From Octopus sinensis (lineage: Eukaryota): a stretch of DNA of 64,000 nt. The notes beneath the pieces are model-generated. The model searched no databases. It saw nothing but the letters and a program-made list of their open reading frames with translations, and was not told where the DNA came from. Every line of letters starts with the position of its first letter. The stretch's first letter is position 1. Below, piece after piece: positions 1-64,000 of this stretch. Where the stretch lies: positions 207,864,903-207,928,902 of the forward strand of contig NC_042998.1 of NCBI RefSeq assembly GCF_006345805.1. Reading direction: 5' to 3'. A program made the translations under genes and the position numbers.

Positions 1-126
1 ATTCATTTAGTTATTTATTTACTTTATTATTATTATTATTATTATTATTATATTATTATTATATTATTATTGTTGTTGTTGTTGTTATTATTATTATCAT
101 CATTATTATTATTATTATTATTGTTG

Positions 127-161
<35 letters not shown>

Positions 162-189
162 GTTGTTGTTGTTGTTATTATTATTATCG

Positions 190-224
<35 letters not shown>

Positions 225-831
225 GTTATTATTGTTATTATTATTATTATCATCATTATTATTATTATTATTATTATCATCATCATCATCGTCATTATTA
301 TTATTCATGGTTTCCAGCATCACGTCTAGAGTTTACGTATTATTGCTATTTCAACAGCCTTATGCTTATTGCGTGTTGTTGTTGTTGCTGTTTCTGCTGT
401 TGTTGTTCTTTTCCTTACTATTACTATTATTGTTGTTGTTGTTATTGTTATCATCATCATCATTATTATTATTAATATTATTATTATTATTATTATTATT
501 ATATTATTATATTATTATCATTATCATCATTATTATTATTATCATTATTATTATTATTGTTGTTATTATTATCATTATCATCATTATTATCATTATTATT
601 ATTATTGTTGTTATTATTATTAATATTATTATTATTAATTATTATTATTATTATTATTATTATTGTTGTTGTTGTTGTTGTTATTATTATTGTTGTTGTT
701 GTTGTTATTATTGTTGTTGTTGTTATTATTGTTGTTGTTATTATTGTTATTGTTGTTATTATTATTGTTGCTGTGTTGTTGTTGCTGTTGTTGTTGTTGC
801 TGTTGTTGTTCTTGTTCTTTTCCTTATCATC

Positions 832-914
<83 letters not shown>

Positions 915-925
915 CATCATCAATA
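1..925. repeat. (ATT)n/(GTT)n/(ATC)n trinucleotide microsatellite block
   Basis: Directly visible; explains the poly-L/I/Y/N ORFs. Confidence 0.97.
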
Positions 926-1284
926 ATTTGATGCTTACACTAAAACTTTGTCTTCAGTTGCTTCTCTCGTCCAATAAAAGATAAACGAACTGAATGATTC
1001 CCTAGTTTATGCTTGGCTTAATTCACGTAAATAAATACCCAAACACACACAGACATGCGCACTGTTTACACGCATATGTACATACATTTCCTTAAGCAGT
1101 TAATGCAGTCAATGCGTGTGTGTGTAGAAGCACGACATATCCCATATAACAGGCGTACACGTACGAAACTAAACACGAGCAGAAGCATTTAAGGGCGAAT
1201 ATCACATAGTTTGAGATTTGTAGTTCCATAAAATATAACGTAATACCTAATAAAACTTATTCCTGTTATAAAAGCAATGGCACC

Positions 1285-1309
1285 AATAATAATAATAATA
1301 ATCATAATA

Positions 1310-1340
<31 letters not shown>

Positions 1341-1375
1341 TGATAATAATAATAATGATAATGATAATAATAATG

Positions 1376-1418
<43 letters not shown>

Positions 1419-1527
1419 TAATAATAATAATAATAATAAGGATATAATAATAATAATGATGATAATAATAATAATAATAATAATAATGATAATAATAAGG
1501 ATAATAATAATAATAATAATAATAATG

Positions 1528-1580
<53 letters not shown>

Positions 1581-1598
1581 GATGATGATAATAATGAA

Positions 1599-1635
<37 letters not shown>

Positions 1636-1672
1636 TTAATAATAATAATAATAATAATAATAATGAAAATAA
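1285..1672. repeat. (AAT)n microsatellite
   Basis: Directly visible. Confidence 0.97.
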
Positions 1673-2083
1673 TACTCTCTTTACTCTTTTACTTGTTTCA
1701 GTCATTTGACTGCGGCCATGCTGGAGCACCGCCTTTAGTCGAGCAAATCGACCCTGGGACTTATTCTTTTGTAAGCCCAGTACTTATTCTATCGGTCTCT
1801 TTTTGCCGAACCGCTAAGTGACGGGGACGTAAACACACCAGCATCGGTTGTCAAGCAATGCTAGTGGGACAAACACAGACACACAAACACACATACATAT
1901 ATATATATATACATATATACGACAGGCTTCTTTCAGTTTCCGTCTACCAAATCCACTCACAAGGCTTTGGTCGGCCCGAGGCTATAGTAGAAGACACTTG
2001 CCCAAGATGTCACGCAGTGGGACTGAACCCGGAACCATGTGGTTGGTTAGCAAGCTACTTACCACACAGCCACTCCTGCGCCT
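1673..2083 (-). mobile_element. tRNA-derived SINE family A, full length (CORE-like domain, LINE-derived tail ending (AAGAGTA)n)
   Basis: Minus strand begins AGGCGCAGGAGTGGCTGTGTGG (A box) ... GGTTCAGTCCC (B box), then TTGGGCAAGTG. Other copies or fragments at about 4005-4437, 5245-5682, 5920-6084, 12370-12500, 15613-16040, 43535-43767(+), 46872-47265, 49678-49832(+), 51950-52140, 53040-53438, 54375-54737, 56140-56510, 59527-59660(+), 61770-61980. Confidence 0.9.
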
Positions 2084-2450
2084 AATACTTATAATAATAA
2101 TGCGCCTAATACTTATAATAATAATACTAATACTTATAATAATAATGATAATGATAATAATAATAATAGTGATAGCAACAACAACAACAGCAGCAGCAAC
2201 AGCAACAACAATAATAATAGTAATAATAACAACCCATTCGACTAAGGGCACAAGGCCTGAAATGTAGGGGGAGGGAACTAGTCGACTACGTCGACCCCAG
2301 TGTCTCACTGGTACTCAGTTTATCGACCTCGAAAGGATCAAAGACAAAGTCGACCTCGATAGAATAACAACAACAACAATACTACTACTACTACAACAAC
2401 AACAACAACTACTACTACTACTACTACTACTACTAATAATAATAATAATA

Positions 2451-3277
2451 AACCAACAGCTTAAAAGACGAGGAAGCATCATGGTGGTGGTTCAACAAGG
2501 GTGACCTAAAAAAGAATACTGAAAGCCTAATGATCGCTGCCCAGGACCAGGCATTAAATACGAACTCGGTGAAAAAGAATAGATACCATATAAGTGCAAC
2601 GAATCTCTGCAGAATGTGTGTGGGAAGAGGGTCGAAAGCTTAACTTATATTGTTTGTGCATGTGAACGTCTTGCGCAGAAAGCGTACAAGCGTAGACACG
2701 ACAAGGTAGTCCAAAAGCTCCACTGGCTACTATGCCGTAAGTAGGGATATGAGGTTACAGGTGCTTCGTATCAACATACACCGGAAAAAGGTACACGATG
2801 AAAAGGGGAAGGCAAAAAACCTCTGGGACTGTGATTTCCAGACAGACAAGGTGTTAGAGCACCGAAGGGCGGATATAGTAATCTTTGGGACTGACAAACA
2901 AAAGTGTTTAATAATCAACGTAGCAGTGCCAGGAGATCAACATATGAAAGAAAGAGAAAAAGTTGATAAATATGGAAACCTGAGAATTGAGATCGCTAAG
3001 GATGTGGCAGCTACGAGAGTCGAACATAAAGTTTATCCCTATTGTCTTCGGAGCATTGGGTTCAATACCACCCAATCTGAGAAATTATCTGAAAAGCTCA
3101 GAAATATCCTACAATCTAGGTGTATTGCAAAAGTCGGCATTACTCGGAACTGCACGCATATTGCGTAAAATACTGTCTGTCTGAGGTCCTTGTTGTGACT
3201 TGACAGACAGCACAAACCACAGGTAGGTACAATATCTTCAATTAACCACCTCACGATATTGTATACTGTGTGACGTC
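2451..3277 (+). mobile_element. 5'-truncated R4/Dong-like non-LTR retrotransposon remnant (CCHC knuckle + restriction-like endonuclease), frameshifted, inserted in (TAA)n
   Basis: Frames give AAQDQALNTN..CRMC..YKRRHDKV..LHWLLC..WDCDFQTDKVLEHRRADIV..VAVPGD..KVDKY..IPIVFGALG..LQKSALLGTARILRKILSV*; flanked by TAA repeats, the known R4/Dong target. Confidence 0.88.
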
Positions 3278-3279
3278 TA

Positions 3280-3365
<86 letters not shown>

Positions 3366-3368
<3 letters not shown>

Positions 3369-3527
3369 GCCCTGGTGCAGCACCAGGCAGTGGCTCTCGT
3401 GGCTTCTGATTTTAACTGATTGGAAGTGTTATCATGTACATTATTTTGTCTTGATATAAAAGATGGGTGTAGTGGGCTTCGTATATTTGTACCCCAGTGT
3501 CACTTTGATGACATGCACTGCTCTCTC

Positions 3528-3528
<1 letters not shown>
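3366..3528. repeat. Short unique-sequence insert within (AAT)n, probable retroelement 3' remnant
   Basis: About 160 bp of non-simple sequence bounded on both sides by (AAT)n; identity not established. Confidence 0.4.
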
Positions 3529-3581
<53 letters not shown>

Positions 3582-3769
3582 CATAATAATAATAAGAAGA
3601 AGAAGAAGGAAGAAGAAGAATCTATAGACCTGTGGAATATGGTCTAATTCATGAAGCTGGTTTTCTTTCTCCTGCTATCTCCTGCAACCCACACATATTT
3701 ATGATTATCTCAAGTTGAAACCAAAAGTCAAAGCTAAACGACATTTAACAACGCCACACAGCAGTAGGA

Positions 3770-3930
3770 GCAATGATAACATCTCAAGACGGTTACAATA
3801 CAAATAATGGTAGGAACACCTGAAATGATCAGGAAAGGAACTGAAAATTATTTGAGATTGGTCCCTGGGTTACCATTCATGTAGGAAGCGCAAAAGATTC
3901 TATTAACGTCACACGTATTGAAATGAGAAC
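3770..3930 (+). mobile_element. Second, older R4/Dong-like C-terminal remnant
   Basis: HLKTVTIQIMVGTPEMIRKGTENYLRLVPGLPFM*EAQKILLTSHVL resembles the RLE C-terminus. Confidence 0.55.
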
Positions 3931-5464
3931 AGTTTCACGGGGAATTTTCTTTACTTTTTGGCCTTTCATTTTATCCATTTAATTTTCCCACTTTTTTTCT
4001 ATCACTCTTTACTCTCCTTTTACTCTCCTTTTACTTGTTGCAGTCAATTGACTGCGGCCATGCTGGAGCACCACCTTTAGTCGAGAAAATCGACCTCAGG
4101 ACTTATTCTTTGTAAGCCTAGTACTTAACTTATTCTACTTATTCTATCGGTCTCTTTTGCCAAACCGCTAGGTTACGGGGACGTAAACACGCTACCATCG
4201 GTTGTCAAACGATGTTGGGGTGGGGCGGGGGTGGGGCAAAGACAGACACAAAAACACACACACATATACATATAATATATACGACGGGCTTCTTTCAGTT
4301 TCCTTCTACCAAATCCACTCACAGGGCTTTGGTCGACCCGAGGCTATAGTAGTAGAAACTTGCCCAAAGTGCCACGCAGTGGGACTGAACCCGGAACCAT
4401 GTGATTGGTAAGCAAGCTACTTACCACACAGCCACTTACATGACTATGTAAATGAACAATCTGTGTGATTATTGTAATGGTTTACAAATGTATACAGTGA
4501 GTGTCTCTGACCTAGATGTCAGGAAGGCACTCGGCAAGAAAAGGAAACAGAATTGAAAGAAGATGATAATGAAAGTCATAACAACAACAACAACAACAAC
4601 AACAATGATAATAATAATTAACGGAACCCATAACAAAACCAAGCAAAAGAACGGCGCATTGATAGATACTATAAATACTTTAAATATTATAAAATAGTTG
4701 ATTTAGGATTTACGCACACACACACAAACACACACACACACACACACACACCACACACACACACACACACACACTACTATGCAACACTCTTCCAAAATCA
4801 TACAAGAATAAACTCATACCGTAAATACCCAATAAAACCCACATGTGCCAAAGAAGGCCAATACTCGACAGAAGAACATAACCTGCGCTATACAAACAAC
4901 AGACAATGTAAAAACTAATACAACCGAAGACTCAAACAAAACCCCACAACAAAAAAGAAAATTCAGCCCGCACCGGTGCAAAGGTGCAACAAATGATGCA
5001 ATAGAAAGTTGCTCGAAACTTTCAAATGTTAACAACAAACAATATGAGAACAAATATCCGCCAAATGTAAATAATGTAAATAAGGTTCCTCATCTCTTAA
5101 ATACGTATAGAACTGTATTAAGGAAAATAGTTGTTAGTATGAAGCGAGGAACCTGGGGCAGTTAACCACTTCATTTACTTCATCGCTAAATCTGAACGCA
5201 TTCAAATGTGCAATCAACAGCTGTATCTAATCGAACTATATCTTTTTATGTTTTACTTGTTTCAGTCAATTGACTGCGACCATGCTGGGGCACCGCCTTG
5301 AAGGGTTTCAGTCGAAAAAATCGACTTGTTATTTTTTGAAGCCTCTTTTGCTAAACTGCTAAGTAACAGGGACGTAAACACACCCTCACTGGTTGCCAAG
5401 CGGTGGTGGGGTACAAACGCAGACACAGAGACACAGACATACACACACATACACGCACACGCAT

Positions 5465-5503
<39 letters not shown>

Positions 5504-5687
5504 CACATAGAAATACACACACACACATATATAATTATACAAAAGGCTTCCTTCAGTTTCCGTCTACCAAATCCACTCACAAGGCTTGGCCGGTCCGAGG
5601 CTATAGTAGGCCACGCAGTGGGACTGAACCCTGAAGCTGTGGTTGAGAAGCAAGCTTCTTACCACACAGCCACGCCTGTGCCCCACC

Positions 5688-5725
<38 letters not shown>

Positions 5726-5741
5726 TATATTGCGCACACAC

Positions 5742-5783
<42 letters not shown>

Positions 5784-6837
5784 TCAGGAACAAAGAGAGA
5801 GATTTTTGTCCACTGAATCCACTCACAAGTCTTTGGTTGGCCAGAGGTTATAGTAAAAGACACGTGTATATATATATATGTGTGTGTGTATATGTGTGTG
5901 TGTGTATGTGTGTGGTGTGTGTGTGTGTGTCTGCGTTTGTACCCCACCACCGCTTGGCAACCAGTGATGGTGTGTTTACGTCCCGTTTACTTAGCAGTTT
6001 AGCCAAAGTGCCATGCAGCGGGACTGAACCCGGAACCATGTGGTTGGGAACCAAGCGTTTTACCACGCAGCCACTCCTGCGCCTATATTACTTCGTAGTG
6101 TATCGTTACCAGAGCTGTTTGGCTGTTCCCTGTTGACCGTTGCAACGTGGGCAGGCCTTGTGTTGTTACATAATAAAATCGATGTTGGCCAACTGTTTTT
6201 ACATCTAACGTTTATATTTGAGAAGCGAATACATAAATTATGTCAGATTTTAAAATATCATTTTTCTGTCATTCCGGCGCATGGAAGTGATTCATTTCCG
6301 CTCGTTAGACATCGATGATAGATGATAAAGGGACCACTGTGAAATATCCTGAACATTTTAGACAAGTAATCAAGACAGATACAAAAAGATGTGGCCATCT
6401 CTTGGAAAGTTTTGTCTTGCATTTTTTTTTTACCATTATTGTTGTTTAAAAAGATGTGTTTTATATTGTGTTGCACTACAGATATTGTTGGCGATGTTTA
6501 TTGGTCCCAGGGCAATTAAAATTGAGTAGATCTATGATCAGACATCCCACCCGTTATTATCTAGTCTCTTTAAAAGAGAAAAAGAATTTTTTAGCAGTAA
6601 ATTATTATCTAATTCGCTCGTTCTGTTTTTTTAAAGCGGTAGGCTGTGATTTCAGAAGGAATCGGTTGGTATTTCTACCTCGTCACCTGACCAGTTGAGG
6701 TTCTTACTTTAGTTTTGCTTGGCACCCTTTTTGGTAACTATTTGATTGTTTCGTAGAAGTGGTAGAATTCCAGGAAATCTTAGTGGAATTCATTAGAACT
6801 TTCACTCATATGCTAGAAACTTCTCTACAAATAGAAC

Positions 6838-7496
6838 TGACGACTAAAAGGCGACTAAAAAAAGGTTGAAGTAGGATTTGCACTCTGACCTCACAAAAAC
6901 CCTCACCAGCCACGACTACCCAAGCGAATCCATGGGCTGGAGCATTGTTACTTGAGAGGGGCAGGGTTGTCAACCGCCAAGAGTAGAAGGGAGACACCAG
7001 ATCGATGCAGCAACACGATATTAAAGCCCATGCTCTCATACAACCACCACCATCACCACCACCACCACCACTACCGTCACCACACCACCACCACACCACA
7101 ATCATCGTCACCACCACCACCACCACCGTCACCACCACCACCACTACCGTCACCACCACCACCACCACCACCGCCACCACCACCACTACCACCACCGCCG
7201 CCGCCACCGCCGCCACCACCACCACCACCATCACCACCACCACCACCACCACCACCACTACCACTACAACCACCGCCGCCGCCACCGCTGCCACCACCAC
7301 CACCACCACCATCACTACCATCACCACCTCCACCACCACCACTACCACCACCGCCGCCGCCACCGCCGCCACCACCACCACCACCATCACCACCACCACC
7401 ACCGTCACCACCACCACCACCACCATCACCACCATCACCACCTCCACCACCACCACCACCATCACCACCACCACCATCACCACCACCACCACCGTC
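6838..7496 (+). mobile_element. 5'-truncated SINE family E with expanded (CAC)n tail
   Basis: AAGGCGACTAAA..GGTTGA.GTAGGATTTGCACTCTGACC shared with 8380-8430(-), 26910-26965 and 49440-49490; CTACAAATAGAACT repeated on both flanks (probable TSD). Confidence 0.65.
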
Positions 7497-7904
7497 TACA
7501 AATAGAACTTCTACAAATAGAACTTCTCTACAAATTCAATGTCATAGAATCATAGAAGAGACTCGTAGGACTCAATACCTCTCCTATGTGTGCATGTATG
7601 TATTTATGTGTGTACGTACGTATCTACATACGTACGTAAGTCTCTTCTATCTTTAATCGTTTATATACCTCTGACGAAGGAGCTGGTTTCTAACAAAGGT
7701 GTAAAGCTCCACCTGGCCGCAACACAAGCACTGAAGCAAATAAAAGAATAAACGAATCGACTCTCTTCTGTTCCCAAAGAAACTTTAAAATACTTAAAAT
7801 GAATGAAATACCAAAATAATCAATCTGATTTGAAGATCGATATCGATAAAAAGTAATTCAATAAAGTTGCCACATTGGGGACGCAACTGAAAGAACAGCG
7901 GCAG

Positions 7905-8607
7905 AAGCAGCAATAGCGGTAGTAGTAGTAGTGGTAGTAGTAGTAGTAGTAGTAGTAGTTGTAGTTGTAGTAGTGGTAGCAGTAGTGGTGGTAGTAGTAG
8001 CGGTGGTAGTAGTGGTGGTAGTAGTGGTAGTAGTGATGGTAGTAGTAGCAGAGGTAGTAATTGTGGTGGTAGTAGTAGTGGTAGTAGTGGTAGTAGTAGT
8101 AGTGGTAGTAGTGGTAGTAGTAGTAGTGGTAGTAGTAGTGGTAGTAGTATTAGTAGTGGTAGTAGTAGTGGTTGTAGTAGTAGTAGTGGTGGTGGTGGTA
8201 GTGGTGATGTTGTGGAGGCATATAGAGCGACAGTGTGTCATTGCACGCACCATTTGTTGGTGATTCCCTACTTTCGGTGGATGACACCATTTTGCAGCCA
8301 TTCAGGTGACACCCACCCCCACACCACCCAACTCATGGATCTGTTTTTGGGCAGTTTTTGCTGGTGAGGGTTTTTTACAAGATCAGAGTGCAAATCCTAC
8401 CTCAACCTCTTTTAGTCTCCTCTCATGACACACAAAGGAAACGTCGGGTCTATTCTTTGACATACTAACCCCTACGCAGCATCAGAGCAATGTGGTGAAG
8501 TGAAGTGTTTTGCTCAAGTACACAACACGCTGCGCAGTCCTGGAATCGAACTTACAATCTGGCGATCATGAATGCAGCATCCAAACCATTAGACCACGTG
8601 CCTTCAG
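7905..8607 (-). mobile_element. SINE family E copy (tRNA head at 8490-8607, E body, (ACC/ACT)n tail)
   Basis: Minus strand TGAAGGCACGTGGTCTAATGG..AGTTCGATTCC head, then E motif, then the (GTA/GTG)n tract. Confidence 0.6.
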
Positions 8608-8964
8608 AATTAAAGTAACACTAAATTAAATCGCCGTGTGTGTCTCATACTTAACATATATAAGCCATTGGAAGGCATGATGCTATAACTTTTGTCTGAG
8701 ATAAAATCTCTCCCCGAACTTGCGTTAAAAACAAAATAAATGTCGGACCCACGAGAACGAAATACGCTTTTCTACCAACTTGGGACCTTTCAATGACTTG
8801 TACCCGTTTTTCACATGCTTAAACGCTGTTAAGAACCAGTGAGTAATAAGTTCACTGATATTGTGGAAAGCTTGCTGGGCTGTAATAAAAACGGTGCAGG
8901 CAATTGAAACAGCATTAAATTAAAATACCACCTCTGTACCACGCGGCTTACGTTCAATCTTGGG

Positions 8965-9297
8965 CATCTCTGATTAGGAGAGAGTGAGACACAAAGAAGT
9001 AATAAGAAAAGCAGACATGGGAAGTTTGCAGGTCACGGTGAGTGAGCGGTGGATACGGTTTACTGGCCATGTGCTTTGATTATTGCAGGGGAGACATGCT
9101 ACTATCGTGATGGAGTGGATGGCGAAAGCAGGAATGAGACCGAAGGGAAAACCAAGGAAGCCGTGGCGCATTACGTTCCGGAACGACATGACAGCATTGC
9201 GAGTTGGTCCAAATGGAGCCAAGAGGAAGGCAAGTAAGCGGGGCGTTCGAGGAAGGATCGTTATCCGTTGTGCTGGAGGAGCTAAGAGCTAAGAGAG
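8965..9297 (+). mobile_element. RTE-clade LINE 3' end remnant
   Basis: ERVRHKEVIRKADM..ERWIRFTGHVL*..EWMAKAGMRPKGKPRKPWRITFRNDM (RTE C-terminal motif pattern); short (GCTAAGA)n tail. Confidence 0.75.
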
Positions 9298-9317
9298 CAC
9301 CACATTTATTGTATATC

Positions 9318-9628
9318 ACGTCACGTCACGTCACGTGACCGACCAGTCCATCAGATGTAGTTACACATCGCTGGTCACAATGCGTTCGCATTGTTTTAGC
9401 CTTCGAATGACGCCACCACGCTGGTTAAGCGAGCAGGCCAACAGAAGAAAGAGTGGGAGAAAGAGTGGTGAAAGAGTACAGCAGGGATCACCACCCCCTG
9501 CCGGAGCCTCGTGGAGCTTTTAGGTGTTTTCGCTCAATAAACACTCACAACGCCCGGTCTGGGAATCGAAACCGCGATCCTACGACCGCGAGTCCGCTGC
9601 TCTAACCACTAGGCCATTGCGCCTCCAC
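9318..9628 (-). mobile_element. tRNA-derived SINE family C, tail type 2 ending in (GTGAC)n
   Basis: Head GTGGAGGCGCAATGGCCTAGTGGTTAGAGCAGCGGACTCGCGG..GGTTTCGATTCCC; TSD TTATTGTATAT; same type at 16771-17072(+), 26238-26548(+), tail only at 18139-18256. Confidence 0.9.
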
Positions 9629-10286
9629 TTATTGTATATACACCATTGAAAGACATGATGCTGTGAAATTATCTGAGAGGAAACTTTTTTATGGACTGCA
9701 ATATGAGCCAATGTTTTATTCAGCTTTCTACGTCCCGAAGCACGAATTTTATCTTTGGCGGTAAATGAGTCCAAAACAATCACAAGCTACAAAAAGTGTG
9801 AATCACGTCTGATGTTCGCGAGAGTCAAATCCAGGACGATGTTCCTCTTTGATTTTTATTGCGTTTTTAATACCAAATGTTTAAGAAGAGATTTTATGCC
9901 AAACAACCACCGAGGTACCATTATCTTTCTGCGTTTATTCATTTAGTATGATACACAGATGGCAATTTTATACTAATATGGCTTCATTTGCGTTCACCAA
10001 GTCCTTTTACAGCTCAGCAAACTTTCTGTGGATGATTTGTTCACTGTTTTCTATATGTATAGACGCACAAATTTTGTCTAAGCAAGTGGGAACTGTGTGC
10101 AGGGCACTGACACGGCATTTGACAGCCCCTAGTCGTTGTAGGGCGAAATGCGACTGGCGTTCCTAAGTTACTGCTAGGGCGATGTTCGCTCCACTCTGAT
10201 GTACATTACGTTTCTAACATCAGTCTATGAAGAGATTTTCTCTCAGATAAAATCACACAGCACTATGCCTTTAAACGGTGTATATA

Positions 10287-10852
10287 TTGGGTTGTCCGGA
10301 AAGTTGGTGCCGAGTTTTAAAGAAAAGAAAAAGGTCAATAAATACTTGCCATTATATTTTTAATCAACCAGATACGAACCATTTTGTTGCACAATGCGTC
10401 TCCATCTTCCCTTTAACTTGAAAATACCCTCTTTCCAGAATTGAGGTGGTTTCATGGCAAAGAATTCATCAAGGTATCTTTTTATGTCATCCAAGGAATT
10501 GAAATTTTTACCATTAAGACTATTCTGCAGAGACCTGAATAAGCGTAAATCCGAAGGAGCAATATCTGGTGAATATGGAGGGTGGGGTAACACATCCCAG
10601 CCGAGCTGCAGCAATTTTTGTCTGGTTCCCAAAGCATCAAATGCCGAAAATGAACTTTCTTATCTTCCATTTTAAAGGGTTACAGAATTAACACAGGTTA
10701 TAGGAACATAAACCTTCTTTCCCGAAAAGATTGCTTAAACTATGCTCTAAATGGAGGTGTAGTCAAATCCTATTTTATGGACTCAATCATGTTCTAAGAT
10801 AAGTCGAAAGGTAAGCTACTATAAATCGGCACGAACTTTCCGGACAACCCAA
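10287..10852 (-). mobile_element. Internally deleted mariner element with both TIRs and TA TSD
   Basis: TIRs TTGGGTTGTCCGGAAAGTT.GTGCCGA / TCGGCACGAACTTTCCGGACAACCCAA; N-terminus MEDKKVHFRHLML joined to C-terminus HPPYSPDIAPSD..FRSLQNSL. Confidence 0.93.
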
Positions 10853-11596
10853 TAGATTTAGTACGACTATAGTAACATAAACGACAATAAGGTTGTAAGT
10901 TTTATTTAACCGTAAAAATTGATGTTTCGCGGAGACAGGTAATATTACAAACTCCCGTCGTTCATAGCAGGAGCCAAATATTTTTGGCTGGTTATAGATC
11001 ATTGGATGCGTATGTTTCTTCCATTTGCGTTCTTACGGTGAAATATAGACTTTTTTTTAGCATCAAAGTAAAAATTTACTTGATTATGAATGTACAGTTG
11101 GCACTACGATATTTTTATGATTCTACAGAGATCTCCGTACTCACCTTCCGCTTCCTTTAATGTCGGTTTTTGGATTATTCGCAACTAATAGCGAATTCAC
11201 GAGGCTACTTTTGATAATAGCTTCCATGGGAACACGGCCATAAACGGGAACAAACACCAAACGATTGTTAATTCTTGTTGGATTATGGCTTTAGTTAAAA
11301 TAATATATTTGAAACATTTCAAAATGAAAGGATGTCGGCATTATCCACTTAACGTTTTACGTGTTTCGTACATCAAATAAACGTTAGAGAGAAGCGTTGT
11401 ATAAATTTACTTTCAAATACATCATCTAGACATTCTTATCACACGATGTTTGTATACACAGGTAAAAACGTTCTGTCTCATAAATACAAACTTGTTACCA
11501 GTTCAAATAAGCTTGAGTCACATTCGAACTCGTAAGAAGGCCATTTACTGTATTTTGTCTACTCGCTGTAGACAAATAGGTGTAAATACAACGCTT

Positions 11597-11862
11597 GTGG
11601 AGGCACATGGCCTAGTGGTTATAGCAGCGGACTCGCGGTCGTGGGATCGCGGGTTCGAATCTCAGGCCGGGCGATGTGTGTGTTTATGAGCGAAACACCT
11701 AAGCTTCTGCTGACTCTCGCCCCAACTTTCTTTCACTCTTTCCTCCAGCATCTTGCAGCTCACCTGCGACGGACCGGCATCCCGTCCAGGTGGGGAACCT
11801 ACACATCAAGGAAGCCGGGAAACCGGCCATTATGAGCCAGGCATGGCTCGAGAAGGAACAAA
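11597..11862 (+). mobile_element. SINE family C head with a third tail type
   Basis: C-type head, then CCTGCGACGGACCGGCATCCCGTCCAGG..GAGCCAGGCATGGCTCGAGAAGGAAC, unlike tails 1 and 2. Confidence 0.8.
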
Positions 11863-12574
11863 TACAGCGCTTGAGCTTCGGGCGGCACCTAACCAGACTG
11901 TGGGATGCAGGCATTTCAAAGTGGTTATCTCTGTCTTATGAAGAATATCTGCTTGCACGGAAAGTGATGGATTAACAGGACTAGTTTTTTCGAACCGGGT
12001 CTTGGGATATGATCAATAACTGTGTAGACCTAACTAACCACTTACGGAGGTACTACATAGAGCCCTACTATGGCTAAAAGGTTTCAAGAAATTGGCCATC
12101 CGGGTTTGTATATTTAACAAGCTTCTGGTAGGTAGCTCCATTGTTAAATTACTAGTCTTTTAGCAACGTTTAGTTTTATTGTTAGGCCACAAAACTAAAA
12201 CATGTGATTAGAGCCCCAGAATTGTTTGGTGACTCGAGGCACGTTATAAAAACCTGCTCAACCACGTGCCTTAACTGCAAGGAATTATTAGTAGCTCTTA
12301 TTTTAATACAGTGTACACTAAATGATATATATATATATATATATATATATTCTTTTATTATTTTATTCTTTTCTTTTTTCAGTCACCTGACTGCGGCTAT
12401 GCTGGAGCACCGGTTTCAAGGGTTTTAGTCGAACAAATCGACCGCTAAGTTACAGGGACGTAAACACACCAATACCAGTTGTCAAGCAGTGATGGGAGAG
12501 AAACAGGCACAAAGATACACACACACTCACACACGCATACGCACCTGTATACATACATACATATATACACACAT

Positions 12575-12605
<31 letters not shown>

Positions 12606-12745
12606 TACGAGAGGCAACGGTATCTAGAAAACCTAAATTGTGTCAGGTATATATCTTATTTCTACTTTCATTCTCTTATTTCCTTCTATATTCCCTATCT
12701 CCTTCTTTTCCGTAATCATTGGAACTCAAAAATGTTCTCATGCCG

Positions 12746-12791
12746 TCTCTGATGAAGGGATATTCATAATATCCCAGAAACGGCTGTAAGA
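12746..12791 (+). ncRNA. Minimal type I hammerhead-like motif (family H2)
   Basis: TCT-CTGATGA-A-GGGATAT/ATATCCC-A-GAAAC-GGCT-GTA-AGA; homologous copy at 52334-52381(-). Confidence 0.65.
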
Positions 12792-12857
12792 ATAATTCCT
12801 TATAAATGTCCTGAAAACTCCTCACGGCCTAGGATTTGTTATCTCATTCTATTTAAG

Positions 12858-13035
12858 ATCGTTAGCCACTAAATCTTTTTCTTTTTCTTTCCCTGTTTAT
12901 TTCTGTGTTCCTTTCTGTCGAAGAGCGTAGGCTCGAAACGTAAAAAGACTTTCTCACTTCCCGAGCGTTAAACTAATACATCTGTTTGTTATTTATACAT
13001 ACATCTTCGTCTTTTGTTTGTTTGTAAATTCTCAC
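12858..13035 (+). mobile_element. About 180-bp non-coding element family D carrying a hammerhead-like motif
   Basis: CTTT-CTGTCGA-A-GAGC-GTAG-GCTC-GAAAC-GTA-AAA(A)G; copies at 16415-16604, 35908-35975 (partial), 41490-41662(-), 41696-41937(-), 53729-53915(-), 55724-55895, 57208-57394(-), 59109-59266, 62733-62875(-). Confidence 0.8.
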
Positions 13036-13330
13036 AATATGTTTCTGGGGGTTTAGTGGTCTTTAGGGAAGAATTTTTCAAGAAGACAGAGGCTGGTGGT
13101 ATCCGATGATGGAATCAAGTTACAAGCATTATTTTGGACCTCCAAACCCACCAAAACAGCGGTTGCACTCGTAAAACTCCTACTCAACACCTTTAATTCC
13201 TGGTATTATTTCTATCCTTTGTAAGTCAGAGTTCCCTTATATGTATACATACATTTTTTCTATTAAATGTGTTTCATATTTCTGCATATCGACTTGCCTA
13301 ACTCGCTTTCCTTAAATTTACTCCTATATG

Positions 13331-14005
13331 CAGGGGTTGGACAAAATGGAAACACCTTAGAATTTCTAACGGATTTATTTTAATATGGGGTAGGACCGTA
13401 TTTGGCAGTAGTTACAGCTTGAGTTCTACGAGGTACGGACTCGTACAAAGTTGAATTGTTTCCAAGGAAGTTTTGTCCATTCTTCAGCTAAAATAGTCTC
13501 CAGTTCTTGTAGTGATGCTGGTGGAGGATATCAACTCCTTAATTGATTTTCTAAAATGCACCATAAACGTTCAATAATATTGAGATCTGGGGACTGTGGT
13601 GGCCAGATAAGATTTCGAACTTCACTAGAATATTCTTCGTGCCATTCAGTAACAACTTTAGCTGTGAGAATTGGTGCGTTATCATCCTGAAAGATAGCAT
13701 TTCCCTACGGAAACAGTTCCGCAACCATAGGTTGTATTTGGTTAGATAAAATGCTTAAGTTATCTTGACTATTAATTCTGCCATTGTGCCGGTGGATTTC
13801 CAAGATATAACCCCCCCCCAGATCATCATAGATCCTCCTCCATGTTTAACAGTTGGAAGAAGGCAGTCTGGGTGAAATGTTTCTTTTGGCTATCTCCACA
13901 GGTATACTCGGCCAGTGGTCGGAGATAAGGTAAAGGATGATTGTCCGAGAAAATGACATTCCTCCACTGCTCTAGGGATCGATTTTTACTCCACTCTAAA
14001 TACTT
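13331..14005 (-). mobile_element. Tc1-family transposase remnant with right TIR
   Basis: TIR CAGGGGTTGGACAAAATGGAAACACC; EQWRNVIFSD, FQDDNAPI and WPPQSPDLNIIERLW motifs (DD34E type), broken reading frame. Confidence 0.9.
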
Positions 14006-14065
14006 TGCAATTTCCGGGTTATTTCCCTTCATCAGCACAGAACAATTATCTTGCCGAACAATTAT

Positions 14066-14110
14066 TCTGTGCTGATGAAGGGAAATAACCCGGAAATCGC
14101 GATACACAGA
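14066..14110 (+). ncRNA. Minimal type I hammerhead-like motif (family H1)
   Basis: TCTGTG-CTGATGA-A-GGG-AAATAA-CCC-G-GAAAT-CGCG-ATA-CACAGA: 6-bp stem I, palindromic stem III, predicted cleavage after AUA at 14104. Confidence 0.72.
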
Positions 14111-14515
14111 TATTGTTTTTGAGCTGAGTGGGGTGTGGGGTCTGTGTGCTAGATTCTCTTGTTTGAAAATATAAGGACACGGATCGCGTTGTGTAGCCAG
14201 CTGGAGACGATGTCTCCTGGGGCTAAATTACAGCAACATTCGTCCTAAACAAGGCAAATAATCTTTACTACAGTCAAGTACTGTAGTGGGTGTAATCGAC
14301 TACTCTCTTCTCCCAAAATTCCAGAGCTTGTTCGTATAGCATGGCTTACTGGTTAGGGTGTTGCTCTCTCGATCGCACGATCATGGTTTCAGTTCCTAGA
14401 CAGGATGGTGCGTTGCGTTCTTGAGCAAGGCATTTCATCTCACCTTGCTTTACGATCACTTCAACACCTGACGTGAGGTACATTGAATATATATTTTCAT
14501 GTGTGCGAGTACACT

Positions 14516-14549
<34 letters not shown>

Positions 14550-15058
14550 CTAGCAGTATCGCCCGGTGTTGCTCGGGTTTGTAAGGGAAATAACTATATA
14601 AGCATTTTTAGAGAGTTACTTCCTTTATAGATGCCAATTCGGGCTTTCTTAGCCATTTCTGTTTTGGTGTCTTCAAGCCATGAAGTCGTTGTCCTAAAAG
14701 AACGCTGGTCTCCTTGACAACGCATTACGACGTTGATTTCCTTACACTGCCTTCCCCACAGCTTCACGAGGGAGGGAAGAAGGGGGAGAAGCAAACACAG
14801 GTGCAGGTGTTTGAGCGTGGACGCCAACTCCGCCGCCATCGACACACGAAAAATTATGCATTAAAATGGAATAAAAAATGATGTTAAATTATTTTTAAAA
14901 TCGTAGACTCATCGTAGACGCGCGCTAATAGCCAGACGGGCTTGATATGAATCATGACTATAAGATACCCGAATTTGGTTAAACTGCACCGCAAAATGTG
15001 GGAGGAGTTAGGAATCTAAATCGAAGGGGACAGACACTCACACACTACAGTTTTATAT
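14550..15058 (-). mobile_element. Non-autonomous Helitron-like element in (TA)n
   Basis: Minus-strand 3' end has hairpin CCCGAGCAACACCGGG about 10 nt before CTAG|T; no TSD. Confidence 0.7.
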
Positions 15059-15541
15059 ATATATATATGTGTTCGCTTTTAAAACGCTCTGGCGGCTTTG
15101 AACGTGAATACGCTAATTGTAAAGTGTTTCGTGATTGGAGAACAATTTCTTACTTTCAATGACTGATACACTCACTGATATTGCAGAAAGCTCGATAGTT
15201 TGTAATAAACTTGACGTATACAATTGAAACAGCATTAAATTAAAATATCCACCTAAATGTGTATAGGCAGATTATGTCGTACAGCGTAGCCTTGAAACAA
15301 AATACTGTCAACGCTAACGATGTAGTTATATAATTAAACAGAGATGTATGAATATAATTCATTGCCTATGTTCCGTGTGAATATCATCTGATATCAATGT
15401 ATGGTAGGATAGTAGCGAGAGCCAGATATTTATGAGGAGGCTACATAGTTCGATAAAATGTACTCCAATTCTTAAATCACAGAAAAGACTGGAATAGAAT
15501 TCAATAGAGAACACTGTGTATATAGAAGAACTAAATGCTTC

Positions 15542-15599
<58 letters not shown>

Positions 15600-15856
15600 T
15601 ATATATATATACGCTTTACTCTTTCACTTGTTTCAGTCATGTGACTGGGGCCATGCTGGAGCACCGCCTTTAGTCGAGCAAATCGACCCCAGGACTTATT
15701 CTTTGTAAGCCTAGTACTTATTCAATCGGATTTCTTTTGCCGAACCGCTAAGTTACGGGGACGTAAACACACCAGCCTCAGTTGTCAAACATACACACAC
15801 ACATACATACATACATACATACATACATACATACATACATACATACATACATACAT

Positions 15857-15911
<55 letters not shown>

Positions 15912-16603
15912 TATATACGACAGGCTTCTTTCAGTTTCCGTCTACCAAATCCACTCACAAGGTTTTGCTCGTCTCGAACCCGGAACTGAACCCGGAACCA
16001 TATGGTTGGGAAGCAAGCTACTTACTACACAACCACTTCTACACATAGATATATCCCTATACATCCCATCGTACCCCACCCCAGCCTTGCTTCCCCCACT
16101 TTCCCTCCCCCCACACTCACACACCACCACACAACACACCACCACACAACACACCACCATAGCATACCATACCACACCACACCAAATCACACCACCCCGC
16201 ACACATTTGCACTAACCACTTCCCAGCACCTACACCATCATCCACACACCTACACATGCACACACGCATACGTTAATGTCACCAGCTCCCTTCCACACGC
16301 ACATATACGCTCTCACATACACACGCATGCGCACCTTTATTTTGGGATCACCACAACTTTATTATCTCCCCTTCTTCCTAGATTTCCTGTATGACCCCCT
16401 CTGTCCATCATTCGCCATGATAGATCGCTAGCCACTAAACCTTTTTCTATTTTCTCTCCCTGTTTATTTCTGTGTTCCTTTTTGTCGAAGGGCGCAGACT
16501 CGAAACTTAAAGAGACTTTCTCACTTCCCGAGCATTAAACTAATACATCTGTTTGTTATTTACACACCCGTCGTCGTCTTTTGTTTCTTTCGTAAATTCT
16601 CAC

Positions 16604-16772
<169 letters not shown>

Positions 16773-17068
16773 GCGCAATGGCCCAGTGGTTAGGGTAGCG
16801 GACTCGCAGTTGTAGGATCGCGGTTTCGATTCCCAGACCGGGCGTTGTGAGTGTTTATTGATCGAAAATACCTAAGGCTCCACGAGGCTCCGGCAGGGGG
16901 TCGTGGCGATTCCTGCTGTACTCTTTCGCCACAACTTTATCTCACTCTTTCTTCTGCTCGCTTAGCCAGTGGGGTGGCGTTCTTTGAAGGCTAAAACAAT
17001 GCAAATCGCATTGTGACCAGTGATGCGTAGCAACATCTGATAGCCTGGTCGGTCACGGTGATCACGGT

Positions 17069-17104
<36 letters not shown>

Positions 17105-17105
<1 letters not shown>

Positions 17106-17616
17106 GAAAGGTTTAGTCCACTTTGAACTTTTAAAACCAAACCAAGCGATAGCAAAGGAGATCTACTGCAAGCAGCTTGAGCGGCTAAGGTCAGAGCTAG
17201 AAGAAAAATGGCCATCTTTTGTTTAAAGATGAAAGGTGTTCTTCCATCAGGATAACGCTTGACCACATACAGAGAGGATGACATTCCGAAGGCTGGAACA
17301 GTTTGAATGGGAAACGATGCTCCACCCACCATATTCACCGGACATTACCGCATTTGATTATTATTTATTCCACAATCTTCAAAATCATTTGGACGGAAAA
17401 AATATGAATTCTGTAGACAAGTTCAGAATATTACTTGAGGAATATTTTTCGTCATGGACAAATGAATTTTGGAAGAGGGGCCTTGCAAGTCGACCAGAGA
17501 GATGGAAGAGCATTGCAGAAAATGAAGGAGAGTATAAGATTAAGAAAGATATTCGTTTATCTTAATTTTGAAAATTATAAGATGTAAAAAAAAACCGCAT
17601 TATTTATGAGATGAAC

Positions 17617-17620
<4 letters not shown>
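17105..17620 (+). mobile_element. Mariner transposase C-terminal remnant with right end
   Basis: HQDNA*PH..WETMLHPPYSPDITAFDYYLFHNLQNHLDGK..ERWKSIAENEGEY. Confidence 0.9.
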
Positions 17621-17681
<61 letters not shown>

Positions 17682-17685
<4 letters not shown>

Positions 17686-18015
17686 CAATTAAGGGTTTAG
17701 CAACGAATTGCCTCACCACACACCGAATTTAGAAATAGCAGTCAAAGAGTTATAGCTATTCTTTCTACTAAAAGGGAGATCTCAGTAAAAACACAGCTGT
17801 GTTTTTACTGAGATCTCCCTTTTAGTAGAAAGAATAGCTATACTCTTTGACTGCTATTTCTAAATTCGGTGTGTGGTGAGGCAATTCGTTGCTAAACCCT
17901 TAATTGCTTAGTATTACTTAAATTTTCCTCGAATGAGGCTTTTACATGCCGAAATCTACTTGGTGTAATTAATAATTATTCCAAATTAATTAATTTCACC
18001 CTTTATTGTTACTGA
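17682..18015. repeat. 229-bp near-perfect palindrome plus about 105-bp unique extension, embedded in (TA)n
   Basis: Arms 17682-17796 and 17797-17910 centred on CAGCTG, one 1-nt indel. Confidence 0.9.
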
Positions 18016-18261
18016 TATATATATATATATATATATATATTTCAATTTTCCTGTAACAAGTGGATTATAAGTGGATAAATCAGTGTATTTGGCTTTAGAA
18101 TAAGCTTCTTTAGTCCTTAATTATATATATATATATATTGGCCTGCTCGCTTAGTCAGCGGGGTGGCGTCATTCGAAGGCTAAAACAATGCGAACGCATT
18201 GTGACCAGCGATGTGTAACAACATCTGATGGTCTGGTCGGTCACGTGATCACGTAATATAT

Positions 18262-18304
<43 letters not shown>

Positions 18305-19136
18305 ATATATATATATCCCTATAAGTTAGGATTAATATTCCCTCAAATAAATATTATATATATATATATTTATATCTGTATGTATACATGTATATTGTTA
18401 TAGACTATAAGAAGCAGGCAAACATGACATTTAGCGGGAAATACGTAAAACTTGGTCGGAGCGGTCGAGTCCCGTGTCAACATCATTGGAAGGCGACATT
18501 GGTATGGCCGTTGAGGACTGACTTATGTATGGCAATAGAAGAAGGTGGCGGCGGCGGGGTGGGGGGGCAAGACAAAGGGAGAGGAGAAGTGGGAGGAAAC
18601 ATGGAATGAAGAAACGAAGTTAAAGGGAAAAGATAAGGGAGAAAGAAAAGGCTTTGTAAGAAGAAGGAGATAAGTGACATAGGTATAGATAGATACACGG
18701 TGGACGTGTACGTATGTGTGTGTGTGAATGTGGGAGTCTATAAATATGTATTTATATATGTGTATATGTGTGCGTGTGTACAAGTATGTGTGTGCTTGTG
18801 TATGCTTTACGCGGATCTGAAAGGTTACCAAGCAACCAAGGAATGAAGTCCTTTTCTTATTTTTAATCTTTAACCCCCCCACCCCCACTCGCACGTGTAT
18901 AAATATACACCTACATGTATTTATATATTTACATAAAGCCAGGCCATGAATGTCTACATGTACATACACATACATATATACACATATGCATATATACATA
19001 TATGCATATATACATATACATACATATTCCACACATATATATGTATATGTATGCTGTATATATATGTATATGTATGTTGTATTATATATATATATATGTA
19101 TGTTGTATATATATATATATGTATGTATATATATAA

Positions 19137-19189
<53 letters not shown>

Positions 19190-19208
19190 TATGTTCTATT
19201 TTATTAAC

Positions 19209-19249
<41 letters not shown>

Positions 19250-19739
19250 ATATATATATATGTATGTAGTTGTATATATGCTTATATATATATATATATT
19301 ATATATATATATATTATATATATATATATATATATAAGCATATATATGCACGATACGTACACGCATAAAGACATAAACATGTGTGTGTGTGTGTGTGTGT
19401 GTAAACAATCAAGTGTTCTTTAAACATATTTAACGTATTGTAAAACCTCCAGAACAATCACAGTTTGTCACCGTCTCTCCCCCCTCCCCACTCCCCGCCC
19501 TTATTCGCCACATTAACATCCGCCACATTATTAGACCTTCTATGGCCGACGACACACTGCTCTCCCTGCATTAATCCCCGGCATTAAACCCGTTGCTACC
19601 ACACGTACTAATACTATCATTAACACCGCCACCACGACCGTCGTCACCACCACCATCACCCCACCACCACTACTACTACTACTACTTCTAATACTACTGA
19701 CCAAAGAGGGGGCAGTCGGGAGGTGCGAGCTCTGAACTC

Positions 19740-20190
19740 TATGCAAGGTGTTGCAGGAACTCGAAACCCAATTTTTCAATGGCTGGGATGGCGTCGACCG
19801 TTGTAATGTGGACGTGCAATGTCATGCAACGACAACGGACTTAGTTTGATGTGAATTGTTATGTTTTAGATTCTTGTTCAGTAGTCTACAAGTGATGACT
19901 GTAGACCCCTTTTCCAGGTAATCTTCCAGTATAGGCCCTTTTGCAGCTAGAAAAACAATTTTTAAAAAAATGAAGTTAGCGTAGCGTTATCTACTGAAGG
20001 TTGAGGCTTGGATTTCGTTTTCGCTGGCGATTCCGGACGTTTTCTCTCCATACCTTTTGGATTCTGGCTAAAAGTAATGGACCAAAGTCTCATCTCCTGT
20101 GTCTATTTTCTAAAAAAGGGCTTTGCCTTCATCGTGAATGCACATTAAGTTATAATGTCCTCGTTCACTTCTGTTGTTTATAGCAGTTCT
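19740..20190 (-). mobile_element. Degraded mariner transposase fragment
   Basis: KIDTGDETLVHYF*PESKR..SPAKTKSKPQPS..KGPILEDYLEKGSTV. Confidence 0.75.
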
Positions 20191-20199
20191 TGGAAGTAA

Positions 20200-20611
20200 A
20201 GTGTGTAGAGTTTGGTCGTCTCAAGAAGAAGAAGAAGAAGAAGAAGAAGATCAGGTTTAAACTGTGCAGGATCTCCTTGATTGTGTGGAGGAAGATGAAA
20301 ACTATTTGAAAATGGTCAAAGTGGGTGAGGAATCGTTGGTTTGTGGCTATGATCCCCAAAACAAGGCTTAGTCTTCAGAATGGAAGACTCCATCAAGATT
20401 TCAAGATGGTAAGCAGACTCAAGAGAATGCAACGAGGCAGCAGCTGCTAGCTGTCCCCAAAAAAGGGAGTTCCAGGAATGCTTCCATCAACAGAAACGAC
20501 TCTGGGTAAATTGTGTGACTTGAGAAGGGGACAACTTCAAAGGGGATTAATATGTGTTGGAGTTTTCCTTTTATAGCATCAGTCTCGGTACTTTTCGACC
20601 AGACTTCGTAT
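20200..20611 (+). mobile_element. Degraded, internally deleted mariner with right TIR
   Basis: DLLDCVEEDENYLKMVKVGEES..GYDPQNKA*SSEWKTP; FQECF..WVNCVT*EGDNFKGD*; end CTTTTCGACCAGACTTCGTA. Confidence 0.75.
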
Positions 20612-22147
20612 ACAACAAATGAAGATGAATAGGTATTCATGTTCCTTTCTTATATTTCTTCGCCGCGTGACATGCGCAGCTTCTGTTGTTGCAGAGATTG
20701 CAGTTGCAGAGATGACTTAACATCATTAGACAAGTCATGCTTGCGTCATTTATTCTATTGACTGAATGATGAACTAGGAACGTTCTCCGTATTCCTATTT
20801 AGCACCCTGCCAGACAAATATATGCTGGAGGCATGATAACCACAATATTTAAGATCCAAACTAATTGATATATAACAGGCATAAATATAATTATTTTTAT
20901 GTTACCGTATCATACAAAACATGGCTGTAAATGCTAATATCCCGACAAGCTACTTTAAGATACAATGATTTACACATGGTGTTTTTTGGACATTAAAAAA
21001 ATAGCAGACATTATCCTCTGATGGGGGACAATTGCCCCTGCCCCCCGAGCGTATTTGGGATAATAATTTCCAATCAATTACTATTCTGTTTATTTAAAAT
21101 ATTGATTTCAAATTTTGGCACAAGACTAACAGTTTTGCGGGTCGGGATAAGTCGATTACATCGACTAAGTGTTCAATTAGTACTTATTTTATTAACTACG
21201 AATGGATTATAGAGTAAGTTGACCTCGGCGGCGTTTGAACTCAGAACGTAAAACAGACGCAATGCCGCTAAGCATTTTGCCCGGTGTGTTAACGATTCTG
21301 CCATCTCGTCAAATTACACTATAGTGTTTTTCATATCAGCTGCAATCCCCACAACAAAGATTTTCAAAGTATATTTATCTATGTAATGAAAATGTCTGGT
21401 ATTTAGAATAACACCGGAAATATAAATCGAGCGATTTCATTGCATGAGTTCATAAAAGGAAAGAAAGCAAGAACAGGTGACAGAATTAACAAAATGTTCG
21501 ACCGGGAAACCGTCAGAGAAGGAAAAACTGGACATTGGTACCAAATATTTTATAGTGGAGACGAACACCTTGCAGATAAGGACTGTCGCTTTATTCTGCA
21601 AGGGACAACGGATAGTTGAATCCGATATTAAAGCGGACCCATGAAAAGTCTCTCGAGCATTTTCAGGGGAACTAAACGATGACCAATCAAGAGCTGCTCC
21701 ACTTTTGTACCAGATTGAAAAATTGAAAATCCCGACCGTTGGGTGCTGCATAAACTAAAACAAATATTTAAAGAATATTTAGTTATCACCATTATAATTT
21801 GCTCTGCGTTTCTTTTGCACAACAAAAGAGATGTATTTCTTATTCACAGAGCGAACAAGAAATGGATTCTAAACGACAGCTAACGGCATTTTGTGTAATA
21901 GCTGGGCCGAAGGAAGCACCAAAACACTTCTTTCTTTTTCTGAAGTCACTGTTTCTAGCTTACAAATCAACTTGAATGAACCTACTCCAACTTGCTTTGT
22001 TTCTGCATTAAATTTGACAGCTTAAAATAAAAAAACACACTATGCATTTGAAACCAAAACCAATAAACCGAAATTTGTGCTTCAAACGATGAGCAGAGAA
22101 AAATAAAAGATTATTAAAAATAAATGTCCACGTTTTAAAATGACAAA

Positions 22148-22752
22148 AGGCGGCGAGCTGGCAGAAATGTTAGCACGCCGGGCGAAATGCGTAGACGTAT
22201 TTCGTCTGCCGTTACGTTCTGAGTTCAAATTACGCCGAGGTCGACTTTTGCCTTTCATCCTTTCGGGGTCGATAAATTAAGTACCAGTTACGCACTGGAG
22301 TCGCTATAATCGACTAAATCCGTTTGTCTGTGCTTCTTTGTCCTCTCTGTGTTTAGCCCCTTGTGGGTAGTAAAGAAATACGTATTTCGTCTGCCGTTAC
22401 TTTCTAAGTTCAAATTCCGCCGAGGTGGACTTTGCCTTTCATCCTTTTGGGGTCGATTAAATAAGTACTAGTTACGCACTGAGGCCGATATAATCGACTT
22501 AATCCGTTTGTCTGTGCTTCTCTGTACCCTCTGTGTTTAGTCCCTTGTGGGTAGTAAAGAAATACGTATTTCGTCTGCCGTTACGTTCTAAGTTCAAATT
22601 CCGCCGAGGTCGACTTTGCCTTTCATCCTTTCGGGGTCGATTAAATAAGTACTAGTTACGCACTGAGGTCGATATAATCGACTTAATCCGTTTGTCTGTC
22701 ATAGTTTGTCCCCCTCTGTGTTTAGCCCTTTGTGGGTAGTAAAGAAATAGGT
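22148..22752 (+). mobile_element. tRNA-derived SINE family B, head-to-tail trimer
   Basis: Head GGCGGCGAGCTGGCAGAAA..GAGTTCAAATT; central GCCTTTCATCCTTTCGGGGTCGATAAAT (recalled as Meta/MESC-like); other copies 2236-2360, 21105-21310, 44115-44225, 47290-48048, 49985-50110, 50195-50967, 62225-62582. Confidence 0.88.
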
Positions 22753-23109
22753 TTAAAATGACAAAAATCTGCAATCATTTTTGTACCAACCTACAATAAT
22801 GTTCAGAAAAACGCCCGAGTGAAATCGAACTGCGAACTGTTCGTTATCTAGAGTAGCGTGATAACCGTTACACCAAAGAACCCCGCAGCAGACATCGTCT
22901 ACTCAAATTCGCAATTCAAAAGTCTTAACCGCTTACTTTACAATCTACTAATACTGTACATATTCTTAAATTATTACTTTTGATTTATCGAGTTTTTTTT
23001 TTTTTTGTGGTGTGATGCCTCAAACGAAATCGTGGGAATTTGTTGAATTCAACACATGTAAGTCTAAATCATGCATACACATGCGTATGTGCTTGTACGC
23101 GTGTGCATG

Positions 23110-23168
<59 letters not shown>

Positions 23169-23256
23169 ATATATACACGCGTACAAGCACATACGCATGT
23201 GTATGCATGATATATATATAATATATATATATATGCATATATATATACATATATGC

Positions 23257-23307
<51 letters not shown>

Positions 23308-23323
23308 TATATATATATATATT

Positions 23324-23356
<33 letters not shown>

Positions 23357-23418
23357 TATATATAATAATTTACCATAAATAAATATATTTAATATAAATA
23401 GTGGTTTTGTCTCTAATA

Positions 23419-23462
<44 letters not shown>

Positions 23463-23749
23463 GTATATATACATTTATATGCATATATATATATATGAAC
23501 ATAAATATGTATACAAACGTATATGTATATATTGATACACATACGTGTGTATGTACGTACATATATATAATATATATGTATATATACATACACATACATA
23601 TATGTATGCATGCATACATTTATATACATATATATATATATATGTGTGTGTGTGTACAAGAACACACATATCTTCATATATGCGAAGAAGCAGAAGAAGA
23701 AGAAGAAGAAGAAGAAGAAGAAGAAGAAGAAGAAGAAGAGAAGAAGAAG

Positions 23750-23784
<35 letters not shown>

Positions 23785-24314
23785 AAACAACAACAGTTAT
23801 GACAAAAGGATAGAAAAGAGCAGGGAAAGAGAAAGAGAGAAGGGCATTAATGTCGAGAGTAAAGTGTAGAGATTCAATGAAGCAGAAGTCGAAATGTTAG
23901 CATGTGGCAAGATGGATGTTAATATTTCATTGTAAAAAAAAGAAAAAGAAAAAGAAAAGCCCCAAAGTAGAAAACGTTGCCAAGGAAGAAGTGTTTTTAA
24001 TCTTCAGAAACATTTATATATAAAACGAGTTACTTCAGGACAATGTAACAAGGGGATTTTCAAAGTTGAATTCGGTCCTTTTATACTTGTCGCTTCTCCA
24101 TTTTTTAGCTGCCGTTTAGATTTATTTTCTTCGAAGTTTTGTTGCCAATTCGACCGAATTCCCACTTTTATGTGTGTGTGTGTTTTTTTTTTTAAAGAAG
24201 CAGTGAGATTTCTCTGTAAAATCAATTACTTTAAGATATGGACGTTTACGCATGCTCGTGTATATATGTATCGTTTCTATCGGCAGTCTATACGAGAACG
24301 GGGTTTCGTATATC

Positions 24315-24400
<86 letters not shown>

Positions 24401-24530
24401 AGTGTGTGTGTGTGTGTGTTATGAGTAATCAATGTGTACTTATTCATGCAAACCGCCTTCGCGAGTGGTACTATATTTATTTACACATAAATGCGCAAAC
24501 TAACCGACACACACAGAGATAGACACACTA

Positions 24531-24570
<40 letters not shown>

Positions 24571-24647
24571 TACACAACACATGTATATGCATCTACATGT
24601 CTCTATCTATCTAGCTACCTATCTACCTATCTACCTATCTATCTGTC

Positions 24648-24699
<52 letters not shown>

Positions 24700-24704
24700 G
24701 CTAG

Positions 24705-24748
<44 letters not shown>

Positions 24749-25213
24749 GGCACACACACATACACACACACATACTCACGTATTCACACATATATTCTCA
24801 TGTATGTGTGTATATAGGCATCTGGAAAGCACGTAGCGAATAATGTGTTATGAAAAGTGGAATTTGAAAATATTTTTAAAATCCTTATGAGAGTCGTAAT
24901 TTATAACTCGGAACGCATTTAGAGGGAACGTTACTTCGGGAACTTGTATGAGACTATCACAGATGAGAGTTGCTCATAACCAGATTAAGCAGGGAAAATT
25001 TACGTGGGTAGACGAGATTTCTAAAAGCCCTAAACCTTCCAAGTCATCACAACCAACTAGTTTTCTGTGGTGTACCCAAGGGTTATATATATATATATGC
25101 ATGTATATGTGTGTGTGTGTGTAATACTTACTTGGAACAGGATGCGTCATGTTCAGTCATATAAATAATATATATATATGCATATATACATACGTATATA
25201 TACATACATACAT

Positions 25214-25265
<52 letters not shown>

Positions 25266-25279
<14 letters not shown>

Positions 25280-25908
25280 GGGCACAGGACGTCACGAAAC
25301 GTGTACAACAAAAAAGTACGAAGCACGAGTACTTGGAGCATGAACTATTCTTTCGAACAACGAAAGACAGAAATGGAAAACAAAACAAACAACATAAAGA
25401 ACGACCCTTCATCAGTTGTTGGCTGTTTTTCTACTCTCGTATTTCGAGCATTTAACAACAATATACGCTTTCGATAAAACAGTTGCTCCCACAAAGCAAA
25501 TTGAATAAAATTTGGGATTTTGCGGAGGGTAAAAATTGGTAACACAAACAGGACAATGAAAACAAACAGGAAGGGCTGCTAAGCCCAAACGAGGTTGTGG
25601 TGGCGAACGCGTAAATCGAGCTAGGACAGGAGACAAACAAGATCATGTCTTCCAGCTACAACGGAGAGAAAGAAAGAAAGATGGCCGATGGTCACGTGGG
25701 AGCCACATGAGCAAGAGAGAAGGAGTGATGGAGAGAGAGTGACAGAGTAATAGGATAGAATAGCGGGAGAAGAGGAGGTAAAAGAGAAGGGGAGAGTAAA
25801 AGAGAGAAAAACGAAAGAGTAAAAAGATCACATAGAGTGGTCATCAAAATTATCATGATAAAACTTACTTGGAAGAGGAAGCGTGACATTCAATCATATA
25901 ATAATATA

Positions 25909-25967
<59 letters not shown>

Positions 25968-26079
25968 TATATACATACGTATATGTCCATACTTACATCG
26001 AAAGAATAGTTCATGTTCCATGTACTCGTGTTTCGTACATTTTTGTTTTACACGTTTCGTGACGCCCTGTGCCCACATA

Positions 26080-26082
<3 letters not shown>
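25266..26082. mobile_element. TA-embedded element bounded by about 85-bp imperfect inverted repeats
   Basis: 25268-25356 is the reverse complement of 25998-26080; related sequence at 48925-49160. Confidence 0.65.
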
Positions 26083-26122
<40 letters not shown>

Positions 26123-26175
26123 TTTACCGGATTGATGTAATATAGTATATATATATATAAAACCGTATGGATATA

Positions 26176-26240
<65 letters not shown>

Positions 26241-26551
26241 GCGCAATGGCCCAGTGGTTAGGGCAGCGGATTTGCGGTCGTAGGATCGCGGTTTCGATTC
26301 CCAGACCGGACGTTGTGAGTGTTTATTGAGCGAAAACACCTAATTCTCCACGAGGCTCCGGCAGGGGGTGGTGGCGATCCCTGCTGTGTTCTTTCACCAC
26401 AACTTTCTCTCAGTCTTTCTTCTGTCGGCCTGCTCGCTTAGCCAGCGGTGTGGCGTCATTTGAAGGCTAAAACAATGCGAAGCGCATTGTGACCAGCGAT
26501 GTGTGACAACATCTGATAGCCTGGTCGGTCACGGTGATCACGGTGATATAC

Positions 26552-26602
<51 letters not shown>

Positions 26603-27139
26603 ACATACATAAATACATGCATATGGATCAAAGCAGTTTGATTCAAATTCGTTGGTACTCTTGAGTTTGAATTTATTGGTAACTCCCAATAAATTGGTTT
26701 AGTGTCCTTTCGTTTGTCCACTCACTCGTGTGTATGTATGTGTGTCTGTGTCTGTGTGTGTACATGTATGTATGTATGTATGTATGTATGTATGTATGTA
26801 TGTATGTATGTATGTATGTATGTATGTATGTATGTATGTATGTATTATGTATGTATGTATGAATGAATGTATGTATGCTCTCTTCGTCCTTTTAATCTCT
26901 AGATCTGCGAGTTGTAAAAGGCGGCTAAAAGAGGTTGAGATAGGATTTGCAATCTGACCTCGTGAAGCCATCATCAGCAACTCTCACCAGCACCAAACAA
27001 ATCCATGGTTTGGAGGGTTGCCTCCTGGATGGTGTAAAGATGTTATCCACCAGGAGTAGTAAATATTCGGCAACAAACGGTGGAGGCAGTGACACACTGA
27101 TACAGCGCAGGCGCCCGTACAGTACAGCGGTGATTTAGT

Positions 27140-27660
27140 AATGTTAGTGATGCTTGTGACTTGGCCAATGTTGATATGGATCGTATGATTAATGATATTG
27201 GGTGATTTGACTGGTGTTAATGAAGTATTTAAATATCAAATTGGGAATTGACTGCTGAAAAAGGGGGCTCTGACTGCGGTCGGTGGGAGATTTGTCTAAT
27301 GCCAATGGGAGATTTCACTGAAGTCAATGGAAAATTTGACTAATGTAAATCGGAGATTTGACTGATGCTAGTGGGAACTTTGATTGTTGCTAATGAGAGG
27401 TTTGAGTAATGTTAATGGAGAATTTGACTGATATAAATGAATTACTTGGCAGATATCAATGAGAGATTTGATTGGTGTCGGTGGAAGATTTGACCGATGT
27501 CAACATCTGCTTTAACTAATGTCAATCGGGAATTTGACTGATGTCAGTATAATATTTGACTGGCTTGAATTGGATATTTGAGACGTCAATCAGGGATTTA
27601 ACAGATGACAGTATGTCTGTTTGACTGATGCTAACGTTGAGAATTAACAAATATCAGCAA
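27140..27660. repeat. Degenerate 22-bp minisatellite, about 20+ units
   Basis: Consensus about GATTTGACTGATGTCAATGGGA recurring at 22-nt spacing. Confidence 0.8.
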
Positions 27661-28212
27661 ATGGTTAACATCAAATATAATAGATATTTATTGCTCATCT
27701 TATCAGCTGAAATCTTTTTACTTCTATGCGTTCATTTTTGAGGAAAATATTGATTTCAAGAATATTGATTTGTTGATACTTCTAACGATGATCAACAGCC
27801 GTATAAAATGATATTATCGACCGAATTATCGTTATTCTATCAATAACATTGCTTCATAGATCCAGGAAGAATGAGGTGCGTAAATTCAACTAAAGTATCA
27901 CTCCAGTGGGGAGATTTCTAGCGACAAACCTATAAAGTGATACTAAAACAACGACATTTTAGAGTTGAAAACAATTGCGGTTGACGTAACATAGCTGACG
28001 TTTCGGTTAATAACCTTTCGTCAATGTATTCAACTAATAAGCGTCGGAAATGTTAAACAGGAAAGTATATAATTTAGTGGGGACAAAAAGTATGCACATA
28101 AATACACATACATAAATAAATACATACATACATACATACATACATACATACATACATACATACATACATACATACATGCATGCATGCATACATACATACA
28201 TACATACATACA

Positions 28213-28246
<34 letters not shown>

Positions 28247-28584
28247 GTACTGCCGTTATTCGCACTCGAGGATGAGTCGAGAGATTTCGTTGTTTTAGGT
28301 GTCCATGTAGTTAGCAGAAGGTCTTGCAACCGACTAAACGTCTCCCGACTACTCTCCCTCGAATTAGTGGAATATCCAGACTGTGACCAGAAGATAGAGA
28401 AAAAAAAAGGGCTCCATCATCACAGACCAGGCAACAGTGGGATTTGAACTCAGGGACTCACAACAAATATTACACTACATCCTAAACCGACGCTCTAGTG
28501 GCTCTGCCAGCCAACCATGCTACAGCATGGCCGCAGTCAAATGACTGAAACAAGTAAAGGATATATATATATAGTTACATATAT

Positions 28585-28865
28585 ACCAGCTGATCGATCA
28601 GACTATCGCATGTTATGCATCGCTAGCCACAATGCACTTCGCACTCTTTTAGCTTTTGAATGATGCCACCCTGTTGGTTAGGCGAGCAGGCCAACGTTCT
28701 CACTGATCGTAAGGGTATTCCGTCGTAGGGTAGACCCACTTACAGCTGAGTGGTCTGGAGCAACATGAAACGAAGTGTTTTGCTCATAAACACAACGCGC
28801 ACCTCCGACCGGAAATCGAAGCCATGGTCTAAGGATCTTAAGAGCACCACCTTAACCACTAGGCT
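28585..28865 (-). mobile_element. Older tRNA/CORE-like SINE with type 2 tail
   Basis: Head TAGCCTAGTGGTTAAGGTG..GCTTCGATTTCC; tail similar to 18139-18256; related heads at 14340-14480(+), 49293-49380(+), 51080-51197(-). Confidence 0.65.
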
Positions 28866-28918
28866 ACATACACACACACACAAACATATAATTACGTATG
28901 TATATGTATATATATATA

Positions 28919-28973
<55 letters not shown>

Positions 28974-29699
28974 TATATACATATATATACGTGTATACAT
29001 ATATACATGTATACATACATACATACATACATACATATATGTGTATATGTGTGTATACATACACACAGGTACATACACATACTAATTCTTCAATTATTCA
29101 ATAGTGTAAGCGTTCGCCCACCTGCCCTAAGGTAAGTCTTAATCACCTGATTAATTTATTCATTGATGAAGCATTGATTATATGAAACGATATTCTTCAT
29201 AGTTTTGATAATGCTCTATTAATAAAACAAACAACACAATAAACATTATCTGATCGAATTGAAATCGCTTTCGACACCCGTCAGTCATCCATTAATATTT
29301 ATTGAATGAATACAAAACAGATATTAATAAAGGGAAAGAAAGCCTCGCAGGGTATATTCCAAGAGGCATTTCTTCAGAAGAAAACATCTCGTTTAATCCT
29401 GATATTGTGTTGAGTCAAATGTTTTGTTATATTTTTGGTAATTTATTTGCTTTATTCAGCAAGTTACAACAAAAATCGCCAAACATTCAAAGTAAAGACC
29501 ATCGGGTTGGAATGTCTGAAGCCATCTTTCTGCCAGTACTTTGACACCAACCAGTTCTTGTCCTTCGACGTCAAGAACTCTTTCATTGAAGATTTCGCCT
29601 CCTCTTGGTGGATAAAGCGTTTCAAGCCAGCTCCATCGATACAAAGTTCCATCGTTCGAACGTAGGAATTTCAACTGTGTTTCGCGGTCTGCTACCACA

Positions 29700-30110
29700 A
29701 CAGCTCCTTTATAGGATCCAGTTAGCTCAAAACATCATCAGGAGGAACCACGTCCGGTTTTGGCCCCTAATCCTCTACCGTTTTGACGTGGCGGGGCCCC
29801 CCTTTCGGAGGTGTCTTCAGCTCTGGTGTTGGGTGCATGTCTTCTTTCTTCTGTTCCCTGGCCTCTTCGATGTAGCATCAACGAGTGTCAGCGGGCGACT
29901 GACTGCCTTGTCGAATTTCCCTTTAAATACCTGTTACTAGGCTCCAGCAGGCAGCCCCATTTTTCTTTCAATGAAACCCCTAGCCCCCACTGCCAGGTGG
30001 TAATACTCGACATTCCATCCCTGTTCTCTGCACTCTTCGATTAGTTTTTCGTACCTCTTCTCCTTTCGTTTCTCTGCATAGTCGATGTTCTCTTCCCATG
30101 ACACTGTCAG
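29700..30110 (-). mobile_element. Restriction-like-endonuclease non-LTR retrotransposon 3' remnant (Hero/NeSL-like)
   Basis: LTVSWEENIDYAEKRKEKRYEKLIEECREQGWNVEYYHLAVGARGFIE matches the (E)LTVPWE..KY..L..GW..VG.RGF pattern. Confidence 0.8.
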
Positions 30111-30507
30111 TAAATAACAAAATCAATCTAAAATTTTAAACTTGAGAAAAATCTTGCATATATTTACTGTTCCGCTTACAGATTGCATTTGCAATGTGCG
30201 AATCAGTTGGTCGATTTCTTTTTCCTAAAACCCTAGTTCATCCAGATAGTCACTTTACTCACAAAACCAAAAGCATAAATTATTATTGACATAAATGTGA
30301 ATTTATAACCTGGATATGGAAGCTGGGGGTTTCGAAACAGTTGTCCATAATTATCTTCTTTCTCTTTCATTTTCAACGAAATATTCTCATCTGCAGAACA
30401 GCTGACTTCTACGATGCTACAAACTTTTCCTTGCCTGTTCTAAATAACAATATCTGGCTATATAATATTAACACTTGACAGATGTTTTGATGGCAACGTT
30501 CCACCAG

Positions 30508-30671
30508 TATGTATGTATGTATGTATGTATGTATGTATGTATGTATGTATGTATGTATGTATGTATGTATGTATGTATGTATGTATGCATGTATGTATGT
30601 ATGTATGTATGTATGTATGCATGCATGTATGTATGCATGCATGTATGTATGTATGTATGTATGTATGTATG

Positions 30672-30703
<32 letters not shown>

Positions 30704-30961
30704 TGTATGTTGTATGTATGTATGTATGTATGTATGTATGTATGTATGTATGTATGTTTGTATGTATGTATGTATGTATGTATGTATGTATGTATGTATG
30801 TATGTATGTATGTATGTATGTATGCATGTATGTTTGTATGTATGTATGTATGTATGTATTTATGTATGTATGTATGTATGTATGTATGTTTGTATGTATG
30901 CATGTATGTATGTATGTATGTATGTATGTATGTATGTATGTATGTATGTATGTATGTATGT
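30508..30961. repeat. (GTAT)n tetranucleotide microsatellite
   Basis: Directly visible; similar tracts at 26765-26875, 28110-28240 and 55540-55722. Confidence 0.97.
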
Positions 30962-31444
30962 GAGAACATGTAAGTATGAATAGATACGGTGTCATATATT
31001 TTTCTGTCAAAACATATTACAGTTTTCAAACTTTTTCATTCTGCACTATTTTTTAAAATATTGTTTGCAATATGAGGCTTAAATATATTTCAAGACTAAT
31101 ATTTCTTAGCGGAGATAAAAATATAATTTTATTGACAAATTAATTAAACTAACAATTCCAAACCAATATTTTAAGTCAGAAAAATAATTGTGGAACATAA
31201 ATAATCCTTCCTTCTCTAAATTTTTTGTAGTCAACAATGATAACTATGAAGAGTAAAAGTATGACTTCGATGGCTAAAACAATGGGCTTTCCGTCAGTTG
31301 CGACGATGAGCATTCATATGTTGCTCTAAATGAATTCCCACTCGTGAAATTCACGTGTAAGCGGCTGAGTGTTCCGTAGACGAATGTATAATCGTTATTT
31401 TCGTGGCAAATTAGCTTCACAAGGAAATACGACTGAATACGACT

Positions 31445-31757
31445 TTTTTGAAAAGTGACACTTTCCCCACCCCTTGGAGTGACCAGCTGGGTTTGCCATT
31501 TTTAAAAGTCAAGAATCATTTACTATTGAAAGACTGAGCAGCTACAAAGTTATCAGCAAATTTTCAATAGTTCAATAGTAAATGATTCTTGGTTTTTAGA
31601 AATGGCGAAGCCAGTTGGTCAGTCGTTCAATAGTAAAGGATTCTTGACTTTTAGAAATGGCAAACCCAGCTGGTCACTTCAAGGGGGTCAAAATTTTTTG
31701 AAAAGTGACATATTTCCCCCCTTGGAGTGACCAGCTGGGTTTGCCATTTCTAAAAGT
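31445..31757. repeat. Foldback cluster of four about 60-85-bp related units in +,-,-,+ orientation
   Basis: CCCTTGGAGTGACCAGCTGGGTTTGCCATTT.TAAAAGT at 31471 and 31719; reverse complements at about 31571-31621 and 31626-31688. Confidence 0.8.
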
Positions 31758-32468
31758 ATATAAATATGTATAGTGTGTTAAGCGGTGTTTTGAGTAAATT
31801 TCAAGTACCAGTATGACACATGGGACGTCAACAACTGACCTGTCATACGACATTGTTATTAAATATTTCATAAAACATCTTTTTTTCCCCATTTTTTTCC
31901 CATCCTATCCAGTGTATTACTTTTGCGGAGATCTGAAGAGCTGACTAATTAATTTTATTTTATATGTCGTCAGGTAAGGGGTGAGATAAAATAAACATTG
32001 AAGTTTGATTAATTTCGATATAATTATTGATATTATATAATTAAAAAAAAAAGGAAACGTTTCTTAATTACTCAGTAGCAGTAATAAAATCAACAGATAT
32101 TATAACATAAAAATAAACCCACACAAGGAGACATTTAATCAGACACGGAGAGTGTTTATTTTGTTTTTGATGATAAATTTTGTTATCGGAGTTAATTCAA
32201 ATATATTAGAGGATAAATTACATTTTCGGCGATTGTGCAAATAATATTTGGTTTATATCATATCGTTTTTTTTTTTAAGATTTCCAATTGAGCCTCACCT
32301 ATTCACCTTATTAACAGATGCTTAGAACTGCAACCGATCTTTTTGGATAATTTGTATAGTCTTGTGTCTTACTTTTCTCTATTTACAATCTCCTGTTTCA
32401 GAAGACGCGATTTCATGAGTGATGACACCTTTCTCCAAGTGCACATTACCAGGATGGCGGCAAAGTGT

Positions 32469-33507
32469 AGACGACTGGCTGACTGGATCCTAACAACATT
32501 CAGAATTAGAGATAAGAAAACCATGATGGTCCTCTGGCGGACATTCGTCCTCGGCAGACGACTGGCTGGCTGGATCCTAAGAACATTCAGAACCAGAGAG
32601 AAGGAAACCATGATGATCCTCTGGTGGACATTCGTCCTCGGCAGACGACTGGCTGGATGGATCCTAAGAACATTCAGAACCAGAGATAAGGAAACCATGA
32701 TGGCCCTCTGGCTGACATTCGTCCTTAGCAGACGACTGGCTGGATGGATCCTAAGAACATTCAGAACCAGAGAGAAGGAAACCATGATGGTCCTCTGGCG
32801 GACATTCGTCCTCGGCAGACGACTGGCTGGATGGATCCTAAGAACATTCAGAACCAGAGATAAGGAAACCATGATGGTCCTCTGGCGGACATTCGTCCTC
32901 GGCAGACGACTGGCTGGATGGATCCTAAGAACATTCAGAACCAGAGATAAGGAACCATGATGGTCCTCTGGCGGACATTCGTCTCGGCAGACGACTGGCT
33001 GGATGGATCCTAAGAACATTCAGAACCAGAGAGAAGGAAACCATGATGGCCCTCTGGCTGACATTCGTCCTTAGCAGACGACTGGCTGGATGGATCCTAA
33101 GAACATTCAGAACCAGAGAGAAGGAAACCATGATGGTCCTCTGGCGGACATTCGTCCTCGGCAGACGACTGCTGGATGGATCCTAAGAACATTCAGAACA
33201 GAGATAAGGAAACCATGATGGTCCTCTGGCGGACATTCGTCCTCGGCAGACGACTGGCTGGATGGATCCTAAGAACATTCAGAACCAGAGATAAGGAACC
33301 ATGATGGTCCTCTGGCGGACATTCGTCCTCGGCAGACGACTGGCTGGATGGATCCTAAGAACATTCAGAACCAGAGAGAAGGAAACCATGATGGTCCTCT
33401 GGCGGACATTCGTCCTCGGCAGACGACTGGCTGGATGGATCCTAAGAACATTCAGTACCAGAGAGAAGGAAACCATGATGGTCCTCTGGTGGACATTCGT
33501 CCTCAGC
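32469..33507 (+). repeat. 12 tandem copies of an 87-bp (29-codon) LINE ORF2 segment
   Basis: AGACGACTGGCT recurs at 32469, 32556, 32643 ... 33421. Confidence 0.95.
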
Positions 33508-33686
33508 TACCTGGATTACTGCTCACAGATATGGTCACCCACCAGTGTGAAATTAACAGCGGACCTTGAAGCAATCTGGAGAAGATTCACAACAGAAGAT
33601 TTGCAACAGCTCAGCTACTTGGAAAGGTTGAAACAGCTAAGACTCTACTCCCTGGAGAGAAGACGGGAGAGGTATGCAGTAATATA

Positions 33687-34977
33687 CGAGGGGCGTTCAA
33701 TAAGTAATGCCCCTGACCCACTTCCCATAGGAGTAAAGCAACGAAACTTGGCACAGTTATTAGTCTTTTTCTACATAGGAACCACTCAGAGTTACACATT
33801 TCTCCCATCGTTTGATGCAACTCTGGAGACCGTTTTTGTAGAAGAACCCAGCTTGGTCCTCCAACCTCAACGTGACTTCAGAAATCAAGGCTGCATCATC
33901 TGGGAAACGCTTTCCTTTCAAAAACAACTTCATGATTGGGAAGAGGTGAAAATCAGAGGGTGCAAGGTCAGGAAAGTAGGGGGGTTGAAGAGGAGTTCAT
34001 TGCCATACGCCTGTGCTTCTGATCTGGCGACAAGCGAGTTGTGGACCGGAGCGTTGTCCTGCAGGAGGAGGATGCCTTTGCTGATCTTGCCCCGCCTCTT
34101 GATTTTGTTAACGTCTCTTAATTTCCTCAAAAGTGAAGCATAATAGGCTCCTGTAATTGTGGTACCCTTTGCCAGGAAATCTGTCATCACTACTCCGTCC
34201 TGGTCCCAGAAGACTGTGAGCATGACCTTGCCAGCGGAGGGCTGCATCCTTGCCTTCTTTGGAGGAGGTGAGTCACGGTGTGTCCACTGCATTGACTGAG
34301 CTTTGGTCTCTGGATCATAATGATGGACCCAGGTTTCATCCTGTGTAATCAGTCTTTTGAAAAATTTTGACTCATCTTCTTGGCACATCTCCAAATTCAT
34401 CCTCGAGCACTCGACGCGTTCTTGCTTCTGGAAAGGTATGAGCAACCTGGGAATCCATCTGGCAGACACCTTTTGCATATGCAAATGGTCATGAATGATA
34501 GTTTCCACAGACCCGGTACTAATCTTGACCTCATGGGCTATTTGGCGAATAGTTATGCGTCGATCTTACAAAATGGCAGCCTCAACTTGACGGACAGATG
34601 CCTCATCAATGGCAGAAGGGGGCCGACCAGATCTGGGAGCTGTTTCCACAGAGTTCCAACCATGTTTGAATTCATGATGCCAGCGTTTTACAAGATCATA
34701 TGATGGGGCATCATCACCATAAGTTACTTTCATTTCATCAAAAGTCTCCCGTGGTGTGCGTCCTTTCAAATACAAAAACCGGATCACTGCTCGACACTCA
34801 ACAATTTCACACTTGACTCAGTTCAAACACCTGTATATCAGAAACCACAATTAGTTCAGAGCTAATCTATAGATTGCCACCTAATCTATAGAGATATAAA
34901 TAATTGCACATGTAAATTTTCAGCTAGATCAAACAACTGCAAGTGGGTCAGAGGCATTACTTATTGAACGCCCCTCG
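33687..34977 (-). mobile_element. Full-length (1291 bp) mariner element; transposase inactivated by one stop and a C-terminal frameshift
   Basis: TIRs CGAGGGGCGTTCAATAAGTAATGCC.CTGACCCACTT, TA TSD; WIPRLL, TQDETWVHHYDPETK, LLQDNAPVH; ORFs 34566-34787 and 33930-34508. Confidence 0.96.
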
Positions 34978-35510
34978 TATATCTGGAAAGTCCTGGAAGG
35001 AATTGTGCCAAATTTTGGCATTATAAGCTACACCAATGCCAGAACGGGACGACACGGCATAGTGCCAAAGATCCCAGCAATGCCATCACGCTTCAGGACC
35101 AGTTACTGCAACAGCCTAGGTTTCAGAGGCCCACAGCTATTTAATATTCTCCCAAAGAGCCTGAGGAACCTGCACAAAGTAGATGTCCGGTTTTTTAAAT
35201 CAAAGCTGGACCTCTTCCTGTCGAGAGTCACAGATGAACCTACCTCACGGCACGAGGTGCAAATGAGGGAAGCTATATCAAACTCCATTCTTCACCAAGT
35301 GCCACATATTAGAGGAGGGTTTTAGTAATAACAGTGTAGCACAAAACGGCGGTGCACCAGCATGGCCGCAGCTCTGAGCTAAAACTAGAGAGAAAAAAAT
35401 ACGCATATATGTATATATGTATGTATGTAAGTATGTATGTAAGTATGCTGTATGTGTGCAGGCATGTATGTATGTACACATAGTGGATGTGTGTGTATGA
35501 TGTATGCACA

Positions 35511-35569
<59 letters not shown>

Positions 35570-35816
35570 ATATATATATTATATATATATATATATATTA
35601 TATATATATATGAGTATATATTATATATGTATATACATGAATATATATATATATGTATATATATGTGCGTATATATATTTAGATTTATACATATATACAT
35701 ACACATACACACACGAATATATATATATGCATACATGTGTACATATATACATATATATATATATATATATGTGTGTGTGTATATATATATGCATATACAT
35801 ACACATACATACACAT

Positions 35817-35869
<53 letters not shown>

Positions 35870-36364
35870 ATATATAAATGTATACATACACATATATATA
35901 TATATACAATTTTCCCTCCCGAGCGTCCAACCTTTGCTTGTTGTTCCTACATCTGGTTTCGTTTTTCGTTTTTCTTTCAATTTCAACTTTACATGTAACA
36001 CACATATATTCGGTGTGAGTGATCGTTGTTTTGCTTTCATCTGATGGAAGCTATGAGCGGAAAGATGCACGAATATTTTCCATGTTTCAACGTCTAGTTC
36101 CTTATATCTGATACATTCACGATATTCTGTTCCTTAGAGACGGCTTTTTTACATATTAGCAACAACATTATGCCACATCAGGAGGTAGCACGTTAATTAT
36201 TATTGAGGTGGCTCTTCCTCAGGTATGTAATATCTTTTACATGTTCGTATAAAGGAATTTTAAACGTTTTACTGTTGTCTTTGTCTAAAAAAAATATGGT
36301 GTTTTAGCTATTTCTTACTTTCGATTGCACACTTGTGAAAGGGCAGCAAGTAGGACCTCCTTAC

Positions 36365-36801
36365 GGATCTTTTCGGTTTGAACGGCAGTTTTTTCTAGCG
36401 GTGTCATATGAAATTGTCAACCATAATTATGAGCCTAGTATCGATCTATTGCATTTCAATCTGTTTTAGGGTTAGGGTTAGAGTTAGGTTTAGTTAGGGT
36501 TAGGTGTGGGGGAAGGGTATATTTTTTTTCTTCAGAAATGTAAATAAACCCAATCTGTTTCTTAAACGACGGACATATTCATAAGGCACAAAATGTTTTC
36601 ACCTCAATAGACGTCATTGATTTGTTGAAATTGAAGAAATTGAAGAAAAAACAACAACAAATATCTTACAAACTATAAAATTTTCTCAATAAAGCCAAGA
36701 GAAAAATGTTTTATAAACACATTCTATCAGTATACGAAGTTTAACATTTTTTAGTTACTTAGAAATTATGTTAAAAACTGCCGTTCAAACCGAAAAGATC
36801 C
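36365..36801. mobile_element. MITE with about 29-bp TIRs and 9-bp TSD, containing TTAGGG-like repeats
   Basis: TIR GGATCTTTTCGGTTTGAACGGCAGTTTTT at both ends; TSD CCTCCTTAC. Confidence 0.93.
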
Positions 36802-37011
36802 CCTCCTTACTGCTTGAAGGTCACATTTTTTCGATAAGGCATTTTTTCACAAAGGAAAGTAACTCTGAATGTTGAGGTTTCATCGCTACCATGACAACCA
36901 ATGTTATTTCTTCTTAAAGTATAAGTTCCCGAACTGAATCATGGAAGAGGAATTCCATCTAGATGAAATTTCCAAACGGTTTAAATGCACAAGTCTCTGA
37001 AATCCAAGTAG

Positions 37012-37272
37012 CTAAAAAGTATCAACAGAAGAGCCTCCTCTAATATGTGGAATTTGGTGAAGAAGGGAATTTGATGTCGTTACCCTCATTGGCACCTCTT
37101 GCCACGAGGTAGGTTCATCTGGGACTCTCGACAGGAAGAGATCCAGTTTTGATCTGAAAACACCCACATCCATTTTGTGTAGGTCCCTCAGGTTCTTTAG
37201 GAGAATATTAAAACGCTGTGGGCCCTCGAAACCCAGGCTGTTGCAGTAACTGGTCCTGAAGTGCGATGGCAT
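37012..37272 (-). mobile_element. CR1/L2-type LINE ORF2 C-terminal fragment (same family as 32420-35399)
   Basis: MPSHFRTSYCNSLGFEGPQRFNILLKNLRDLHK..KLDLFLSRVPDEPT. Confidence 0.88.
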
Positions 37273-37364
37273 ATTTCTTTTGCATTCTCTTTTTCATAAT
37301 TGTCATTTTACTTGTAATTACACCTTTTCTGTTTTTAAAACCCATAAAAAAATATTTTCGAGTG

Positions 37365-37498
37365 GGTTTTAGGGGCTGGAATGGATTAATTATATTTTAG
37401 TTAATTTCAATGGGGAAAAATTGATTCGTAAAACGAGTAAATTGTAGGATGAGCTCAGTCATAGAACGAATTAAACTGGTACTACGAGGAATCACTGT
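37365..37498. mobile_element. Probable pogo/Tigger-like terminal fragment
   Basis: Ends CGAGGAATCACTG|TA (reverse complement CAGT..CCTCG terminus). Confidence 0.45.
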
Positions 37499-37508
37499 AT
37501 ATAATATA

Positions 37509-37559
<51 letters not shown>

Positions 37560-37561
<2 letters not shown>

Positions 37562-37875
37562 CATACAAATTTAAAGGACTGAACACGAAAAGTGGTGGAC
37601 AGTCAACATGCTAGATATAGACGTCAAATCGCTATTTTCCACAAAGAGTATGTTCTCAAATAAAAACTCAGCATAAAACCAAAGCATTAAACAAGACAAA
37701 TGAAAATATACGAAATAAAAATAATTACCCGTGTACTGAGATCATACACTTTGTGGAAAATAGCGTGTTCAGTCCTTTAAATTTGTATGTAAAAATATTT
37801 TAATCTTCGGATTCTTTTTAATATGCTGGGCCACTGGTTTTAATTGACTAATATCAATTTCTACCCTTATTAAAT

Positions 37876-37876
<1 letters not shown>
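37560..37876. repeat. TA-embedded element with split inverted repeat
   Basis: 37560-37587 pairs with 37764-37791; 37630-37658 pairs with 37737-37764. Confidence 0.75.
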
Positions 37877-37908
<32 letters not shown>

Positions 37909-38475
37909 TATATATATTATATATTATATACAGAGGGAGAAAGAGAGAGAGGGCGAGAAAGAGAGAGACACACAAACACATAGATTGCGAAAGATGATAA
38001 TAGGGAGAGAGAGAGGAAGACAGAGGAGTGAGAGACAGGCGATCAGGCGGACAACAGGAGAATTGATGTAAAGGCTTTGGATTTGGGAAGCAGTTTTCCT
38101 CCATTCCTCTACAAAATATAATAATTCTTCTTGACCAAATTCTATCCGAACGTCAATGATACAAACTCCAGCTGTTCCTCAGCATTGTAAATAATTCTAG
38201 TGAAGATCTTTAGATCGGCACCTAAGAAATTTATGGTAACCCAGCTGTTGGAATCATTGAGGGTTTCGTAAAAGGAAATGTCAGAGGATTCAGTGCAGAA
38301 ATGTAGAGAAGTACACACAGGGGGCGCCCTCGGAAGTTTGCTTTGAAAACATTCAGAACTTGGGAAACAACAGTTTGGCGCTATCTATCTATCTATCTAT
38401 CTATCTATATACTCACACACACACACATATATATGAGTGTATGTTTACGTGTATATATACATACACACATGCATC

Positions 38476-38525
<50 letters not shown>

Positions 38526-38844
38526 TGTATACATACATCTATCTATCTATGTATATATATACACAAGCAACAAGAGTGGATTAGTTGTTCAGTACAATTG
38601 TTTCATACGGAGAACAGCTTTATTAAAAGCTGCAAATATTGCAGCAAATACAAGTGTCCCGTATTCATCAGCCAAAACACATATGAGTTTTCCAAACATC
38701 CTAGGGGGTGAGGCTACACTCATGAAGTATCGAAGAGAGTTATATAAAAAGCAATGTTAGATTGTAAACAGACTTCAAATGTTCTCCAATGATGCACAGT
38801 TTTATAAAAGGTTTTTAAAAACCTTTTTTAAAAATCTACACGAA

Positions 38845-39110
38845 GATAGCTTCTATGCAGCATATAAGCTACTGGGAAAGACTCGAGATTAAGACTCTAT
38901 TCCTTAGAGCGTAGGCGTGAAAGACATACCATAATATATATATCTGGAAAATCCTGGAGGGACTTGTGCCAAACTTTGGCATCGAGAGTTACACAAATAC
39001 CAGAACTGGGCGTCACTGCATAGTGCCAAGGATTCCAAATTTGCCATCAAGATTTAAGACAAGATATTGCAACAGCCTGGGCTTTTGAGGACCACAGCTC
39101 TTCAGTATCC
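38845..39110 (+). mobile_element. CR1/L2-type LINE ORF2 fragment
   Basis: SYWERL..RLYSLERRRERHTIIYIWKILEGLVPNFGIESYTNTRTGRHCIVP. Confidence 0.85.
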
Positions 39111-39114
39111 GCTC

Positions 39115-39935
39115 GGTAGAGATTTATGGGTTAATGATATTTCGAAGGATAGGTTTTGCACTGAGGCAGCGTCAGAGGTTGGTTCCGAGTGATAACCAAA
39201 ATACTCTTCTGGATCTCTTTGGCTAGGTTCTGCATGGATAAAAAAGAAGAATTAACCTGGTTAAGGAGAACTTCGTGGCTGGAGTTATGATTACATTCAC
39301 AGCTATATTGGTTGCTTCTACTGCTAGGAATGGATGTTCTCCAGTTTCCTGAGCTGTTGCGGAAATTCGTGCCATGAATTTTGTTCTTGTTTTTACATTT
39401 GTTTGTTTTCGCGATGGGAGAGTGCTTGTAACCAAGATTGTGGGAAAGGTGCGCACCGAGGCTGCCGCAACCGGGTTGATATCTTTGGAGTGGATTTTGA
39501 TGATGGTTGGGAGTATTGTTTTCCATGGTACTTCGAGTCCGAGGGAGATGGGTAAAATCACAATCCTGCTGTAAACATACTTTCTCGCGCTGGGGTTAAC
39601 GGCAGATTTTAGGGTTACGATTTCTTGATTTTGGTGGTGTTGCAGTAGCAGAAAGGAAATTGTGGGGGTAGTTTCTGTTCCTTGAGGGTCTTGTTCCTGG
39701 AAGATGAGAGAAATTACAGTCACGGTTTCGCATAGAGAGTGGGGGTAGTTTCTATTCCTTGAGGGTCTTGTTCCTGGAAGATGAGAGAAATTACAGTCAC
39801 GGTTTCGCATAGAGAGTGGGGGTAGTTTCTATTCCTTGAGGGTCTTGTTCCTGGAAGATGAGAGAAACTACAGTCACGGGTTCGCGTAGGGAGTGACGGC
39901 ATATTTTTGGATCGCGATTTGAACTTGTGATTGTT
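39115..39935 (-). pseudogene. Degraded ORF with repeated CCCH zinc-finger-like units (probable LINE ORF1 remnant) including a short tandem repeat
   Basis: PKICR*PQREKVCLQQDCDFTH (C-x8-C-x4-C-x3-H) and PKICRHSLRE..DCSFSHLPGTR; about 3 tandem copies at 39665-39880. Confidence 0.5.
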
Positions 39936-41042
39936 GTAGAGGGGAGTGGATTGTAAATAGTTTGAGATTTAGAATTGTTTGACGTTAAAGGTAATAGGGT
40001 AGTGGAGAGTGGAGAGGGGGGGCAAGGAGCAGTGGTTGATTTTGTACTCTGGCCGAGACAGTAGTAGTAGTAGTAGTAGTAGTAGTAGCAATGGTACTTG
40101 AGATTTTTTGTGGAGCTGTGGTGGTGAGATAGGGAGGAAGTAGGAATGGTTGGGAATGGTCAGTGGCAGAGGAAGAATGGAATGTTTGTCTTTGGCCACT
40201 AAGAGTAGTAGCAGTAGTAGGAGGAGAAGGGTGGGGGAGGAGGAGATGAAGAAGTGGAGGGGAAAGTAGCAGTAAAAGATGGAAATAGTGATGATGACGA
40301 TGACGACGACGACGATGATGTTAGTGAGTCTATTGTGGCAAGGAAGGTGGCCATGATCCTGTTGTTGTTCTTTTAGCTGCTGATGTGATTGTTGTAGTTG
40401 TTCATCATGGGTTGTGGTGGATAAAATAAAATTCCGGCTGGTTTACCCACGTGGTTACTCACGGTGCGATACGAAGTAGAGATACGCTGCAGTTTATTTT
40501 CTATTTGTCTCTCGTTTCGATTAATAAAGAGATGAACAACATATACACACATACATGTATGTGTGCACATGTATATTGAAAGGGCAAGACCGCTAGGTAG
40601 TCGGCCGTATGCTAGAAATAGATCACCAACGATCAAACTACAAAGAATGTTCTCTAGAGGAAAATTCAGCGAACACCAGAACAAATTAGGCGGGCAAGAC
40701 AGATGAAAATTATATAAAAAACAGAATTAATCACATACCGCGGTTTCAACTATTAACAAAAGAATTACTTACATAATTTAAATGTCCGTAGTTTCGTCAG
40801 TGCGATCGTTCAGACAAATGTAATTTAAAAAACTAACCCCAGCTTTCTGTTCCAAAACAGACACGTGTTTAGTTTTACCGATTACATTAGGAATAAATTT
40901 CAAATGTCTCAGTTCTGGCGCGCTAAAAAATTCCTGAAGCGAAGAACTGCAGTAAATAATTTACTGCGGTTAGTGCTGCCTACTAGAGAACGTATTTATT
41001 TCAATATTTAAATAATGAGGGAGATAAATTAATATGTATTTG

Positions 41043-41098
<56 letters not shown>

Positions 41099-41301
41099 AC
41101 GAACTCGAACCCACAAGAGTAAGCAAGAGAGACAGAAACAAGGAAAATGCCCCTTGTATTTGAATACTATGCAAGTATTCTTTTAAAGTACTTTCCATTA
41201 AAATTTTCCAAAATTAATTGTTTTCCATACTGAATGACTGAAACCGGTACTGAAATGTTTTTTATAAAATTATTTTAGCATTTTCTATCTTGACTTTTTT
41301 T

Positions 41302-41365
<64 letters not shown>

Positions 41366-41659
41366 TTTCAGTAAAAACAATTAAGATTCAAGTGAGTTCC
41401 AATGAATTCACTTGAATGCGGTACTTAACTTAGATGCACCAGAAATCTATATGGTATTAACCATAAAATAATGTGGGGTGATTATAAACAAGAAAAACGC
41501 AACAAGAATGGTGTACAAAACAAACAGATATATTAGTATAACGCTCAGGAATAGAGAAAGTCTTTTACGTTTCGAGCCTACGCTCGTCGACAGAAAGATA
41601 CACAGAAAAAAACACGGAGAGAAACAAGGAGAGAAAAAAATGTGTGTAGTAGCTAACGA

Positions 41660-41696
<37 letters not shown>

Positions 41697-42222
41697 CGGG
41701 AAGCTTTATGAAAATAGACAAAAGACGAAGGCAGGTTTACGGAAATAAACAAAAGACGAAGGCAGGTGGAATACAAACAAACAATTGTATTAGTATGGCG
41801 CTCAGGAAATATAAATAAAACAAGTCTTTAATGTTTCGAGCCTACGCTCTTCAACAGAAAGATACACAGAGAAAAAACACAGAAAGAAGGAGAGAAAAAA
41901 ATATATGCGTGCAGAGGCTAGCGAATCAACATGGCGTTCTGATTTCGGCCAGAAGTCAAAGATCAAACATGAGACGCAAGAGCGAAATTAGGGGAGATAA
42001 TAGGGTTGAATGACCTCGCTCCAACATAAGAGTGTGTGTGTGTGTATGAGAAGAGTGTGTGTGTGTGTGTATGAGAGAGTATTAGTGCGTATGAGAGGTC
42101 TGGACGTGTGTATGTATATATGATGTGATGTGTAAAGTCGTATGGTGTAGTGTAGAGAGAGGAGATGAGGGAAGAGGGGGTGGTAATGGGGGGAGAGGGG
42201 AGGGGTGTGTGTGTGTGTATGC

Positions 42223-42255
<33 letters not shown>

Positions 42256-42501
42256 TGTATGTATGTATGTATGTATGTTTGTATGGTTGTTATTTTTAGG
42301 AGCAGGTCGAATCTATATATCGTCATTGTATTCTTTCAATTAAATTCTATCTTTTTTTAAAAAATAACATTTCTATTTGCTTGTTTTTATTAAATTCTTT
42401 TTTTTTTTTAAAGAAATCTCTTCAATTTTCACAGATCCCTTATGTAACGGAATTTTGGTAAAATTTACGAAATTGTCTGCATTTTCAACGATAGTCTTTT
42501 T

Positions 42502-42515
42502 GTTGCCATGGCAAC
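42502..42515. promoter_or_regulatory. Perfect palindromic RFX X-box
   Basis: GTTGCCATGGCAAC in unique sequence; ATTGG (reverse CCAAT) at about 42568. Confidence 0.5.
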
Positions 42516-43360
42516 TATGACAGCAAAGCGTTTTGACTTCCGTTTGTGAGGACGGCAGACACATTTCATTGGCTAAAAATACGTAACTTTAAATGCCTCT
42601 ATTCTTGGTTATTATTAATTTTTCCGAAGAAAAATAAATCAACGCGATATTTACCATCATCATGGAAAAATACATGTGTGTGGGAAATTTGAAACTGAAT
42701 CCATTGAGAATGGAAAAATCTCCAAGTGGTTGGAAGAAAAGGAAAAAGATCCGAACTCTCATTCATAGTTGACATTTGTCTGGATGTGTGGAATTGTAAC
42801 CGTGTCTTTAGGGCGTATCTACTTCGACAATAAATAAATACACACACACACACACACACACATACCATGTACACTCACGCGCGTGTGCAAATATATATAT
42901 ACACACACACACTCCCATACACACACGCACACACACACATGCACAAAAATACTCAAACGCTGTGGCATGCGCATTTTAATTCAGTATTGAATTCTCCATC
43001 ACCACCACTACCACTACCACCACTACCATCACCACCACTACCATCACCACCACAACCACCACCGTCTTTCTCCCTTCAATCTTTCTTTCTTCGCTCTCTC
43101 TCTCTCTCTCACAAACCCCCTTCACATCCCTGATTGTCATTTCGCCTTTCCCTTACTTTCACCTACTTTCCTTGAAAGACGCTCTCTCCCACTTTGTTTC
43201 CCTCTCTCTTTCTTTCTCTCTCCCTCTCCTTCTCCCTCTCCCTCTCCCCTCGTCTATACCGCCTATATTCAATTATTTTTAAGAACAACAATTCGTCACA
43301 AAGTATTTGAGATACCTTTAGAATAACTGTGAACACTTTAAAGCTATATCTACAGTTCTC

Positions 43361-43394
<34 letters not shown>

Positions 43395-43398
43395 TGTA

Positions 43399-43459
<61 letters not shown>

Positions 43460-43783
43460 TGTCTATCTATCTATTTATGAATATATATATATATATAATA
43501 ATTATAATATATAATAATATAAATATATGTACCATGTGTGTGTTTGTGTGTCTGTGTTTGTCCCCCTAGCATTGCTTGACAACCGATGCTGGTGTGTTTA
43601 TGTCCCCGTTACTTAGCGGTTCGGCAAAAGAGACCGATAGAATAAGTACTGGCCTTACAAAAGAATAAGCCCGGGGTCGATTTGCTCGATTAAATGCGGT
43701 GCTCCAGCATGGTCGCAGTCAAATGACTGAAACAAGTAAAAGAGTAAAAAGAGTAAAAAGTAAGAGTATATATATATATATAC

Positions 43784-43814
<31 letters not shown>

Positions 43815-43985
43815 GGGTAAAAATGCACATCATGGCAGCGTCCTACAAGACATGACATTTCACGACAGTAAAGCTCCGGGGGAGTGATCTTCATGGTAGT
43901 ATATAAAATGTTATGGGAAGTATAGTGTAAACAGTTTTGAGATCAATGAACATTTTTCATAAAAGAAAAATTCAGACACCACTGC

Positions 43986-44059
<74 letters not shown>

Positions 44060-44683
44060 AGTGTGAGTGTGTGCGAGTGCATTATCCTAGCGGTATAATC
44101 TCAAAACAAATATTCTTTTCTACTCTAGACACAAGGTCCGAAATTTTTTTGAGTGGGGGGAATCAGTCGATTTGAGCGACCCCAGTATGCAACTGGTACT
44201 AAAATTTATCGACTCGAAAGGATTAGGAGTATCGGAAAAGTGCTTGGCAGTATTTGTGCAGGTTCTTTATATTAGTTGAAATCTCAAAACCAATGTCCAT
44301 TTGAAAATGAATTTAATACGTAAGTTTCGGATAGTTACATAAGATAGCCCTTACATTAAGAATCCTTCGCAGTCAATATTTCAAAATATATATCACATTA
44401 TATTAGATATGTTATATATTATTTCCAAATATATCATCATCATCATCATCGTCGTCGTTGTTCTTGTTGCTGTATATGATTTTATATGTACTTCTTTATA
44501 TATAAAATAATAAATGATATTTATATATATATATAATGCAGCATCAATATCTTACATGTCTAGGGTATAAACGGCTGATTTGATTTTGCTTTTTAAATTT
44601 TCCATAACATTTTAAAGCCGAGAATCAAATAATTATCAATTAATAAAATATATCCGAAAATATTTTTATCATTTATATGTATG

Positions 44684-44722
<39 letters not shown>

Positions 44723-44975
44723 CTGCCGATACATATTAGGTGCTCTTAAAAAATAAGGTGTGCGCGTACATATTTAAGAATGTGTCGGATAATTTACTCT
44801 GTTACGCAAGGCAAGAATGAACAAAATATAATATCGGCGATTATATTTAAATGGATTGTAAATAAAATTACAAAGTTACACATCAAGAAAAAATATTCTA
44901 ATTATTTGCTTATATTTATTGCAATGCACTAATTATCGTTACACACACACACACACACACACACACAACACACAC

Positions 44976-45009
<34 letters not shown>

Positions 45010-45993
45010 CATATATGCATACATACGTGTGTGTGTGTGCGTGTACTTATTTTTAATCATTACTTTAAACAATTTCTTAAACATATTTCAATTTTATTGG
45101 TTTTGGATTTTTCGGCAACACAATTAAGCATTTTTGATGATATATAATGAATTAATATATATTATTGTGACTTATTTTAATAACCGTTTTTTGTATTATT
45201 TTTAAATTACAAATTTAATTAAATGTGAACTTTAAAATATATATAATTATCAAAATCTAGGTTTAAATAATTAGATATATTAAATAAATTTAATCTCAAA
45301 TAATATATTATTTACATACTTTTTAATCAAATGAAAAACCAGCATAAGTATCGTCTGCTTTATAGAGAAATTCGTTTGGTTAACTCGCAGCAGAATTCTG
45401 ACATTTTAGAAATCAAAGGTGAAGTAAAGTAACTTTTCTCTTTGGAAAAACGCTTACGTATTTTGCTAATCGAGTCTTCGATTGAAAGTGGATGTTCTTT
45501 GTATAGCTGCACTATTATTATCGTGAGATGCAGAAGACTTCAAACAATAACTTATCTGTTTATTCTCAAGGCGTTCTGCCCGGTTTCGACAATGCTAATC
45601 GGTGTTGTTTTCCATCAATGGAGTATATCTCTATTTAAACGATGTGTGTCCACAGTGCACACGATTCACAGACGTTAGTAAACTTTGAGACAATGCGGTG
45701 TTTCGACCTCATTGTGAGTGTCCTCGGTCAAAGTTATTACACACTGTTTACATGGAGATTATATTCATGAGAAATTGATTTACTTACAGGATTTGCCTCA
45801 AAACACGTTAGACGATCTAATAGACTGTGTTATTGAAATATTTCGTGGAAGACTATAAAGTCTGTCTTTAAAAATTTGTCAAAAACAGTTCCGATTACGC
45901 TTGATGGCATCCCTAAAATATTTGGGCGAAATGTTGGTTTTGTAAGGTAGTTTAAAGCTTTTGGTCATACGCTCGTGTTTCAGTTGAATTAAC

Positions 45994-46605
45994 CTGTGGT
46001 TCTCAACTAGGGGCCCATTTGACCTTTAGGGGTTCCAATAAGATTCTTTGTTAAAATATATGTGGAACAGATTGCCTATACTTCTACAATAAACCAACCA
46101 TCAAAACATGTTATACAATTGCTGATAAAATTTAGTGGAGGCGCAATGGCCCAGTGGTTAGGGCAGCGGACTCGCGGTTTCGATTCCCAGACCGGGCGTT
46201 GTGAGTGTTTATTGAGCGAAAACACCTAAAAGCTTCACGAGGCTCCGGCAGGGGATGGTGGTGATCCCTGCTGTACTCTTTCACCACAACTTTCTCTCAC
46301 TCTTACTTCCTGTTTCTGTTGTTACCCGTATTTCAAAGGGCCGCCTTGTCACTCTCTGTGTCACGCTGGATATCCCCGAGAACTACGTTAAGGGTACACG
46401 TGTCTGTGGAGTGCTCAGCCACTTACACGTTAATTTCACGAGCAGACTGTTCCGTTGATTCGGATCAACCGGAACCCTCATCGTCGTAACCGACGGAGTG
46501 CTTCCACAATAAAATTTAATTATAAAAATATGATTTTAAAAAAAATATCGAACGGTTATGAGGGTCCATCTGAGTAAAATGGGGGAAAATGGGTGAGAAC
46601 CCCTG
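45994..46605. mobile_element. Old hAT-type MITE interrupted by a SINE C
   Basis: Ends CTGTGGTTCTCAAC / GGTGAGAACCCCTG; degenerate 8-bp TSD GAATTAAC/AAATAAAC. Confidence 0.6.
46136..46507 (+). mobile_element. SINE family C, tail type 1
   Basis: C head, then ..GTCACGCTG..CGTCGTAACCGACGGAGTGCTTCC; TSD ATAAAATTTA; copies at 48323-48705(+), 51222-51610(-, TSD CTAAATGCTAT), 63527-63806(-). Confidence 0.9.
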
Positions 46606-48084
46606 AAATAAACCATCAGGAAGTAGCGGATGACTTCATGAGATTTGTGAGAAAGGGAGTCAGTTTCATAGGTATTAAAATAGTTTACTTTACTTTGAAA
46701 TGAACTTGAACGAGTTTACCATGAATTACTAATTTCTAACAAAGTACCGTAGTTGAGTGGTGGAGGAGAAGGAGAGAGGTTTGGTAAGTGTTTGAGTGGA
46801 ACCGGATTATTTTATTTAGCATCGTCCACGATTTGCCTCAGCTCATTGGTGCTCTCTCTCTCTCTCTCTCTTTTACTTGTTTCAGTCATTTTGACTGCGG
46901 CCATGCTGGAGCACCGCCTTTAGTCGAGCAAATCGACCCCGGGACTTATTCTTTGTAAGCCCAGTACTTATTCTATCGGTCTCTTTTGCTGAACCGCTAA
47001 GTGACGGGGACGTAAACACACCAGCATCGGTTGTCAAGCAATGCTAGGGGGACAAACACAGCAGACACACAAACACACACATATATATATATACATATAT
47101 ACGACAGGCTTCTTTCAGTTTCCGTCTACCAAATCCACTCACAAGGCATTGGTCGGCCCGGGGCTATAGCAGAAGACACTTGCTCAAGATGCCACGCAGT
47201 GGGACTGAACCCGGGACCATGTGGTTGGTTAGCAAGCTACTTACCACACAGCCACTCCTACGCCTGCTTCAATTAATGAATATTTTTCGTGGATTTAGGC
47301 TCAAGGACAGAAATTTCGGGGAAAGTCAATTACATCGACCCCAAAAAGGATCAAAAGCAAAGTCAACCTCGACGGAATTTGAACCCAGAACATAAAACAA
47401 ACGAAATGCCCCGAAGCATTTCACCCAGCGTGCTAACGATTCTACCAGCTTACCGCCTTAATTAATTACATATTCTATTCTACTCTAGGCATAAGGACCG
47501 AAATTTTGGGGGAGGGGACCAGTAGATTAGATCGACCCCAGTATGCAACTGGTACTTAATTTATCGACCCCGGAAGGATGAAAGGCAATGTGGACCTCGA
47601 TGAAATTTGAACTCAGAAAGTAAAGACAGACGAAATACCTATTTCTTTATTACCCACAAGGGTCTAAACACAGAGAGGACAAACATGGACAGACAAACGG
47701 ATTAAGTCGATTATATCGACCCCAGTGCGTAACTGGTACTTATTTAATCGACCCCGAAAGGATGAAAGGCAAAGTCGACCTCGGCGGAATTTGAACTCAG
47801 AACGTAGCGGCAGACGAAATACCTATTTCTTTACTACCCACAAGGGGCTAAACACAGAGGGGACAAACAAGGACAGACATAGGTATTAAGTCGATTACAT
47901 CGACCCCAGTGCGTAACTGGTACTTAATTTATCGACCCCGAAAGGATGAAAGGCAAAGTCGACCTCGGCGGAATTTGAACTCAGAACGTAACGGCAGACG
48001 AAATACCGCTAAGCATTTCGTCCGGCGTGCTAACGATTCTGCCAGCCCGACATCTTAAAAGCGCTTAAATTAAAAGATGCTGCG

Positions 48085-48235
48085 GATTTTACAGATCTGA
48101 AATTAAATATCTTTGAAGAGTTAGATTACAGAAATCTGGAAATTCAGTCAATCGACTTCCAATCTAATCTGATTTGGAAGCAACATTTTATCACATTTTA
48201 AGATGATTTACAAGGCGTGAACTTGTATACAAGTA
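48085..48235 (+). mobile_element. Possible hAT transposase fossil (GTF2IRD2/SPIN-like segment)
   Basis: DLKLNIFEELDYRNLEIQSIDFQSNLIWKQHFITF*DDLQ; resemblance recalled from memory only. Confidence 0.4.
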
Positions 48236-48720
48236 ATCGTAAATAAACATTCAGGTTGTGAACTTTTGAAAACATGGAATTGCATTTATGAAAATATACT
48301 AGTCGTTGTAATACTATTATATAATGGCCTAGTGGTTAGGGGCAGCGGACTCGCGGTCGTGGGATCGCGGTTTCGATTCCCGGACCGGGCGTTGTTAGTG
48401 TTTCTTGAGCGAAAACACCTAAGGCTCCACGAGGCTTTGGCAGGGGGTGGTAGCGAACCCTGTTGTACTCTTTCACCACAACTTTCTCTCACTCTTTCTT
48501 CCTGTTTCTGTTGTACCTGTATTTCAAAGGGCCAGCCTTGTTACACTCTGTGTCACGCTGAATCTTCCCCCGAGAACTACGTTAAGGGTACACATGTATG
48601 TGGAGTGCTCAGCCACTTGCACGTTAATTTCACAAGCAAACTGTTCCGCTGATCGATCGTATCAACTGGCTGGGATCCTCGTCGTGGTAACCGACAGAGA
48701 GCTCCTTTATATAGATACTC

Positions 48721-48764
<44 letters not shown>

Positions 48765-49173
48765 TACTGGGAGGAAGAGAATGGAACGAGCGACGAATCG
48801 AATCGAACCTGACGCGAGCGCGCTGTCAGACAATAATGTAATAAATAAAATATATGCATACATACAAACATATATGTACGTACCTACATCTACATGTATA
48901 TATACATGCATATATAAATATATATACGTGAGTACAGGACACCACAACTAGACGTAGAACTCAACGAAAACGGAAAAGCCAATTTTTTACAACAAAAAAA
49001 ACAGAGACGTGGAACTGGACGAGAAACGAAAACGGGAAAAACATTATTTTTTACAACAGAAAACAAGGTACAGGACATACTACACAAGGAAAAATCCCCA
49101 ATCATCAGCTGTCACTAGCAGACTCAAGCGTGTTTCGAAACTCGTCAACTCGTCCTTCCTGCCAGAGAATTAA

Positions 49174-49213
<40 letters not shown>

Positions 49214-52210
49214 ATCGGATCAACTGGAACCCTCGTCGTTGTAACCGACGAGTGCCTCGATTAGTAGTAGTATTAGTAGTATGAGAGTGATATGAAGGAA
49301 CGTGACCTTGTGGTTAGAGTGTTTTGCTCATGATCTGTAGATCGTGGGTTCGATTCCCAGACCGAGGCCCGTGTTGTATTCTAGTGTTATTATGAGGACC
49401 GGCATGCCAAATCATAGACCCAACGTTTCTACTACGTGTCGTAAGAAGCGACTAAAGGAGGTTGTGCTAGGATTTGCACTCTGACAGCGTAAAACTTCTT
49501 AAACAGGGCCACGGGCTGAAGGGTTGTCCCCTCAGTAGTGCAGAGGCGTCATCCACCAGGAGCAGGGAATCACTAACACGCCAATACTACCATGCCCCAC
49601 ACTACAAAATATACTGCTGCTTTTGAATATCTGGCAAAAGAAATTTCAATCAGTGTTTCATGAATTCGAGTCCTGCCAACAGTTGTGTGGTTAAGAAGCT
49701 ACTTTGCAGCCACATGGTTTCGAGTTCAGTCCCACTGCGTGGCACCTCGGGCTATTGTCTTCTACTATAGCCTCGAGTCGACCAATATCTTATCAGTGAA
49801 TTTGGTAGACGGAAATTGAAAGAAACCCATCGCGCACACACACACACACCACACACACACACACACACAAACACACACTCACGTCACGTATAGGTATGTA
49901 TATATTTTGTAAATGTTTTTATGTTCAGGCTTAACTGGTCGAAACTTCGATATCATTATCAATAATATTCTTGTGCCTGGAGTGGAAAATAGTCGTTAGC
50001 AGGCCGGGCGAAATGCGTAGCCGTATTTTATCTGCCGCTACGTTCTGAGTTCAAAGTCCGCCGAGGTCGACTTTGCCTTTCACCCTTTCGGGGTCAATAA
50101 ATTAAGTATTTGTATTGACCTTGAAGGGAATGCGACATAAATTTGATCACAGCAGGATTTGAACCCACAGCACTAAATAATTCTCTATACTTATATGTAG
50201 AAATCCTGAAATTATGTGGACCGGGGATAATCAATTATTTCGACCCCAGTGTTCAACAGGTACTTATTTCATCAGCTCCTAAACGAAGAAAGCCAAAATC
50301 GAGATTGCCGACATTTGAACACAGAGCGAAAATCCTGTCTAAATGCCATTAAACATTTTGTCCTGCTCGGCAGTGATTCTGCCAGCGCACCGCTTTACTT
50401 ATCCTTTTCTACTCTAGGCACAAAGCCTGAAATTTTCTGGCTAGGGCGCCAGTCGATTGGATCGACCCCTGTACGCAACTGGTACTTAATTTATCGACCC
50501 CGAAAGGATGAAAGGCAAAGTCGACCTCGGCAGAATTTGAACTCAGAACGTAAAAACAGGTGAAATATCCCTAAGCATTTCGCCCGGCGTGCTAACTTTT
50601 CTTTTCTTCTCTAGGTACAAGGCCCGAAATTTTGGGGAGGGGCCAGTCGATTAGATCTATTCCAGTATACAACTGGTTATTAATTTATCGAGCTCGGCGG
50701 AATTTGAACTCAAAACGTAAAGGAAGACGGAATGCCTATTTCTTTACTACCCACAAGTGGCTAAACACAGAAAGGAGAAAGGACAGACAAACGGATTAAG
50801 TCGATTATATCGACCGCAGTGCGTAACTGGTACTTATTTAATCGACTCCGAAAGGATGAAAGGCAAAGTCGACCTCTACGGCGAAATTTGAACTCAGAAC
50901 GTAGCGACGGACGAAATACCACAAAGCATTTCGCCCGGCGTGCTAACGTTTCTGCCAGCTCGACGCTTTACTTTACAGTCGCTGAGCTGAGCATTCCAGT
51001 GGCACAAGTGCCCCTTGACAGAGCTCTCAGGGAGACTCAGCGTCACACACGGAAGGCCGGCTCTATGAATTACTGAGAGAACTGAAACAACGTGAAATAA
51101 AATTTCTTGCTCAAGAGCACAGCGTGCTGCGGAATATCGAACTCACAACCTTTCGATTGTGAGCCGAACACCCGATCCACTAAGCCACGTGCCTTCACAC
51201 ATTCATCACTAAATGCTATAAAGGAAGGAAGCACTCCGTTGGTTACGACGACGAGGGTTCCGGTTGATCCGAATCAACAGAACAGCCTGCTCGTGAAATT
51301 AACGTGTAAGTGGCTGAGCACTCCACAGACACGTGCACCCTTAACGTAGTTCTCGAGGAGATTCAGCGTGACACAGAGAGTGACAAGGCCGGCCCTTGAA
51401 ATACAGGTACAACAGAAACAGGAAGTGAGAGTGAGAGAAAGTTGTGGTGAAAGAGTACAGCAGGGATCACCACCATCCCCTGCCGGAGCCTCGTGGAGCT
51501 TTTAGGTGTTTTTGCTCAATAAGCACTCACAACGCCCGGTCTGGGAATCGAAACCGCGATCCCATGACCGCGAGTCCGCTGCTCTAACCACTAGGCCATT
51601 GCGCCTCCACTCTAAATGCTATGAAACAAACAAGAGACACAAACTGCGTGATGAGTTGATCGTTGTCTCCATAGCATTCAAATAAATACGATGTCTGTCT
51701 CCCATAAAGCAGCATCTCGCACTCAGCAACAGAAACACATTAAAGTTAATGTGACTTGCGAAATTTTGTTTTATTCTCTTTGTTTTACGAAAGCATTTTA
51801 AAATTTCAAATTAAATTCTATTGAAATACTAATTTTATTAAATATATTACAGACAAATAAGCCGCTTGAGGACAACGATTAACCGAACACTACAGATTTA
51901 ACTACACACACACACACATGTGTATATATGTGTGTATATATTCTTTTATTATTTTACTCTTTTACTTGTTTCACTCATTTCACTGTGGCCATGCGGGAGC
52001 ACCGTCTTTTAGTCGAACAAATCGACCGCAGGACTTGTTCTTTGTAAGCCTACTACTTATTATTCTGTCGGTCTCTTTTGCCGAACCGCTTAGTTACGGA
52101 GACGCAAGCACACCAGTATCGGTTATCAAGCGATGGTGGACACACACACACATACACACACACATACACACACATACACACACACTCACACACACACACA
52201 CACTCACACA

Positions 52211-52267
<57 letters not shown>

Positions 52268-53038
52268 GTATAAAATGAGACAACAAAACCAAGGCTGTGT
52301 GGAATTTTCAGGACATTTATAAAGATAAATTTAGCCTTACACCTGTTTCTGGGATATTAGGGATATCCCTTCATCAGAGACAATGTGAGAAGGTTAAATA
52401 GAGGGAAATAGTAGAGTTTAATATGAGGAGTTATTTTGGAAAAGGCTGGAAATAAAAAGTATAAAGGGAAATAAGAGAATGAAAGTAAAAATAAATTTTG
52501 GATGTTATAGCTGCAGTTCCGTTATCCAAGGAAAGTGGTGTGGAGAAGTGGCAGAAATGCTTTTTGTCCATGGTATGTAAATCCCGATAGGAGTTCATAT
52601 TTTGTTATTACAAATGGAAAGTGTGGAGACGTAGGTTCCATGTGATGGTCATTCAAAGGGGCCTTGTGGTGTGAATGAAATTTGGGATTGTAGTGGTAGT
52701 ATTAAGTAGATAGACAGGAGAGAAATGATGTTTATGATAAAATGAGGAGAATGGTCAAAAGGAATAGGTGAGTAAAGAAGAAAGAAAGTAAGAGGACGAA
52801 AAAATGAAAAAGGGAGTGTTAGTTGGTGGTCAAGATATTACGAGGGGGATAGGAGAGGAGTAGGGGTGGAATAGGAAGATATAAGAATGTAAAGAATGAA
52901 CATGTGTGAAGTATGGGAGGTGGGGTGATATGTTTGAAAGGCACTAAGGTGGAAGGATGGATAGAGAAAATGGTACGGGGCGGGGTACTGAGGCCAGTAA
53001 TAAACTTCAAATAGGAAGGGAAGAATAATAGGATGTAA
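52268..53038 (-). mobile_element. Longer H2-family element with hammerhead-like motif at 52334-52381
   Basis: Minus strand GTCT-CTGATGA-A-GGGATAT/ATATCCC-A-GAAAC-AGGT-GTA-AGGC; 3' end abuts (TA)n; shares flanks with 12650-12850. Confidence 0.65.
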
Positions 53039-53968
53039 TACTCTTACTCTTTACTCTTTTACTTGTTTCAGTCATTTGACTGCGGCCATGCTGGAGCACC
53101 CGGCGACTTATTCTTTTGTAAGCCCAGTACTTATTCTATCGGTCTCTTTTGCCGAACCGCTGCGTAATGGGGACATAAACACACCAGTATCAGTTGTCAA
53201 GCAATGCTAGGGGGACAAACACAGACACACAAACATACACGCATACACATACAGTATATATATATACATATATACGACGGGCTTCTTTCAGTTTCCGTCT
53301 ACCAAATCCACTCACAAGGCATTGGTCGGCCCGGGGCTATAGCAGAAGACACTTGCCCAAAGTGCCACGCAGTAGGACTGAACCCGGAGCCATGAGGCTG
53401 GTTAGCAAGCTACTTACCACACAGCCACTCCTGCGCCTGTTCAATTTTCTAGAAATAGACAGAGGTGTTTATTGTACTGGCTAATGTGATAGTGGAGGCT
53501 GAAGATTCAGAGAGAAAGAAAGAAGTGTATATTGATATGTGCACGCGCGCATACATGTAGATATACGTGTGTATATGCACTATTACGTAGGCTCGCATAC
53601 TTATGTACTTAACCCATACGCATGTACATACACACACACACATATATACTTATATGCACACACACACACACACCACACACACATAATATATATATATATA
53701 TATATATAATATATTATATATATATATAGGGTGTGGGAGTTCACGAAAAAAAGACGAAGATAGGTGGTGTACAAAACAACGGATGTATTAGTATAACGCT
53801 CAGGAATTGAAAAGGTCTTTTACGTTTCGAGCCTACGCTCTTTTACAGAAAGGGACACAGAAAAAAACAAGGAGAGAAACAAGGAGAGAAAAAATGAGTG
53901 TAGTGGCTACCGATAAAGGCGTTCAGAATGCTGGATGGTTGTAAAAAAAAATATATTTATTTACGTAT

Positions 53969-54002
<34 letters not shown>

Positions 54003-54304
54003 ATAAACCTTTACATAAATAAATAACGTGAAATACACGAAGGGACGAACAAAAAGACAAACGGGTCATTCAAAGCCTTTGTTCTTCAGTTAGAAACTGA
54101 TTCCTCATCGCAGATTTCGGCTGTTTAATTCTGAGATCCGCTCTGAATCAGCCAGCCACAGAAGGAAAGAATGCAACGCAACAGAGACGAATCCATACAC
54201 AGGTACGCATACAAGTATACATGTCCATACATGTATTATTAAGCAGTTGAAAAAAATATATATATGTGGTGTGTGTGTTCCACAAACGTATATATATATG
54301 AATG

Positions 54305-54352
<48 letters not shown>

Positions 54353-54736
54353 GAATGTATGTAATATTTTAATTTTATTCTTTTACTTGTTTTAGTCATT
54401 TGACTGCTGCTATGCTGGAGCACCGCCTTTTGTCGAACAAATTGACCCTATGACTTAGTCTTATTCTACCGCTCACTTATTGCCGAACCTCTAGGTTACG
54501 GGGACTTAAATACAACATCGGTTGTTAAGCGATGGTTGGGGTCCAAACACAAACACACAGACATATATATATACACACAACGTATTTCTTTCGGTTTCCA
54601 TCTACCAAATCCACTCACATATCTTTGGTTGACCAGAGGTTATAATAGAAGACACTTGCGCAAGGTTCAGTGGGAGTGAACCCGGAACCATGCGTTTGGG
54701 AATCAAGCTACTTACCACACAACCGCCCCTGCGCCC

Positions 54737-54781
<45 letters not shown>

Positions 54782-55362
54782 CACACACACACACACGTAT
54801 TTATGTGTGCATGTGTGTGCTTGAACACATGCTTTCTAACTAAATTTGCTGAGCGTTTTCCCTTCATCTAAATGACGTCCATAAATTTTCAATTCATCTC
54901 TTAACATTGCTTTCTTTCCATGAGATTTCGAACACATTTTATTATTATTACTCTCCCACAATATTCGCTGCCGACATTATAAGACTAAAAAAAAAATAAG
55001 AAAAATAAAAAAACCCTGCTGCAAAGCACTTATTTTAAATACCTAAAAACAAAAAAGACAAAACAGAAAAAACAAGCAGATCCAAGAATATTTCAAGAAA
55101 TCCCGTGAAAATGAAGTTAATAGTAAATCTGCATTAGTTGTATGGTGAAACATATCGGTTCATGTTTGCAGTTTAGTTATAAATCATTTTGACAGGAAAT
55201 TGGAGATGTCGACCTTATTAACTGAAGCTTACCGTTCTTGTAACAACTGGTCACTTCCTACAACATGCATGCATACATATATACCTACCCACACACCTAC
55301 ATACATTCATACATACATACATACATATATACATAAACACACGTATGTGTGTGTATAAGTCT

Positions 55363-55401
<39 letters not shown>

Positions 55402-56602
55402 CATCATTGGTTACTTCTTTGTTGATGTCATTTTTTTCACAATTTGCAGCTGGGTGGTTTGTGTAAATGTCGAGATTAATAGCACAAGACTAACCCACCC
55501 CTCATACATACATGCATTAATACATACATACTAACAGACATACATACATTACTACATGCATGCATACATACAATACATACATACATACATACATGCATAC
55601 ATACATACATACATACATACATACATACTACATACATGCATGCATGCATGCATACATACATACATACATGCATACATACATACATACATACATACATACA
55701 TACATACATACATACATACATACAGCCACTAAACCTTTTCTATTTTCTCTCCTTGTTTATTTCTCTGTTCTTTTCTGTCGAAGAGCGTAGGCTCGAAACA
55801 TAAAAGACTTTCTCACTTCCCGAGCGTTAACCTAATACATCTGTTTGTTGTTTACTCACCCGTCTTGATCTTTTGTTTTTTTGTAAATTCACACTTCATA
55901 TATATATACATACATACATACACACACATACACACACACACACATATATATGCATGTGTTTATGTTTGCGTGTATATATGTGTAATTATATACGCATATG
56001 TGCGTAGTAAAAATTATTGCAGTAAAAGAGAAGCAAGGGATAGTTTCATATGTATGTGTTTGTGTGCGGGTATGCGTATGTGGGTGTGTATATGTATATA
56101 CATATGTGCACACTTTCAAACGCTTCATCTTTCTTTTATCTTTTTCTTGTTCCAGTAAATGGACTACTGCCATGCTGGGGCACCGACTTGAAGGATCTCG
56201 TTAACCGGATCGATTTATTTTCACACTTTTTTATGCTTGGTACTTATTCTATCAACCATTTTGTCGAACCGCTAGATAATGGAAACGTAAACAAACGAAT
56301 ACTGGCTGTTAAGGGGAAAATACATATACAAAGACACACACACACATACACACATTCGACGTGCTTCTTTCAGTTTCCGTCTAGGATATCCACAAACAGA
56401 TCTTTGCTTGTACGGGAGCTATAGTAAAGAACCCAAGGTGACATCAAGCGGGCCTGAACCCTGAACCATGTGGTTGGCAAGCAAACGTCTTACCACAGCC
56501 ATGCCTACTCCTACACGTTTAATCCATAAGCATGATGAATTCGACAAAATATATTTTGTTTCACCCTTAATTGTCCGACCGGGTTTCTATGAACATGTCA
56601 CG

Positions 56603-56665
<63 letters not shown>

Positions 56666-56693
56666 TATATATATATGTATGCGTGTGTATATA

Positions 56694-57123
56694 TCTATTG
56701 TATAAAATCCGTTCTGTCTGACTGTGTGTGTGTCTTCTAGGATCTCGGGCATCCCCCATGCGATTGCGCTCAAATTTGATATGTAGATACCGACAGTATC
56801 AGGGCGTGTATTAGTCTTGAAAACATTACAAAATTCGATTCCAGGTGAGAATGCGATCGATACATCCGTAGGAACGTGCATTAGTACGCGCAATTACATC
56901 AGCTCTTGCGATCGGTACTACGCGTTGTGTGAATAAAATCGTTTTTCTTTGGAATAGAAAAAGTCTATCGTTATTTCTTCTTTTGCTGGTGTCTCAAATT
57001 TGGGTTAAATCAGTGTTTCTCAAAGGGGAGGCCTATGGGACGGTCGGACAAGTTGTTTTGAGAAAATTTGGTTTAAATGTTTGACAACTCACCACCGTTC
57101 ATTGGACGGGGGCGCTTTGCTCG
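56694..57123 (+). mobile_element. Non-autonomous Helitron-like element
   Basis: A|TC start, subterminal hairpin CCGTTCATTGGACGG, ends CTCG|T. Confidence 0.72.
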
Positions 57124-57141
57124 TATATATATTATATATAT

Positions 57142-57196
<55 letters not shown>

Positions 57197-57404
57197 TATA
57201 TATATATAGGGAAGATTTACGAAAAAAAACAAAAGACGAAGACAGATGGTGTACAAAACAAACAGATGTATTAGTATAGCGCTCAGAAATAGAAAAAGTC
57301 TTTTACGTTTCGAGCCTACGCTCTTCTACAGAAGGGACACAGAAAAAAAGGAGAGAAAATATGTGTGTAGTGGCTAACGATCTATCATGGCGTCATATAT
57401 ATAT

Positions 57405-57449
<45 letters not shown>

Positions 57450-57526
57450 ATGTGTTGTGTGTTGTGTGTATATGCATATATATGTATATATATACAAAGG
57501 CATATATATATATATATATATATATA

Positions 57527-58048
57527 GGTTATAAAATGAGAAAGGGGTTGAAAATTCAACCCACCATGGGATAATATATATCCAATATACTGCCAGATAG
57601 GTACCCAACAAGATTAATATATAGATGTTAAAAATTGTCAAACAATCAGTTCATCTATTGTATTATATGGGTAAAGGTAATAATATTACCGTAAATTAAT
57701 ACTACAAATTAGAGAATGGAGAAACATACTTAATCAATAAAACATCAACTATCCGATGATACCCAATCAATACTTTAATACACCATTACATATGAGTAAA
57801 GGCATTATATAAATGAGATATACAGTAATAGTAAAAAGATAAAGAGATATAAGTAAAAAATTTTCAATATAATATGCAATTTGAAAATTTTTTACTTATA
57901 TCTCTTTATCTTTTTACTATTACTGTATATCTCATTTTATATAATGCCTTTACTCATATGTAATGGTGTATTAAAGTATTGATTGGGTATCATCGGATAG
58001 TTGATGTTTTATTGATTTAAGTATGTTTCTCCATTCTCTAATTTTGTA

Positions 58049-58051
<3 letters not shown>
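57527..58051. repeat. TA-embedded element with about 168-bp inverted repeat
   Basis: 57700-57867 is the reverse complement of 57881-58051 with about 13-nt spacer; unique 170-bp extension on the left. Confidence 0.88.
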
Positions 58052-58083
<32 letters not shown>

Positions 58084-58502
58084 TATATAGATATATATAT
58101 ATTATATATACCTACATGCATACACACAAATACACACGCACACACACACATATATTTATATACAGTGATATATAAAAATTAAAATAGAAAATGAGAAAGC
58201 AAATATTTGAATTCACTCGAAAAACATTTAATTTAAATAGAGATTATAAACATACATACTTTATTTAAATAAAATGTATTTTGAGTGATGTCAGATATTT
58301 GCTTTTTCTTTTTCTATTTTAATCTATGTCCACGCACTCAAAGAGAAACCACTTCCAGTCGCTTTTGCTAGGCAGTCTCAGCACCACGTTTTTCAGTTGT
58401 AGTTGAAGGCGAAGTTTTAGTGGTAAACCAATGCATCTATAGTACTATAACTGTTACATTAAGTCAATTGAAAACTTCTTGTATATTCTCTGTATAGATA
58501 TA

Positions 58503-59033
58503 CGAGCAAAACGCCCCCGTCCAATGGACGATGCTGAATCATACCTGCTGAATAAAAAGCAATCAGTGTTTTCTTTTCATTAAAAAATGATTAAGCATGC
58601 CTTTATTGCAATAAAATTTTTGGTTTTGTTAAACGAAGTTAAGGCAAAAAATAACTTCTTGAGAAACCAAATAGTCTTTCCTTCCTTCATGCCAAGTTTG
58701 AAGAAAATATCTCTTTTGCATCTTACTTTTTTGGTCTCTTAAATATACTGCATTTTGTGGCATTATTTCAAGCAAATTGAACGTGCATGTTTCTCGCGTA
58801 CGCGTTGTATCGATCGCAAGAGCTGATGTACTTGCGCCTACAAAAGCACGTTTCCACGGCTTTATCGATCGCATTCTCACCTGGAATCGAATTTTGTAAT
58901 GTTTTTAAGACTTATACACGCCTTGATACTGTCGGTATCTACATATCAAATTTGAGCACAATCGGATGGAGGATGCCCGAGATCCTAGAACACACACACA
59001 CACACACAGACAGAACGAATTTGATATAATAGA
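58503..59033 (-). mobile_element. Second copy of the same Helitron-like family
   Basis: Same TC start, CGTCCATTGGACG hairpin and CTCG|T end; different interior. Confidence 0.72.
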
Positions 59034-59683
59034 TATGCATACATAGGCATATATATTTATGCATGCATGCATACATACACACATACATACATACATGCAT
59101 ACATAAATATTTTTCTCTCCTTGTTTCTTTCTGTGTTCCTTTCTGTGGAAGAGAGTAGGCTCGAAACGTTAAAGACTTTTCACTTCCCGAGCGTTAAACT
59201 AATACATCTGTTTATTGTCTACACCATCTGTCGTCGTCTTTCGTGTTTTTTTAAGTGAATTCTCCGCATACATAAATATGACTGCACTAAAGAAAAAAAG
59301 AGTCACTCAATTGATTTAGTAAGAGTTACATATCTTATTATATTAAACAGTTTGGTTCGATCCCATGCGACATAGTTTTGTGGACTTCTTACTGAAATAT
59401 ATCTTGTAGGGGTCAGTTAACCGAACCTAGATTTGCCCGAAGACCCAAGTTTCTCTCAGAAGTATTCGAAACTGTAAATCGCTTGGAGCCGAACGAAAAT
59501 GTTTTAGATAATATATGTACGTATATAGTGGCTGTGTGGTAAGTAGCTTGCTTACCAACCACATGGTTCCGGGTTCAGTTCCACTGCGTTGCACCTTGAG
59601 CAAGTGTCTACTATAGCCACGGGCCGACCAAAGCCTTGTGAGTGGATTTGGTAGACGGAAACTGAAAGAAACTTGCCGAATGT

Positions 59684-60163
59684 ATTAGGTCGTCTAATGT
59701 AAACTTTGACAGCTGTTCATTTTGTACCATTATCATATTTTGACAATCTTTATTTTTTGTTAGAAAGCTCACACATCTATACATCTATTTCTTTATTCTA
59801 ACTCATTTTGCGCTTTGTAAAGTATTTATAATTTTTTACTATTTTTGTTTAGTGATGGATAAATCGGAAATTCGTACAGTTTTGAAATATGAGTTCTTAC
59901 TTGGAAACACAGCATCACAGACAGCTCGGAATATTAATGGGGTATTTCATTCTAATGTTATTACACAACAGACAGTAGCAAATTGGTCTGCAAAAATTCG
60001 TTTCGTTCTGGTAACGTTAACCTCACAAACGAGCAACGCACTCGACCAGAAACAAAGGTGAATAATGATGAACTGAAAGCCACCGTCGCGTCAGATTCAT
60101 CTCAAAGTGCTGTGAAATATCGTTGTTCTTTAGTGTTAGCAAGCAAACAATGTTGACTCAACC
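59684..60163 (+). mobile_element. Mariner 5' fragment (HTH region)
   Basis: MDKSEIRTVLKYEFLLGNTASQTARNINGVF..FRSGNVNLTNEQRTRPETKVNNDELKATV. Confidence 0.85.
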
Positions 60164-60190
60164 AATTCATATATATTGTGTATATATATA

Positions 60191-60641
60191 TATAAACAAC
60201 TTATAAGAAAGGGCTAAAGAAGGTTATTCCAAAGCCAATATACTGATTTTCCACATATAATCCACTTGCTATAGAAAAATTGAACTGAAGTCGGGCAAAC
60301 TAACCGTTAGAATATTTAAATTTCGTAAGTATCTTACTTATATTCTCTCGTAAGCTCTACCGATGAAGAATAAATCCTTTATGAGATTAATTCCGAAATT
60401 GATTCAATATAGAGATAACGAAATTTAATTATTCTAACGGTTAGTTTTGCCCGACTTCAGTTCAATTTTTCTGTAGCAAGTGGATTATATGTGGAAAATC
60501 AGTATATTGGCTTGGAATAATCTTTAGCCTTTGCTTATAAGTTGTTTATAATTTTAACCGTAAAGGTATTTTTTAATATGCTGTCACATTTCTTGATGGA
60601 ATTCTTTTCTGTAGAGAAAAAAACTTCATCCTATATTAGTA

Positions 60642-60642
<1 letters not shown>
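60191..60642 (+). mobile_element. TA-embedded element: about 135-bp inverted repeats enclosing a hammerhead-like motif (60355-60414)
   Basis: Arms 60191-60326 and 60418-60550; spacer CTCTA-CCGATGA-A-GAAT..ATTC-C-GAAAT-TGATTCA-ATA-TAGAG; homologous fragment at 18041-18122. Confidence 0.8.
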
Positions 60643-60678
<36 letters not shown>

Positions 60679-61996
60679 TACATACCCATAACTGTACATC
60701 ATTTTCCTCACTACTCTAGCTTATGAATTTTTGTGTATATATATTTTTTCCTCCCCACCGAAAGATGAACCATTATCTTTCCTGTCTACAATAATAATGA
60801 CCACCAATTACCCCACTTTAGATTATATTACTATTTGAATCATTTATTCATAATTTTCACACACAACATTGACAAAAGATTTTCGTATGAAAATACGTAA
60901 TTAAAATAATTTTAATGTCATGATTAGCGAAAGCGAAACCGGTCGACAAACGCAATATAAAATATATAAAAAATATACTACAACTATGTAAATTGTGTGC
61001 ATTTTCCTTCTTTAATTTTTTATACACCCCCACACACACATATCTTATTTATGTATGTGCAGGACTGAATTTACAAACAGAGGAAAGTTATTGAGGAGAG
61101 AGTAAAATTTATTCATTGAATCTGAATATATTTAGTATAAACTCGATGAAAAAGAGAAAACGAAGGAAGAATAAATTGTATACAAAATTTCAATGAATCA
61201 TTTAATAAATTGATAGAGAGACAGAACAGGTGAAGTTGGCAATATTTTATTGACATACAATGTTTCTGGTAGTTCTACAGGAAGCAGTAAGAGGCTTCCA
61301 TTTATTTGGACAAAATGCCAGCATGTTTAACTTTTATGCAAATCTAAGGTTTCTGTGAAATGCTGCTTTGTAACGAATTTGGTAAGCTCCTTGCTATGCT
61401 CCCACGCTCATTGCATGCGGAATCACTTGCGACTTTCGACGATCTTTATTAAAGCCATATAATCTGTCAAAAATAGCAGCAGCCGAAATTTCTGGATAAC
61501 TATTGTGATGCGTAAAGGTTTAATAGTTGAACTTTATAATGATGTTAGCTCATTATCAATATGTAAATCAAGAACTGTGAAACTGTACAAATAATATTCC
61601 ATTGCTCGATGAAGCTGTCAAGCGATCGTTACACGCAGTCATTGCTTATTTATGTATGCCAAGCTCTAATATGGTTAATGGGAAGCCATATTCTATTGTG
61701 CAATTTGCTTCAGTTTCGAAAACTAAAGAAAATAAGGTATATTTCTTATCGTTTATCTGTTATATTTTATGTGCTTCAGTTATTAGACTGCGGCCATGCT
61801 GGAGCGTCACCTTGAAAGAATTTTAGTCAAACAAATCGATCTCATTACTTATTATTAGTTTTTTTCGTAAAGCTTGATAATTTTTCTATCAGTTTCTTTT
61901 GCCCAACCACTAAGTGACGAAGACGTAAACACACCAATACCTGTTGCCAAGTGTTGACCGGGACAAGCAGACACAAAGACATGCTTTATATATTAT

Positions 61997-62062
<66 letters not shown>

Positions 62063-62080
62063 AGAGAGAGAGAGAGAGAA

Positions 62081-62111
<31 letters not shown>

Positions 62112-62134
62112 TATATATATATATATAGAGAGAG

Positions 62135-62221
<87 letters not shown>

Positions 62222-62593
62222 CGGGGGGACCCAGTCGATTTGATCGATCTCAATACGAAACTGGTACTTAATTTATCGACCCCGAAAGGATGAAAGGCAA
62301 AGTAGACCTCGGCCGAATTTGAACTCAGAACATAATGACATACGAAATACCTATTTCTTTATTACCCACAAGGGGCTAAACACAGAGGGGACAAACAAGG
62401 ACAGACAAACGGATTAAGTCGATTATATCGACCCCAGTGCGTAACTGGTACTTATTTAATCGACTCCGAAAGGATGAAAGGCAAAGTCGACCTCGGCCGA
62501 ATTTGATCTCTGAACGTAACGGCAGACGAAATACCGCTAAGCATCGGGCCGGCGTGCTAACGTTTCTGCCAGTTCGCCGCCTTATACATATAT

Positions 62594-62628
<35 letters not shown>

Positions 62629-62656
62629 ACACACAACACACGCGCGCGCGCACACA

Positions 62657-62732
<76 letters not shown>

Positions 62733-62901
62733 GGGAGAGTTCACAAAAAAATCAAAAGACGAAGACAGGTGGTGTAGAAAACAAACAAATCTATTAGTAT
62801 AACGCTCAGGAATAGAAAAAGTCTTTTACCTTTCGAACCTACGCTCTTCTACAGAGAAACAAGGAGAGAAGAAATCTGATTATGTTCTGCAGAGGGGATC
62901 A

Positions 62902-63529
62902 CACCATTTACCGTAGATCTAACCAGAAGAATGAACATAACCTATATGCATTATTTACATTATTTACATTTGACGAATATTTGTCCTCATCTTGTTTGTT
63001 GTTAACACAACGTTTCCAGACTTCATCAGGGATGAAGTTAAAATAACAGACAGAGAACACCACTGGAAAATACGAAAACTAAAAGAAGCAACACATATGC
63101 TAGGACACAACAACCTCCTAAGCAGACCGAGTACAGATATGAGTTGCATATGGGAAACGGTTTTAAGGAAGGATAGGAAAATATTAGATTTATAAGCCCT
63201 GAAATTCACACCATAATTTCCCACGGGCAAATGGCGTAGTGGTTAAGAACGCGGGCTACTAACCTCAAGATTCAGAGTTTGACCGTATTATTATTATTAT
63301 TATCAATAATAATAATAATAATAATAATAATAGCATCGAAAATACCTTAGGAATGAGAACCCAGGTTCGAAATTTCCCCAAGACACCTGATGAAGGCTGG
63401 AGGGTATATCAGCCGAAACGTTGTGTTAACAACAAACAAGATGAGGACAAATATCTGTCAAATGTAAATAATGTAAATAATGCAGATAGGTTATGTTCAT
63501 TCTTCTGGCTAGATCTACGGTAAATGGTG
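62902..63529 (+). mobile_element. Penelope-like element 3' remnant: GIY-YIG C-terminus, tRNA-like segment, hammerhead motif, inverted terminal copy
   Basis: DEVKITDREHHWKIRKLKEATHM..NLLSRPS..IWETVL*; motif GACAC-CTGATGA-A-GGCTG/CAGCC-GAAAC-GTT-GTGTT at 63382-63427; 62902-63016 is the reverse complement of 63415-63529. Confidence 0.85.
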
Positions 63530-63938
63530 CACCCTTAACGTAGTTCTCGGGGATATTCAGCGTGACACAGAGAGTGACAAGGCCGGCCCTTTGAAATGCA
63601 GGTACAACAGAAACAGGAAGTAAGAATGAGAGAAAGTTGTGGTGAAAGAGTACAGCAGGGATCACCACCATCCCCTGCCGGAGCCTCGTGGAGCTTTTAG
63701 ATGTTTTCGCTCAATAAACACTCACAACGCCCGGTCTGGGAATCGAAAGCGCGATCCTATGACCGCGTGTCCGCTGCCCTAACCAATGGGCCATTGCGCC
63801 TCCACTAATGTCACATAATATTATAAAACAGTATTATCCACAATCCAGATTATTTAACAGCCGTAATTTCAGCAGTGAAAAATATCGCCGTTTATAATTA
63901 TGTACCGGACGCTTGCTTTGTTTGTTTGTTTGTTTGTT

Positions 63939-63976
<38 letters not shown>

Positions 63977-64000
63977 TCCTTCCTTCCTTCCTTCCTTCTT

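What the first reader, a model, noticed from the sequence alone, without database searches (positions are those of the whole stretch)
41490..41937. Family D: abundant 180-bp element with an A6-to-U hammerhead core variant, here as a tandem pair
Seen: about 10 copies in 64 kb. The best reads UCUUU-CUGUCGA-C-GAGC-GUAG-GCUC-GAAAC-GUA-AAAGA on the minus strand near 41560-41600. All intact copies have CUGU rather than CUGA, while N7 varies (C/U/A/G) as expected for a hammerhead. There is no tRNA head, TIR or ORF, and the 3' end usually runs into (TA)n. Two copies lie head-to-tail, which could allow dimeric folding or circularisation. Inference: a fixed change at a normally invariant core base means either a new ribozyme variant or a fold reused as an RT-recognition signal.
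Basis: partly seen in the sequence, partly recalled or inferred. Interest (0 to 1): 0.75.

Follow-up and report, generated by a model that had tools for sequence, protein, structure and literature searches.

The report
Penelope hammerhead with fixed A6U core
This repeat is the tail of a Penelope-type jumping gene with tens of thousands of copies, whose self-cutting RNA motif has one normally fixed core letter changed in the whole lineage while the rest of the motif stayed unchanged through many generations of the element, so it is likely a slowed-down but still used ribozyme; cutting is untested.

Summary
The motif is real and is a hammerhead. The 180-bp repeat is the 5'-truncated end repeat (pLTR) of an autonomous Penelope-like retroelement (RT plus C-terminal GIY-YIG), not an ORF-less element. 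Full-length young copies carry the U6 hammerhead at both ends, about 4.4 kb apart. Genome-wide, one exact pattern has U6 18,560 times against A6 348 times; 76 of 76 complete cores in a flank-anchored sample have U6. Across nine subfamily consensuses (12% to 2% diverged), 30 constrained hammerhead positions never change, N7 changes five times, H17 three times (A/U only), and flanks 137 times in 151 columns. A sister family keeps A6 and shows a swapped stem I pair, but its younger branch fixed U4C. I read this as selection for an attenuated, probably protein-assisted, dimeric ribozyme; a dead fold kept as a binding signal is the main rival. The window's tandem pair is two different subfamilies joined at (TA)n, one with a broken stem III, so it is unlikely to be a working dimer. 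A6U was not found in the papers searched. This scan noted the same variant before, in this genome and in others.

The parts
41509..41664 (-). Lower copy of the pair: 5'- and 3'-truncated pLTR of an intermediate-age subfamily
   Evidence: Family copies align to query positions 1-157; 95% to subfamily consensus TA2, 94% to TA1
41562..41597 (-). Minimal type I hammerhead of the lower copy: stem I 41597-41594 with 41565-41562, C3 41593, U6 41590, N7 41589, stem II 4 bp, palindromic stem III half-site, H17 41566
   Evidence: Sequence; architecture as in PMC4209133 min-HHR
41662..41695 (.). (TA)n spacer, the element's target sequence, between the two copies
   Evidence: TA follows the 3' end in 79 of 92 copies
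41696..41944 (-). Upper copy of the pair: pLTR of the youngest subfamily, with a ~33-nt duplication of its 3' end (about 41767-41737 and 41736-41697)
   Evidence: nhmmer hits 41944-41735 and 41736-41686; 96% to youngest consensus
41826..41861 (-). Minimal hammerhead of the upper copy: C3 41857, U6 41854, H17 41830; G16.2 at 41832 mutated to A (stem III palindrome broken)
41945..42127 (-). Low-complexity 3' UTR of the parent Penelope-like element, continuing the upper copy upstream
   Evidence: Aligns to the 3' UTR of full-length copy L064
12856..13041 (+). Further copy, old C7 subfamily, U6
16410..16614 (+). Further copy, old C7 subfamily, U6, decayed core; 3' UTR-like sequence continues upstream
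53721..53914 (-). Further copy, A7 subfamily, U6
55724..55906 (+). Further copy, old C7 subfamily, U6
57197..57397 (-). Further copy, A7 subfamily, U6
59110..59276 (+). Further copy, G7 subfamily, U6
62721..62870 (-). Further copy, A7 subfamily, U6

Best explanation
The repeat is the end repeat (pLTR) of an autonomous Penelope-like retroelement, and its hammerhead carries a lineage-wide A6U core change that likely makes it a slow, still-used ribozyme. Shown: parent element, copy numbers, fixation of U6, invariance of the other constrained positions across subfamilies, ragged 5' ends, fixed 3' end at an internal TA tract, and concerted evolution of the two end repeats of each element. Inferred: the GIY-YIG domain nicks (TA)n; reverse transcription starts at the TA tract about 107 nt downstream of the predicted cut site and usually aborts early, leaving the ~180-bp stubs; two hammerheads (the two ends of one transcript) would pair through the palindromic stem III and, probably with help from the element's protein, cut and rejoin at H17 to give a unit-length circle or an equivalent longer-than-unit template; U6 would slow this step and is predicted to lock the monomer in a closed hairpin, so that cutting does not destroy the template or mRNA too early.
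For: Parent: L064 reads pLTR-ORF-pLTR with U6 at both ends 4.36 kb apart; 10 of 20 long copies have the motif at both ends and 29 of 29 cores in them have U6; L345 has a 963-codon open frame with RT and GIY-YIG. Fixation: T 18,560, A 348, C/G 593; 76 of 76 complete cores in a flank-anchored sample; 87 of 100 listed in the oldest subfamily, A6 copies scattered in its tree. Selection: 0 changes in 30 constrained columns against 27 expected from the flank rate; all 8 changes inside the 36-nt motif fall on N7 and H17, the two free positions of the hammerhead core. G16.2, needed for the dimer palindrome but not for a monomer hairpin, is kept in all nine consensuses although it is a CpG site mutated in 8 of 78 dead copies. 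Stem I outer pair is C-G here and G-C (35 of 48) or G-U (10 of 48) in the A6 sister family. That sister's younger branch fixed U4C (25 of 47), another U-turn change reported as slow but viable (PMC3088659). Natural A6C keeps low activity (PMC3088659, PMC7151607). A PLE hammerhead is protein-assisted (PMC11167929). The two end repeats of one element differ by 1.6% against 7.2% between elements, and 5' repeats vary continuously from 13 to over 1,100 nt.
Against: No cleavage data exist here. Mutational scanning of a monomeric hammerhead found low activity for all CUGA-turn mutants but the C3/G8 swap (PMC9901934), and A6C cost more than 10,000-fold in Mg2+ versus Mn2+ in one ribozyme. Hammerhead-dead mutants of an anole Poseidon element still insert in vitro. 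No pile-up of 5' ends at the predicted cut site: 1 at +28 and 1 at +30 of 92 rows, 0 of 20 long copies; the A6 sister shows none either, so this test does not discriminate. Loop II and the inserted A are also invariant although the minimal consensus does not demand it, which points to an added binding constraint. Predicted active dimers lie 8-24 kcal/mol above the minimum-energy fold (no tertiary energy, similar for A6). Subfamilies were grouped by hand from a tree and mostly from core-containing searches. Tandem transcripts or template jumps explain the concerted end repeats without cleavage.
Confidence: 0.55

Rival explanations
1. The U6 hammerhead is catalytically dead; the hairpin it forms is kept as a binding or folding signal for the element's RT/endonuclease (or as part of the pLTR promoter).
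For: U6 raises the predicted G5-C15.2 pairing that closes the core from 0.01-0.10 (A6) to 0.44-0.98 in 7 of 7 consensuses. Loop II is invariant too. Cleavage is dispensable in vitro for a Poseidon element; Naiads spread without canonical hammerheads (PMC8557442). CUGA-turn mutants have low activity. The sister family also lost a core base.
Against: A binding signal gives no reason why exactly N7 and H17 should be the only variable sites, nor why C3, U16.1 and G16.2, unpaired or improvable in the closed hairpin, stay fixed.
Confidence: 0.3
2. U6 is nearly neutral: in the dimeric, protein-bound form position 6 is tolerant and the ribozyme works about as well as A6 relatives.
For: The U6 lineage outnumbers A6 relatives under one matched pattern, 18,774 to 4,735. 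PLE minimal hammerheads are slow anyway (PMC4209133). Unchecked notes of this scan report A6U in PLEs of other genomes.
Against: All rows of the published metazoan min-HHR alignment that I saw have A6; changes at position 6 lower activity in every test I read.
Confidence: 0.1
3. The motif is a functionless relic that hitch-hiked with a successful element; its constancy is an artefact of how copies were collected.
For: Most copies behind the consensuses came from searches containing the core. Dead copies decay in the motif at 3.2% against 5.3% in flanks, a modest gap.
Against: The flank-anchored sample, blind to the core, gives the same cores and the same subfamily-linked N7 states; no other invariant run exceeds 17 columns against 22 inside the motif.
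Confidence: 0.05

Closest known systems
Minimal type I hammerheads of metazoan Penelope-like elements (Cervera and De la Pena 2014, PMC4209133; Lunse et al. 2017, not held, seen only as a citation)
   Same: pLTR location, 4-bp stem I, extra base after A9, G10.1-C11.1, loop-less palindromic stem III requiring a dimer, mostly solitary truncated copies
   Different: U instead of A at position 6 in the whole lineage; the core variants I saw in that paper are U3-A8 covariation only
Neptune/Nematis-type endonuclease-positive PLEs (as described in Craig et al. 2021, PMC8557442)
   Same: Single RT plus C-terminal GIY-YIG frame, CX2-5CxxC linker, partial tandem pLTRs, 5' truncation, (TA)n targeting
   Different: Non-canonical hammerhead core; clade assignment between Neptune and Nematis not tested by a tree
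Natural hammerhead core variants A6C (phage Bcep176) and U4C (viroid) (PMC3088659, PMC7151607)
   Same: Change in the CUGA uridine turn with catalytic G8/G12 kept; low but detectable activity reported
   Different: Those are single examples in monomeric ribozymes; here A6U is fixed in about 40,000 copies over nine subfamilies, and U4C in a sister branch
Poseidon element of Anolis (Frangieh et al. 2024, PMC11167929)
   Same: Internal start of reverse transcription downstream of the hammerhead, AT-rich targets, no footprint of cleaved ends
   Different: Different PLE clade; start site here has TA microhomology to the target; canonical core there
Animal non-LTR retrozymes (bioRxiv 10.64898/2026.07.22.740005; PMC7229834 seen only in listing)
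   Same: Short repeats with type I hammerheads related to PLE pLTRs
   Different: Copies here are ragged truncations of an autonomous element, not tandem units of fixed length

Membership tests
Endonuclease-positive Penelope-like element | One reading frame with RT followed by GIY-YIG endonuclease | tested here: met
   L345 963-codon frame: RVT_1 above Pfam cut-off (E 1.6e-7); GIY-YIG E 0.003, below the curated cut-off, motif seen directly (also 29)
Endonuclease-positive Penelope-like element | Direct pseudo-LTRs of variable length flanking the ORF | tested here: met
   L064 and 10 of 20 long copies have the repeat at both ends; 5' repeat 13 to over 1,100 nt
Endonuclease-positive Penelope-like element | Fixed 3' end, heavy 5' truncation, microsatellite targeting | tested here: met
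   92 flank-anchored copies: ragged 5' ends, 79 end in TA repeats
Neptune/Nematis-type PLE | CX2-5CxxC zinc-finger linker before the GIY-YIG motif | tested here: met
   C-x4-C-x2-C upstream of the endonuclease in L064, L067, L345; feature from PMC8557442
Neptune/Nematis-type PLE | RT phylogeny placing it in Neptune rather than Nematis | not tested
   No named reference sequences at hand; homologues found were unnamed or uncharacterised
PLE minimal hammerhead | Type I topology with stem I and stem II, G10.1-C11.1, one extra base after A9 | tested here: met
   All nine consensuses; stem II probability about 1.0, stem I 0.7-0.9; stem I pair swap in sister family
PLE minimal hammerhead | Palindromic, loop-less stem III (dimer only) and NUH cut site with H not G | tested here: met
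   ACGU palindrome invariant; H17 only A or U in consensuses, 0 G in 78 cores
PLE minimal hammerhead | Canonical core CUGANGA with A6 | tested here: not met
   U6 in 18,560 of 19,501 pattern matches and 76 of 76 complete flank-anchored cores
PLE minimal hammerhead | Self-cleavage at H17 | not testable with these tools
   No raw RNA reads available; genomic end footprint uninformative
Non-LTR retrozyme | Non-autonomous tandem units of fixed length, each with a hammerhead | tested here: not met
   Window pair is two subfamilies joined by TA; family is autonomous and lengths are ragged
SINE, DNA transposon or LTR element end | Fixed 5' head, or transposase/integrase parent | tested here: not met
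   No fixed 5' end; the adjoining coding sequence is PLE RT/GIY-YIG in old and young subfamilies. A dedicated inverted-repeat search was not run.

The most novel reading that the evidence does not exclude
Penelope-like elements are repeatedly selected to detune their hammerhead at the uridine turn (A6U in this lineage, U4C in the sister branch) while keeping every catalytic and pairing position: a natural class of slow, protein- or metal-gated hammerheads whose cut-and-rejoin step makes a circular template and whose attenuation favours spread.
Probability: 0.3. Interest if true: 0.8.

Novelty: new variant of a known kind. Interest (0 to 1): 0.56.

Why it matters
What hammerheads do in Penelope-like elements is an open question: they are nearly universal, slow in vitro, and dispensable in the one reconstituted system. 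This lineage is a natural experiment. It changed a core base long ago, went through at least nine successive subfamilies and still kept the exact hammerhead constraint pattern, which argues that the motif matters in vivo. It supplies matched natural variants (A6, U6, C4) and a near-intact protein for a direct test, would widen the accepted hammerhead core, and shows that CUGANGA-based searches miss the most abundant motif of this design in this genome.

Tried and rejected
Rfam: no hit at gathering score in the window; at E up to 10 neither the U6 pair nor a canonical A6 sister copy hit a hammerhead model, so Rfam is uninformative. Sequencing runs: no RNA holder listed; only contigs could be laid, so ends, strand and expression were not testable. 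One search showed the repeat in four runs under four organism codes with N7 variable in all four and no row for position 6, but 22 of 62 rows were not shown; one search returned no variant table. Cut-site footprint in 5' ends: no pile-up in U6 copies or in the A6 sister (4 of 52 without core); two of the 92 rows were aligned to a neighbouring copy. Idea that A6 copies form an ancestral A6 subfamily: rejected for the oldest subfamily (5 of 100 listed, scattered in the tree); one basal A6 copy (L093) and seven G7 copies with A6 remain unexplained. A distal helix seen by eye between the flanks was not recovered by alignment folding. No PLE coding sequence of its own was found next to 60 sister-family loci. 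Literature: A6U or a CUGU core in a PLE hammerhead was not found in searches; Lunse et al. 2017 was not held, and supplement file 1 of PMC4209133 could not be searched, so either may bear on novelty.

Full report
Observation. The quoted motif is present on the minus strand at 41598-41561. BLAST and a profile search find nine copies in the window; all nine have U at hammerhead position 6, and N7 takes all four bases. The window is the last 64 kb of contig C2 of a 2.72-Gb animal genome and is richer in the repeat than average: 4 exact matches against 0.44 expected, while 36 spaced 10-kb stretches held 2 against 2.5 expected.

What the repeat is. Thirty close copies share a fixed 3' end followed by TA repeats and have ragged 5' ends. 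Longer copies run upstream through a low-complexity region into GIY-YIG and RT coding sequence. L064 reads end repeat, 5' UTR, ORF, 3' UTR, end repeat, with the U6 motif at both ends 4.36 kb apart. Of 20 copies chosen by the start of the ORF (most for long open frames), 19 carry the motif, 10 at both ends, and 29 of 29 cores have U6; L345 has an uninterrupted 963-codon frame with RVT_1 above Pfam's cut-off and GIY-YIG below it. A C-x4-C-x2-C linker precedes the endonuclease, the mark of Neptune and Nematis PLEs (PMC8557442, passages). So the 180-bp element is the truncated pLTR of an autonomous Penelope-like element. A capture-recapture estimate from the first 16 Mb of C1 gives roughly 40,000 copies (42 of 92).

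The tandem pair. The upper copy is 96% identical to the youngest subfamily and continues into the 3' UTR to at least 42127; the lower is 95% identical to an older subfamily. They meet at about 17 TA units, the element's target. I infer a later insertion into the TA tract in front of an older copy. The upper copy has G16.2 changed to A, which breaks the stem III palindrome, and the forced dimer fold is 20 kcal/mol above the minimum-energy fold. This pair is unlikely to be functional; the interest lies in the family.

Fixation of U6. One exact pattern matches 18,560 times with T at position 6, 348 with A and 593 with C or G; reversed controls give 0. A looser matched pattern gives 18,774 for U6 and 4,735 for A6, the latter mostly a sister family with a 3-nt loop II. 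In 92 copies collected by a downstream flank motif, blind to the core, 78 reach the core and 76 of 76 complete cores have U6; the two exceptions are cut inside the core. In the oldest subfamily 87 of 100 listed matches have T, 8 C and 5 A, and the A copies do not group in a tree. U6 therefore predates the oldest recognisable subfamily. A6 is taken as ancestral because the sister families and the published consensus have it.

Selection. A tree of 209 copies was divided by hand into nine U6 subfamilies with median non-CpG divergence from 12% to 2% (151 copies used). Along that series 30 constrained columns (stem I, core including U6, inserted A, stem II, GAAA, stem III) changed 0 times against 27 expected from the flank rate; loop II changed 0 times; N7 changed 5 times and H17 3 times, only between A and U; 151 flank columns changed 137 times (Fisher p 2e-8 on variable columns). 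N7 and H17 are the free positions of the hammerhead core (established knowledge; PMC7151607, parts 1-2 of 4). If loop II and the inserted base are also counted as free, the chance that both variable sites are free ones is about 0.03 rather than 0.002. Caveats: the ladder order is assumed from divergence and most copies came from core-containing searches; the flank-anchored sample reproduces the same subfamily-linked N7 states. The sister family has the outer stem I pair swapped, G-C in 35 and G-U in 10 of 48, which supports the stem.

A second core change. In the flank-anchored sample of the sister family 25 of 47 distinct copies have C at position 4, tied to a flank marker (23 of 25 against 2 of 22, p 5e-9) and younger (2.9% against 5.7%). 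U4 and A6 both belong to the CUGA uridine turn. U4C and A6C are reported as natural variants with reduced but detectable function (PMC3088659, passages and section 8; PMC7151607), whereas a scan of a monomeric hammerhead found low activity for all mutants of this turn but the C3/G8 swap (PMC9901934, passages). Two related lineages thus changed the turn and kept the catalytic guanosines.

How it likely works. The 3' end of every insertion matches an internal site of the 5' UTR where the element itself has a short TA tract, about 107 nt after H17; I infer that the nicked (TA)n target primes there, in line with internal initiation in a Poseidon element (PMC11167929, parts 1-2 of 4). Most cDNAs abort within 250 nt. 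Full-length insertions pass the hammerhead twice, their 5' repeats vary from 13 to over 1,100 nt, and the two ends of one element evolve together: 1.6% within against 7.2% between for 10 elements (L347 left out for its 13-nt repeat), 1.3% against 2.5% among the 8 youngest, with 44 shared differences at both ends of L064. This needs a template longer than one unit. A circle made by cutting and rejoining at the two hammerheads, as proposed in PMC4209133 (parts 1-2 of 4 and supplement file 2, part 2 of 3), fits; tandem transcripts or template jumps fit too. U6 is predicted to close the monomer by pairing U4-G5-U6 with the stem III half-site (probability 0.44-0.98 against 0.01-0.10 for A6). I commit to an attenuated, probably protein-assisted ribozyme (0.55). 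The main rival is a dead fold kept as a binding signal (0.30): cleavage was dispensable in vitro for the anole element, loop II is invariant, and there is no pile-up of 5' ends at the cut site (1 at +28 and 1 at +30 of 92 rows), though the A6 sister shows none either.

Comparison and novelty. It works like, and sits in the place of, the minimal hammerheads of metazoan PLEs, but fails their A6 criterion. The metazoan alignment rows I saw in PMC4209133 all have A6. Seven full-text searches found no A6U core in a PLE; Lunse et al. 2017 was not held and is known to me only from a review's passages (PMC6765202). Of the retrozyme preprint I read part 1 of 5. Earlier unchecked notes of this scan describe the same variant in this genome and in PLEs of three other windows from other genomes; I reached my reading before opening them and could not test the other genomes. 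Verdict: new variant of a known kind, interest 0.56.

Noticed in passing
L361-L410 (G000:C1, sister family with 3-nt loop II; at least 6,378 copies by flank pattern): The younger branch of the A6 sister family has fixed U4C (CCGA core): 25 of 47 copies, linked to a flank marker. No coding sequence of its own was found next to 60 loci, and many copies begin near the same point, so it may be non-autonomous.
   Followed up: partly
window 12749 (+), 14072 (+), 14035 (-), 52377 (-), 63387 (+): Five further minimal hammerhead-like motifs with canonical CUGAUGA cores from other repeat families; the two near 14035-14072 face away from each other in an inverted arrangement.
   Followed up: no
window 41767-41697; L070 about 1100-1240; L257: A ~33-nt duplication of the extreme 3' end recurs in several copies; it may reflect two adjacent start sites of reverse transcription, like the PLE 'tail'.
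   Followed up: no
L083, L089, L091, L092, L094, L097, L105: A6 copies seem over-represented in the G7 subfamily (about a quarter of the listed A6 matches against about a tenth of U6 matches); a small reverted branch cannot be excluded, but no other diagnostic site was found.
   Followed up: partly
flank-anchored copies L251-L340: The G closing stem I is mutated, mostly to T, in 9 of 78 copies across five subfamilies, high for a non-CpG site; probably a mutational hot spot after an A run.
   Followed up: no
window as a whole: The window is the terminal 64 kb of contig C2 and holds about nine times the genome-average density of the motif (4 against 0.44 expected).
   Followed up: partly
L357 about 5900; L370; L408; L352: U6-family and sister-family copies often sit directly next to each other across a TA tract, showing shared (TA)n targeting and explaining chance tandems.
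   Followed up: partly
L077 minus strand, upstream of the PLE fragment: A 655-codon open frame with a long array of C2H2 zinc fingers.
   Followed up: no

Follow-up and report, generated by a model that had tools for sequence, protein, structure and literature searches.

A tRNA-derived sequence in the terminal repeat (pLTR) of a Penelope/Poseidon retrotransposon of Octopus sinensis probably serves as an internal Pol III promoter, from which the RNA of the element would start about 13 nt upstream of the A box, at position -6. This sequence, here called the head, is a constitutive part of the family. The locus in question lies in a window of 64,000 nucleotides (contig NC_042998.1, positions 207,864,903 to 207,928,902 of the forward strand) of a 2.72 Gb genome, and is a dead, two-armed, 5'-truncated insertion of the retrotransposon. 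Positions in the element are numbered from the first base of the head (+1), which is position 63225 of the window.

Architecture of the insertion

The insertion is bounded by an inverted repeat of 115 nt with 97% identity (62902-63016 and 63415-63529). The initial annotation had described the 5' side as an inverted copy of the 3' end that includes a deleted anti-hammerhead, and the arms are indeed paired in this way, with 15 nt missing from stem II in the left arm, but the outermost 47 nt of each arm (62902-62948 on the minus strand and its inverted twin, 63483-63529, on the plus strand) are non-element sequence. Non-element sequence is shared in this insertion only, that is, in 1 of 84 inverted pairs, which rules out fold-back copying into the target as the general origin of inverted arms; a second flagged pair shares ORF sequence. 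The remainder of the left arm (62949-63030, minus strand) contains the 3' part of the pLTR, which starts at RT start site 1 and reaches into the hammerhead. It meets the 3' end of the Penelope/Poseidon ORF (63029-63195, plus strand; last 54 codons and stop) with an overlap of 2 nt, GG at 63029-63030, and not at the GATGAAG junction that had been proposed.

All further parts are on the plus strand. The ORF is followed by a short spacer (63196-63224), which holds the inferred transcription start (-6, at 63219) and leads into a near-palindrome from -7 to +5. In the head (63225-63284), the A box (63232-63242) is intact and the B box is damaged: in comparison with an intact copy, it has lost about 13 nt and carries a C>T change. 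Most other copies have an undamaged B box. The family has a G at position -6, and this copy has a T. After the head comes an (ATT)n/(AAT)n tract (63286-63333), of which (AAT)n is a family-wide feature that is often interrupted by other repeats, and the (ATT) part was absent from the other copies displayed. The next ORF frame begins with the first ATG at 63353 and runs to 63482, spanning the hammerhead; its extension in full-length copies leads into the RT. The putative minimal type I hammerhead (63382-63427), with a predicted cut after 63422 at a GUU triplet and with helix III almost absent, was read from the sequence and has an architecture like that in PMC4209133, as far as that source was available. 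The 3' part of the pLTR (63428-63482) extends to RT start site 1, and other copies have a site 2 some 30 nt beyond it. The ORF stop, the A box, the degenerate B box, the AT-rich tract and the hammerhead are thus all located where the initial annotation had placed them. Scans of the window with Rfam called no hammerhead and no tRNA, ARAGORN called no tRNA gene in it, and the 54-aa ORF end gave no match to Pfam. The window copy is an inverted pair of which one arm reached the ORF and the other stopped within the hammerhead.

Other repeats were observed in the window. The right-hand 47 nt adjoin a different, abundant tRNA-headed SINE (63527-63803, minus strand); since 19 other copies of this SINE extend past 63527, the one here is truncated at the border of the Penelope insertion. 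A short piece of the Penelope pLTR, from its 3' side, is located at 5027-5115, another repeat in two tandem partial copies (136 nt at 82%) at 62216-62535, and MITE-like, near-perfect long hairpins at 57732-58017 (82 nt at 100%) and 60232-60513 (68 nt at 99%). In five loci elsewhere (L221, L065, L075, L181 and L254), a repeat of about 500 bp bounded by (AAT)n was found inside the (AAT)n tract of the pLTR; the ends of Dong/R4-like ORFs likewise abut (AAT)n tracts.

The element belongs to the Penelope/Poseidon group

As placed by similarity ranks, the element is a Penelope/Poseidon PLE with a single ORF for a reverse transcriptase and, C-terminally, a GIY-YIG endonuclease. The ORF end in the window (63031-63192, with the stop at 63195) aligns with the C-terminal end of a full-length protein with RT and endonuclease (26 of 50 residues, E 7e-17). 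The previous designation of this position as a GIY-YIG stop is correct as to the endonuclease C-terminus and the stop, but the GIY-YIG motif itself is found only in longer copies, outside the window. In the family, the ORF frame opens within the terminal repeat, upstream of the hammerhead, and continues through the RT to the endonuclease, with continuity from the N- to the C-terminus in two copies (L318 and L300). Pfam identified RVT_1 matches and no GIY-YIG match in the family ORF, and the endonuclease region aligns with an anole protein (E 7e-21). A 432-aa piece of the ORF has 138 longer relatives, including an anole protein with 42% identity over 91% of the piece, which is not necessarily the Poseidon protein of Anolis carolinensis (PAc) itself. 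As in other PLEs, the pLTRs are in partial tandem or inverted arrangement with an optional tail of 30-40 bp, and they carry a predicted minimal type I hammerhead, whose core and helices were read from the sequence; a common variant of the core sits at the free position 7.

Two related groups were observed. A second group of PLE-like loci (L349-L378) has 3' regions rich in T and lacks A/B boxes; its open frames in the hit list reach 766 aa, and it was possibly active recently. In two other organisms (L209:2599 and 2707, runs X19 and X20), a subfamily was found whose head differs and whose hammerhead core is changed at its free position 7.

A tRNA-derived head in all scorable copies

The intact head shares 41-43 identities in 63 nt with tRNA genes of the same genome (z about 7, 300 shuffles). 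Among the seven isotypes compared, the highest scores were obtained for Asn (53), Lys (52) and Thr (52), with Asn, Lys, Thr and Arg spanning 51-53. Both an A box and a B box are present, as in tRNA-derived SINEs, with an A preceding the B box in place of the G of tRNA genes. The head does not fold as a cloverleaf, and neither ARAGORN nor Rfam called it a tRNA. As for tRNA genes themselves, a tandem tRNA-Cys array with 7 genes in 3 kb was noted at L272, and a cluster of tRNA-Asn-type matches near 42.0 Mb on contig C18.

The head was retained in all 29 scorable loci anchored on a 20-mer just before it (the first 30 of 926, of which 1 was masked). A family in which other copies lacked the tRNA-like segment would have pointed to a one-off SINE insertion; that origin of the head is ruled out, as the head is fixed across family copies. 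In the first 70 of 568 loci anchored on the head, the hammerhead module follows on the same strand within 500 nt in 56 loci and further on in another 5, and it is present only in the inverted arm in 4 and absent in 5. The suggestion that the tRNA-like segment and the hammerhead occur together is thus borne out in 61 of the 70 copies, where both are on one strand. The bridge from the ORF stop to the head was also recovered in contigs from four runs of four other organisms.

The 5' ends of copies pile up at the head

Exact 20-mers were counted in the genome 104 times for the 5' part of the ORF, 926 times just before the head, 4938 times in the head and 11590 times after the hammerhead. In 55 of 70 head copies (the first 70 of 568), the 5' end falls at -26 to +9, and in 48 of these 70 at -10 to +9, as compared to an expectation for -26 to +9 of 8% or 12%, calculated from the upstream and downstream truncation rates of 0.24% and 0.38% per nt. 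A start at the head is also a property of tRNA-derived SINEs. Of the 70 copies, 5 end at +1. For the 55 copies that start at the head, the partner arm ends at the head in 12 and elsewhere in 24, and no partner arm is located nearby in 19. Among 30 loci anchored after the hammerhead, from whose head-start count L190 was left out as a false match, 16 are cut before the head is reached, 11 start at the head and 3 run on; hence, 11 of the 14 copies that reach the head stop there.

The same boundary is seen in ORF-bearing copies. Direct same-direction joints of an ORF-5' fragment to the head numbered 16 among 267 head copies, and their starts, as read by eye, are at -5 to -7, often with a few extra bases, in 9, at about -2 to +7 in 4 and inside the head in 3. 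In 90 of the 104 matches to the ORF-5' part, 7 copies start at the head, 1 starts at -17 and 2 run into an upstream ORF, with the remainder ending inside the head (5) or after it (52), or having no adjoining repeat called (23). Position -6 is a G preceded by a T, located 13 nt upstream of the A box, a spacing that we take to fit a type 2 Pol III start. The near-palindrome ends at -7, exactly where the 5' ends pile up; two cDNA ends could pair there with -13.4 kcal/mol, and the hairpin of a single cDNA strand has -2.8 kcal/mol. In three raw RNA-seq runs from one study, the two strands are covered equally and starts do not pile up; the step in depth at the head mirrors the DNA copies, and strand-switch joints were recovered at -7 to +4 in the three runs.

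Two 3' end sites and inverted pairs

The 3' ends are sharp at two sites 30 nt apart. The 112 listed flanks past the long end have no common continuation beyond a few bases, except in rare copies that run on into the ORF. In 63 of 84 inverted pairs, one end is at site 1 and the opposite end at site 2, as expected from the anole element, for which the available parts of PMC11167929 report that both DNA strands are cut and extended and that the RT starts at two internal sites. According to the same source, the first 172 nt of the ORF and about 55 nt beyond the RT start sites are required, and insertion proceeds without hammerhead cleavage.

Solo units are the main product and not a separate SINE lineage

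Solo units that run from head to tail had been anticipated and are the main product of the family. They number thousands, look like SINEs, keep the A and B boxes, end at the RT start sites and outnumber ORF-linked units by about 5 to 1. The variant mix is alike in 71 head-started and 86 ORF-linked arms, with counts of 39/39 versus 34/32 at +64 and of 49/13 versus 28/15 at position 7 of the hammerhead. No diagnostic substitution was found between the 71 and the 86 arms, and only gap columns gave P <0.01. Because both classes contain the same subfamily variants, the solo units in this sample are not a separate SINE lineage, and no non-coding master lineage of their own was recovered in it. Head-to-tail hammerhead arrays like those of non-LTR retrozymes were not found; the copies are dispersed, single or inverted, and dimers carry ORF fragments.

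Non-autonomous offspring exist but are rare. Two small deletion derivatives, consisting of a pLTR, about 125 nt of ORF and a second pLTR piece, were inserted anew with an unchanged junction between differing flanks, one at 3 places in contig C24 (L456-L458) and the other at 4 in contig C27 (L460-L464), each within a single contig of chromosome size. A further three junctions that recur are simple duplications.

The initial annotation had proposed a self-contained, SINE-like unit mobilised by a PLE. Such solo units from head to tail are present, but we consider them to be the terminal repeat of an autonomous element and not a self-contained SINE, because ORF-5' copies start at the same head, no substitution separates the two classes, and solo copies are without the downstream stretch on which the anole protein depends.

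A deficit of Pol III terminators

A column majority sequence of 2.64 kb (sense strand) was built from about 330 aligned pieces. It contains no T4 run, as compared to 4.8 expected by base shuffle (P 0.01) and 2.3 by dinucleotide shuffle (P 0.08). If TVTTT and T4 are both counted as minimal Pol III terminators, the shortest signals being those given in the available part of PMC8466645, there is a single motif versus 8.9 by base shuffle (reached in 0 of 1500 shuffles) and 5.1 by dinucleotide shuffle (P 0.023). The equivalent G, C and A motifs have no deficit, although G4 runs are also absent from the element. The codon-shuffle P for T4 is 0.10 (446 stop-free codons), and T4 alone is borderline (P 0.08-0.10, dinucleotide and codon shuffles). 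The test is one trial, as the family is a single ancestral sequence. Individual copies contain 0.45 T4 per kb, versus 2.64 in 20 hand-picked ORF segments of other retroelements with equal T content, and 13.6 kb of control ORFs from other retroelements have 59 motifs versus 59.2 expected, that is, no deficit. The second PLE family, which is T-richer, contains 137 T4 in 18.3 kb (7.5 per kb), and none of 30 of its loci has an A/B box within 700 nt of the end of the frame.

The lone motif in the octopus element is TCTTT, located 83-87 nt past the tail. In 17 of 90 ORF fragments joined to a downstream pLTR piece (L379-L468), the 3' end is at N76-89, beside the TCTTT at N83-87, and most of these ends fall a few bases before it. 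A second cluster of 3' ends at N119-135 comprises 21 of the 90, several of them related, and has no terminator. The re-copied derivative L456-L458 has a shared T4 between the head and the junction.

A model for transcription and copying

In the model that we favor, Pol III would make an RNA with the order head, (AAT)n, hammerhead and ORF. The element protein would cut the DNA and prime at two internal sites, one for each DNA end, as the anole protein does, and reverse transcription would proceed to the 5' terminus of the RNA. If primed in the first repeat, it would yield SINE-looking solo units of about 290 bp, and if primed in the second repeat of a read-through RNA, ORF-bearing, 5'-truncated copies such as the one in the window; two cDNAs would then be joined head to head. 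The solo units are predicted to be mostly dead ends, and the hammerhead is probably dispensable for copying. More tentatively, and with somewhat less than an even chance of being right, the whole element might be transcribed by Pol III from a captured tRNA promoter into an uncapped coding RNA of 2.6 kb that has been purged of terminators, with the leaky TCTTT, which lies some 85 nt beyond the RT start sites, splitting the output into a short, SINE-like template RNA and a full mRNA, so that one element would be both the enzyme source and its own SINE.

An alternative is that the head is a passenger, left in the 3' UTR by an old insertion of a tRNA or a SINE, with transcription by Pol II or by read-through, and that the near-palindrome causes the pile-up by stopping the cDNA or by annealing two cDNAs. 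The palindrome does coincide with the pile-up, both of its central forms are found at junctions, cDNA ends can dimerise, and studied PLEs have pLTR promoters with introns, according to the available part of PMC8557442. However, 43 of the 55 head-start ends have no symmetric partner, direct joints at which annealing of two ends is impossible also begin at -6, the hairpin of a single cDNA is weak, and the terminator deficit is left unexplained, so that we regard this explanation as unlikely. Against the Pol III reading, Pol III has been argued, in the accessible text of PMC10886601, to be too poorly processive for autonomous elements. The near-palindrome at the pile-up, the borderline result for T4 alone with G4 likewise missing, the T4 shared by L456-L458, the A before the B box and the lack of an Rfam tRNA call also speak against it.

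We find it rather improbable that the unit from head to tail is a true SINE, an independent lineage transcribed from A and B boxes of its own, with the Penelope protein re-copying it in trans. The excess of solo units with both boxes kept, the derivatives re-inserted at 3 and 4 places, and the precedent of Sm-alpha for Pol III combined with a hammerhead, as far as its description was available, would agree with this. Against it, the 71 and 86 arms differ in gap columns only, solo copies stop at the RT start sites, beyond which the anole protein needs about 55 nt according to the portion of its description available, and the re-copied derivatives all carry about 125 nt of the ORF. Cleavage of a longer RNA by RNase P at a tRNA-like structure, with the head as a processing signal, could account for the ends at +1, but many ends retain -7 to -1, and a head that adopts no cloverleaf and is called by neither ARAGORN nor Rfam makes such a role very doubtful indeed. 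A Pol III start at -6 is the reading that we consider likely.

Comparison with known systems

The closest counterpart is PAc (PMC11167929, as partly available), which has the same single ORF for an RT and a C-terminal endonuclease, starting inside a pLTR with a hammerhead in it. In PAc as in the octopus element, the two 3' end sites are separated by about 30 nt, and both DNA ends are extended. The available parts of that paper mention neither a tRNA-derived head nor a Pol III promoter in PAc, and say of its promoter that it is probably within the pLTR. The Schistosoma repeats Sm-alpha and Sj-alpha (PMC6765202, PMC2770079; both available in part) have the same order of a tRNA-derived Pol III promoter and a hammerhead in a high-copy repeat, but they are non-coding tandem repeats with an active canonical hammerhead, whereas the octopus module is the terminal repeat of a coding element, with a minimal hammerhead and dispersed copies that are often inverted pairs. 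Similarly, the TRIMp3 elements Cassandra, Helenus and Ajax have a Pol III promoter derived from a small RNA in their terminal repeat, but these are non-autonomous LTR elements of <1.3 kb, whose autonomous partners are held to require Pol II (PMC10886601).

Non-autonomous units derived from PLEs are already known (PMC8557442, PMC7229834, bioRxiv 10.64898/2026.07.22.740005; partial texts). The non-LTR retrozymes, short units with a hammerhead, are related to PLE pLTRs and are presumed to be mobilised by PLE enzymes (PMC7229834; bioRxiv 10.64898/2026.07.22.740005, as far as available); they differ in being defined as tandem arrays, and the words promoter and tRNA have 0 occurrences in the obtainable text of the bioRxiv paper. 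No coding PLE with a tRNA-derived promoter was found in the open literature, covered mostly as titles and the opening lines of abstracts.

Implications

The accepted view is that retroelements encoding proteins depend on Pol II or on host read-through, and that a Pol III promoter marks a non-coding parasite. If the reading is true, this division between Pol II and Pol III would be broken by a Penelope element that codes for protein and has a tRNA promoter, cap-independent translation of a Pol III RNA would be implied, and a direct path would be shown by which an autonomous element gives rise to repeats like SINEs and Sm-alpha. A testable start site is thereby fixed for a PLE transcript. In the accessible part of an octopus repeat annotation (PMC13282606), Penelope families are given and hammerheads are not mentioned. 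Many repeats annotated as SINEs in the O. sinensis genome may be solo Penelope ends.
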